A DNA stretch of 46,206 bases. Origin: a virus (taxonomy: Duplodnaviria; Caudoviricetes). The notes beneath the pieces are model-generated. The model saw only the letters and a program-made list of their open reading frames with translations, was not told where the DNA came from and searched no databases. Positions 1 through 46,206 of the stretch are shown piece by piece. A program made the translations under genes and the position numbers. The stretch is from the IMG/VR virus record IMGVR_UViG_3300048606_000106, positions 1 to 46,206 of that record, one strand, 5' to 3'. The stretch's first letter is position 1; the number at the start of each line of letters is the position of its first letter.

Positions 1-56
1 CCGCGCTTGCCTTCGGGGTGTCGCTTCCAAGTCTGCCGCTCGCGCAGGATCGCCAT
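1..56 (-). CDS. 5' end of a gene running off the window (MAILRERQTWKRHPEGKR...), position compatible with portal/head module
   Basis: ATG at 56 after a ~130 nt intergenic gap downstream of the terminase block; function from position only. Confidence 0.4.
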   Translation of the reverse strand, partial: MAILRERQTWKRHPEGKR

Positions 57-185
57 GCTGGACGCCTAGCACGGGCTAACTATTAGCCGAGCGGCCAGAT
101 TGAAAATGGGCCACTACCCAAAATCGTATATGGCCACGCGGTGGCGCGTTGTGTCAGGGGGTGCGATCCCAGCGCCGCGCCTCGG

Positions 186-1268
186 TCACGAGATGCGTTC
201 GATCTCGGACTCGGCGAACACGCGCCCCATCGCTACGCCGCCGTCCACTTCCACGAACCAGCTACGCTCACCCTGGAGCGGTGCCATCAACACGCCCGAT
301 CCGCGCGTGCCGTCACGTGTCCACCGCACCCGATCGCCGGCCTGCAGCGGACGGTCGGCTACAGCTGACACCTCGCGCCGCGGGCCGAGGGGTTGGCACT
401 GCACCATCGGCCGCCTATCCGGCTCGATGTGCGCGGGCTCGTCGTTGGTTGCGGCCAGCTTCATCTTCTCGATCGCGGCGTCCATCGCCTCGCGCAGGTT
501 GGTTGGGCCAGGCTTGTTCGAGAAGCGCATGCCACTCTCAACCGCCGGCGCACTCACCCACAAATGCGCGCCAGCCGGCACGGTGTCACCCGGCTTTACC
601 AGCACGCGCTTGCCGGCGTCGCTCGTGTAGTAGAGATGCGCTTCCGGCGTCACGCTGTCGACCGTGATCGCAGGCAAGTTTATGCCGACGCGCCCGAAAT
701 ACTCCGGCGGTCGTGGACTCACCTCGATGGCAAGCTCGCCGGGCTCGAACCGCGGATCGCTAAGCAGCGCGCCATCGTAAACACCCAGTTCCACGCCCAT
801 GTTGGCCGCGCGCCGCAGATGGTCCAGCGTCTCGTCAACCGCCCGCTGCGGAGTCTTGTCCCCTACGCCACGGCAGTTGGCGCAACACCCGATCCAGTCG
901 TCTGCCTTCAGCGCCGCGCAGCTGTAACAAGCTTCGTTCCCGGCCGCTCGACGGCGGCCGGCGAGTGCGTTCAGCTGTTCGCGCTCGGCGGCGGTTACCT
1001 TTGCAACCAGATCTATTTGCTCTGGCCGCGGAAACTCCGCGCGCGCCAACGCCATTACCGCAGCAGCCCGTTCGGGTCCGAGTGCGTGGAGGACGGTGGT
1101 CGGTCCAAAGTATTGCAGCGACTGCGTCGTAGTCGGCACTGTCTCTGTCGGCGCATCCTGCGGCGGCTGCCATCTGTCACGCCAGCCGCGAGGCGCCGTG
1201 CAATAACTCGCGTGCGGCGTAACCACGCCGAAGCCGCATTGCTCGCAGGGTTTGCGTGGGTCGTTCAT
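186..1268 (-). CDS. Hypothetical multi-module protein with CxxC motifs and a C-terminal SH3/KOW-like segment
   Basis: ATG 1268 overlaps the upstream stop (ATGA); CEQC, CYSC and CANC motifs; LQAGDRVRW tail. Confidence 0.7.
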   Translation of the reverse strand: MNDPRKPCEQCGFGVVTPHASYCTAPRGWRDRWQPPQDAPTETVPTTTQSLQYFGPTTVLHALGPERAAAVMALARAEFPRPEQIDLVAKVTAAEREQLNALAGRRRAAGNEACYSCAALKADDWIGCCANCRGVGDKTPQRAVDETLDHLRRAANMGVELGVYDGALLSDPRFEPGELAIEVSPRPPEYFGRVGINLPAITVDSVTPEAHLYYTSDAGKRVLVKPGDTVPAGAHLWVSAPAVESGMRFSNKPGPTNLREAMDAAIEKMKLAATNDEPAHIEPDRRPMVQCQPLGPRREVSAVADRPLQAGDRVRWTRDGTRGSGVLMAPLQGERSWFVEVDGGVAMGRVFAESEIERIS

Positions 1269-1501
1269 GTCGTCCTCAGCGTCACCAGCGTCACCAGCGT
1301 CACCAGCAGCGGTGACTTTCGCAGTGGGCACCAGTCGGGAGGCTCTGGCTTACCAAGCCTAACCCATCGCTGCGCGCGCGACTTGGTCTCAACGGCTTCC
1401 GGGTGCATACACGCGCAATTGTCAGGAGACCATGTGGTGTTCTCAAGAAACGGACAGTCCGCGCAGCCCGTGACCTCGGCGGTGGTGATCGTGTCGGTCA
1501 C
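1265..1501 (-). CDS. Small Cys/His-rich protein (paralog of 4388..4612)
   Basis: GCADCP...CMHP...PDWCPLR...LVTLR pattern; coupled to both neighbours. Confidence 0.75.
   Translation of the reverse strand: MTDTITTAEVTGCADCPFLENTTWSPDNCACMHPEAVETKSRAQRWVRLGKPEPPDWCPLRKSPLLVTLVTLVTLRTT
1277..1309. repeat. 9-bp tandem repeat (cagcgtcac x3) encoding LVT-LVT-LVT
   Basis: Directly visible in sequence. Confidence 0.85.
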
Positions 1502-1635
1502 GGGGTCAGCTCCTTCTCCTCATGCAGCACGCAACCAAACTCCGCCTTCGTCACGAGGCACGCGAAGTAGTCGCTCGCGTCCTGAACGAACATGACTGCA
1601 TCGTCCATCCAGGTGGCGCAGCGCTTCTCAGCCAT
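1498..1635 (-). CDS. 45-aa hypothetical protein (MAEKRCATW...TKAEFGCVLHEEKELTP)
   Basis: Translated by hand; overlaps the terL stop and the next start (GTGA). Confidence 0.6.
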   Translation of the reverse strand: MAEKRCATWMDDAVMFVQDASDYFACLVTKAEFGCVLHEEKELTP

Positions 1636-3232
1636 ACCGCAGCCTCCTATCCGGCAAGTTCCGCGTCAACCCACTGGTCAGCGTTTCCGCCGCGGGGGCG
1701 AAGGTTGGTACCGACCCCACCTGCGAGCTCGCCGCCCAAACCGCGAGCACCAGCGCGCTCACGATATCCCCGTGCGCACCGCCTTTGCGCGGGCTGCTGA
1801 TGCTCAGATTCCCGCCGGCCGTGGGTCGGGCCACGACATCCTTCAGCTGCGCCAGCAGCCTCTCGTGGCCGGCCGACATGCGTAGCCGACCCTCACGCAT
1901 CATGGTCCGCGTGGCCACGTACGGGACGGCTGGGTCGCGCGGCGCTTCGGTCAAGCTCCACGTTCCACCCTGCTCGCGCACGGACTCGATATAGTGCTGG
2001 TCCGCCAGTACCTGCTCGCACTTGTGCTGCTTGGCCCGTTCGAGCAGTTGCGCGATGGTCTCGCTCGGCTTCAGGCGTTCGCCTTTGGGCACGATGATCT
2101 CGAGCACCTCCACCAGGTCGATGTGATAGCCATCGGCGTGGAGGCGCACGACGCATGCTGCGCTGGGGTCTTTGCGGAAGCCGGTGTCTAGGCCGCAGAA
2201 CGTGCGGGCGAATTGCTGCATCGGCAGCACGAGTGCCATATCTTCGATGATGCTGAGTTTGATGGCGGCGGCTTCGAAGAACTGGGCGGTCCCGGCTTCC
2301 ATCGGAACGGCGTCGTATTCGAGCATGGCGTTCTGCGCGTCGCGCGCGCGTTCACTCGCCACCATCTCGGCCGTGGTCTCATCCGGCTGCAGCGTGGTGG
2401 TCTTGGCGTGCACGGCGATCGCGTTGACCGGCGTTCCGAAGTTGGCTTTCCACAAGTTGTAGAGCAGACCGCCCTCGGTCCATGGCGTGGATGGCATCAT
2501 CACCTGCGCGCCCGGAAGCAGCGCGGGACGCAACGCGAGATAAATCTCCTCGTCGTTCACCGCATAGTTGCCGTCACGAAAGAAGCACGCCTCATCCATG
2601 ACCGCCGCGAACAGTGTGCCCGACCGTGCTCCCAGGCCGCCGGAGCTCGCAGCCTTGCACACGATGCCAGCGGTCTTGCCGTCCGGTCGCAGCAGCACCA
2701 ACTGCTCGGCCGTGTCGTGCCGGATCATGGCGGCGATCTCACTGTTGGCATTCGCTGCGCCGGAACAAAATCGCAACACCTGCCGCGCCTGGGACAGCGT
2801 CGGGGCGATGATGACCCCGAAGCCAATCTCGCCCTTGGCCAGTCTGGCCAGCGAGTGGATCAGCGCGAGATGCAGCACGCGTATCGCGCAGACGTAGCTC
2901 TTGCCCGCGCGTCGGCCGGCAAGGATGGCGACGATAGCGCGGTGCATCCTGCCGAACTCTTCGGAGGCGCCGAACAGCTCGCGGGCTAGTTCGCGTTCTT
3001 CGCCTTCGAGGTCGCGTGGCTCAACGCCGTCGAAGCACACGAGGGCGAGCACGCGTTGTGCTGGGGTGAGTTTGATCTCGAGCAGCTTGCAGAAGTCGAT
3101 AAAACTAGTCGGGATCTGTATCTGCTGGGAGCGCTTCGACGATACGCTCGTCGCCAATCTCTGCCTCGACCATTGGCTCACCGCCTCCGAAACGTCGGGC
3201 AGCAGCGCGGTGTACCTTTTCACGTTCTGCAT
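1628..3232 (-). CDS. terL: Terminase large subunit
   Basis: Walker A AGRRAGKS, Walker B VMDEACF, STPW coupling motif, nuclease motifs CGLDTG and HGDIVSAL; exact start uncertain. Confidence 0.93.
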   Translation of the reverse strand: MQNVKRYTALLPDVSEAVSQWSRQRLATSVSSKRSQQIQIPTSFIDFCKLLEIKLTPAQRVLALVCFDGVEPRDLEGEERELARELFGASEEFGRMHRAIVAILAGRRAGKSYVCAIRVLHLALIHSLARLAKGEIGFGVIIAPTLSQARQVLRFCSGAANANSEIAAMIRHDTAEQLVLLRPDGKTAGIVCKAASSGGLGARSGTLFAAVMDEACFFRDGNYAVNDEEIYLALRPALLPGAQVMMPSTPWTEGGLLYNLWKANFGTPVNAIAVHAKTTTLQPDETTAEMVASERARDAQNAMLEYDAVPMEAGTAQFFEAAAIKLSIIEDMALVLPMQQFARTFCGLDTGFRKDPSAACVVRLHADGYHIDLVEVLEIIVPKGERLKPSETIAQLLERAKQHKCEQVLADQHYIESVREQGGTWSLTEAPRDPAVPYVATRTMMREGRLRMSAGHERLLAQLKDVVARPTAGGNLSISSPRKGGAHGDIVSALVLAVWAASSQVGSVPTFAPAAETLTSGLTRNLPDRRLRYG

Positions 3233-3611
3233 CGGTGATGCTCGGGTCGGCCAGAATCTCGTCGAGCGCCTTCATCACCTGCTCGCCGATGGACTGCTGC
3301 GCCTGCGCCTTGGGCGTGAACTCGTCGGGGAACCAAACTGATAGCAAGTACTGCGATGCGTTCGGCGTTGTGAACCCGTGCTCCTTGAGCTTGTCGATCT
3401 CGTCGCTGGCCAAGTCCGCCTTCACCTCGAGGACATCGGCCGCAAACGAGGCAAAGGGTTCTTCGTCCAGCTCTGCCCTGCACAGCCAGTCGTACAACGT
3501 TCTGCGCCCGATGCGCGCCTTTGCGCACGCGAGTTGGTAGCTGCCCGCACGCCGTAACGCGTGGAGAAACTTGGTCGCTCTCTCGGGTGTGAGCGTGTGC
3601 GTTCTTGCCAT
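3105..3611 (-). CDS. terS: Terminase small subunit
   Basis: N-terminal HTH (ACAKARIGRRTLYDW) directly upstream of and overlapping terL. Confidence 0.8.
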   Translation of the reverse strand: MARTHTLTPERATKFLHALRRAGSYQLACAKARIGRRTLYDWLCRAELDEEPFASFAADVLEVKADLASDEIDKLKEHGFTTPNASQYLLSVWFPDEFTPKAQAQQSIGEQVMKALDEILADPSITDAEREKVHRAAARRFGGGEPMVEAEIGDERIVEALPADTDPD

Positions 3612-3656
3612 GGACTATCATTGGTCGCGCGCGCGAGACCGTGTGCGGTTATTGTG

Positions 3657-3824
3657 TCAGCGGAATGCGTGCCCGCTGAACTGCAACACGCCCAACAGCA
3701 GCAGCGTGAGCACAACGATCACGAACAGCGCTGCTTTCGACAGTGGGGTGATGAGCGCCGTGGCGATCTCGATCACCAGGTAGATGATGGCTAGGACTAC
3801 GAGGATTGTTACGAGTGGTGTCAT
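3657..3824 (-). CDS. Small two-TM membrane protein (possible holin-like)
   Basis: 55 aa with two strongly hydrophobic segments; ATGA coupling. Confidence 0.6.
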   Translation of the reverse strand: MTPLVTILVVLAIIYLVIEIATALITPLSKAALFVIVVLTLLLLGVLQFSGHAFR

Positions 3825-4012
3825 GGGGTTACCTTTCGAGAATCTCTTTTGCTGTCGTAGTGCCGAAGCGCCGCGAACGTCAGCCACGACAATCCGGCCG
3901 CGCCCCAGTTCCACGCCAGCGCTAACTCGCCGTTCGATGCCGCGTTCACGCCGAGGACGACGCCCAGCGTTCCGTTGAACACGGCGATAAATGTGGTTGT
4001 TCGATCCGTCAC
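3821..4012 (-). CDS. Small membrane protein
   Basis: Two hydrophobic segments and a basic tail; GTGA/ATGA coupling. Confidence 0.55.
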   Translation of the reverse strand: MTDRTTTFIAVFNGTLGVVLGVNAASNGELALAWNWGAAGLSWLTFAALRHYDSKRDSRKVTP

Positions 4013-4206
4013 GCTCTCACCCACTGCATCAACAGCTCCACGCGCCCCACATACATCCCGCTACGGCGATTCCCTGGACCGGCCAACAACACCCGGTCTG
4101 CAGCCTCATCGTAGCTGACCACCTTCCAGTCGAGCGTGTCGTCGGGCCGCTTCCAGCGCTGGCCGGTTTCGATTTGCGGGCGGGGTTGGCGTTGGTTCAC
4201 GGTCAT
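4009..4206 (-). CDS. Hypothetical protein, SH3-like (IETGQRWKR...WKVVSYD)
   Basis: Coupled ORF in operon. Confidence 0.6.
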   Translation of the reverse strand: MTVNQRQPRPQIETGQRWKRPDDTLDWKVVSYDEAADRVLLAGPGNRRSGMYVGRVELLMQWVRA

Positions 4207-4391
4207 GGTTTGCCCTTCGTCGCCCACGCTTCCCGAAACCTCGGGCTGGGCGCGCACACACCGTCGACCAGTTCGCGGCCGAGGAACGCTGACACCACGC
4301 CTTGAAACCTGACGTGTACATCTGATATGAAACCAGGATTGGAGATGCTGGAGCGCTCTTCCCGAGCCGACTGTTCTCGCTCTTCCATCAC
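4203..4391 (-). CDS. Hypothetical protein
   Basis: Coupled ORF filling the operon gap. Confidence 0.5.
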   Translation of the reverse strand: MMEEREQSAREERSSISNPGFISDVHVRFQGVVSAFLGRELVDGVCAPSPRFREAWATKGKP

Positions 4392-4612
4392 TTGACCCTC
4401 AGCGTAACAAGCGCCTGCTCAACGCGCAGCGGACACCACTCTGGCGCTGTAACCATGGAGCGCTGGTCCACGTTTCGATCCTGCACGACGCTGGGGGCTG
4501 CGCGCATACGTGACAGCGGGTGATCGCAGACTAGCAGCCTTCCGCGATTGTCGTCCCACGCGACGCTCATCGGACAGTCGCTGCATCCGCTTACGCTGAT
4601 CTCAAACGCCAT
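4388..4612 (-). CDS. Small Cys/His-rich protein (paralog of 1265..1501)
   Basis: GCSDCP...CDHP...PEWCPLR...LVTLR. Confidence 0.75.
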   Translation of the reverse strand: MAFEISVSGCSDCPMSVAWDDNRGRLLVCDHPLSRMRAAPSVVQDRNVDQRSMVTAPEWCPLRVEQALVTLRVK

Positions 4613-4779
4613 CACTCCACCACCTTCCACCGATGGCAACTCTCCAGATGCCAGCACGTGAGACACATGTGCTCGCCGTTATGCGCCATCACGTCCACCG
4701 CGCAGAACGCCTTGCACACTGGCTCGGCGATCTCTTCGATGGTGCAGCGCTTCTGGCCGCATGGGGATTGGTCGAGCAT
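4612..4779 (-). CDS. 55-aa Cys-rich hypothetical protein (MLDQSPCGQKRC...CLTCWH)
   Basis: Hand translation; TGATG overlaps at both ends. Confidence 0.55.
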   Translation of the reverse strand: MLDQSPCGQKRCTIEEIAEPVCKAFCAVDVMAHNGEHMCLTCWHLESCHRWKVVE

Positions 4780-5261
4780 CACCCTCGTTTGGCCTTCCGC
4801 TTAGGCGCCACCGCCGGCAGCTTGCCCGTCGCCACGATCGCTATCGTCTGCACATTCGCCGGCTCGCTGGTACGCAACATCTCTTCCGGACACAGCCGAT
4901 CCGCCGCCTGACGCAACGTTGCTGCCATGCGGGCCGCGTCGCTTACGTCTGACTTCGACATCGCTTCCACGTCGCATACGCGCAGCTCATGCACCGCGGT
5001 GATCTCTTGCAACGCCGCGACTACAAGGTTGACAAGCTCGCGTGTGTTTGACCGCTGTGCCAGATTGAACACGTCGCCGAGACGCATGTGCCGGTCCTGC
5101 TCCTCCAGCATGAACATCCGCTTGGATACGTCGTCGCTGAATCCGCACGCGTCACCGATCTCTTTGTGTCCCAGGTTGACTCTTACTCGCGCGCTGATTA
5201 GCGCCCGTTTTGCTTGCAGTGAGCCTGCCTCTCGTATCGCGCTCACCTGTCGTTCGCCCAT
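4779..5261 (-). CDS. XRE-like HTH protein, possible transcriptional regulator
   Basis: ARVRVNLGHKEIGDACG resembles XRE helices 1-2; basic C-terminus. Confidence 0.5.
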   Translation of the reverse strand: MGERQVSAIREAGSLQAKRALISARVRVNLGHKEIGDACGFSDDVSKRMFMLEEQDRHMRLGDVFNLAQRSNTRELVNLVVAALQEITAVHELRVCDVEAMSKSDVSDAARMAATLRQAADRLCPEEMLRTSEPANVQTIAIVATGKLPAVAPKRKAKRG

Positions 5262-5270
5262 GATTTGCTG

Positions 5271-6353
5271 CTACATCTTCCTGCTGGTCAGACTGTAAAA
5301 CTGGTTCGCAAATACCCGCGCTTGACCGGAGCAGCCGAGCAATCGCATGCCCGGCTTCGGGTGGTCGCCAGCTTGTAAGCTGCCCCAGTGGCTGGCATTT
5401 ACGCAAGGGGTGGTGAGTTTGCCGAGTTCCCAGTCCGCTACTCGCTGCATCGTCGCGCGCCAAAATCCAGCGTACTTCGACCAGTCGAGATTGCGTGGCC
5501 AGTGGTCCGGGCGTGCGTCACCGTCGTACGAAAGCTCAAGCAGCCAGGGGCGGCGGGCTTGCTGACTGTCGCTGCCGAACAGCCGGCAGTAACCGGTCAC
5601 ATGGTCGATGAGCGTGAGCGCTGGGTCGACACGCTGCCGTTGGTGCCACCGGTTCGCCAACGCGCCAAGGATTGCGAGCTGCTCTTGCGCTCTGCTGGCA
5701 CGACCGTCCGTGTCCACGCCGACCTCGGCTGCGAGACAGATGGCGAGTGCCCGGTGGAGTTCGAGCGTCCACTGGTCGGGCTCTACCGGGGGCGGAAAAC
5801 GCCTTGCTTCTGCAGGCGTTTGGCCGCTTCCTCCATCGCCCCTTCCATGTCCATCCGCTTGACCGGCGCGTCCGGATTGAAGTCGGGATACCACTCCGCG
5901 AGCACTTCGAACGTTGCCGCTTTGAGCTTGGGCATGTAGCGGGCTATCTGCGCTGGGCGTGACATCAGCGAACGTCGGGACTCCTGCTTCGCCTTGCGCT
6001 GTTGGCGATGCGCCTTCGCTGACGTGGTCTCCACGCTCATCCCAACGAACTTGCGCTGGGTAGGCGCTACCGGCGTCGGTCGCTTTGGTGATTCCGGATC
6101 GTTCACGTGCGCCTCGTAGTGATCGAACGCTTCCCGCATCCGCGGTGGCAACGGTGACTCTCCCGGTCGCCAAGCCTCCGGGCCCGCGTTCACGTTGAAC
6201 AGCGGCTCCTCGTCGAGGGTCGTGTGCCACGGCGGCGTGCTCTTTGGCGTGTGCATCAACCGTCTCCTGCAGGCTGTGATTTTGCTTGAGCAGCAACGCC
6301 TCTGACACCAAGAGCGCCAGACACATCACGCGCATGGTCGCGAGCATGCTCAT
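5271..6353 (-). CDS. Putative secreted/anchored protein with a SleB/Hydrolase_2-like C-terminal domain, interrupted by a frame-preserving insert
   Basis: ATG overlaps the tad1 stop; hydrophobic N-terminus (MRVMCLALLVSEALLL); globular domain from PDQWTLELHRALAICLAAE; off-frame-looking middle. Confidence 0.55.
   Translation of the reverse strand: MSMLATMRVMCLALLVSEALLLKQNHSLQETVDAHAKEHAAVAHDPRRGAAVQRERGPGGLATGRVTVATADAGSVRSLRGARERSGITKATDAGSAYPAQVRWDERGDHVSEGASPTAQGEAGVPTFADVTPSADSPLHAQAQSGNVRSARGVVSRLQSGRAGQADGHGRGDGGSGQTPAEARRFPPPVEPDQWTLELHRALAICLAAEVGVDTDGRASRAQEQLAILGALANRWHQRQRVDPALTLIDHVTGYCRLFGSDSQQARRPWLLELSYDGDARPDHWPRNLDWSKYAGFWRATMQRVADWELGKLTTPCVNASHWGSLQAGDHPKPGMRLLGCSGQARVFANQFYSLTSRKM
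5783..6256 (-). CDS. Nested hypothetical protein (157 aa) in an alternative frame inside 5271..6353
   Basis: Own SD (AGGAG) 7 nt before ATG; codons mostly G/C-ending; natural-looking residue composition. Confidence 0.75.
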   Translation of the reverse strand: MHTPKSTPPWHTTLDEEPLFNVNAGPEAWRPGESPLPPRMREAFDHYEAHVNDPESPKRPTPVAPTQRKFVGMSVETTSAKAHRQQRKAKQESRRSLMSRPAQIARYMPKLKAATFEVLAEWYPDFNPDAPVKRMDMEGAMEEAAKRLQKQGVFRPR

Positions 6354-6721
6354 ACCTCGTGGCTTCCTTCGACGCCGCGGCCCTCTCGATTGCGTGTACG
6401 AAGCTCCAGCGCTTCTAGCGCCTTGCCTACCGAGGCCAGAGCCACCGCGTTCTCGACGCACGCGTACTTGCTCGACTGAAAGCCGCGTAGGCGATCGGCG
6501 ACGATGACCAGTAGAGCTTCGTTTGTGATTCCGTTGATGCCAGTCGTCCCGATGGGGCCGTGCTGGAAAGACAACATACACCCGTAGTCACACCCAGCCT
6601 CGCTCATCGCGGTGATGTCATACTCGTGACTCGCGTTGCCGTTATTCGGGTCGGGCTCGTCTGCCTCGATCTTGATGGCGCGATTTGTGGAATTGGTGTG
6701 GTGTTCGGTTATCAGTCTCAT
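6350..6721 (-). CDS. tad1: Tad1-family Thoeris anti-defence (cyclic-nucleotide sponge) protein
   Basis: G.ASHEY...FQHGP....GINGITNEALL.IV.DRL..FQ...YAC.ENA.AL..V..AL..L..R...R..RGVEG matches the Tad1 family pattern. Confidence 0.85.
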   Translation of the reverse strand: MRLITEHHTNSTNRAIKIEADEPDPNNGNASHEYDITAMSEAGCDYGCMLSFQHGPIGTTGINGITNEALLVIVADRLRGFQSSKYACVENAVALASVGKALEALELRTRNREGRGVEGSHEV

Positions 6722-7419
6722 GGTCCGGTTCCCTTCAAAAGCTGCACCACCGCCTCGAACTTCATCCGCGCGCTCTCTTGCATCCGCGGATTGCACGCTT
6801 CGTTCCTCGCCTCGTAGAGCCGGCGTTCGGCCACGTCTAGCTCTTGCGATGGCTCGTGGTTGCGCTGCCTGGCACGCACGTTGGTCAGCGCTTCGTCAAT
6901 GTGTCGGAGCAGCGTGTCCGCGTCGGACGGCTCGGGCTCGCTGGGGCCGATGGTGAATGTAAGCAGATCGGCAGCCACGGTCCGCAAGGAGGTATCGCTA
7001 CCTGGACCAGGCTCACCGTGGCCGCCGTCTGTTGCCGCAATCTCGCCGCACACGGCCGGTGCGTCAGCCGAAGCTGAGCTGCTCGAGTCTTCTGGTAGCG
7101 CGGGCGGACCGAGTTCGATCCTTCCCGCATGCAGCGCGGCATTGATGATAGCGTCAATCTCTGTTTGCCCATCCAACAAGCGCTGCACATGACCGTTGGT
7201 CGGCACCGCGCTTGCCGCATGCACGCCTTCCGCAACCTCGTCCAGGTCTTGCTGTGCGTGAAACTCGAGGACGATCACGGTCTCGCGCAATCGATTTGCA
7301 ATACGTGGCTGACACAACGCGTCCATGAGCCTCACCGCTTGCTCGACCGACAGCAGCATCTCGTACAGCACGCCGTGCACGAGTCGTGATTCTTGGTTGG
7401 TGGCGTCGAAGGTCAGCAT
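6718..7419 (-). CDS. Hypothetical protein
   Basis: Long ORF coupled to both neighbours. Confidence 0.7.
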   Translation of the reverse strand: MLTFDATNQESRLVHGVLYEMLLSVEQAVRLMDALCQPRIANRLRETVIVLEFHAQQDLDEVAEGVHAASAVPTNGHVQRLLDGQTEIDAIINAALHAGRIELGPPALPEDSSSSASADAPAVCGEIAATDGGHGEPGPGSDTSLRTVAADLLTFTIGPSEPEPSDADTLLRHIDEALTNVRARQRNHEPSQELDVAERRLYEARNEACNPRMQESARMKFEAVVQLLKGTGP

Positions 7420-7946
7420 AGGTCCACCAGCCCTTTGCGCACAGTCGCGATGGCCTCGCGCTGCGCCTGCGTCTCCGGTTCCAACACGCCAGTCAGACAC
7501 AACCCCATCTGCAACAACGCGAAGCAGTCGGCCTCGTTGTCCGACTTGAACGAGCGCTTGTAGCGATTGGCCAACGCGCTCACCACCGCGGACTTGTCAC
7601 CATTCCCCTTGCCGCACGCAAACTTCTTGAGCGTAGTGGGAGCGACTTCGATCACGCGACCCACGTGCGGCGCGATGCGGTCGTACAAAATCCATCGGAA
7701 CCCCGCACGGTCGAACGCTGCGCCACCCATACTGCCAAACGACTGGCCCTCGACAACGAGTAACGCCGGTCGCTTGGCTTCGGCTTCCGCCACGATCGGG
7801 TCTGCGAGGTTTCGGAATCGCGCGAGCGTCGCACGGATACCTTTGGCTGCCTTGCTTTTGAGTTCGTTTTCGAACAGCGTTGCGCCGTCCGATGTTGCGA
7901 ACGCACAACCAGTGAGCGAAGGGTCACACGCCATCACGGTGGTCAT
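7413..7946 (-). CDS. RuvC-like Holliday junction resolvase
   Basis: ACDPSLTGCA, VVEG, PTTLKKFACGKGNGDK and DNEADC motifs. Confidence 0.9.
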   Translation of the reverse strand: MTTVMACDPSLTGCAFATSDGATLFENELKSKAAKGIRATLARFRNLADPIVAEAEAKRPALLVVEGQSFGSMGGAAFDRAGFRWILYDRIAPHVGRVIEVAPTTLKKFACGKGNGDKSAVVSALANRYKRSFKSDNEADCFALLQMGLCLTGVLEPETQAQREAIATVRKGLVDLC

Positions 7947-8485
7947 CGCGCCGCCCTAACCTTCCGACGCGCCGTAACCCCAGCGCTGATCTGCTCCGCC
8001 GTCCGCTCTTCTCTCCGACGCGCAACCGCTTTGGGAAAGTTGGAACGGCGCTTACCAAACGCGGCGTTATGCAACATGTCCCGCGCGGCGATCACCGCGC
8101 ATTCTTTACAGTGCTTCGTGGTCGCTCGGCGCCAGTTGGTTAGCGGCATGATCTGGATCGCGCCACACTCGCATCGCACCTCGGCGAAGTACGATTGCGC
8201 GATACGCCACAGCGCGGAGAGGCGTCTCATGCCGAGTTGACGCGGGGCACGTATCACAGTGTTGAGCAGGTCGAGCGCGAGTGCGTCACCGCTCACAGTG
8301 TCATCGTGCAGCGGTACGTTGACCGCTCTCGACATGTCGCGCTCGATCTTTTCGGCACGAGGTTGTGCTCGGTACGGGGCGAGCGCAAAGGTCAACGCCC
8401 AGCGTTCGCGCACGTGCTCGGTCGGTGGTAGTGGCGCGCGGACCACTTCGTTGACGTAGACGATGGTGGTGGCGTCGTCGGTCAT
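7943..8485 (-). CDS. Hypothetical protein with Zn-ribbon (VRCECG...HCKEC)
   Basis: Cys motifs; ATGA coupling. Confidence 0.65.
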   Translation of the reverse strand: MTDDATTIVYVNEVVRAPLPPTEHVRERWALTFALAPYRAQPRAEKIERDMSRAVNVPLHDDTVSGDALALDLLNTVIRAPRQLGMRRLSALWRIAQSYFAEVRCECGAIQIMPLTNWRRATTKHCKECAVIAARDMLHNAAFGKRRSNFPKAVARRREERTAEQISAGVTARRKVRAAR

Positions 8486-8982
8486 GATCGCCCCGCCATC
8501 TCAAACGGCTTGCCGAGTAGGGTCTTGCGGCCGTCTGCAGATCGCCCACGCACTTCCCAACCGGCCACCTTGAAGCAGTAGCCGGGGTTTCTGGATCGCG
8601 CCTTCTGGTCGAAGACATACGTCAGCATTCCGTCAGGCCCGCAGCCGTGGCCGCTGGCTACCAACTCGCGTTCCGCCGCGAGTACGAGTTCCGAAGACAG
8701 CGTGGTCGACTCGTTGCGGAAGATCGTGCAGGTCCAACCATCCAAACCGTTCATCTGTTTGATGCCAGCGGTTGGGTCAGGTCGCCACCAACCAAACACT
8801 GCGTCGTGAGCGACAAGCACCACGGTTTGCCCCGGCGGCATGAACTGCGGCGCACCGGGTTTGCGCCGTGAGTAGTGCCGATCAGCCAGGTCGCAACCGC
8901 GCTGATCGAACTTGGTCACGCGATGCCAGCCGGCCACCGGCGTCATCACTTGGTCCGGGAACATGAGCTGCGGCGCGATCAC
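8482..8982 (-). CDS. Mom-like GNAT-fold DNA-modification protein (putative)
   Basis: DRHYS, WTCTIFRNE, SSELV.AA, TYV and NPGYCFKVAGW resemble Mom/XF1762-type GNAT motifs. Confidence 0.55.
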   Translation of the reverse strand: MIAPQLMFPDQVMTPVAGWHRVTKFDQRGCDLADRHYSRRKPGAPQFMPPGQTVVLVAHDAVFGWWRPDPTAGIKQMNGLDGWTCTIFRNESTTLSSELVLAAERELVASGHGCGPDGMLTYVFDQKARSRNPGYCFKVAGWEVRGRSADGRKTLLGKPFEMAGRS

Positions 8983-9422
8983 GAAGCCTCCCCGTGTTCC
9001 CGCGCCGCCGTCCGCTTCCCCCGGTCAGCGCAACTACACTTCATACATCGTCGACCATCGGGCCCATCACTCACCCACTCGTCTGCCCGAAACTTCCGGA
9101 TTGCCGATTGCGCGCAGTGTACGCCACCACATCGGGCGGTCACGATCAGACGCCCAATGTCATCACGGTGCATACCGATTCGTCTGTACAGCCCGCGAGT
9201 GGCCGGCATCATGGCTTCCACATGACGGGTGGTAGCCTTGGTCCGACCGCCGAGCGTGCGCTGAGGTGGTAGAGGTTTGGCGCGGATGCGCTTGGGGTGT
9301 TGTGGCTTCGGCGGCTTGGACTCCGGCAGCGTGTAGCGCTCGGCGGACCAGCTGTCGCGGGAGAGGTGGCCGGTGGATAGCTCGATGGCGGCGTTTCGGT
9401 AGCAGGTGAATTCGCTGGTCAT
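8979..9422 (-). CDS. Hypothetical protein, Cys-rich C-terminus
   Basis: Coupled ORF; RCGGVHC and RCMKC motifs. Confidence 0.6.
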   Translation of the reverse strand: MTSEFTCYRNAAIELSTGHLSRDSWSAERYTLPESKPPKPQHPKRIRAKPLPPQRTLGGRTKATTRHVEAMMPATRGLYRRIGMHRDDIGRLIVTARCGGVHCAQSAIRKFRADEWVSDGPDGRRCMKCSCADRGKRTAAREHGEAS

Positions 9423-9676
9423 GGTTTGATCGCCTCCGCGCGACGCACGCTCACGAGCTGCGCGAGTGTTCGAAGCCTTGCTGAGTCCGAGTGTTTCGTT
9501 TCTTCCAACAGCTCAAGCACAGCAGCGTCGTACTCGGAACGATGCGGTTCGTGGTCGAACCACGCCGCGGCCTTCTCGAGAATCGCTATGCCTTCGAGAT
9601 CTGTACTGTGCGGGTTGCAGAACATGTCGCTGCCGGCGAGACCTCGGAGCCACTCGGCTGGTTGTCGGGTGTTCAC
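9419..9676 (-). CDS. Hypothetical protein
   Basis: GTGA coupling to upstream ORF. Confidence 0.6.
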   Translation of the reverse strand: MNTRQPAEWLRGLAGSDMFCNPHSTDLEGIAILEKAAAWFDHEPHRSEYDAAVLELLEETKHSDSARLRTLAQLVSVRRAEAIKP

Positions 9677-9915
9677 GAGAGAATCTCCTGCTCCGGCCGC
9701 TCGGCACCCAGGTGCCAGTGTTCGTGTTTCACCATGAGCACAATGTCGTCGACCAGGCCGCATGCAACAGCTTGCGACCCGCCGGCGGTTACGATCAGAA
9801 CCGCGATGGCGTCTGCGAGTGTGCCGAATTGTTTGTCGTCGTGCGCGTTGACGGCGTCGATGAGTTTGACTGCTAGCGCGTGGGCTCGGGATGAGCGGTT
9901 GTGGTCGGGGGTCAT
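9673..9915 (-). CDS. Hypothetical protein
   Basis: ATGA coupling. Confidence 0.6.
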   Translation of the reverse strand: MTPDHNRSSRAHALAVKLIDAVNAHDDKQFGTLADAIAVLIVTAGGSQAVACGLVDDIVLMVKHEHWHLGAERPEQEILS

Positions 9916-10070
9916 GGTTGACCTTTCGTTCTGCACTTGCACGGGAGTAGTTCGAATGTGGAGCCACCGGCGGACTCGATGCCGATGAGACGCGAGAGCC
10001 TGGCGATGCCGCAGCGATCGCACGTGAAGAGTTCGCTTGGACGCGTCTCGCCGAGTTGCTGTTGCTTCAT
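9912..10070 (-). CDS. 52-aa Zn-finger-like protein (FTCDRCG...PCKC)
   Basis: Hand translation; ATGA overlaps at both ends. Confidence 0.55.
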   Translation of the reverse strand: MKQQQLGETRPSELFTCDRCGIARLSRLIGIESAGGSTFELLPCKCRTKGQP

Positions 10071-10480
10071 GCGCGCACCGTGTCGAGGTGTGCTGCGAGT
10101 ACAGCAACCTCACCTTGCTGAGCGCGTGTGCACGCGTGGATTACGGTTGTGTGATCACGACCGAAGACGTCGCCGATTTCGCCGAACGTCATCCGAAGGC
10201 GCGTGCGCATCAGGCTCATCGCGACAGCGCGCGCTTGCGATAGCCGTGGGGTTTTCTTCGGACTGGTGAGTTCGCGCTGCGTGAAGCCGTAGCGCGCACA
10301 CACCGCGGCGATGATCACGGGCGGCGTCTCGACCGATTGGAGCACGGGAGGCACTGGTTGTTTCGCGGCTTTCGCTTGTTGCTCGAGCGCTACCAGGCGG
10401 ACGACCTCGAGCACGAGGCAGAGTGCGGTGTCCGGGTAGTCGCGGACGATTTGTTTGGCGATAGCGCGGGCGGTGGTCAC
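10067..10480 (-). CDS. DnaA C-terminal (domain IV) HTH-like DNA-binding protein
   Basis: ARAVAMSLMR....TFGEIGDVFGRDHTTVIHA is the DnaA domain IV signature. Confidence 0.9.
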   Translation of the reverse strand: MTTARAIAKQIVRDYPDTALCLVLEVVRLVALEQQAKAAKQPVPPVLQSVETPPVIIAAVCARYGFTQRELTSPKKTPRLSQARAVAMSLMRTRLRMTFGEIGDVFGRDHTTVIHACTRAQQGEVAVLAAHLDTVRA

Positions 10481-10926
10481 TGGGCTTTCTCCAGCACAGC
10501 TTCGTGGATCTGCTGTTCGCGCAGTTCCGTTTTCTCGTTCACGTCGAGTACGCCCCAGCGTTTCGCGATCATGTCAGCGACCTTGCCGGCGGCTTCCTCG
10601 TTTCCGAGATGGAAGAAAGTCCACTGCATCCACATCGCCGTGCGCAGTCGACGGCGGTTTTCTGCAAGACACCGCGAACGCGCAAGTCGCTGATCGGACC
10701 AAGACTTGTGCGCGTCAGACGGCTTTTCTTCGGGCTCTCGGCCGGGCCATGCCGGTACGTAGACCGGCAGAAGACTACCGCCGTCGAGTGCGGCGGACTC
10801 CGCCACGCACGTGACCAGGGTTGTGATGTCGTGCTTGCGATAAGCTTGGAACGCCTCGAGCCAGTTGGCGGTCGGTGGACAGTGGGGTTCTTGTTGTCGA
10901 TCGCCGTCCATGGATTCCTCACACAA
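10477..10926 (-). CDS. Hypothetical protein in replication module
   Basis: Lies between initiator and DnaA-C gene; coupled. Confidence 0.6.
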   Translation of the reverse strand: MCEESMDGDRQQEPHCPPTANWLEAFQAYRKHDITTLVTCVAESAALDGGSLLPVYVPAWPGREPEEKPSDAHKSWSDQRLARSRCLAENRRRLRTAMWMQWTFFHLGNEEAAGKVADMIAKRWGVLDVNEKTELREQQIHEAVLEKAQ

Positions 10927-11932
10927 GCGCTTCGAGGCGGTTGATTTGTTGAGTCAGCTCGCTCTCGCGGATGTCGCGTTCGCGAGGCGGGAGTTTGTGC
11001 AGTGTCTTGAGTTCCGACTTAGCGCTCTCGAGCGCGTAGCGTCGGCTTGCGGTTGCCTTGTCTTCGGGGCCGACGGCCTCGGGGTTCAGCGCGAGCCACT
11101 TGCCTGGGTCATTCGCCCAAGCCCAGAACGGCCAGCCCGCTTTGGGCCCGTCGAGCTCGCCGCGGGCGTGTTGCAGAAACTTCGCGATGCTCATCTCGCA
11201 CGCGAGAATCGGCTGCTCGGGGTTCTCTTCGTGCGCCCACTCCAGCGCCTTCTGCGCGCGGTCGTAGTCCGAGCGTTGCACGCGAAACGCACCGCCCTTC
11301 TTGGCTTTCCGCATGCGCGAGAAGAGTTGCTCGAGGGTCTTGGAGTCGCAGACGTCACCCCGGTCTTCGGGCTCAGGCACGACGTACGGCTCATCGAACC
11401 CGGGCGGCGGTTCGCCGACTGGCGGACGCTGGTGGTTGGCCGCGGCGGTCCTGCGCGGAATCTCCGGTTCGAGATCCGGATCCAAATCATCTACATCCGC
11501 GCACGCGTTGGGGTCGTTGTTCCTTCTCGTAGGTCCTTCTGAGAGGTCGGGGTCAAGAGTGAGAGTCTCATGAGGATTTCCTGAGACAAAAGGAACTGGA
11601 GATAAGGGCGCGGGAACATGCGGCTTTCCAGGATGCATCACGCGCTGATGTTTCTCCCAGTTCCGGATCTCAAAGTAGCGCTGCCCGCGGACCTCATAGA
11701 CCCCAACAAACCCCATCTGCGAGAGCCTCATGAAGGACTCATGAAAGGCGCGTGAGGGGTCTGTCTCGAACGGAAACACCTGTGCGGCGAGTACCGGTTC
11801 GATGAACCGGCCACGACCGTAGTCGTCGGCGATCAGCAACAGCGAGACCGAGAGCACGCGGGCGCCGAGACCAGCGCGCAAAAGCAACTCGTCCTCGAGC
11901 CACTCAGGTTTGACTGTTCGAATGCGACCCAT
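10919..11932 (-). CDS. Phage replication initiation protein
   Basis: MGRIRTVKPEW...ADDYGRG...YFEIRNWEKHQR N-terminal family signature. Confidence 0.85.
   Translation of the reverse strand: MGRIRTVKPEWLEDELLLRAGLGARVLSVSLLLIADDYGRGRFIEPVLAAQVFPFETDPSRAFHESFMRLSQMGFVGVYEVRGQRYFEIRNWEKHQRVMHPGKPHVPAPLSPVPFVSGNPHETLTLDPDLSEGPTRRNNDPNACADVDDLDPDLEPEIPRRTAAANHQRPPVGEPPPGFDEPYVVPEPEDRGDVCDSKTLEQLFSRMRKAKKGGAFRVQRSDYDRAQKALEWAHEENPEQPILACEMSIAKFLQHARGELDGPKAGWPFWAWANDPGKWLALNPEAVGPEDKATASRRYALESAKSELKTLHKLPPRERDIRESELTQQINRLEALV
11561..11744. repeat. Putative origin iterons (GAGAGYCTCATGA x2, extra CTCATGA/CTCATAGA) within initiator gene
   Basis: Repeats at 11561, ~11693, 11721 and 11738; lambda-like origins lie inside the initiator gene. 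Confidence 0.35.
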
Positions 11933-12469
11933 TTATCGAGCCACCCTGTTCCACTCGGCGGGAGTTTTGGCGCCCTTGTCCCGGTTGCATTCGGCGCACG
12001 ACGTCGCGAGATTCTCGAGAGAGTCAGATCCGCCACGGCTCAGAGGCTCGATGTGATCAACCTGTCCGGTTTGGATGCTCACCGGCGCTTGACAGTACCG
12101 CCACGCCCATCCGTCCCGCTCAAACACCGCCCGCCTGGGCAGCGGACCGCGCGCGCGCCACCGTCGCCGACGTTCCTCGACAGACTCCTTGGTGTCCTGA
12201 AGCTCCGACCAACCGCAGAATTGAAAACCGTCGTCAGTGCGTGACCACAGGCCAAGCGATACCAGGCGCTCAGCGACAGCGGAGACGCGGCCACCAAACG
12301 GGGTTAGTCTCGACAGCCGCGCACGGGTTACGTGTCCGTCGGTAAGACGGTTGCGACAATCGCAGCCGGCGGCGAGCCATACCGCCAGACACTCGGCCCA
12401 TGCCACTGGGTCGGCTAGCAGCTGGTCGAACACCTCGCTGTCCGGAAACTTTTCGTGGACGTAGAACAT
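11933..12469 (-). CDS. Initiator-like N-terminal domain fused to HNH endonuclease
   Basis: LTDGHV...LVSLGLW...FCGWSELQ, then RDGWAWRYC, VDHIEPLSRGG, NLATSCAECN.DK. Confidence 0.85.
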   Translation of the reverse strand: MFYVHEKFPDSEVFDQLLADPVAWAECLAVWLAAGCDCRNRLTDGHVTRARLSRLTPFGGRVSAVAERLVSLGLWSRTDDGFQFCGWSELQDTKESVEERRRRWRARGPLPRRAVFERDGWAWRYCQAPVSIQTGQVDHIEPLSRGGSDSLENLATSCAECNRDKGAKTPAEWNRVAR

Positions 12470-12472
12470 GCG

Positions 12473-13240
12473 TTAGTGCGTCTCCGGTTTTGCGTGCCGC
12501 GCGCCCGACGTGGCAGCAATCATTGCGCTTCGCCACGCAGCCCAACCGTAAGACGCCTGGAGAATCGCCCTCATCTCGGGAAAGGAAACTCCGGCAGCTC
12601 GCGCGTCTTTGATCACGCCAATGGACAGGCCGTCGTTGTATCCAAACGCCTTCCTGAGTATCGCTAGAAGGTGCGCCTGATCCTTATACCCAGGGTCTTC
12701 GCGCTCACGTTTTCGAACAGCCGCTACGCCACCGATTTTATGAAACGCCTCGTTCGGATCGGCGTAGTGATCGAAGCTGATTGTCGCGGCGGTTAGTATT
12801 TCTGCCAGCCCGAACTTTCTGACAATCTTCCGGAGCTCCTTCTCACCAACTTCGTTGAGCACCTTCTTGTGTTCGTCGAACAGCTCGTTCACGTGCGCCA
12901 GTGCCGCATCAAACTCCATATCCTTCGACTCCGTCAGGCCACGATGCCACTCGAGCATCAGTTCAATCTGCTCCTTGCGCGCTTGAAGCTCTTCCAGTTG
13001 GCGCCGACGCTTCTCCACAACCGAGTCGTCCGACAACACCCGCGCACCCTTGCCGAAGTTGCACGGCTGGCAAGACGTGACCAGATTCAAGATGTCATCG
13101 TCGCCGCCTTCCGCGACCGGGTGGACGTGATCGACGTGAAGGATGACGTCGGGCGCCTTGCTGCCGCAGTACTGACAGGTGAACGAGTCGCGCTTGAAGA
13201 CTTCGAAACGCAGTTTTTTGGACAAGCTCTTCCGTGCCAT
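12473..13240 (-). CDS. HNH endonuclease with helical C-terminal extension
   Basis: LRFEVFKRDSFTCQYCG, LHVDHVHP, NLVTSCQPCNFGK; alternative start at 13282. Confidence 0.9.
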   Translation of the reverse strand: MARKSLSKKLRFEVFKRDSFTCQYCGSKAPDVILHVDHVHPVAEGGDDDILNLVTSCQPCNFGKGARVLSDDSVVEKRRRQLEELQARKEQIELMLEWHRGLTESKDMEFDAALAHVNELFDEHKKVLNEVGEKELRKIVRKFGLAEILTAATISFDHYADPNEAFHKIGGVAAVRKREREDPGYKDQAHLLAILRKAFGYNDGLSIGVIKDARAAGVSFPEMRAILQASYGWAAWRSAMIAATSGARHAKPETH

Positions 13241-13278
13241 CTCAACCACCCTCCGCGCCAAACAAAGCCTCTTGCCGC

Positions 13279-14244
13279 TCATCCACGGTTCGCACCCGCC
13301 TCGAACAACCCCTGCTGCCGGTTCGACGTCACGCTCTTCAGGTTCCTTACCGCCTGCATCCAATACGATGCTTTGAGCTCCGCGCCGATGAACCGCCGAC
13401 CCTCCTGCAGGGCCACGTAACCCTCGCTCCCGATGCCGGCGAACGGTGACCACACAACCTCGCTCGGCGCCGTCCAGAGGCGCAGGCAGCGTCGAATCAC
13501 ACCTAACTGGAGGGCACAGAGGTGGCGCTCGTCAGCGTGTTCTCGCGCCATCCGAACCTGCAGCGTGTTGCCGGGATCGATCCCACTGTCGTCGTCCGTA
13601 GACTTCTCATCCGCGTTGCAGATCGCAAACCCCTCCTCATCCATCCCGTCGGTTGTCACCCACACCGGACTCGCGTAACGCTGCCAGCGAGACACGGGGA
13701 AGTCGTCGTGTGTGTGCGCGACCGGATCCGGATTAGTGCCTGGGTTCCGCATGACAACCAGATAGTCCGGGATGCCCTGCCTCGACATGGACGAGTCCTT
13801 CCGAATCGTCTTGTGCAGCAAACCCAGAGCCTTCGTGCGCTGCATGGCCTGCACCGGGTCTTTCCAGATGCACACTTCCGAATGGAAGATGAACCCGTGC
13901 TTCTGATACGCGCGAATCATGTCGCCGCGAAAGTCACGGATGCCGATGTAGCCGTCGCGTTCCTTGCTCGTGGGCAAGTTCATCACGTGCATGGCAATGA
14001 GCCGGCCTGGCTTCATGACACGGCGTTGTTCCTCGATCAGGTAGTCGTAGTGCTCGAAGAACTGCGCATCGTTCTTGACGTTGCCAAGGTCTCGCGGCGA
14101 GTTCGAATAAACATACAGGCTCGAGAACGGTGGCGAGTAGACCGAGAAGTCAACCGAAGCGTTCGGTAATCCCTTGGCAACTTCGATTGTGTCCGCGTTG
14201 TAGAGCGACCAGTTGTCACCGTGTGCCTGCGATTCAACGTTCAT
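13279..14244 (-). CDS. Beta-class amino (N4-C/N6-A) DNA methyltransferase
   Basis: Catalytic SPPF near N-terminus and FAGIGS SAM-binding motif near C-terminus. Confidence 0.92.
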   Translation of the reverse strand: MNVESQAHGDNWSLYNADTIEVAKGLPNASVDFSVYSPPFSSLYVYSNSPRDLGNVKNDAQFFEHYDYLIEEQRRVMKPGRLIAMHVMNLPTSKERDGYIGIRDFRGDMIRAYQKHGFIFHSEVCIWKDPVQAMQRTKALGLLHKTIRKDSSMSRQGIPDYLVVMRNPGTNPDPVAHTHDDFPVSRWQRYASPVWVTTDGMDEEGFAICNADEKSTDDDSGIDPGNTLQVRMAREHADERHLCALQLGVIRRCLRLWTAPSEVVWSPFAGIGSEGYVALQEGRRFIGAELKASYWMQAVRNLKSVTSNRQQGLFEAGANRG

Positions 14245-16106
14245 GAGGCCGACCCCGTAAGCCAAGATGGTTTCTGCATCGGTTCGTTTGCCCGATACTC
14301 GTTCGTTTGCCGCCGCGCCCCGCGAACCTCTGCGCGCACAACACCGGCCGTTTCCGCTGATAACTCCGCCGCCATTGCCTCAGCATCCCGCTCCTTACGC
14401 TTCAGGTTCTCGACCACGGCACCCTCGAGTTCGGATGCAAATACATGGACGGCAACTGGCTTGGTCTGACCAAAGCGCCAGCACCGGCGCACGGCCTGGT
14501 GGTACGACTCCCACGAGTCGTCCACGCCAACAAACGCCATGCGGCTGCAGTGTTGCCAGTTCAAACCGAATCCGAAGCACTTAGGCTTCGTGATCAGCAC
14601 CTGCGTACGTCCCATACGCCACTCCAATTCCATCGACTCTCTGTCGTCGAACGGCGTCGATCCTTGAATCGACACGCACGAAATACCGCGTTCTTGGAAC
14701 AGCTTCTCTAACGCATCCTGCTCCGTGTTGAGCTGGCACCAAACCAACCATTTCTCTCGACTTTCGCAGGTACTCGGCGGCGGCGTTGTGGCCCTTGGCA
14801 GACAGCGCCGCCTCGCTCTCTCGGTAGCGGCCGAGTCGCATGTTGCAGATGTTGCAGAGGATGCCCCGCACTCTTCCGTTGGAGTGGTCGTGGTCGATGT
14901 CGAATCGCCGGCGCTCGGTTTGTCTGCGTCCGCAGATGGCACACAACCACTGTTGTGCTTCAAGCATCGCGATGTATGACGATTCGTCGAGTCCGTACGT
15001 GCGGAGATTTTCTCTGAAGGATCTTTCTCGATAGGCGTCGGCGTTGGCCCGGTAGTACTCCCTGAAGTATTCTCGCATCCGATCTTTGTTGGCGACCCTG
15101 TATACGGCGTTGTAAGCGTTGCGCTTCTCAATGTGTCGGAGTCTTGAATTGCGCTGATTCTCGAGTCGCTTTTCACGATTGGCTGCGTAGTAAGCGCGCC
15201 AGTATTCAGGGCGTGATTTTCCCATTCAACCATCTCCACCAAACGCGCGACCCGCGCGCCAATCGATCCGCGGCGCGCTTGCCTGCGCTCCATCAATCCG
15301 GCAGCGGGCTCTGCGAACAGGAGGCCAGCGGCACGCGTTGACTCTTCGTCGGCCGGTATGATGTGGTGCTCGACAGTAAGCGCGGGCAGATCGTAGTCGG
15401 TTGCGTCGTATCCCAAGTCTGCCGGCGAGCGGACCAGCGCACCCCAGCTCGCGACGAACCGCCAGAACACGGCGCGTGCGTGGCCCTTGAGGCGCCACTT
15501 CTGCGTCTCGCCGCCGTCGTGCACGAAGTACTCGGACAACATCTCGGCGCGCGAGCACACCCCAAGAAGCTCAGCGTGATTGCCCAGTTCCGTGTAATCG
15601 TTGGGCGATGGCGTCGCGGTGCACGCGAGTCGAAACGGCGTGTTCGAGAACGCAAGCAGCAACGCCGCCAACGTCTTGCCGTTGAAGGACTTGCAGATGC
15701 TCGATTCATCCCAGACAACGCCGTCGAACATGCTTGGGTCGAACAGGTGCAAGCGCTCGTAATTGGCGATGTTGATGCCGGGGCCAACGTCGGCAGCCTC
15801 GCGACACACGCGAACATCTATGCCGATGGCAACACCTTCGCGCGCGGTCTGCGCAGCAACGGCGAGCGGCGCAAGAATCAGCACGGGCTTGCCGGTGTGT
15901 TTGACTACGGCATCAGCCCACGTGACTTGCATTCTGGATTTGCCTAACCCGGTTGCGCAGAACAAGGCCGCACGTCCACGCCGCAGCGCCCACTGCACAA
16001 GGTCACGCTGGAACGCGAACAGGTGCGGCGACTCGACGACCGCATCCACGATGCCGGTCGGCGTTGAACGTTCGAGCTTGGTCGCGACGAAGTCCTGATA
16101 GTTCAT
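14241..16106 (-). CDS. SNF2-like superfamily 2 helicase with a ~154-codon frame-preserving insert
   Basis: ATGLGKS, WDESS, TATPSPN, WLVWC, GFGLNWQ and QAVRRCWRFGQ motifs; S/T-rich non-helicase segment at ~14766-15227. Confidence 0.9.
   Translation of the reverse strand: MNYQDFVATKLERSTPTGIVDAVVESPHLFAFQRDLVQWALRRGRAALFCATGLGKSRMQVTWADAVVKHTGKPVLILAPLAVAAQTAREGVAIGIDVRVCREAADVGPGINIANYERLHLFDPSMFDGVVWDESSICKSFNGKTLAALLLAFSNTPFRLACTATPSPNDYTELGNHAELLGVCSRAEMLSEYFVHDGGETQKWRLKGHARAVFWRFVASWGALVRSPADLGYDATDYDLPALTVEHHIIPADEESTRAAGLLFAEPAAGLMERRQARRGSIGARVARLVEMVEWENHALNTGALTTQPIVKSDSRISAIQDSDTLRSATLTTPYTGSPTKIGCENTSGSTTGPTPTPIEKDPSEKISARTDSTNRHTSRCLKHNSGCVPSADADKPSAGDSTSTTTTPTEECGASSATSATCDSAATERARRRCLPRATTPPPSTCESREKWLVWCQLNTEQDALEKLFQERGISCVSIQGSTPFDDRESMELEWRMGRTQVLITKPKCFGFGLNWQHCSRMAFVGVDDSWESYHQAVRRCWRFGQTKPVAVHVFASELEGAVVENLKRKERDAEAMAAELSAETAGVVRAEVRGARRQTNEYRANEPMQKPSWLTGSAS
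14581..15225 (-). CDS. Endonuclease VII-family (homing-type) nuclease nested out of frame in the helicase gene
   Basis: YGL....Y..ML..Q...CAIC, IDHDHSNGRVRGILCNICN..LG; SD GGAG upstream of ATG. Confidence 0.92.
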   Translation of the reverse strand: MGKSRPEYWRAYYAANREKRLENQRNSRLRHIEKRNAYNAVYRVANKDRMREYFREYYRANADAYRERSFRENLRTYGLDESSYIAMLEAQQWLCAICGRRQTERRRFDIDHDHSNGRVRGILCNICNMRLGRYRESEAALSAKGHNAAAEYLRKSREMVGLVPAQHGAGCVREAVPRTRYFVRVDSRIDAVRRQRVDGIGVAYGTYAGADHEA

Positions 16107-16201
16107 GGCGTCATGACCCCCGCCAAAGCCCCAAGCAACACCAACGCCAACCACGCGGCGCACGCGGCGGTTACGAGCTCGTCGAAGCTGGGCGCGTTCA
16201 A
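16103..16201 (-). CDS. 32-aa hydrophobic peptide
   Basis: TTG start overlapping the upstream stop; stop overlaps the helicase ATG. Confidence 0.45.
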   Translation of the reverse strand: MNAPSFDELVTAACAAWLALVLLGALAGVMTP

Positions 16202-16815
16202 GACACCACCGCCTCTCGCGCGATGGACACGAGCCACTCAGCGAACGCCACCGGCGTGCGTCGGCGCTGTTCCGCGGAACACACCTTGATGCCGGGCGGA
16301 ACTGCACCACCGCCAACCCGGCCGTTCTTCCGCATCTGGTTGCGTGCGCCGCTCACCCAATGCGTGGGCGTTCCACCAACGCGGATGCCGCGCTCAACCA
16401 GCTCGCGGTCGACGCCGACGAAGTAGAGCCAGGTCCTTTTGCGAGCAACGTGGCCCCATGAGACTTGGCAAACCTCGACAGAGAACCCGCGCGGCACGCG
16501 CGATCCAAACATCGGAACGCATTCCCACCCAGGGTTTGGCAGCTTGCAGTGTTCCCAGAGCTTCGATCCGGCTGGCTGCTCAAGCACACCGCCGTGCTTA
16601 CGAACCTGCTCAACCGCGATTGGTCCGCAGTCGGCATGCGCGCCCTGGCTTAGGTGCCGCAAGCTCGACCATGCGCCACAGGGCGGATGCGCGATTACCG
16701 GCAGTGGGCCTGCGTACGCGCGGGCGTCGCGCGACTCGTCCCATGCATCGACGTCGAGCATGGCCGGATAGGGGCCGAGCCTGTCCACGTAGAGAGCTGC
16801 AACAACTTGTGTCAC
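16198..16815 (-). CDS. Short C5-cytosine methyltransferase-like protein
   Basis: HPPC (motif IV-like), VLEQP (VI-like), WGH.ARKRTW (VIII-like); no clear FxGxG. Confidence 0.6.
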   Translation of the reverse strand: MTQVVAALYVDRLGPYPAMLDVDAWDESRDARAYAGPLPVIAHPPCGAWSSLRHLSQGAHADCGPIAVEQVRKHGGVLEQPAGSKLWEHCKLPNPGWECVPMFGSRVPRGFSVEVCQVSWGHVARKRTWLYFVGVDRELVERGIRVGGTPTHWVSGARNQMRKNGRVGGGAVPPGIKVCSAEQRRRTPVAFAEWLVSIAREAVVS

Positions 16816-17177
16816 ATCGTCCTCCGCTCACGAAACCATGAGGCTCGCGCAGGGTAGGTGTACCGATAGCGCCGGCCAGCTTCGGCCGCGAAATTGTTAT
16901 TAAGCTTCACGCCCACAACACGCGTCCGCAGCTCCTCCCAAACGTGCTTCACAGCGATCTGGTTGCGTCCCTTTGCGGCAGCGTCATCAATCAACTCATC
17001 GGCAATCTCGCAGAACATCGACCAGACTTCGGTGTGACCTTGGAAAAAGGCTCTCGCCTCCGCATCCCAGTCCCGGTTAGCCGGCCGCAGCTGCCGCCTA
17101 CGCTTGCGCTGGACCGGCGTCGGTGTGGTGCTGGTGAGCAACGAGAAGATATCCGTCTGGCGGGCGGTTGAGGTCAT
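16812..17177 (-). CDS. Hypothetical protein
   Basis: Coupled ORF; WEELR...KLNNNF.A..GR motif typical of phage proteins. Confidence 0.7.
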   Translation of the reverse strand: MTSTARQTDIFSLLTSTTPTPVQRKRRRQLRPANRDWDAEARAFFQGHTEVWSMFCEIADELIDDAAAKGRNQIAVKHVWEELRTRVVGVKLNNNFAAEAGRRYRYTYPARASWFRERRTM

Positions 17178-17557
17178 CCGGTAGGCTCCTCAATCCCCGG
17201 ACGCATGCGCGAGTCGACGAGACCCAGCGCCGCATGCCAGTTCAAGAGCACCGCGGCCGAGCTGATCGCGTGATGCTTCGCCTTCTCGACGTCACCGCTC
17301 ACCGCTGCGTGCACAGACTTGCCGGCGAGCCAGCCGAGCAACCAGAACCAATCGCTCGGAGCTTTGCCGGAGTCGTGTTCGGTGCCCCAGCGCTCGCGTT
17401 GGTGCAGTGCTTCGAGTTGCACCGCGGCTAGGAAGTTGGTGGTGTGCGGCGTGTCGATCGAGTCGAGAAGATGTAGCGCGTGGTCGATCGCGAACTGATA
17501 CAGCGGCGCGTCTTCACGCAGCGCTTTGAGTTCCGCGATGGCTTCGGCGTTGGTCAT
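17174..17557 (-). CDS. Hypothetical protein, possibly MazG-like all-alpha NTP pyrophosphatase fold
   Basis: EALHQRERWG.EHD....DWFWL pattern. Confidence 0.5.
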   Translation of the reverse strand: MTNAEAIAELKALREDAPLYQFAIDHALHLLDSIDTPHTTNFLAAVQLEALHQRERWGTEHDSGKAPSDWFWLLGWLAGKSVHAAVSGDVEKAKHHAISSAAVLLNWHAALGLVDSRMRPGIEEPTG

Positions 17558-17817
17558 TTGCCAAACTCCAGCACGCGCTTGGCGCACGCACGCAAACGGT
17601 TCTGTCTATTGCCGAAGTTGCCAACCGTGCACCGGTCTGCCATCGCGAAGGCGGCGTCGAGCAGCTTTGTTACCAACGCCTCGCGCTCGCAAAGCATCTG
17701 CCCGAGTTCAAGCGCAGCGTTCCACTCATCGCTCCGCAGTTGCTCGTCAGCTTTCTCGTCAAACTCGCCGTCCAGATAGCGAGCGGCCTTTACGTAGTCG
17801 ACAGTCTCAGCGCCCAT
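17554..17817 (-). CDS. Hypothetical protein
   Basis: Coupled ORF. Confidence 0.6.
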   Translation of the reverse strand: MGAETVDYVKAARYLDGEFDEKADEQLRSDEWNAALELGQMLCEREALVTKLLDAAFAMADRCTVGNFGNRQNRLRACAKRVLEFGK

Positions 17818-18298
17818 ACACGCCTCCAAGCAAAGACCTCAACACCACCGCCAACACACACCGCCAAAGCGCCAGCGGCCGATAGTCCACCAGATGCAAC
17901 GGATGAATCACCTGACAGAACTCGCGCGCCTTGGTCTTGCCGAACTCCATCCCGGAACTGTGGCCGCGGTTGAGATAGAACTTGCGGACTCGGCACTGGT
18001 CGACAGCGCTCCACGCCTGGCCGATCGCCATACCCGCGGTCCGCTGCTTCGGGTTGGCGTCATCGAGTAGACCGGGTTGATCGAAGAAAACGTGGCTCGC
18101 GAACGGCGCTCGACCACGATCAATCTCCGCGCGTACGCAACGGAATGCGAAATGCCTATTGCGCTCTCGCAGCACGCGCTCAACGAATGGGCGCAGGAAC
18201 GCGGGGCAGCGCTCGGGTGGGATGCCGCGGAGAGGGCTCTCTACCACGGTCAGCTTCATCCACGGCGATTGCGTGGCGCGGGTGTTGGGCGTGCTCAT
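17807..18298 (-). CDS. Nucleoside 2-deoxyribosyltransferase-like protein
   Basis: VVESP.RG, APFASH..F.Q..LLDD..P.QR..G and SSGM motifs. Confidence 0.65.
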   Translation of the reverse strand: MSTPNTRATQSPWMKLTVVESPLRGIPPERCPAFLRPFVERVLRERNRHFAFRCVRAEIDRGRAPFASHVFFDQPGLLDDANPKQRTAGMAIGQAWSAVDQCRVRKFYLNRGHSSGMEFGKTKAREFCQVIHPLHLVDYRPLALWRCVLAVVLRSLLGGVYGR

Positions 18299-19113
18299 TC
18301 GGCAGCCTCCGCGCCAGCTGGTTTGCACGACAAATCCGCCGCTATGCGCTGCAGTTCAGCGGTAGCGTCGGCAAGGTTCTTGGCCATCCCCTCAATCTGA
18401 ATTTGTCGAGCAACGATACGCTGGGCGATCGCAACTTCCTTGCCGAGCCGCGCGCCGTCGTAGGCTCTGGAGATGGCGATTCCCGACGCCTGCTCAAACG
18501 CGTTCACCCGCGCAAGCAACGAGTCGTAGTCTCGTTTCGTCCACTCGAGTTTCTGCTCAAGGTTCTTGATCGCGCGCTGGGCATCCTCGCCCGCAAGATG
18601 CGCCACGTCCTCACGCAGCTTCATGGTCGCCGCCGCGACAGCGTTACCTATGAGCTGAGTCTCACTGCCAACGCGATTGCGAAAGATGGCCGCCACGAAG
18701 CTCGCGCACGGCGGCTTGGCATCAAGCTTCGGCGCTGGCGTAACGATGCGGTTCGCCTTCGCGCCGACCTCGATCAGTCCCCACGTCGATGGAAGCTCAC
18801 CGGGCTGCACGATGCCGGCGGGCGTAGCTATCCACCAGTAGTCGCACCACTGCTGAATAGCCGCGCTCTTCTCGGGTTGCTTCAGTTCAGCCATCCAGTC
18901 CGAACGCGACACCTTCACCTCGACACCAGCAAACCAGATGCCGCGCGATGGCCACAGCGACACGACAAGCGCGTCAGCGGTGCGCGTGGTCGCGCCATAG
19001 CCGGTCCCGTTGCGAACCTCTGGCAGCACGGCATGCGCTGGCGAGCTGAACGTAGTCGCGCACAGGCGATCGAGTACGGCGGACGCTGACCAGCTTTCTT
19101 TGGCGACCTTCAC
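18295..19113 (-). CDS. MmcB-like PD-(D/E)xK nuclease with coiled-coil tail
   Basis: EVRNGTG, ADAL..SLWPSRG, VEVKVSRSDW..EL..PEK, WGL. Confidence 0.8.
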   Translation of the reverse strand: MKVAKESWSASAVLDRLCATTFSSPAHAVLPEVRNGTGYGATTRTADALVVSLWPSRGIWFAGVEVKVSRSDWMAELKQPEKSAAIQQWCDYWWIATPAGIVQPGELPSTWGLIEVGAKANRIVTPAPKLDAKPPCASFVAAIFRNRVGSETQLIGNAVAAATMKLREDVAHLAGEDAQRAIKNLEQKLEWTKRDYDSLLARVNAFEQASGIAISRAYDGARLGKEVAIAQRIVARQIQIEGMAKNLADATAELQRIAADLSCKPAGAEAAE

Positions 19114-19195
19114 GCGACCTCCGTTTACCGATAACCGTCAACCACCAGCATCACACCGAACACCAGAACGCAGAGCGCTTGCAGCGCGAGCGTGG

Positions 19196-20236
19196 TCACG
19201 CTGGGAACTCCCGCACGCGCAACGACTCAGGCCACTCGCTCGGGTCGCCGCCTTTGCGGTCCTTTAGTCGGGTGATGGCCCCGTAGTCGGGGATGACAGC
19301 CGGACACCGATGTCCGCCCACACCGTTCTCCGCGTCGACATAAGCGGAGCCGAGTTGCTTGCAGAAGACCGGCACGCTTGCGTGCTGGCACTGGCGCACA
19401 ACGTCGCGAATCCAGTCGACCGAGCACTGACGCGCGTTGGGCCCACTCTCACCACCGGCTACCAACCAGTCCAACCCAAACTCCCAAGTGCCGCCCGTGT
19501 TCGGCACGGCAGGGTCGGGATGCTGCAGACGGCGACCATCGGCGGAGACCAACGTGGGCTTCAGGTAGCGCGTGAAGTCGACGGCCTCTAACGCCGGCTC
19601 GTACGAGACCCAGCGCACAGCCGCGGGGCATTGTAAGAGTAGCGGGATGCGTTCGTCGGCGCGTTGCTGATCCTCACATGACACGCCGAGGTGCACGCCG
19701 CGCAACGGCCATGGGTAGCGTTTGAATGTGCCCTTGATCGGATGGAGTGGGAAACGATCACCCAGCAAGTTGTATGCGCACTGCTGCACAAACATCTCCG
19801 CGCCGGACGGTGTCTCGGACTGGCATTGCACCCACCGAAACCACTCGAGCATGCGTTCTGGACGCTTAGTCAAGCATTGGAACGTGTGCCGCGGACACGC
19901 CGCCATCACACCGAACACCGCCGCGATCTGTTCGTTGGTGATGTCGGAGTGAAAAAGATCACTCATCGAATTCACGAATACGCGCTGCGGCTTTCGCCAC
20001 TTCAGCGGTTCGCCCAGCTTCTCCGGAACGAAGCGCGCGTTGCCGACCCAGCGAGGTCCGTGCTTTCCGAGTATCGTGAGCCCCTCGTAGGACTGGCCCT
20101 TGCCGCTGAAGCGGTGGGCTTGGCGCTCGGCATAGCAGCCGCCGGCGGTACCCGTTCCGCAACCGGGAGAGACGCGCGCGCATCCCCGCGTTGGGTTCCA
20201 AACCGCGTCACACCATTGAATCTCAGACTTTGCCAC
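19196..20236 (-). CDS. Phage Gp37/Gp68 (DUF5131) family protein
   Basis: IQWCDAVWNP.RGC..VSPGC, CYAE, FVNSMSDLFH, LTKRPER, GGESG, FCKQLG. Confidence 0.92.
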   Translation of the reverse strand: MAKSEIQWCDAVWNPTRGCARVSPGCGTGTAGGCYAERQAHRFSGKGQSYEGLTILGKHGPRWVGNARFVPEKLGEPLKWRKPQRVFVNSMSDLFHSDITNEQIAAVFGVMAACPRHTFQCLTKRPERMLEWFRWVQCQSETPSGAEMFVQQCAYNLLGDRFPLHPIKGTFKRYPWPLRGVHLGVSCEDQQRADERIPLLLQCPAAVRWVSYEPALEAVDFTRYLKPTLVSADGRRLQHPDPAVPNTGGTWEFGLDWLVAGGESGPNARQCSVDWIRDVVRQCQHASVPVFCKQLGSAYVDAENGVGGHRCPAVIPDYGAITRLKDRKGGDPSEWPESLRVREFPA

Positions 20237-20750
20237 GGCGCGCATCCTCTCTGCTGTGATGGCAGCGCGAGCAAACGGGTTGCACGTCGAAGTGGTGTTC
20301 GGCCGCATAGCCCATGTGGTGATCGTATTCGTGACGCAAACCCTCGCCCTTGTGGCCGCAGTCTGCGCACGAGATGTCGTTGGGATTCGGACGCCGGCCC
20401 GACTGCACTTCGTGGTTTACACGTGCCCTGGCCTGCAGCTTGTCGCCATCGCGCGCAGGTTTCGGGTTAGGTCCCGGGCGTCCGGTCTTGGGGTTTATTG
20501 CAGGCGCAAGGTGCCACCCGCGTGGATTGCCAGTGCTTCGGCTAGAAAGGCAGCGTGCTGCCAATCGATCCCATCGAGATGGGTCGCGTCCAAAAGCGCC
20601 CACTGGATGCCAGACACGGCAGGCAGTGCACCACTTTTCGCCGGCAGCGCGTCTACACGTGTACTCGCTGAGCGAACAGCCCGTCTTTACAGCGGCCGAT
20701 TTGATCGCGCCAAGCCGTCTTCCGGTGCGGCCGTGCATCTCCGCGCTCAT
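20223..20750 (-). CDS. HNH-like Zn-binding nuclease
   Basis: KWCTAC, CADCG, HEYDHH.GY and VCSRCH motifs. Confidence 0.7.
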   Translation of the reverse strand: MSAEMHGRTGRRLGAIKSAAVKTGCSLSEYTCRRAAGEKWCTACRVWHPVGAFGRDPSRWDRLAARCLSSRSTGNPRGWHLAPAINPKTGRPGPNPKPARDGDKLQARARVNHEVQSGRRPNPNDISCADCGHKGEGLRHEYDHHMGYAAEHHFDVQPVCSRCHHSREDARRGKV

Positions 20751-21181
20751 TCTGTCCCCCGCATCTTCGCAGCAATCGCCCGCGCTTCATCCGCAACCGC
20801 ATCAACCGCCGCCGTCAGCTGCTCCGCCCTCTGCGCGTGGTCCGCGTCCCGCTCGTCTTCCACCCAGCGACGGCGACCGTGTCCGTTGCGAGCGCGGGAC
20901 TCAGCGATGAGTCGCAGCAGCGCATCCACCACACAATCCGGAGCGATCAGCAGATGCGCTAGATTCGGCGATTGCCCGGCTTTGGCGTTTGTCCAGATCG
21001 ACACGCGAGACGCATCAACGTTGAGTGCGCGGCCAAACTCGACGACAGACATCCCCACTTGGCGCAGCGCGCGCAGTACGAGCAGCGAACACTGGGAGGA
21101 GAGTGCTTCCCGGAAGCGATCGCGGCCGATTTTGTATTGACCACGGTGGCTAGCGTGGGTAAGTGGGGCCGGTGGAGTCAC
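20747..21181 (-). CDS. HTH regulator (CII-position gene)
   Basis: MSVVEFGRALNVDASRVSIW HTH; position downstream of cro. Confidence 0.65.
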   Translation of the reverse strand: MTPPAPLTHASHRGQYKIGRDRFREALSSQCSLLVLRALRQVGMSVVEFGRALNVDASRVSIWTNAKAGQSPNLAHLLIAPDCVVDALLRLIAESRARNGHGRRRWVEDERDADHAQRAEQLTAAVDAVADEARAIAAKMRGTE

Positions 21182-21846
21182 GCGGACACCTGGGAGCTGG
21201 AGTGGACGTCGCCGTTCAGCAGGTAATCTGTGGTGACGCCAAAGACAGCCGCGGTCATTGCGACGACGTGGCCCCTCGGCGCAGTCGTGTATCCACTCTC
21301 AATCCGCTGCACCGTTTTGAGTACAACGCCAGCACGCACGGCAAGCTGCGTTTGTGTAAACCCGTGCGCACGGCGCAGGCAACGAACGCGGGCGCCAAAC
21401 CCGACCGAGGCGACCACGTTCGCCGCAGCTACCTGCGGCGCGCTCCATGCAATCGAAACGACGCGCTTGGGATCGCCGCTGCAAATACAGCGGATTGGCG
21501 CCGGACACGTTGCTGTTGGTCCGGAGGTAACCCGGGAGCCGGACATCTCGCTGCGAACGTTGTAGCCGCGGACATCTGTTCCGTAGAGCGCGATGAACGC
21601 GGACTCCACCGCGCCGAGGTCCTGCCAGTTCGTCGCTGTGCCCAGGCGTTCAATGCAAAAGTTCTCTTCGCCGAACTCTCGAATCGCTGCGTTGATCTCT
21701 CTGTCTTGGCCGGTTCTGGCAGACGAGAGATGCTCGAGAAAACGTGCTCGGATGCAGCGCGTCGTCATCCCGATATACGCGAGGCCGTTCACGCGGTTGA
21801 GCAGGCGATACACGGAAGGCGCCGTGCATGTTGAGGGCAGATTCAT
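21178..21846 (-). CDS. GIY-YIG endonuclease fused to XRE HTH
   Basis: SVYRLLNRVNGLAYIGMT..IRARF.EH, GYN; C-terminal LRRAHGFTQTQLA.RAGV...TVQRIESG. Confidence 0.85.
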   Translation of the reverse strand: MNLPSTCTAPSVYRLLNRVNGLAYIGMTTRCIRARFLEHLSSARTGQDREINAAIREFGEENFCIERLGTATNWQDLGAVESAFIALYGTDVRGYNVRSEMSGSRVTSGPTATCPAPIRCICSGDPKRVVSIAWSAPQVAAANVVASVGFGARVRCLRRAHGFTQTQLAVRAGVVLKTVQRIESGYTTAPRGHVVAMTAAVFGVTTDYLLNGDVHSSSQVSA

Positions 21847-22064
21847 GCCGCCCTCTTGCGTTTGCGGCCACTCCCGTCGCGCCACCGAGCCGAATCGATT
21901 CCGGTGTACTCCTCGATCAGCATCGCGACTTCGAGGCCCGGTCTGCGCAAACCACGTTCAATCTTCGAGAGTTGGCTTGGGTCGCATCCGATGGCATAAG
22001 CGGCATTCAGAAGAGACAGGCCGGCCGCCTTGCGCCAAGCCTTCAGGGCATCTGCAGCATTCAT
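21843..22064 (-). CDS. cro: Cro-like XRE repressor
   Basis: LKAWRKAAGLSL..AA..IGCDPSQLSKIERGLRRPG; divergent from the cI-like gene. Confidence 0.85.
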   Translation of the reverse strand: MNAADALKAWRKAAGLSLLNAAYAIGCDPSQLSKIERGLRRPGLEVAMLIEEYTGIDSARWRDGSGRKRKRAA

Positions 22065-22086
22065 GGATAGCAATAATGGACGGCAA

Positions 22087-22106
22087 CCAGGACAGTAGTC
22101 AAGGAC
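22087..22106 (-). promoter_or_regulatory. Putative operator GTCCTTG-N6-GTCCTGG overlapping the cro promoter (-35 TTGACT)
   Basis: Same 7+7 motif and spacing recurs at 25141..25160. Confidence 0.6.
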
Positions 22107-22141
22107 GACTTTGCGAAAATCTTGGGCGACAATCGCCCGTC

Positions 22142-22831
22142 ATGGGGAAACCAAAAGCAAATCGGGTAGCTGGGGAGCGATTGCTATCGCTGATCGAGGC
22201 AGCCGCCGGCATAGAGCGCGGCCTACAGATGCCGCGCGGGCTGCCGGCGGCCATCGGGCGCAAGCTCAAATTGGACGCGAGTCAACTCTCGCGGCTATGG
22301 GACAGCGGCAAGACGGCGAGCTGTGGCGCCGACACAGTTGACAAGGCGGTCAAGAGGACCGGCGTTGCGCGCGCGTACTTCACCGACCGCGCGCTGCGAA
22401 GCCCGCACTACCGTGACCACCTCGGCGGCAGGCCAGACCCTTTTCCGCCGGGTTGGTTTGAGCGGGAAAAGGAGCTGGATCTTGACGATGACGATGATGA
22501 AGACGAGGACGTGCCGCGTGTTCCAGCGTCACCGTTTTTAGAGTCAGCACCAACAGACGCGAGCCCGCCAACCAACGGACTGGCCGGCGGCGTAGCACTC
22601 GGCTTCAGTTTTGCCGAGTACACACGCTTGATTGAGAGCCTGGACGACCGGGACGCAAGAGCGCTGATCGCCTATCTCGACACGACCAAAGAACACCGGC
22701 TCGTGACGATGGAAGACCTCAAACAATACCTGGCAGCGCTGGGCGCTCCCTCGAATAAGCCACCGTCGAACCATCCTCCGACCCGCCATCTACCGTCCGG
22801 AGGATCGCGCGGCGCAACCCGCCGGCGATGA
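22142..22831 (+). CDS. CI-like immunity repressor (no S24 autoprotease domain seen)
   Basis: HTH IGRKLKLDASQLSRLW; only rightward gene in the immunity region; acidic linker. Confidence 0.7.
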   Translation: MGKPKANRVAGERLLSLIEAAAGIERGLQMPRGLPAAIGRKLKLDASQLSRLWDSGKTASCGADTVDKAVKRTGVARAYFTDRALRSPHYRDHLGGRPDPFPPGWFEREKELDLDDDDDEDEDVPRVPASPFLESAPTDASPPTNGLAGGVALGFSFAEYTRLIESLDDRDARALIAYLDTTKEHRLVTMEDLKQYLAALGAPSNKPPSNHPPTRHLPSGGSRGATRRR

Positions 22832-23114
22832 TCCGCGCACGCAGCTGGCGCGCACTAACGTCGTCGCTGGGGAGCTTTCGCCCGATCAACTCGGCGCGTG
22901 CCAACTCGGTGAGTACAAGCGTGTGCGCCGTGTACTTCTCGCAATGTGCGTCATAGTAGATCGTCCGACCGACCAGCGCCGCACCCGACATCTGCGCGGC
23001 CTCGACTCGTAGACCCTTTCCTGTTGCGAAAGCGATAGGATCAACCCACTGCGCTATCCCGGCTGACCGAAACATCGACGACGCAATCCGATCCAGAGCC
23101 CAACGCGTCAGCAT
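22719..23114 (-). CDS. Degenerate ImmA/IrrE-like protein
   Basis: VDPIAFA...GLRV, GAALVGRTIYYD and HTLVLTELAR follow the ImmA layout, but HExxH is replaced by TELAR. Confidence 0.5.
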   Translation of the reverse strand: MLTRWALDRIASSMFRSAGIAQWVDPIAFATGKGLRVEAAQMSGAALVGRTIYYDAHCEKYTAHTLVLTELARAELIGRKLPSDDVSARQLRARIIAGGLRRAILRTVDGGSEDGSTVAYSRERPALPGIV

Positions 23115-23229
23115 CCAATCCCCACCCTTCCCGAACAGCTAGCCAGCGCCAAGGACCGGAAGGTGTCAGGGAGATGACGGACGAGCAATGGTGTGCGAAA
23201 GATTACAAACGCCAACACGCGCGGACAAG

Positions 23230-24678
23230 CTAGCGTAAGCTAGTCGCCGTAGCCGTGTGCGGCAGAATGCGAAGCCCTCCACCCTGCGCTTCGGCCGTAC
23301 GTATACCGACAGTTTCGCAGCCCGCTTCGAGCCGCACGACATAAGCGGCCTGGCCGGGCAAACGTCGCGCCCACACTGGATATCCCGAGCAATCCTGCAG
23401 CTCCCGGCGTCCGAACTCTCCAGCCGCCTGTGCCGATTGCAGCGCGCCGAGCGGCGTCCAGTCAGCAAATACCACGGCACCAACCGGGACCGTCTTGTCG
23501 TAGTCCCGCGCGAACTCCGCAGCCGAATCATCCTTCAGCCAAGGCGAAAGAAAATACTTGACGTCGTTTCGGTAGGCCAGCGCGTGCTCGTTCTTCGGCA
23601 GATGGAGCAGCCCGCGGTCCGCGGCGAGCACCACGAGTACGAACGCCAGCGGCGCAGCGGCGACAGCGCCGGCCGATACGATTGAGCGCCAAGCCGCGTC
23701 GGCAAAGCGCCTCTCGATCTGCAGCCAGGCGAGCACGGACAACAAAGCGACACCCGGAAGCAGAAATGTGAACCGATCGGCGACGTCGTAGCTCAATGCG
23801 AACACGAGGTTCGCGATTGCAGCCACCCAAACGGCGCGCTCCCGCCAGTCCCGCGGATAGAGCAGACCAACAGCTTGCGGGCCGCACAGCGACAGCAGCG
23901 CGATCACGGCGTACGCCTTGCCCGACCAGAGGCGGTCGAACCGAAAGAGGCTGCTCTCGTACCCGCCCGGGTGATCGGTAGCCGGCATCGCGTTGGTCAG
24001 GTAGGCGCGCGCAACCTCGAACGCGGACCGCCCATGGTGCAGTTCGGCGACGAAGCCGAGAAGGCAGGGTGCCAACCCGACGAGCGCGCCGATTCCGGCG
24101 AGCAGCGCTGACCCGCGGTAGACCCACAGCGTATAGACGTAGAGCGGCGCGACGCACAGGAGCGTGACCTGGTGCACCGACAGCGCCAGCCCAGTGAAAA
24201 GCCCAAGCAGAAGCATTCGAACGCGCGGACCAACGCGGAGCCGCAGGTCGAACACCACCCAGTAGCAGCCGAGCACCAGCAACGCGTTGAGCAGGTAGAC
24301 CTCGACCTTCGTGGAGATCCAGAAGACGCAGTGCGCGAGGCACATCGTGCACGCGGCGAAGATGCCGGCATTCAGGCTACCGCCCAGCACGATGACGATC
24401 CGCGCGACAAGGATAGCAACCAGCGGAAGTAGCAGCGCGTTCAGCAACGCGAGACCGCTCGCTCCGAAGCCGCCGACCACGAGTGCGGAAATCGCGTGAA
24501 ACAAAGGGTGTGACTGCGCTCCGAGCTCCGCGGGGAAGATGACGCCGCGGCTCGCCTCGTAGAGGAACGCGCCGCTGTCGCCCCATTGGACAGCGCTGCC
24601 GACGGCTGCAAAGCACACAAGGAAGACGAGAAGCAGTAGAGACAGACTCAGCCAGTTGCGTGTGGCGAGCGCGTTCAT
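23230..24678 (-). CDS. DUF2723/TMEM260-like GT-C membrane glycosyltransferase
   Basis: WGDSGAF, SHPLF, FW..STKVEVY.LN and GLALSVHQ motifs; many TM helices. Confidence 0.8.
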   Translation of the reverse strand: MNALATRNWLSLSLLLLVFLVCFAAVGSAVQWGDSGAFLYEASRGVIFPAELGAQSHPLFHAISALVVGGFGASGLALLNALLLPLVAILVARIVIVLGGSLNAGIFAACTMCLAHCVFWISTKVEVYLLNALLVLGCYWVVFDLRLRVGPRVRMLLLGLFTGLALSVHQVTLLCVAPLYVYTLWVYRGSALLAGIGALVGLAPCLLGFVAELHHGRSAFEVARAYLTNAMPATDHPGGYESSLFRFDRLWSGKAYAVIALLSLCGPQAVGLLYPRDWRERAVWVAAIANLVFALSYDVADRFTFLLPGVALLSVLAWLQIERRFADAAWRSIVSAGAVAAAPLAFVLVVLAADRGLLHLPKNEHALAYRNDVKYFLSPWLKDDSAAEFARDYDKTVPVGAVVFADWTPLGALQSAQAAGEFGRRELQDCSGYPVWARRLPGQAAYVVRLEAGCETVGIRTAEAQGGGLRILPHTATATSLR

Positions 24679-24920
24679 GACTCGCCTCCCGCAGACGCGC
24701 CGCTGCACACAACCGCGCGATCCATGCCCATCGCGCAGTAATAGTTGCGCCCGTGGCAGCGCGCGGTCCAGCCGTCGCCATCGCGTCCGACAATCTCGAT
24801 ATCGTCTTTCGAGCACGGCACGCGTCCTTGCGTCATGCGCAGCATGTAACCCCGCTCGCCGCCGAAACAGCTGCTGCAAAGAAGCGCTGACGTTGCCAGC
24901 GCAAAGCCTAACCGAAGCAT
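24675..24920 (-). CDS. Small Cys-rich putative lipoprotein
   Basis: Signal-like N-terminus ending LLCSSC; WTARCHGRNYYC; ATGA-coupled to the GT gene. Confidence 0.65.
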   Translation of the reverse strand: MLRLGFALATSALLCSSCFGGERGYMLRMTQGRVPCSKDDIEIVGRDGDGWTARCHGRNYYCAMGMDRAVVCSGASAGGES

Positions 24921-25140
24921 TCTGGAACCTCCCCTAGCGCGTCGAGCCTTGCCGCGACGCTCGGCGGTTGCTTCGTTACCACGCTTTTTGGCAGCCGCCC
25001 AGAGCTGCAGCGTCTGCGACAGAAAAGCGCCCTACGGCGCCAACTTGGACGGTCAGCAAGATTTTTTTGAAAAAGTTGGTACTCGATTTCTGTAATAAAT
25101 ACGCGCGCTTATGCACGTATTTTGGCACGGCATCACGGCT

Positions 25141-25186
25141 GTCCTTGTCGTCAGTCCTGGACAACTCTTGTGGTTCGATTTATTGT
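25141..25186 (+). promoter_or_regulatory. Early rightward promoter (TGGACA-N17-TATTGT) with overlapping operator GTCCTTG-N6-GTCCTGG
   Basis: Sigma70-like spacing 43 nt upstream of the first early ATG; AT-rich divergent intergenic region. Confidence 0.55.
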
Positions 25187-25229
25187 CCCTCTCGTCAACG
25201 CAACGCAGTCACACGGGGAGCGCAACGAA

Positions 25230-25517
25230 ATGGGCAACGGGAACACGGAGTCGGGCGACACCTACGAATCCTGCCACCAGATCGCCGACGCCGTCTGGTC
25301 AGCAATCCGCCTCCACCACCTCGACGCAACCGGCCGCGCGATCAACCCGCGCATGCTCAGCCTGGCTTACCGGGCGGCCAAAGCGCTCGGCAACTACCGG
25401 TTGGCCGCGCATGAGGCGGACGAGGAGCACACGGCGAACGTGTTGCGCATCACCGAGCACTTCGTGCGGTGCGAGCGGACCGGGATGCTGTTTGGGTTTT
25501 TGCGAGGTGCGGCGTGA
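25230..25517 (+). CDS. First early gene, hypothetical
   Basis: SD GGGGAG; GTGA coupling downstream. Confidence 0.65.
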   Translation: MGNGNTESGDTYESCHQIADAVWSAIRLHHLDATGRAINPRMLSLAYRAAKALGNYRLAAHEADEEHTANVLRITEHFVRCERTGMLFGFLRGAA

Positions 25518-26074
25518 AGTTCGCAAAGAAGCTCAAGCCGGAAATGTTCCGGTCAACACACGAGTTTCGCGCACACTTGCGCGAGCTGCACCTCGACGTC
25601 GAGGGAAAGAATCTCGTCGCCACCGACGGCCATCGCATCATCGTGATCCCGGTTGACGTAGAGCGCGGCGACAAGTCTGGCCCGATCACAGAGGATGCCA
25701 TGAGAGCGGCGCGCGGGCACGAAGACAAGGGCACTGACCTGGCCCGAATCGAAGCGAAGCGCGAACTCCGCACCGGAATCAACGGCAAAGGCCCGAAGTT
25801 CCTGCGCCCAAAGAGCGATGTCAGCTTCCCGGTATACAAAAATGTCATCAAGCAACCCAAGGGCCAGACGGTCACGTTCGGCGTCAACCCGCAATATCTA
25901 CTCGACTGCGCCAAGGCAATGGGCGTTGAGAACGTCCGCGTAACAGTGGTCCTGGAGGCCAAGCACGAACACTCGCTCAACCCGCTGTTTGTGCGCTCAC
26001 TTGACGCAAACAAATCGGACGGCTTGTGCGTGGTTATGCCGGTGCTCACGCCAGAACGGAGTCCACGCCGATGA
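25514..26074 (+). CDS. DNA polymerase III beta-clamp-like protein (short)
   Basis: LVATDGHRI, FPVYKNVI, GVNPQYLLD and terminal VVMPV motifs of DnaN domains II-III. Confidence 0.75.
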   Translation: MKFAKKLKPEMFRSTHEFRAHLRELHLDVEGKNLVATDGHRIIVIPVDVERGDKSGPITEDAMRAARGHEDKGTDLARIEAKRELRTGINGKGPKFLRPKSDVSFPVYKNVIKQPKGQTVTFGVNPQYLLDCAKAMGVENVRVTVVLEAKHEHSLNPLFVRSLDANKSDGLCVVMPVLTPERSPRR

Positions 26075-26352
26075 CCCTCCGCGAAGCCTTCCCTCTCTCC
26101 CTAATGGCCGCCGCCACAGAGTGCGCGCGACTCGCCTCCCTCGCGATGTCCGTAGTGGTCACCTCCCAAGAGCGCCGCGGGCTTGACCGAAAGCTCATTC
26201 TCGCCGGTGCTATCGCCGAGCTGATCCGCGGTGGCAGCCGACTGTTCCCCGGCGGACGGGGCGAGTTGCTCGAGCGCATCCACGACGCACTCGAAGCCGG
26301 GGATGAACAGGTCCTAGAACGCGACCGGATGCGCGCGGAGTTTGCATCGTGA
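26071..26352 (+). CDS. Hypothetical protein
   Basis: ATGA/GTGA coupling. Confidence 0.6.
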   Translation: MTLREAFPLSLMAAATECARLASLAMSVVVTSQERRGLDRKLILAGAIAELIRGGSRLFPGGRGELLERIHDALEAGDEQVLERDRMRAEFAS

Positions 26353-26687
26353 CCGTCGACGAAGCGCTAGCGGTTGCGAATAAAGCAGGGTGGGCCAACT
26401 TGCCCGGCCGCGATGCGCTGGTGTGTGGCGTGCTGGCAGCCGAGGTTTGCCGACTGCGCGATGAGAACGCGAACCTCCACGAGGCATGTCAGTCGTTGCA
26501 AGTCGAACGCGAGAAAGCGCTTCGATCAGCGCGGGCATGGGAATGGCAGAGCACGCAAGCCGGGATCAGGCTCGCCGCGATCGAAGCGAAGTGCAAACAC
26601 CCAGACGGCAACGAACAGTGGCGCGGTGACGGGCCGTTCGTACTCGTGTCCGAGCTGCGCGCGATTCTGGGCGAGGTTGCGTCATGA
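26349..26687 (+). CDS. Hypothetical coiled-coil protein
   Basis: Coupled ORF. Confidence 0.65.
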   Translation: MTVDEALAVANKAGWANLPGRDALVCGVLAAEVCRLRDENANLHEACQSLQVEREKALRSARAWEWQSTQAGIRLAAIEAKCKHPDGNEQWRGDGPFVLVSELRAILGEVAS

Positions 26688-26902
26688 ACGCCCGCGCAGA
26701 CATCCAACACTTGGAACGCTTGGCCGAAGCAGTCGTCATTGTCGACGAGTTGAAGCGCAACGCCGAAGCGCTGTTGCTGAAGCACCAAGCAGCCAAGGCG
26801 CGGCTGGCCGACGCACGAAGACTCGTCGATCAATCACGGCGCGCGGGACTCACGAACGTTGACGTTGCCGAGTTGGCGCGAGCGCTGGGGATGCAGCCAT
26901 GA
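26684..26902 (+). CDS. Hypothetical protein
   Basis: Coupled ORF. Confidence 0.6.
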   Translation: MNARADIQHLERLAEAVVIVDELKRNAEALLLKHQAAKARLADARRLVDQSRRAGLTNVDVAELARALGMQP

Positions 26903-27132
26903 AAGCCCGGTACAAACCGCAAACAACTGACCAGAAGCTTGGGTATCTCGTTGAGGAGTGCGGCGAGGTGCTGGCTGCCGTCGGCAAGACGCAGCGCTGG
27001 GGGCTCGACTCCACCAACCCGGAGATACCTGAGTCGGAGCAGGAGACCAATCGCGATTGGATTTTGCGAGAGCTGGACGACCTCGAGAACGCGGTGACGC
27101 TAGTGCGCGCCGCGCTTCGGGGTGAAGCATGA
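26899..27132 (+). CDS. MazG-like nucleotide pyrophosphohydrolase
   Basis: LVEECGEV...VGK..RWG ... RELDDL motif. Confidence 0.65.
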   Translation: MKARYKPQTTDQKLGYLVEECGEVLAAVGKTQRWGLDSTNPEIPESEQETNRDWILRELDDLENAVTLVRAALRGEA

Positions 27133-27362
27133 CCAGGCCACTCAACTGCCCCAGCTGCGGTAAGCCGCCGCACGTAAGCTTCAACGTCGGCTACACGGTC
27201 GCTTGCACGAACTGCGGCGAAGGCGACTGTAGTTACGACGGCACGATGCACTGGACGCACATTCTAGCCGCTGCGATGGACCGCGAGCGGGCTATCCAAG
27301 ACTGGAACGCACAGGTCCAGGAAGTGCTGGACGAGCGGCTTGATAACGGAGCGTTCACATGA
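27129..27362 (+). CDS. Lar-like (restriction alleviation) Zn-ribbon protein
   Basis: LNCPSCG...VACTNCG...RERAIQDWN. Confidence 0.6.
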   Translation: MTRPLNCPSCGKPPHVSFNVGYTVACTNCGEGDCSYDGTMHWTHILAAAMDRERAIQDWNAQVQEVLDERLDNGAFT

Positions 27363-27688
27363 ACTACGATCAGGTAGCGCTGTATCAGCAGACGTCGATG
27401 CGCATGGCATCACCAGACGAGCCCAGCGATCAACTCCGCGCCGAACTCGCCCGACTACGCGGGTCCACGGCCGAGGCGGATCGGATCCGTGCGCAGACCG
27501 CTGAAGCTGAAGCGGACAAGCGCAACGCCTACCTTGCCGAATGGCAGCGGGGGATCGCGCGCGAATATAGAGTCATCCAGCACTGGCTTAGCGCCGGCTA
27601 CGGCGACAAGGTATTCGTGCTCATCAGTATGCAGCACCACGCTGCCGAGTCGTCGCTGCGTGAACGCATGTCGAGGCACGTAGAATGA
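27359..27688 (+). CDS. Hypothetical protein
   Basis: Coupled ORF. Confidence 0.6.
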   Translation: MNYDQVALYQQTSMRMASPDEPSDQLRAELARLRGSTAEADRIRAQTAEAEADKRNAYLAEWQRGIAREYRVIQHWLSAGYGDKVFVLISMQHHAAESSLRERMSRHVE

Positions 27689-27888
27689 CCCGCCACTTCC
27701 AGATAATCAGCGCCGCCGACCATGCCCGCAGCGAACTCATCACAACAGACTTCAACGCGCTGCTTCGGCAAACGAAGCACTCGGCCCAGTGGTGCACGCC
27801 CGAAGTGCTCGTGCTGGAAGGCGAGCCATTCACGGAAACAGAACTCGCGCAGATTGAAATTGCGAAACAGGAAGGCAGGGAGAAGTGA
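27685..27888 (+). CDS. Hypothetical protein
   Basis: Coupled ORF. Confidence 0.55.
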   Translation: MTRHFQIISAADHARSELITTDFNALLRQTKHSAQWCTPEVLVLEGEPFTETELAQIEIAKQEGREK

Positions 27889-28223
27889 ACGACGACGATA
27901 TCGACATCACCGGAATCGATCGCGCCGCACTGTTGGTAGCGCTCTACCACGGGACCTGCGCTCAAGGGCTGGGCGTGCTTCACGACACGCCAACATTCGA
28001 CCTCTCCGTCGCTGAGGACGTGTTGCGTAAGACAAGCGCGCCAGTCGTGCGTGTGCAGGGCGACAAGGTGAACTTCGACTGGGTCGCGGGCCGACCAATC
28101 AAGTGCGGCTTTGACGGCAACAAGCTTGTGCGCGCGTATGGGTACGACCGCGACGCGCCCGGCGGCGAAGGGTCGGCGCGCCGAATCGTCGAGAGCCTGC
28201 GCGCAAAGGTGGTGACGCCATGA
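27885..28223 (+). CDS. Conserved hypothetical protein (IDITGIDRAALL.ALY...FDWV.GRPIK...YDRD)
   Basis: Recognisable family pattern of unknown function. Confidence 0.7.
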   Translation: MNDDDIDITGIDRAALLVALYHGTCAQGLGVLHDTPTFDLSVAEDVLRKTSAPVVRVQGDKVNFDWVAGRPIKCGFDGNKLVRAYGYDRDAPGGEGSARRIVESLRAKVVTP

Positions 28224-28414
28224 GACCCACAGTCGACATCGCTGTCCAGCGCATGTGGCAACGCCTGATGCCGAAAAAGGTCCCGCTCACCATCGGCCCG
28301 GCGGAAGACGCCGCGGTCTGTGGGTCGTGCCTCTCGTTCATTTTGCGCGGGGAAATGTGCGCCATCCTCGACAAGCGGGCCACGTGTTCCGGCTGCTGGA
28401 AGACGCGCCCATGA
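28220..28414 (+). CDS. Small CxxC protein
   Basis: CGSC...CSGC. Confidence 0.6.
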   Translation: MRPTVDIAVQRMWQRLMPKKVPLTIGPAEDAAVCGSCLSFILRGEMCAILDKRATCSGCWKTRP

Positions 28415-28641
28415 GCAACGTCATCCACATCGACCGCGCTCGTCAACACGGCCTACCAACACTGACCGGAACCGTGCGCCGCTCAGGCTCACCCATCCGC
28501 CGCGATTTCATATTCGGCCGCACGCTAACATCTGCCACGTGCGTGGATTGCCACAACTACATCAGCGTCGGCGAGTACTGCACGCGTTTCTCCGACGGCA
28601 CAACGCAGTGCGAACACTGCGGAATGCTGCCCGACATCTGA
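28411..28641 (+). CDS. Small Zn-finger protein
   Basis: TCVDC..YISVGE...QCEHC. Confidence 0.65.
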   Translation: MSNVIHIDRARQHGLPTLTGTVRRSGSPIRRDFIFGRTLTSATCVDCHNYISVGEYCTRFSDGTTQCEHCGMLPDI

Positions 28642-28663
28642 TTACTTCGGGGGCGCACGTTGT

Positions 28664-28722
28664 GGCGTCCAGAGTGAGCGCATCCCCGCGGCTTCCCCCG
28701 GCCGTCGCGCCCTCTGGACGCC
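28664..28722 (+). other. Intergenic long hairpin (11-bp perfect outer stem) upstream of the recombination genes
   Basis: GGCGTCCAGAG / CTCTGGACGCC enclosing an inner GCGGC/GCCGT stem. Confidence 0.6.
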
Positions 28723-28745
28723 GTTGACCCAAGGAGAAATGAAAC

Positions 28746-28991
28746 GTGGACAGACGAAACCTATCAGCGCCTGACGAAGCTGCGGACCCCTCGTACAGCG
28801 AGAAGACGCTTCAAGAACTCACAACCAACCAGCTCAAAACGCTGCGGGTGTCGGTGGAGGAAGTGCTTGCGGCGCGCGCCCAGAGACTGGCGGCGGAACT
28901 TGCGAGCATCCGGCCGAAGCGGACGCGTGGGCCGAATCGCAAGAAGCTGGCCGAAGAACTCGACGACGTTCCGGTTACGGACAGGGAGTAA
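28746..28991 (+). CDS. Small basic protein, H-NS N-terminal-like helix
   Basis: SD AAGGAG; LQELTTNQLKTLRVSVEEVLAAR then a basic stretch. Confidence 0.6.
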   Translation: MDRRNLSAPDEAADPSYSEKTLQELTTNQLKTLRVSVEEVLAARAQRLAAELASIRPKRTRGPNRKKLAEELDDVPVTDRE

Positions 28992-28993
28992 TC

Positions 28994-30052
28994 ATGCACC
29001 TGCGCGTACTCACGAACAGCGAATTGAAAACGCTTCGAAGGTGTCCTCGTGAACACTTCCTTGCGTACGAGCAAGGCGTGCGCCCTGTCGATGAAGCCGA
29101 GGCGTTGCGCTTTGGTTCGCTCATGCATCGCGGTTTAGAGGCGTGGTGGTTGGCCGTGCAGTCTGGCGCTGACAGGCTCGACGCGGCAATGGCTGCGCTT
29201 GTCAACGCGGTTGACCCGTTCGAGGAGGCGCGCGCCCGAGAGATGCTAATCGGCTACAACGCTCGCTGGTACGATGAGCCGCTGGACGTAATCGCAGTCG
29301 AGAAGGAATTCCGCGCGCCGCTGGTCAACCCAGAAACCGGCGCTCCGTCACGCACGTTTCAGCTCGGCGGCAAGCTCGACGTCATCGTCATCGATCGGCG
29401 GGACGGTCGCGTCTACAAGGTGGAACACAAGAGCAGCAGCGAAGACATTGGCGTCGGGTCTAACTATTGGAAGCGCCTTACGCTCGACCCGCAGATCTCA
29501 ACCTACTACGCAGGCGCGCGCGAGCTTGGCTATGACGTCGCCGGCTGCATTTACGATGTGTTGGCGAAGCCGGGGCAACGGCCGTCGCAGGTTCCGCTGC
29601 GCGACGAGAACAACGAAAAGATCGTGCTCGACGCAAACGGTAGCCGTGTGCGCACGAAGAACGGCAAGAAGTATCGCGAGACCGCGGACGCCGATCTGGG
29701 CTACGTGCTTCAGACACGGCCAGAAACGCCCGATGAATATGCCGAGAGAATCCGCGCAGCGATCGTGGAGAACCCCGACAAGTTCTACCAGCGCGGCACC
29801 GTTGTCCGACTCGAGACCGAAGAGCGCGACGCAGCGTTCGACCGCTGGCAAATATCCAGGATGCTCCGCGAAGCGCAGCTGTCCAACCGCTGGCCGCGCA
29901 ACCCAGACGGGTGTGTTCGATACGGGCGGACATGTTCGTATTTTGGCGTGTGCACCGGAACCGAAGACATCGACGACCCGACACTCTTCCGCCGCACGAC
30001 CAACGTGCACGAAGAGCTGACCCAAGATTACGCCGCGGACGCCGCGGAATAA
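28994..30052 (+). CDS. PD-(D/E)xK exonuclease (RecB/AddB/Cas4-like)
   Basis: RCPR, FGSLMH, VEKEF, GKLD...EHKS, Q...Y and C-terminal C..YGRTC.Y..VC cluster. Confidence 0.88.
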   Translation: MHLRVLTNSELKTLRRCPREHFLAYEQGVRPVDEAEALRFGSLMHRGLEAWWLAVQSGADRLDAAMAALVNAVDPFEEARAREMLIGYNARWYDEPLDVIAVEKEFRAPLVNPETGAPSRTFQLGGKLDVIVIDRRDGRVYKVEHKSSSEDIGVGSNYWKRLTLDPQISTYYAGARELGYDVAGCIYDVLAKPGQRPSQVPLRDENNEKIVLDANGSRVRTKNGKKYRETADADLGYVLQTRPETPDEYAERIRAAIVENPDKFYQRGTVVRLETEERDAAFDRWQISRMLREAQLSNRWPRNPDGCVRYGRTCSYFGVCTGTEDIDDPTLFRRTTNVHEELTQDYAADAAE

Positions 30053-30085
30053 CTGACACGAAGCTCGAAAGAGGAGAGCGACACA

Positions 30086-31045
30086 ATGCCTATCCCAGCA
30101 ATACCAGCGTCACCGCCACGAGTTCAACCGCCACCCACGCAGCGAAGCAACCGACTCGCAAGCGTCATTCGCGGCAAACTAGAGAAGCCTATTCGCGTCG
30201 TGCTGTACGCAACCGATGGACTTGGCAAAAGCACCTTTGCGTCCAAGGCGCCGAGTCCCATTTTCATCGGCGCCGAGGACGGGACCGCGCAGCTCGACGT
30301 TGCGCGCATGCCGGACATCAACTCGTGGACTGACATCTTGGAATCGGTAGATGAGTTGTGCGACTCGACGCATGACTTCAAAAGTCTCGTGCTCGACACT
30401 GCCGACTGGGCGGAGCCGATGTGCTGGGACCGCGTGTGCCAGCTTGGGAAAAAGGAAAACATCGAAGCGTTTCCTTACAAAACTGGGTACACGGCAGCGC
30501 TGGATCACTGGCGTGTATTGCTCAACAAGTTCGACAGAGCGCGCGAGCGCGGGATGAACATCGTGGTTCTCGCACACAGCTGGGTGAAGACATTCAAAAA
30601 CCCAGAGGAGGCCGGCGACTACGATCGCTATGAGCTGGCCCTGCACCACAAGGCCGGCGGCATGATCAAGCAGTGGTCAGACTGCGTACTGTTCGGCAAC
30701 TACGAAACCTTCACGCACAAAGCTGACGGCGGTCGAACGAAGGGTGTTTCGACTGGCGCGCGCATTCTTCACACGCAACGCCGCGCTGCGTTCGACGCCA
30801 AGAACCGCTACGAACTTCCGGAAACACTGCCGCTCGACTGGGACGCATTCGCCGAAGCCGTGGCCGCGCATCAGCCGGGCGATCCCGGAATGCTCCAAGC
30901 GCGCATCGCGACCATGCTCGAATCCGTAACCGACGACATCAAAATAAAAGTCAAAGCGGCGCTCGCCAAAGTCGGCAACGACGCTTCCGAGCTCGCCCGA
31001 ATCGCAAACAAACTTTCTGCCACTGTGAATCAGGAGACGACATGA
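30086..31045 (+). CDS. AAA_24 ATPase (Sak4-like recombinase)
   Basis: VLY.TDGLGKSTFA, LVLDTADWAE, VLAH, WSDCVLF, AKNRY.LP. Confidence 0.9.
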   Translation: MPIPAIPASPPRVQPPPTQRSNRLASVIRGKLEKPIRVVLYATDGLGKSTFASKAPSPIFIGAEDGTAQLDVARMPDINSWTDILESVDELCDSTHDFKSLVLDTADWAEPMCWDRVCQLGKKENIEAFPYKTGYTAALDHWRVLLNKFDRARERGMNIVVLAHSWVKTFKNPEEAGDYDRYELALHHKAGGMIKQWSDCVLFGNYETFTHKADGGRTKGVSTGARILHTQRRAAFDAKNRYELPETLPLDWDAFAEAVAAHQPGDPGMLQARIATMLESVTDDIKIKVKAALAKVGNDASELARIANKLSATVNQETT

Positions 31046-31593
31046 GCAACCTACGACCAGGCACATTCGCAGCACGCGGCGTCAGCGGCGCACTCGGTTT
31101 CACCGAAGGCGGCAAGGAACAAGTCGCTGTGCAACTGGAAATCCTCAGCGAGGAGTTTCTAGGCGAGACCATCACATACTACGGCTACTTCACCGAGAAG
31201 ACCCAAGAGCGCACGATTGAATCGCTTCGCTTGCTCGGCTGGTCTTCCGATGACCTGTTCGACCTGAGCGGCATCGGGTCGACCGAGGTCCGCGTTGTGA
31301 TCGAGGAGGAGGATTACAACGGCAAGCTGCAGCTCAAGGTGAAGTGGATCAACGGTCCAGGCGGGCTCGCGCTCAAGGCGCCGATGAGTGACGGCGAGGC
31401 GCGGGCATTCTCGGCGCGGATGAAAGGTGCCGTGCTGGCAAGCAAGCAGCGAGCGCCGGCTACTACGGCAAGCCGACCGACGACCGCACGATCAGGAACG
31501 CAGCCGCAGCGGAACGGTGCGCAGTCGTCATCGCGTGGGCGCTACGACGATGACGCGCCACCGCCGGTTGATGACGATCAAATTCCGTTCTGA
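31042..31593 (+). CDS. SSB-like (DUF669-like) protein
   Basis: Position after Sak4; OB-like body; acidic tip DDDQIPF. Confidence 0.75.
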   Translation: MSNLRPGTFAARGVSGALGFTEGGKEQVAVQLEILSEEFLGETITYYGYFTEKTQERTIESLRLLGWSSDDLFDLSGIGSTEVRVVIEEEDYNGKLQLKVKWINGPGGLALKAPMSDGEARAFSARMKGAVLASKQRAPATTASRPTTARSGTQPQRNGAQSSSRGRYDDDAPPPVDDDQIPF

Positions 31594-31619
31594 TCTCGAA
31601 GCAAGGGGAGACTACAGTC

Positions 31620-32342
31620 ATGAACCAAACCTATTGGGATCTGTCCGAAAAAGAACGCGCCCAACTCACCGAGTCCGAGGTCGAGCGCTACGTCGACTTC
31701 GAACTGATGACCAAGGGTGTGCTGAAGGTCAAGCCGCTGAAGCTGGTCGAAGTGCCGAAGATGCCGGAGTGTGACCTGACGCTCAGCGTGATCATGGCAG
31801 AAGGGTTTCGCGAGACCGACATAGGGTTTTTCCCTGACGAAGTGCCCTCGGCGGAGGCGGTGCTTTACGAGCACTTCCACATCGACAGCGAGTACGTGGC
31901 GGGCCAACTCGTGAAGGTGGCACGGCCGCTGAAGGCCAGCGCAACCGTCCAGCAAATCCGCGCGTACTCCGCCGACCGCTTCGCTACGGTTCGTGCCACG
32001 ATCGAGAAAGCGGCTTCGGCCAAGAGCGCGAACGAACGGACTCAGCGTGAGCACGACGCGGCCCACGCAAAACAGCGCGAGGCGTTGAAGGGCCTTTGGG
32101 AAGATTGGCACGAGTGCGTGGCGAAACAGGAGCGCCTCGGTCGTATCGTCGACACGTTCCATGACTACGTGAAGACTGCGGGCGACAACGTGATCGCGGC
32201 GAGCTTTCTCAGCAAAGCATTCGAGGCCGGAGATATCGCCGAGGCTGCCGAGTGGTTCGAGGTTGCGATTCCGCTGTTCTCCGGCGTGGATGTGCCGCCG
32301 CCTGCGCCGGCCAATGGGCTGCAGGACGACATTTCATTCTGA
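31620..32342 (+). CDS. Hypothetical protein with SSB-like acidic tip
   Basis: SD GGGGAG; ends LQDDISF. Confidence 0.75.
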   Translation: MNQTYWDLSEKERAQLTESEVERYVDFELMTKGVLKVKPLKLVEVPKMPECDLTLSVIMAEGFRETDIGFFPDEVPSAEAVLYEHFHIDSEYVAGQLVKVARPLKASATVQQIRAYSADRFATVRATIEKAASAKSANERTQREHDAAHAKQREALKGLWEDWHECVAKQERLGRIVDTFHDYVKTAGDNVIAASFLSKAFEAGDIAEAAEWFEVAIPLFSGVDVPPPAPANGLQDDISF

Positions 32343-32379
32343 GCTTACGACGCTGGGAAACGTGTGCAGAAGAACAGCC

Positions 32380-33300
32380 ATGATCAACTCATACCCAAGC
32401 GCAAAGAACCTCGGCCATCCACTGATTGCCGACTTACTTCTAGACGACGTACTCGTGGAGGAGAAAATCGACGGCAGTCAATTTTCGTTCGGGTCATTCG
32501 CGGGCGAACTGCAGTGCCGCAGCAAAGGCGCGCAGATCGAAGTGGCCGAACCAGAAGGCATGTTCGCGCGCGCGGTCGCTACGGCCAGGGAACTGCACGA
32601 GGCCGGCCTCACGCGCGACGGATGGACGTACCGCTGCGAGTACCTGCAGAAGCCCAAACACAACTCGCTGGCATATGATCACGTGCCGGCAAAACATCTC
32701 GCGCTGTTCGACATCGTGGTCGGTGTCGAGTCGTACATGACGCCAGCCGCCAAGCGCGAGGAAGCGCTGCGTCTTGGCCTGGACTGTGTGCCGGCAATGT
32801 TCGAAGGCCGGGTGGAATCGGTCGAGCAAATCCACGCGCTGCTCGACACGGTCTCGTGCCTCGGCGGACAGAAGATCGAGGGCGTGGTGATCAAGAACTA
32901 CGCGCGCTTCGGGCACGACGGGAAGATTCTGATCGGCAAGCACGTGTCCGAGGCGTTCAAGGAAGTGCACGCCAAGGAATGGAAGACCACGAGCCCAGGC
33001 GGCAAGGACATCCTCGGGCTGCTCTGCGAGGAGTACCGGACGCCAGCTCGGTGGGCGAAGGCGGTGCAGCACATGCGCGAGGCGGGCACGCTGCAGAACG
33101 CGGTGCAGGATATCGGCCCGCTGATCCGCGAGGCACAGAAAGACATCGAAGCGGAGTGTCTCGAAGAGATCAAGGAGAAGCTATCCAAGTGGGCGATGCC
33201 GCACGTCAAGCGCGCAGCCGTTCGCGGATTACCGGAGTGGTGGAAGGAACAGCTTCTGGCGCAGCAGTTCGGCGCAGACAACAAGGCGGGTGAACCATGA
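32380..33300 (+). CDS. RNA ligase (Rnl2-like nucleotidyltransferase)
   Basis: Motif I EEKIDGSQFS, ALFDI, EGVVIK and GKHVSEAFKE. Confidence 0.85.
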   Translation: MINSYPSAKNLGHPLIADLLLDDVLVEEKIDGSQFSFGSFAGELQCRSKGAQIEVAEPEGMFARAVATARELHEAGLTRDGWTYRCEYLQKPKHNSLAYDHVPAKHLALFDIVVGVESYMTPAAKREEALRLGLDCVPAMFEGRVESVEQIHALLDTVSCLGGQKIEGVVIKNYARFGHDGKILIGKHVSEAFKEVHAKEWKTTSPGGKDILGLLCEEYRTPARWAKAVQHMREAGTLQNAVQDIGPLIREAQKDIEAECLEEIKEKLSKWAMPHVKRAAVRGLPEWWKEQLLAQQFGADNKAGEP

Positions 33301-33429
33301 AATCTCATCTCTCAACCCTCGCCGCCAGCGCGCTCTGGTCCGCGTTCTTCCTCGCATGGCGCGTGATCGCCGCGCCGGAAGCCGAGCCGAACCGCGCCGA
33401 CACCATGCTCGATCGATAGGGAGACCCCG

Positions 33430-33738
33430 ATGCCTAAGCTCAAATGGAAACGCGCGGACACGGAAGACGGATGGGATCCAGACATTTGGCTCGCCGAACT
33501 TGGCGACGCATACCACCTCGTGGTCTATCCCTTCCATCCAAAGTTCGTCGAAGCGGGCGGGCTTGTTCTCTGGCCTGCTGGCGAAGACATCCTCGAATGC
33601 TGCGAGTGTGGCGATACGACCGAACAGCCGCCGCTTGTCGGGCAGCCGCGCACGCAGGCTGATGACACCGACGCCATGAACGCCGCCGAAGCGATGGCGG
33701 CCGAATGGTTCAAGGAGCAAGTGGGGGCGCTGCTGTGA
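33430..33738 (+). CDS. Hypothetical protein
   Basis: SD AGGGAG; GTGA coupling. Confidence 0.65.
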   Translation: MPKLKWKRADTEDGWDPDIWLAELGDAYHLVVYPFHPKFVEAGGLVLWPAGEDILECCECGDTTEQPPLVGQPRTQADDTDAMNAAEAMAAEWFKEQVGALL

Positions 33739-34355
33739 AAACGTTTGTGCGCATGCCGGGGAACCAGTTCGTCGATGACGGGTGGGCATCACAGCTCGAC
33801 GGCCGCAACACAGGCGAGAAGCGCGGCTCGCGATTCGGCGACCAGTTCAAGAGTAAGGCCGAAGAGCTGGTCGCGCACATCATGGCCAACCGCGAGCGCT
33901 ACCTCGAAGCGTGGGTCGCAGAAACCGGATTGCATCCGAGCGAGTGCGAGCTGGTGGAAACGCAGTGGAACAACGGCGAGCGCGCGGTGCATGTTCGGCT
34001 GCGGAAGAATGACGCGACCACCCAGACGCTCTCCGGTGATGCGTTGGCGGCGGCGACCGCGCTGATAAAGCTGTGGCAAGACACGGACGGCGGTGACCCG
34101 CGCTACGGGGACCCGGGTCCGAAGATTGCTGTCGCTATCGACAAACTTGGTCAAGCGCTGAAGAGCGCGCCGCGCCCGTCGACCGACAACACATCAGCTC
34201 TACGTGCCCAACTCGCATCGAGAGACTCGGCGCTCGATGACTTGCGCGATCAGCTGCGGGCGGAGGGGGAGGTGGCCATGGCTTGGCGGCGGCGGGCCGA
34301 AGTTCTTGAGGGGCGGATGGAAGGTGTTCGGCGTTTGGTGGATGGGGCCAAATGA
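33735..34355 (+). CDS. Hypothetical protein
   Basis: Coupled ORF. Confidence 0.65.
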   Translation: MKTFVRMPGNQFVDDGWASQLDGRNTGEKRGSRFGDQFKSKAEELVAHIMANRERYLEAWVAETGLHPSECELVETQWNNGERAVHVRLRKNDATTQTLSGDALAAATALIKLWQDTDGGDPRYGDPGPKIAVAIDKLGQALKSAPRPSTDNTSALRAQLASRDSALDDLRDQLRAEGEVAMAWRRRAEVLEGRMEGVRRLVDGAK

Positions 34356-34645
34356 CCGACGAAGAGTTACGCGACGCGTTCCAGCTCGATCCGGAAATCG
34401 TGATCGCCGCAATGACCAACGGCTTCCGGTTGATCTACGAAATCTGCTGCAGACGCATCAGGTTCGACATCATGTTTCGACTCGGGCAGGACCAGCTATT
34501 CGCGAATCAGGTCGCACGCGTCGCGATCGAGCACTGGGCGACGTCAGCGGGCACAGCGCAGACAGATGAGCAACTCGACGCGTTTTTGGATCGGGTCTGC
34601 GCGTTGGCGCCGCCGCCCGTGAAGGAAGAGGGGCCGACACCATGA
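34352..34645 (+). CDS. Hypothetical protein
   Basis: Coupled ORF. Confidence 0.6.
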   Translation: MTDEELRDAFQLDPEIVIAAMTNGFRLIYEICCRRIRFDIMFRLGQDQLFANQVARVAIEHWATSAGTAQTDEQLDAFLDRVCALAPPPVKEEGPTP

Positions 34646-34980
34646 GCAAACTACTCGAGACGTTCTCCGGATGGGTCTTAGACGTGGACATATTGGAAGC
34701 GCACTGCGGCGTAGTTACGCTTGAGGTCGACGCGGAAGACCCGATCGACATCAGCGTGCGGTGGCGGGTGTCGTACGTTGACGACGATTACGGCGGCTGG
34801 GAGTCGACCGTTGCAGAGGCCAAGTCCAAGGCCATCGCCGCCGCCGAGAAGCTGCTCGAAGAATCCGCCGCGTTGCTCGCCGAGTTGAAGCGACAGGCTT
34901 CCGCGCCGTGTGCGAACTGCGGCGGACTCGCACGACGGGATGGTCGATGCGTGGGATGTGGAAAGGCGATAGCAACATGA
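34642..34980 (+). CDS. Hypothetical protein with C-terminal Zn ribbon
   Basis: CANCG...CVGCG. Confidence 0.65.
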   Translation: MSKLLETFSGWVLDVDILEAHCGVVTLEVDAEDPIDISVRWRVSYVDDDYGGWESTVAEAKSKAIAAAEKLLEESAALLAELKRQASAPCANCGGLARRDGRCVGCGKAIAT

Positions 34981-35327
34981 GAACCCGCAAGCCACTCACC
35001 GAGACCCAACGCCTCCGCATGCGCGAACGCCAACGCGCCCGATACGCATGGCGCAAAGAGCACGATCCGGATTTCCTCGAGCGCCGGAAGACGTACTCGA
35101 GGCGCAACTACGACGCGAGCAAGGAAGCCCCGTGGGCGTCACGCTTCGTGCGTCGATCCACGTCATTCAACGCGGCTGAGGTCGAGTTGCTGGCGACCAT
35201 CCTTTGCGAGGCTGAGCGTTCGCTGGAATTCGCGAAGGTGGCAAAGACGCCAGCATTCGTGAGCGTTGCGAAGAAAGCGCGCAAGATGAAGCGCGCTCTT
35301 GAAGCGAAGGCGGAGGCTGCGGAGTGA
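34977..35327 (+). CDS. Basic hypothetical protein
   Basis: ATGA coupling; R/Y-rich helix. Confidence 0.65.
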   Translation: MRTRKPLTETQRLRMRERQRARYAWRKEHDPDFLERRKTYSRRNYDASKEAPWASRFVRRSTSFNAAEVELLATILCEAERSLEFAKVAKTPAFVSVAKKARKMKRALEAKAEAAE

Positions 35328-35533
35328 CGAAGCTCGCCCGCCGCGAAGTGCACCGCGCGGAGATTGTCCCGCGCAACGACGACAAGCGCACGCGGTTGCA
35401 GGCGATCACGCCGTGCGCGGTTTGCGGCTGGCCGGTTGATGGTGAAGCGGCGGAACAGGGCGACGACATTCACGATGGTGCATGTTGGGCAATTTTCAAG
35501 CGAGAGATTGCGGGCGATTGGACTGACTTATGA
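35324..35533 (+). CDS. Small Zn-binding protein
   Basis: CAVCG...HDGAC. Confidence 0.6.
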   Translation: MTKLARREVHRAEIVPRNDDKRTRLQAITPCAVCGWPVDGEAAEQGDDIHDGACWAIFKREIAGDWTDL

Positions 35534-37317
35534 AAAACAAACTCCGCATCTCCGACGACCTCGCGCTGCCACTCGAAGCGGTCACGTCAACCTTCGTCGT
35601 GTACGGCGCGAAGGGAATGGGCAAGACCAATTGGCTCGCGGTCTTCGCCGAAGAACTCGCGAAAGTAGGGCAACGCTTTTCGGTGCTTGACCCAGTTGGC
35701 GGCAGCTGGGGGCTGCAGCACGCTAAGTCGGGCGATCGCGGCGGCTTAGAGGTGCTCATTCTCGGAGGCAGACACGGCGACCTTCCGATCGAACCGACCG
35801 CGGGGGCCGTGGTTGCCGATCTAGTTGCGGACGAATCGGTTAGCACGGTGGTCGATATCTCGCGCCGCGCCGACGGAAAGATGTGGTCAAACGGCGAGAA
35901 GATCCGGTTCGCGGCCGACTATATGACGCGTCTGTACGAGCGACAGGGAGAGAGCTGCGTCCCGCTTATGCAGATCATCGACGAGGCTGGCCGCATGTGC
36001 CCGCAAACCATTCCGCACGGCGCGGTAGACATCGCGCGCTGTGTAGGCGCGATCGAACAGCTCGTCGAACTTGGAAGAAACGTTGGCGTTGGCGTTACGC
36101 TGGTGACGCAGCGATCGGCGCGGATGGCCAAGTCCGTGAGTGAGCTTGCGGACTGCATGATCGCGTTCCGAACCGTCGGACCAAACTCCGTCGGCGCCAT
36201 CCTCGATTGGTTCGGCGAGCATGTCGTGAAGTCACGGCACAAGGAGTTGGTCGGCCATTTGCGCACGCTCGACGTTGGCAGCGCGCTCGTGGTCTCGCCC
36301 GGCTGGCTGAGGTTCGAGGGCGTTGCGAAAATGCGTCCTCGCGAAACGTTCGACAGCAGCAAGACTCCAGCCCCAGGTCAGCGCAGCGCAAAGCCGGGGC
36401 GCGCTCACAAGCCGGACTTGAAGAAATACAGCGAGCGAATGGCCGCCACGATCGAACGCGCCAAAGCCGACGATCCCAAGGCCCTACGCGCACGCATCGC
36501 CGAGCTCGAAAAGCAGGCCAAAGCACCGAAGCCAGCAGCACCAGCCGCCCCACCCCCAAAGCGCGTCGAGGTGCCCGTGTTGGGCGCCAAGCACGAGAAG
36601 GCTATCCACGCGTTGCTGAAAGGTGTCGAGGCGCTTGGGGTCCGACAGGCTGCGCTACAGGCCAGCGCTGATGCTTTGACGCGGGAGCTGCAGACGGCGT
36701 TGAAGCCGCTGGTTGTGACGATTCCAGCCAGAGCTTTCTCGCAGCCGGTGGCGTCGCCGGTGCCACCGAGAACATCCACGCGGCCGCTGGCTACCACGCC
36801 AATGACGAAAGCTGCGGCGCGACCGACGCCAGCCAAGCCGCCGGACGACAGTGACACCACCATGAGCCGCGGCCTTCGACGTGTGCTGACCGTGCTGGCG
36901 CAGAACCAAAAGCCGATGACGAATCGTAGAATCGGCATCGCGGCTGGCGTGTCCCCGTCGCTGAGCACGTTCCGCGGCATCATGGCCAAGGCGCGCGCGA
37001 ACGGTTGGGTGCTCGACGAAGGCGAGCGGCGAACGATTACCGACGCGGGCTTGGCGGCGTTGGGTCCGTTTGAGGCGTTGCCGACAGGCTACGGGTTATT
37101 GCAATACTGGTTGAATACGTTGAGCAAGGGACAGGCCGCGGTACTGCAGCGCGCAGCGGCGGAGTATCCGCGTACTATCTCGCGCGAGGAAGCTGCCTAT
37201 GCGGCTGGCTGCGACGCCGCAAGCAGTACGCTGCGCGGCTATCTGGCAAAGTTGCGCGGGCTCGACTTGATTGAAGGCCGCGGCGAGATTCGCGCGAGCC
37301 AGGAGCTTTTCGAATGA
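35530..37317 (+). CDS. HerA/FtsK-like (DUF87) ATPase with two C-terminal winged-HTH domains
   Basis: GAKGMGKT, VLDP.G, IIDEA, GRN.G, TQRSA; Pro-rich linker; two HTH-like repeats. Confidence 0.85.
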   Translation: MKNKLRISDDLALPLEAVTSTFVVYGAKGMGKTNWLAVFAEELAKVGQRFSVLDPVGGSWGLQHAKSGDRGGLEVLILGGRHGDLPIEPTAGAVVADLVADESVSTVVDISRRADGKMWSNGEKIRFAADYMTRLYERQGESCVPLMQIIDEAGRMCPQTIPHGAVDIARCVGAIEQLVELGRNVGVGVTLVTQRSARMAKSVSELADCMIAFRTVGPNSVGAILDWFGEHVVKSRHKELVGHLRTLDVGSALVVSPGWLRFEGVAKMRPRETFDSSKTPAPGQRSAKPGRAHKPDLKKYSERMAATIERAKADDPKALRARIAELEKQAKAPKPAAPAAPPPKRVEVPVLGAKHEKAIHALLKGVEALGVRQAALQASADALTRELQTALKPLVVTIPARAFSQPVASPVPPRTSTRPLATTPMTKAAARPTPAKPPDDSDTTMSRGLRRVLTVLAQNQKPMTNRRIGIAAGVSPSLSTFRGIMAKARANGWVLDEGERRTITDAGLAALGPFEALPTGYGLLQYWLNTLSKGQAAVLQRAAAEYPRTISREEAAYAAGCDAASSTLRGYLAKLRGLDLIEGRGEIRASQELFE

Positions 37318-37700
37318 CCACAAACGTATACCTACTCAGCATCCTCGACACCCTGCAGATCGCGTGCTGCACGCTCGGAGTGTTCACCGTGTTTGCGTCA
37401 GTAGTCATGACGGTCGTCTGGCTGTCGTGCGCTTACGACGCGGACAAGAACGCGCACGACGTTGCTCAGGCAGCGCGAACAAAACCGCTGGCCATACGGC
37501 TGTTCGTGGCCGGCATCTTCCTGAGCTTCGCGGCGGCGTTACTGCCATCGGCGAAGTCCCTGCGCGACGCCTATCTCTACGTCGAGATGTCAAAGGTTGC
37601 GACGGCGGATAACGCCAGGCTGACAGCCGTCGAGATCACCAAGCGCATCGATCGCTTGATCGGCGTGCTCGACAAGGCTGTGAAGGGTGGCGGCAAATGA
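37314..37700 (+). CDS. Two-TM membrane protein
   Basis: Two hydrophobic helices followed by LPSAK. Confidence 0.7.
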   Translation: MTTNVYLLSILDTLQIACCTLGVFTVFASVVMTVVWLSCAYDADKNAHDVAQAARTKPLAIRLFVAGIFLSFAAALLPSAKSLRDAYLYVEMSKVATADNARLTAVEITKRIDRLIGVLDKAVKGGGK

Positions 37701-38389
37701 CGACATCCAAGGAACACGCGAACGCGCTGCGTCAGCTTCGGGCACTGGCCGATGCATGCGACGCGCCGACCGACGCCGAGGGCTTCGACGTCTTGGGAGA
37801 ATATGCCGACGCCATCGACGCAGCCATCGACGCAGCCATCGCGCTACTCGACCCACCGGAAACCCACGGCATGGGCCCCGGACCGTGCGCGTCATGCGGC
37901 ACCAACTACGCCGGCATCGATCGCCCCGGTGGGTACTACTGCATGAACCGCGCGTGTCCCGCGTTTGACGGTGACACCAAAGACAACGCCACCACCGAAC
38001 GCGAACGCTGCATCCACTTCGCGGTCGAGATCACGAAGACCGAGCTGCATCACGGTGTGGCGGAGATTGCTGACGTGATTCAGAGCGCGCGGAAGGAAGC
38101 GTTTGCAGAAACGCAGGCTCAACTCGAAGGCTTTGCAAAAGCGCTGAACGACATGAACGACGGTTGCCTGGAGCTTGAGGCCGATAACGCCCGGCTGCGT
38201 ATTCAGCTTGAAGGATCGTTCGGCGGGGTAAGCCGAAACAAAATCTTTGAGATGGGCGTCCAGTCGGCAGCGCACAAGCATGCGACCTTGATCAAAGCGG
38301 CACGTGTCATCGAGTGCCGGCTGGATACTCGTGATTGGACTCTCCAACAACATGACGAACTCCGGGCAGCGCTCAAAGGTGACCCATGA
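37697..38389 (+). CDS. Hypothetical protein with Zn ribbon and 12-bp tandem repeat (AIDAAIDAAI)
   Basis: CASCG...CMNRAC; gccatcgacgca repeated from 37811. Confidence 0.65.
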   Translation: MTTSKEHANALRQLRALADACDAPTDAEGFDVLGEYADAIDAAIDAAIALLDPPETHGMGPGPCASCGTNYAGIDRPGGYYCMNRACPAFDGDTKDNATTERERCIHFAVEITKTELHHGVAEIADVIQSARKEAFAETQAQLEGFAKALNDMNDGCLELEADNARLRIQLEGSFGGVSRNKIFEMGVQSAAHKHATLIKAARVIECRLDTRDWTLQQHDELRAALKGDP

Positions 38390-38808
38390 TCAACGACGAA
38401 GAGCGCGCTCACTGCGAGCTAGTCACCGACCGAATCGTCGAGGCGGTCGACATCGACTGGCTCGGCCAGACATGGAACTGGAAGGCGGTGCCGGCGATCA
38501 TCGCGTCCGAGCGCGCCCTGGCCCGTGAGCACGCGGTGGCAGCTGGCATGCAAGCAGGCTGTGACCTGCAGCGAAAGCTCGATATAGCCGCGCACAACGA
38601 AGTCAGGGAACAGCGCGACAGCGTGGCCATTCGAGCGGAGGAGTTCGAGCTCCGCTACAAGATGGCGCACACGACGATCAGCTCGCTTGAGCATCGCCTA
38701 AAGGCCGCAGAGGCCAAGCTCGCCGCGATCGAGGCGCTGTCCACTGACGTCGGCAACGTGTGCGGCGTGGCGATGAAACTGCGCGAGATTCTCGGAGGTA
38801 AGTCGTGA
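38386..38808 (+). CDS. Hypothetical coiled-coil protein
   Basis: Coupled ORF. Confidence 0.65.
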   Translation: MINDEERAHCELVTDRIVEAVDIDWLGQTWNWKAVPAIIASERALAREHAVAAGMQAGCDLQRKLDIAAHNEVREQRDSVAIRAEEFELRYKMAHTTISSLEHRLKAAEAKLAAIEALSTDVGNVCGVAMKLREILGGKS

Positions 38809-39053
38809 GCGCGTCATCCCGACGAAAGCAGTGTCAGTGGTGCGGCTCGCGCCAAGACGTTGACGAGCCTGGCCCGCGCGGCACTTGCTACGGGTGCTCG
38901 ATGTTCATGCGGCTCGACCCCGAGGCGTTCGCCAAGAAGCACCCCAGACGCGGTACCAGCAACGCACGGACTGGTGCAGATCAAAGGTTTTGGCGCGGTG
39001 CACCTGAATGCAGACCCGTTCGTAAAAGCCGACTCGCACAAGACCGGAGGTGA
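38805..39053 (+). CDS. Small Zn-finger protein (3' end frame uncertain)
   Basis: CQWCG...CYGC. Confidence 0.5.
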   Translation: MSASSRRKQCQWCGSRQDVDEPGPRGTCYGCSMFMRLDPEAFAKKHPRRGTSNARTGADQRFWRGAPECRPVRKSRLAQDRR

Positions 39054-39181
39054 GCCGTGACCCGCCGCCTAACGCTACCCAGGTGTCACCCCGGCCAACG
39101 AGGCAACGCCGCGATATGCGCGATCAGGCGCTATCGACTGTGGCTGCGTTTGGTTTCCCGCAGAACGTTTCGGGGTGAGCC

Positions 39182-39451
39182 GTGAGAACCATCTACAAAT
39201 ACCCGCTGAACAACGTCGGCCTAAACGCCGTGCACATGCCGACTGGCGCGAAAATCCTCAGCTGTCAGCTGCAGCGCGAGATACCCACGCTTTGGGCGAT
39301 GGTGGATGATACCGAGCCATTGCGACGGCGCCGCTCCACTGTTGTCGGCACCGGTCACGCGCTTCACGAGTCGGTGGATGCCAGGGGTTTCCTTGCAACG
39401 CTGCAGCTCGAAGATGGGATTGTGTTGCATGTTTTTGAGGTTGAGCCGTGA
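39182..39451 (+). CDS. Conserved phage protein (MRTIYKYPL family)
   Basis: TIYKYPL...MP.GAKIL..Q.Q....TLWA.VD...GTGH...VLHVFE. Confidence 0.8.
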   Translation: MRTIYKYPLNNVGLNAVHMPTGAKILSCQLQREIPTLWAMVDDTEPLRRRRSTVVGTGHALHESVDARGFLATLQLEDGIVLHVFEVEP

Positions 39452-39714
39452 GCGCGACGGTTGACTGGACGGAGGTTGCCGGCTGTCTCCTCATGCAGGC
39501 AGCGCATGAGGAGACGCTGCCGTGCACAGGCAATGTCGAGTATTTCGAAGCCGCCGCCAAGCTGTGCGATGCGATGCCCGCGATCGAGACGTTTCTCGAC
39601 GTGTGGCGCGCCGCCGGCGGCTGCGGCTCGGCAGGTTGTGAGGATGCGCCGGCCGGCGAAGGGTCCTGTTCGACATGCGGCGCCTATCAGCGCTTGCGGG
39701 AAGCGCTCAAATGA
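39448..39714 (+). CDS. Hypothetical protein
   Basis: Coupled ORF. Confidence 0.6.
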   Translation: MSATVDWTEVAGCLLMQAAHEETLPCTGNVEYFEAAAKLCDAMPAIETFLDVWRAAGGCGSAGCEDAPAGEGSCSTCGAYQRLREALK

Positions 39715-39926
39715 AACTAGACCAGCAAACAAAACGAGCGGTGTTTGACGGCGAAGACGGCGAGCGCCTCGTGGTGCGCTATGACAACCGCGGCGAGCCC
39801 TATCGATCAGGTGCGACATTCTCGTTCGAGCAAGGCGACATCGAGACCAGCGTGTTCATGGAGCGACGCGAGTTGGAACAGCTGTCGACGTGGTTGGTCG
39901 CGTTTCTGACCGAGGTGAAGCGATGA
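39711..39926 (+). CDS. Hypothetical protein
   Basis: Coupled ORF. Confidence 0.6.
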   Translation: MKLDQQTKRAVFDGEDGERLVVRYDNRGEPYRSGATFSFEQGDIETSVFMERRELEQLSTWLVAFLTEVKR

Positions 39927-40222
39927 CGCATCAAGAGACCGCGCGCGCGATCCTCGACTTCTACGGCGGCGATCACCGCAGGTGGTGCACGGGTGTAATG
40001 GCCCGTTCCAGAAGCGGCATCGAAGCGCACCAGACCAGCCCGACAGCGTGCAGCTGGTGCATCCATGGCGCGCTTTTAGCCTCGTGCCAGGGCCAGGATT
40101 GGTCAGCGTTTACCGAGGCGTTCTTTCGCAACACGCGAGGCGGGTTCGCAACGTTCAATGACGCGTCGGGCAGGACCTTCGCCGAGCTTGTCGCCAAGCT
40201 GGAGGAGATTGCCAATGGCTAA
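39923..40222 (+). CDS. DUF6197-like protein
   Basis: WCTG..AR...CSWCIHGAL ... FND..GRTFAEL. Confidence 0.7.
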   Translation: MTHQETARAILDFYGGDHRRWCTGVMARSRSGIEAHQTSPTACSWCIHGALLASCQGQDWSAFTEAFFRNTRGGFATFNDASGRTFAELVAKLEEIANG

Positions 40223-40442
40223 ACGCAAGTTCCTGGTGGTCGGGCAAATCACAATCAGCGTGTCCACCGACGTGATGGCCACGTCCGCCGACGAAGCTAA
40301 GAGCATCGCGATGGAGCGTCCCATCATGAGCCTGTGCAACCAGTGCGCAACAGGCTCGCCCGAGGATGAATGGGTGACGAGCGGCGAACTGGATGGCGGC
40401 GATCCCGACAATGTCACCGTGATGGAGGATGACGACCTATGA
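40215..40442 (+). CDS. Hypothetical protein
   Basis: SD GGAGG; V.ATSADEA motif. Confidence 0.65.
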   Translation: MAKRKFLVVGQITISVSTDVMATSADEAKSIAMERPIMSLCNQCATGSPEDEWVTSGELDGGDPDNVTVMEDDDL

Positions 40443-40807
40443 AAGTCCACCCACAATCCGCGTTGGCTGAACTCGAGCGCGCAGTTCGCGCCGAGGTCGC
40501 GCGCCTCAAAAAGCTGATCACGCCAGCCGAGGCGTATCGCGCGATCGCGCTGCACCGCATCGACGGCAAGCCGACCACGCCAAGCCAACGCGAGAACCTC
40601 CGACGACAACTCGGGATCAGCGGCGCCGAGTGGCCACAAGTGATCGCCGCGGCAGAGGACGCGTGCATGCCGGTTCGCGAGTATTGCCGGCTGATGGTGC
40701 TGGTTGCCGCGGGCCATGGTGGCGTGGTCGATAGCATCGAGCGCGTTTCGGACGCGAGCTTCCACGCTGACCAGAGTCCGGGGTTGAAGGTGACGGTGAA
40801 GCGATGA
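40439..40807 (+). CDS. Hypothetical protein, possible ribbon-helix-helix
   Basis: QLGISGAEW..VIAAA....MPVREYCR pattern. Confidence 0.55.
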   Translation: MKVHPQSALAELERAVRAEVARLKKLITPAEAYRAIALHRIDGKPTTPSQRENLRRQLGISGAEWPQVIAAAEDACMPVREYCRLMVLVAAGHGGVVDSIERVSDASFHADQSPGLKVTVKR

Positions 40808-41052
40808 ACAAGATCGCCACCACAGACACCGCTGGCTGGAGACGTGAGGCGCGCAGGCAACGCAAGCACCTGGAGGATCTAACCACCACGGTGATGGCGT
40901 ATCTCAAGCAATCAGACCTTGTGCTGCAGCAGCCCTCCAGCGTGGAACGAGGCAAGCGTCTGGCAGCGCTGAGCAACGCGTTGGAGATGGCCAACGATCA
41001 GGCTCGGTACTTCGGGCTTGGCATCAACTTCAGGACGGATAAGAAGCCATGA
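40804..41052 (+). CDS. Hypothetical protein
   Basis: Coupled ORF. Confidence 0.65.
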   Translation: MNKIATTDTAGWRREARRQRKHLEDLTTTVMAYLKQSDLVLQQPSSVERGKRLAALSNALEMANDQARYFGLGINFRTDKKP

Positions 41053-41303
41053 CCGATCACGTAGCCTGGTCCGAGCTCGCGCCCTACTTCCGCGCGGAAG
41101 AGATCGACAGCATTCGCCGACGAGTTAGCGCCGCGCGCGATGCGTCCGAGCAAAAGCAGCTGGTGGACCGCATGGGGGAGATCGCGCGGCTGTGCTGCGG
41201 GATGGACACCTCCACGTTCGAAGGGCGGGAACGTTGGCTGGCGTTGCAGCACGAGTTTACGGGTGTGCAGAAGCGGTTGAACGACATTATGGGGGCGACG
41301 TGA
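41049..41303 (+). CDS. Hypothetical protein
   Basis: Coupled ORF. Confidence 0.6.
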   Translation: MTDHVAWSELAPYFRAEEIDSIRRRVSAARDASEQKQLVDRMGEIARLCCGMDTSTFEGRERWLALQHEFTGVQKRLNDIMGAT

Positions 41304-41572
41304 CCTGCGAAACGATCCACGGCAACGGCATCACGATCATCGCATGCAACCGGAGCAAGCGACGACCGGCGTGCAAGTTCTGCGGACGCGCGCAGTCAGC
41401 GACGAAGCTGTGTGACTACCCGTTGCGAGGTACGAAGTCCGGCAAGACGTGCAGCGCGAACATGTGCGATGCGTGTGCGGTGAAGCAGCCGGTGACGGCG
41501 CTCGCCGGGGATACGATTGATTTCTGCCCACCACACGCGCGGCTCGCGCAGCAGAAGGAAGTGGCGCCATGA
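41300..41572 (+). CDS. Cys-rich Zn-binding phage protein
   Basis: CKFCG...LCDYP...TCSANMCDAC...DFCPPH. Confidence 0.75.
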   Translation: MTCETIHGNGITIIACNRSKRRPACKFCGRAQSATKLCDYPLRGTKSGKTCSANMCDACAVKQPVTALAGDTIDFCPPHARLAQQKEVAP

Positions 41573-42255
41573 CCGAGAGGCCAATATTGATGAGCGCTCC
41601 GATGGTCCGCGCGCTGCTCGCTGGGACCAAATCCCAAACGCGCAGAATCGTCTCGATCGCCAACTCGCTCGTCAACGGCTCACCGCCATGCCGAAGCAAA
41701 GATTCCGACATCATCGAAGCCTGGTGCAATCTGGATTTCTCGGACGCACGGGTCGATCCGGGCCCGTCGCCGGCGGGGAACGCTGGCCCTTACCTCAAGA
41801 TTGCTGGCGGAGATGAGTCTTATCATCGGGTGTATCCGCGAGCGTCGATCGGAGATCATCTCTGGGTGCGCGAGACGTGGCGTCGCCAAGGCTCGACAGA
41901 AACCATATCGGCGGTTCGTTACAGAGCGGACGAATCCAGTGACGAGGCCACGCATCATCGTTGGCGCCCCTCGATCTTCCTGCCGCGCTGGGCGAGTCGC
42001 ATCACGCTCGAGATCACGAGCGTGAGGGTAGAACGTTTGCAGGACATCAGCGGAGAGGACGCGATAACCGAGGGCATCGACATACCGCGCTGCGGATGCG
42101 AGGTATGCCGACGTTCGCTGCAGATGTGTCCGGCGGATCAGAGCGCGGCGATCATGGCGTACGCAGAACTTTGGTCGTCGATAAATCACAAGCGCGCGCC
42201 GTGGGATTCGAATCCCTGGGTCTGGATCTACGAAGTGCGGACGATGTCGCCATGA
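41569..42255 (+). CDS. Conserved phage protein, ASCH/PUA-like (RPIL.S.PMVRA family)
   Basis: GTKSQTRR, GDHLWVRETW, WRPSIFLPRWASRITLEI, WDSNPWVW. Confidence 0.85.
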   Translation: MTERPILMSAPMVRALLAGTKSQTRRIVSIANSLVNGSPPCRSKDSDIIEAWCNLDFSDARVDPGPSPAGNAGPYLKIAGGDESYHRVYPRASIGDHLWVRETWRRQGSTETISAVRYRADESSDEATHHRWRPSIFLPRWASRITLEITSVRVERLQDISGEDAITEGIDIPRCGCEVCRRSLQMCPADQSAAIMAYAELWSSINHKRAPWDSNPWVWIYEVRTMSP

Positions 42256-42509
42256 GCTGGAACAAAGACGCGTCCGGTCTAAGCCACTACGTGTTCAGCA
42301 CGCTCGGCCACGTCAGCGTAGCTATCGAAGACGCGTTGGCAACTCGTCCAACCACGCCATCGTGGTTCTGGTTCAACGGGACACCGTGCCCGATGCTCGA
42401 CGGTGACGACGCGGCCGCGGTAGGCAGGCGTTGGAGCGAGTGGCGAGCGGCGTATCAGCAAGGCGACCTGATTCTCATGCTGCAAGGCACGCGAGGTACC
42501 AACCGATGA
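42252..42509 (+). CDS. Hypothetical protein
   Basis: ATGA coupling. Confidence 0.6.
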   Translation: MSWNKDASGLSHYVFSTLGHVSVAIEDALATRPTTPSWFWFNGTPCPMLDGDDAAAVGRRWSEWRAAYQQGDLILMLQGTRGTNR

Positions 42510-42838
42510 ACTGCCCACTGTGCGGCTCACCAGCTGAAGAATTGTTCCTCTCGCTCGCGTGCACCAAACGCGGCTGCACGAACGGGCCAAAGCAACGCAG
42601 CGAGGCTGATGTGTTGGCGGAGGTCAAGGCCAAGCTGCTCGAGTGGTCGGGGTTGCCGGATGCGGTGTTCTCGTTGAAAGTCTTTGACTTCGGGGCTGGC
42701 CTCTGGCGCGTGGGCATCGTTGGCCATGACGACACAAAGGTTGTCGACGCACTCGAAAAGAACGGTAAGAGGAAGCTGGCGCTCGCTCTTGGTGATGCGG
42801 CCATCGCGGAGTTGTTTGGAGAGCCAGCCAATGAGTAG
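42506..42838 (+). CDS. Protein with N-terminal CPxCG...C.NGP Zn ribbon (copy 1)
   Basis: MNCPLCGSPAEELFLSLACTKRGCTNGP. Confidence 0.7.
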   Translation: MNCPLCGSPAEELFLSLACTKRGCTNGPKQRSEADVLAEVKAKLLEWSGLPDAVFSLKVFDFGAGLWRVGIVGHDDTKVVDALEKNGKRKLALALGDAAIAELFGEPANE

Positions 42839-43289
42839 CCGTTGCCCCGCGTGCGGGTCTGCCGGTGAGATGCTGTTCAGCAGCTTTGCCTGCGACAAAT
42901 ACGGGTGCGTGAATGGGCCGCGGGGAGTCGAGGCCACGGGCCTATGGCTCGCGCTGCACACCGCTCCGGGCATCGAGGTTCCGCGTGAACTCGGCTACGG
43001 ACGCGCGCCAATCGGATGGGCGATGCACGAGATCCACGACGCGTTCGTGAATCGCACGGAAGTCAGGTTTGCACAAGCGGTCGGTTCGTGGGCGGGCGGA
43101 CAGCCGGTCAGGGCGTTCGCTGTGTACTGGAATGATGCTGGTGGCGAATGCTTCTACGAGTCCGGCGTGACCCACCCGACCGGCGTGTCGGTTTGCGGAA
43201 CGGCGTTTTTCCCGCCGGGCGAGTTGCCGATGTTGAAAGCGTTGATGTCGGATGAGACAGAGCGACGTGTGCGGAGGTTCTGCAAATGA
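42831..43289 (+). CDS. Protein with N-terminal CPxCG...C.NGP Zn ribbon (copy 2)
   Basis: RCPACGSAGEMLFSSFACDKYGCVNGP. Confidence 0.7.
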   Translation: MSSRCPACGSAGEMLFSSFACDKYGCVNGPRGVEATGLWLALHTAPGIEVPRELGYGRAPIGWAMHEIHDAFVNRTEVRFAQAVGSWAGGQPVRAFAVYWNDAGGECFYESGVTHPTGVSVCGTAFFPPGELPMLKALMSDETERRVRRFCK

Positions 43290-43582
43290 CCGCCGACTAC
43301 AGCCAGACGCTGCGAGAAATACGCGCCGACCGCGTGGGCACGCTGGCGAACGTCTACCGCCATCGACACCAGGCGTGGGTTCGCGACGACGCGGTTGCGT
43401 ATTGCCATCGACTGGTGATTCGGATCCGCGCCATCGACGCGGCCCTGTGCGCGCTTCGGATTGTGAAGCCGGAGTTGTCGTGGTGCACGGACTGCGGAAA
43501 GCGACGCATGTTAGCTCACGACTTCTGCGAGACAGAGGTTTGCGCGGAGTGCGTGGGTGGGGATGTGGAGGATGGGTCATGA
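43286..43582 (+). CDS. Hypothetical Zn-finger protein
   Basis: CTDCG...VCAEC. Confidence 0.6.
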   Translation: MTADYSQTLREIRADRVGTLANVYRHRHQAWVRDDAVAYCHRLVIRIRAIDAALCALRIVKPELSWCTDCGKRRMLAHDFCETEVCAECVGGDVEDGS

Positions 43583-43842
43583 ACGGACAGCACAAGGTGT
43601 GGGCGCAGACCATCGCCGATGGCATCGTCGGTATCGATAACGTTGACGACGTCGAGATCGGCGCGTCGTGGTTCCGAATCCATCTCGCATGCGGCAACGG
43701 CTTTTGCGTGACGTTCGGGATGCTGCAGCGGCTGGCTGAGGTGTGCGGCACGAACGTGATCAACCTGCAGGGGGAGAACGTTGGCAGCACGTATCCGGAG
43801 GTTGCTTCGTATATTGAGATTTTGAATGTGAGGTGGCCGTGA
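43579..43842 (+). CDS. Hypothetical protein
   Basis: SD GGAGG; coupled. Confidence 0.6.
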   Translation: MNGQHKVWAQTIADGIVGIDNVDDVEIGASWFRIHLACGNGFCVTFGMLQRLAEVCGTNVINLQGENVGSTYPEVASYIEILNVRWP

Positions 43843-44099
43843 GTTCGAAACCACCCGCGCCCGACGCCGGCACCGTGAACGCCGAGATCCTGGCCAAGTT
43901 GCTGGAGTTGCAGCAGCAAACTTCCGACCAGGTTATCGAGCTTCGGAAGGCGCTCAAGGTCCAGCGCGCCGCAAAAGGTCCACGTAAACGCCGCGGACCG
44001 GTAGCATACTCGCCACCGGACACGAGCCCCGGTGCCGAGCCGAGCGAGATGCAGCGTGCGTGGGCCCGGAAACTCTTGAGGCAATACGGATGGCGCTGA
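43839..44099 (+). CDS. Small basic protein upstream of integrase (candidate excisionase/RDF)
   Basis: Position overlapping the int start; basic KGPRKRR; function from position only. Confidence 0.45.
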   Translation: MSSKPPAPDAGTVNAEILAKLLELQQQTSDQVIELRKALKVQRAAKGPRKRRGPVAYSPPDTSPGAEPSEMQRAWARKLLRQYGWR

Positions 44100-45730
44100 T
44101 GAAGAAACCAGAGATTCAACAACGGCCACGCGGAACGGGGTCGATCACGGCGATCTGGGACGAAGCCTCCAAAACGTGGCGCTACAAGGCGCGCTTCCCC
44201 GACCGACGAGGCGGCAGCATCCCCGGCGGCACGTGGGCAACCGAGGAGCTGGCGCACGTCGCGCTCAACGCACTGCAGCAAAGCGCATCGGTCGGGCTCA
44301 CGCCACGCGGCGGCAAGAAGCTGATGGAGTACGGCTTCGAACGTGTCGACGCATGGGCGGACCGGGAGAACTCCAAGTCGAGCTGGCGATCGACATGGAG
44401 AACCACCGTCAGCAAGGCGCCGTTTGCCGATGGAACGCTCGAGGAGATCGTGTTCGGCGATGTGCGGGACTGGGCGGCGCAGCTTCCCAATCAGGTCTCG
44501 GACCGCACGGGCAAAGCGATCGATTGGCAGACCGCGAAGCACGCACTGTTTCTGCTCAAGCGTGTGCTTGATGATGCCGTTGGCGATGGACTGATCGCCG
44601 AGAATCCAGCAAAAGGAGTGAAGCTACCGAAGCGCCAGAAGCGGACCAGGGGCTGGGACTACCTGCGACAGCCCGAGATCGACTTTCTGCTCGCGATGCC
44701 GGACCTGCCGGAGAAGCAACGCAGCGCGTTCGCGTTCACGATCTACACCGGCCCGCGAAAGGGCGAGGTCGCCGCGGCTCGATGGGAGAACATGCATCTC
44801 CTGGACGAGCATCCCTACGTCGAGTTCTTCGCGAGCTGGGATACGGCCACCAAGAACGGCGAGCCGCGCGTCGCCGCGATCCTGCCGGCATGCCTGCCCT
44901 ACATGCTGCATTGGTGGCGGCTGAGCGGTTGCCCGAAGACCGGCTGGGTGTGGCCGAGCCTACGTGACGGCAAGCGGCACGCTCGCGGTTACGACTTTGA
45001 CTGGGGCCGCGACATCGACAAGCAAAACGGCGTGTGCTGGCTCGGCTGGAAGAACTGCGCCGGCATCCGACGGTCCGTTCGATTCCACGATCTGCGACAC
45101 ACCTGCGGCTCTCACTTGGCGATGGGCACGTGGGGCCGCCGCTGGCACCTGTCGGAGATCCAGGAGCAGCTCGGCCATCTCGATGTCGAGACCACCCAGC
45201 GCTACGTCCACATGGCACGCAGCGCGATGCAGGAGGCTGCGAGGGCCACGTTCTTGCCGCCCCGCCCCGAGACGCTCAAAGCAAGCGTGTTCGAAGCAGC
45301 AGCGGCAACAACAGGGCTATCGCGGACAGGTTCGCATCATGTCCAGGGAAACGAGAATCAATCCGAGTTTGACGGGCAAGTTATTGAAATCGTGGGTGCG
45401 CGCGATCTCGGATTCGGACCGAGGACCTTTGGCTCCGGAGGCCGAGACCCTGCCCTGTTTTCCGGGCGAATTCCGCTGCCCGGACAGGTTCCGGACATGT
45501 TGCACGCGATACTGGCTCAAATTGAAGCCGGTGTCGCGGTCGAACGAGCACAGGTTGTCGCAATTGCGCTGCCCGTTCTGAGCCTCGCGACGCGACTCGC
45601 CAAGCTTGCCGGCGACGTGCTGTCCGCGAACGACGCGAACCTCGAACCGCGGTGGCGTGCGCTCGTGGAAGCGTTGCTGCTCGAGGAGCGGGCGTCCGCG
45701 TTGGAGCTCACAGAACGGAGCGCGTCATGA
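44090..45730 (+). CDS. int: Tyrosine recombinase (phage integrase) with long C-terminal extension spanning attP
   Basis: RGTGSI arm domain, TGPRKGE (R), TKNG (K), HDLRHT, LGH, TTQRY. Confidence 0.95.
   Translation: MALMKKPEIQQRPRGTGSITAIWDEASKTWRYKARFPDRRGGSIPGGTWATEELAHVALNALQQSASVGLTPRGGKKLMEYGFERVDAWADRENSKSSWRSTWRTTVSKAPFADGTLEEIVFGDVRDWAAQLPNQVSDRTGKAIDWQTAKHALFLLKRVLDDAVGDGLIAENPAKGVKLPKRQKRTRGWDYLRQPEIDFLLAMPDLPEKQRSAFAFTIYTGPRKGEVAAARWENMHLLDEHPYVEFFASWDTATKNGEPRVAAILPACLPYMLHWWRLSGCPKTGWVWPSLRDGKRHARGYDFDWGRDIDKQNGVCWLGWKNCAGIRRSVRFHDLRHTCGSHLAMGTWGRRWHLSEIQEQLGHLDVETTQRYVHMARSAMQEAARATFLPPRPETLKASVFEAAAATTGLSRTGSHHVQGNENQSEFDGQVIEIVGARDLGFGPRTFGSGGRDPALFSGRIPLPGQVPDMLHAILAQIEAGVAVERAQVVAIALPVLSLATRLAKLAGDVLSANDANLEPRWRALVEALLLEERASALELTERSAS
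45393..45443 (-). other. Putative attP core: 3' half of a tRNA-Arg(CCG)-like sequence inside int
   Basis: Minus strand GGC-CTCCGGA-GCC anticodon arm, AAAGGTC, CTCGG-TCCGAAT-CCGAG T-arm, then acceptor-like ATCGCGCGCACCCA; no D-arm or 5' half; IHF-like TTTCAATAACTTG adjacent. Confidence 0.75.
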
Positions 45731-46206
45731 ACCGCGCCGAACGCCGACGCCTGTCCGACGAGCGATTCCTGGCTAGCGTTGATCGAAGCGGCGGCCCGGA
45801 CGCGTGCCATCCGTGGACGGGCCCGCTCAGAAAAGACGGTTACGGCCAGGCTGGCAGAGGTGGCGCGCATCGCCAGGCATGGATCATCGAGCACGGGCCA
45901 GTGCCCGGCGGACTGAGCGTTTGCCACAGCTGCGACGCTCGCTACCCGCGAAGCGATGTCACCTATCGCCGGTGCTGCAACACGCGTCACCACTTTCTCG
46001 GGACGCATGCCGAGAACATGGCCGACATGGCGCGAAAAGGTCGCGCTGGAACAAAGCAGCCCAACAGCGACGAATACCGGGTGGCCATGTGGGATGCGCC
46101 CGAGCCCACGAAAGCCGACCTCGCGCCGTGGCTCGATGCCGCAGAGATTCCGAACCTGCGGCAGATTCAAGCAACGATGTCGCGGCACCGCCCTACCCGA
46201 GCAAGG
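45727..46206 (+). CDS. HNH homing endonuclease (partial, runs off window)
   Basis: Hand translation: RFLASVD...CHPWTG...GYG...AHRQAW..EHGPVP..L.VCHSCD...CCNTRH.FLGT.AEN..DM..KGR; ATGA-coupled to int. Confidence 0.88.
   Translation, partial: MNRAERRRLSDERFLASVDRSGGPDACHPWTGPLRKDGYGQAGRGGAHRQAWIIEHGPVPGGLSVCHSCDARYPRSDVTYRRCCNTRHHFLGTHAENMADMARKGRAGTKQPNSDEYRVAMWDAPEPTKADLAPWLDAAEIPNLRQIQATMSRHRPTRAR

Follow-up and report, generated by a model that had tools for sequence, protein, structure and literature searches.

The window analysed here is a whole genome record, a single contig of 46,206 bases with 62% GC, and most likely represents a temperate phage because it encodes both a terminase large subunit and an integrase. 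On its minus strand lies a gene of 621 codons for a SNF2-type helicase/ATPase (14241..16106; Helicase_C, E 2.5e-11; phrog_62, E 1.4e-60), followed by a gene for an N6/N4 DNA methylase (13279..14244, minus strand; PF01555, E 5.9e-12), the usual partner of this helicase, whose start overlaps the helicase stop (ATGA). The initial annotation described the helicase frame as unbroken from motif I to motif VI, and this is borne out: there is no internal stop across the 621 residues, all six motifs are present (in the usual numbering), and of the 136 columns conserved in 95% or more of 91 homologues lacking the insert, the protein retains 135. An AlphaFold model (97 aligned rows) is confident except at residues 308-447 (pLDDT below 50), which sit between a helix at 282-302 and a strand at 453-457; pLDDT falls to about 30 in the insert described below, which is partly built in because few aligned rows cover it. 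The best PDB matches of the model are SNF2 motors, and by its motifs and its fold the protein is a SNF2-type SF2 ATPase. Its N-half (15228..16106, minus strand) is delimited by alignment and ends in the 282-302 helix, which precedes the insertion loop.

This loop contains an insert of about 153-154 codons (14766..15227, minus strand) which is S/T-rich and predicted to be disordered when read in the helicase frame. Alignment with insert-less homologues, as proposed initially, gives 459 nt (153 codons) beyond the modal empty spacer, which agrees with the first estimate of ~154 codons but leaves the junctions uncertain by a few codons. In the -1 frame relative to the helicase lies an open reading frame of 214 residues (14581..15225, minus strand), and its reading as a clear DHHRN-type endonuclease VII is upheld by matches to Pfam Endonuclease_7 (E 1.1e-19, residues 75-142) and, in the PDB, to T4 Endo VII (E 2.2e-5) and weakly to Hpy99I (E 0.0026). 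The C-terminal core (14800..15003, minus strand; residues 75-142) includes CxxC, DHDH, R and CxxCN, and hence the D, H, H, R, N and both CxxC of the DHHRN family as listed in the accessible text of PMC6083498. Immediately upstream of the nuclease ATG (15226..15237, minus strand) are an in-frame TGA (15228-15226) and an SD-like GGAG (15237-15234), which is 8 nt from the ATG, has a predicted anti-SD pairing energy of -6.4 kcal/mol and fits the claim that the nuclease has its own SD; a sigma-70 promoter scan returned no sites.

The nuclease frame, as had been noticed, lacks a stop at the distal junction and overruns the helicase C-half by about 56 codons (14581..14750, minus strand), ending 167 nt beyond a conserved Trp codon at 14750. 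This is the longest overrun among the 26 elements described below, the others ending between -7 and +67 nt from that codon. Loss of a stop at the junction likely caused the overrun, which may mark either tolerance or decay; because the nuclease also occupies a long branch (1.9) and the 56-codon tail is unusual, the window copy may be decaying. The imperfect repeat reported at the two ends of the insert exists, as GAGATGGTTG (15227..15236, minus strand) and GAAATGGTTG (14745..14754, minus strand, encoding the native E-K-W-L), but it is at chance level and probably incidental. The copies are 482 nt apart, which is not a multiple of three, and the mean best terminal repeat is 7.8 nt in an element's own ends and 7.3 nt in cross-paired ends, so that the repeat is no feature of the family and we rejected it as a target-site duplication or splice signal. 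Terminal repeats of at least 10 nt occur in three of 26 elements (cross rate 0.048), and in two of the three the repeat is a duplicated SD-start region of a split element.

A Logan contig spanning 14438-16600 matches the window with no differences and no gaps. Since the single sample behind this contig may also be the source of the window, the existence of a family is the stronger argument against an assembly artefact. A protein search gave 7745 matches among 8000 scored candidates, and 13 of 25 aligned homologues, chosen from the best 120 for length or coverage together with insert-less controls, have a low-complexity insert in the same loop. We then pooled 284 DNA loci with the window. Both helicase halves are present in 246 loci (some contigs counted twice), of which 167 are empty, 45 have 13-90 extra bases and 34 have larger inserts; the C-half is missing in 25 loci and the end of the N-half in 14. 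Inspection of 13 of these 14 (the other, Pacc40, was inspected separately) revealed five further nuclease carriers, all open over the visible stretch. An Endo VII gene occupies 32 of the 34 larger inserts, giving 26 distinct elements at below 90% identity, with a median pairwise identity of 40%. Their catalytic residues are intact in every case, and none of the 26 is the in-frame helicase-nuclease fusion that had been named as a possible refutation. An SD of -5 kcal/mol or stronger precedes 12 of the 26 nucleases, against 12% of 336 background ATGs, a rough tally because starts were called as the first ATG or GTG.

The patterns by which most elements were found target the downstream segment or the N-terminus of the nuclease; this inflates the frequency of elements but is independent of whether the helicase frame is open. 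The nuclease N-terminal pattern recovered 19 loci, five with an Endo VII motif; a pattern scan of genome contigs gave no matches, an alignment scan was kept to the best 80 of 439, and a nuclease query against viral contigs found four loci, none with the helicase. Among cultured Gordonia phages, Squiddly gp64 and Malisha gp71 contain the nuclease and are annotated only as DNA helicase, while Holliday gp68 is empty. In one locus (L085, reverse strand 2191-2743) a relative from the same nuclease subfamily stands by itself immediately behind a methylase-like gene; its GC is 0.38, both alternative frames are closed, and it is a possible source or escaped form.

Twenty-three of the 26 elements keep a single helicase frame across the insert, and this frame is +1 to the nuclease in eight (S/T-rich, the window included) and +2 in 15 (G/E-rich). 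Whereas host codon usage predicts 100.8 stops and self-permutation of the nuclease codons 80.4, the helicase frame of these 23 frame-matched elements contains none at all; the expected sums overstate independence because the elements are related. The third frame, open in none of the 23, contains 144 stops where 129-141 are expected. In the +2 class a third-position T before AA, AG or GA is never used (0/521, which is zero by definition, with about 135 expected from the 327/1261 seen elsewhere); the corresponding counts are 47/346 in the +1 class and 62/161 in the split elements. Evidence for the +1 class is weaker than for the +2 class, only 4.4-12.1 stops being expected in its eight members, and the window copy taken alone is weak evidence (1.4-1.6 stops expected; P(0) 0.18-0.19). 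Ordinary helicase DNA from the same loci is open over 150-codon windows in 0/46 cases in the +1 frame and 4/46 in the +2 frame. Uncorrected pS/pN proportions for 14 pairs are 0.62/0.28 in the nuclease frame and 0.29/0.38 in the host frame, indicating that amino-acid selection is acting on the former and not the latter. Across the family this makes a strong sequence-based case that the open helicase frame is kept by selection, and, with no stops and amino-acid selection on the nuclease frame only, it appears that the helicase frame must be readable but that what it spells is unimportant.

Directly downstream of the insert, the helicase segment from motif IV to V (14535..14750, minus strand) differs between element-bearing and empty alleles, chiefly in its first 50-60 codons, and has likely been co-converted. 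Tests of mobility used 17 of the 26 elements; the other nine did not pass a filter that required a long N-half and a distal motif that could be recognised. On a tree of N-halves (105 rows) these 17 elements require 16 changes (shuffled mean 16.0), 13 of them forced by starred branches; the distribution is disjunct and patchy, as homing would predict, although tree counts of this kind cannot separate gain from loss. For allele pairs with 78-97% N-half identity, 12 comparisons of an element with an empty allele average 48% identity in the segment against 84% in the N-half and 88% in the distal C-half, whereas 17 comparisons between empty alleles give 79% in the segment and 86% in the distal C-half. 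Identities for N-half, segment and distal part are 90/49/96% for Squiddly and Holliday, and 67/49/77% for the window and its nearest empty helicase (L205, on a contig labelled uncultured Myxococcales, a label that does not assign a host). Squiddly and Malisha are 99-100% identical across the insert and the next ~60 codons and 67-100% identical outside. An EQ plus S[IV]xG signature, scored outside the pattern scans, marks 7/7 elements and 1/92 empties, three of the seven being the window and the hand-picked Squiddly and Malisha; the EQ signature without a nuclease occurs in 15/88 empties, a set enriched by the pattern scans. The segment contrast is not significant at 55-78% N-half identity (p 0.066). 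When all 26 elements are compared, the segment follows the N-half (Mantel r 0.74) more closely than it follows the nuclease (r 0.19), so that in the long run nuclease and segment are not tied to each other. Flank co-conversion is presented in the accessible part of PMC2988022 as an established mark of homing, and the contrasts between alleles point to it indirectly, more weakly at greater distance.

The anatomy of the locus, the family-wide lack of helicase-frame stops, the patchy distribution and the divergent downstream segment are, in our judgement, probably best explained by a homing element that needs no splicing: an Endo VII gene lying out of frame within an open phage helicase gene, with the helicase likely translated straight across the insert as a predicted disordered loop and the nuclease likely produced independently, from a start of its own. 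What we infer here from sequence comparison is read-through, expression of the nuclease and homing. According to this model, the nuclease would cut empty alleles, probably inside the ~60 codons that follow the insertion site, and repair would then copy both the nuclease gene and a cut-resistant version of that segment, while the 621-residue helicase would fold and work with the loop in place.

The alternative that survives best, though we think it unlikely, is that the helicase acts as two chains, either because a protease clips the loop after read-through or because the C-half has an internal start such as a TTG after the Trp codon. Three of the 26 elements (L038, L102 and L229; GC 0.48, 0.36 and 0.49), representing two origins, are indeed split at the loop, the N-half being closed by stops and an SD with an ATG lying three codons upstream of the conserved Trp, and a split nrdA with mobE is functional according to the accessible text of PMC3045599. 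However, none of the 23 open elements has an in-frame ATG, GTG or TTG within eight codons upstream of the Trp, and internal starts would make a stop-free insert unnecessary; clipping after read-through is compatible with all of these data. Two further loci have lost most of the insert: L059 is left with 26 extra codons and, in the other frame, the nuclease tail, and L037 retains both ends of a P0109-like insert together with an element-type segment. The split forms and the remnants, which favour our main reading as regards the position of the insert in a loop, show that this loop can accommodate either a break or a remnant, and the losses kept the frame. Separately, 13-codon remnants with two CTC Cys pairs occupy the insertion loop of L161, L171 and L172, and L093 and L099 have there a 55-codon non-nuclease insert with C/H residues.

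It is very improbable that ribosomes bypass the insert by passing from one matching codon to the other, or that an unrecognised intron takes it out of the RNA. RNA splicing or bypass would not require a stop-free helicase frame, and selection against stops would serve no purpose in an insert that ribosomes skip; the initial suggestion of a stop-less bypass is not supported. The matching GAA codons on which it drew do flank the insert in frame, and bypass cassettes without a stop after the take-off codon are described in the accessible part of bioRxiv 2022.08.31.505936, but matched take-off and landing codons are found in 14/23 elements against a proportion of 0.61 in 506 cross-paired controls, which is chance. 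The elements show neither a stop after the take-off codon nor a hairpin conserved in the family. Rfam searches of 12 element loci and of window positions 13500-17000 detected no introns, and thus no catalytic RNA core of group I or II, their only matches being one tRNA in the 12 loci and one sub-threshold miRNA match in the window. Intein ends (C/S at the start, His-Asn/Gln at the end and a +1 nucleophile) are not conserved across the 23 inserts, Helicase_C is the sole Pfam match of the helicase, with no folded splicing domain, and the insert is unfolded in the model. Taken with the stop-free frames of the family, these searches agree with the original description of an overprinted Endo VII gene without intron or intein.

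We also considered a Cys/His clasp at the insert ends and rejected it, as none of 23 DNA elements satisfies a rule of two Cys in the first 16 and one in the last 16 residues; the window insert has one His and one Cys at its ends. Cys pairs do bracket the inserts in P0012, P0022, P0025, P0029 and P0088, in the remnants L161, L171 and L172 and at the Pacc40-type site.

That the window helicase is non-functional or dispensable and its frame open by luck is likewise very unlikely. A stop-free copy would arise by chance with a probability of about 0.18 in the window, but the near-complete retention of its conserved columns and purifying selection on the downstream segment among elements (pS/pN 0.76/0.26) argue against loss of function, and the family-wide stop pattern is not luck. 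Least probable of all is that, instead of homing, the nuclease serves the adjoining methylase as a domesticated, restriction-like partner, since most helicase-methylase loci lack it (167/246 empty) and the patchy distribution and sharp segment swap beside the insert fit homing, even though the methylase is directly downstream, the Hpy99I match is weakly positive and Endo VII-motif restriction enzymes beside methylases are known (accessible text of PMC6083498).

Returning to the splice-free homing element, the class (+1, +2 or split) changes four times on the nuclease tree against 9.7 times when shuffled, where only 3/23 branches are starred and the window row is long, and GC is at least 0.52 in all 23 open elements. 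It is conceivable, although we would not go so far as to call it probable, that one homing Endo VII lineage meets the problem of gene interruption at a single helicase loop in three ways, by +1 read-through, by +2 read-through or by splitting with a new start, that it switches among these with the four class changes and splits only in lower-GC phages, and that it carries its own cut-resistant piece of the target. If so, overprinting and gene splitting would be the extremes of a single way of homing without splicing, one that annotation pipelines miss.

The nuclease insertion is real, recurrent and splice-free, and belongs to a kind whose first description, for other phage nucleases, dates from 2025. 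The initial annotation had supposed a strategy different from those known; that supposition has to be given up in view of the stop-free, out-of-frame HNH insertions in phage methylase genes (ShiLan domain) reported in PMC11855218 (Arsenault, Gosselin and Gogarten, 2025), for which retention as a loop was offered as a proposal only. As far as the accessible text goes, the ShiLan and Pacc40 cases share with ours a same-strand nuclease in another frame, a stop-free host frame, no intron or intein, a predicted loop and a patchy distribution; the present insertion is likewise absent from homologues, contains a complete nuclease ORF, lacks intron and intein features and is disjunct in its distribution. 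Pacc40 gp60 is itself a fused member of the same helicase-methylase family, with an HNH insert in its N-half after FVQRPSD. The present elements differ in encoding an Endo VII (DHHRN) rather than an HNH nuclease and in occupying a loop before motif IV rather than the ShiLan or Pacc40 site. They differ further in using both alternative frames, in their split sister forms, in-frame remnants and travelling segment of ~60 codons, and in the SD-like site of the window copy. Stop-depletion statistics, absent from the accessible text of PMC11855218, are given here.

Other known systems resemble the family in part, again as far as the accessible text of each source goes. Out-of-frame nuclease genes have been described inside inteins, Endo VII-like in actinobacteriophages (bioRxiv 2025.01.02.630785) and LAGLIDADG in cyanobacterial dnaX (bioRxiv 2026.09.14.751524), with the same overprinting, open host frame and selection on the nuclease frame; there the insert leaves the protein by means of the intein, whereas here we find no splicing domain or conserved splice residues. 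F-CphI, a homing endonuclease of the DHHRN family (PMC6083498), shares the C-terminal Endo VII motif, including the residues D, H, H, R, N and two CxxC, but is free-standing and gains self-protection from a neighbouring intron, while the nuclease here lies inside its likely target. The three split elements recall mobE in Aeh1 nrdA and mobA in T4 gene 39/60 (PMC2988022; PMC3045599; bioRxiv 2022.08.31.505936), and the MobA element likewise comes with a replacement region that is homologous, comparable to the passenger segment, but 23 of our 26 elements keep one continuous host frame and none has a bypass cassette.

Our literature search, in which subscription journals were thinly covered and preprint supplements could list cases, found no publication on Endo VII at this helicase site, nor on the two frame classes, split sister forms or passenger segment, and only unrelated publications for Squiddly or Malisha. 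The 2025 description rested on a few actinophage genes, with read-through as a proposal; the family adds quantitative evidence for selection keeping the host frame open, and documents open, split and remnant states at one site. For laboratory work it offers three cultured phages of Gordonia terrae, of which Squiddly and Malisha carry the element and Holliday does not, and it shows that annotated 'long' helicases can conceal an unannotated nuclease gene.

Several other features deserve mention. A second site of the helicase family, ahead of GYxLP in the N-half, is occupied in L138, L150, L164, L202 and L044 (Pacc40) by stop-free S/T-rich inserts bracketed by Cys pairs, and a hidden HNH frame was read only in Pacc40. 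The helicase gene of L057, which also bears an Endo VII element, is interrupted at motif II by 939 nt of intein-like sequence (C...HN, then S), and a long ORF in another frame of this insert may resemble a VSR-type nuclease. Elsewhere in the window, a second long open frame (5271-6581, minus strand) holds a nested ORF of 158 residues (5783-6259, minus strand). By codon bias, the nested ORF is preferred in the middle of the region and the long frame over the last third. A lead below 0.9 connects the long frame with cell wall hydrolases; for the nested ORF there is no usable match, and the region could be two adjacent genes or another gene within a gene. Nuclease-like genes lie nearby at 11933-13453, 20223-20750 and 21178-21885 (minus strand), comprising two HNH genes, a GIY-YIG plus HTH gene and a Cys/His-motif ORF that overlaps the start of a DUF5131 gene and has no family match. 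A weak PMT/TMEM260-like membrane glycosyltransferase gene (23230-24879, minus strand; E 0.0015) falls below our cut-off, and an RNA ligase-family gene is encoded at 32263-33300 on the plus strand (E 8.4e-13).
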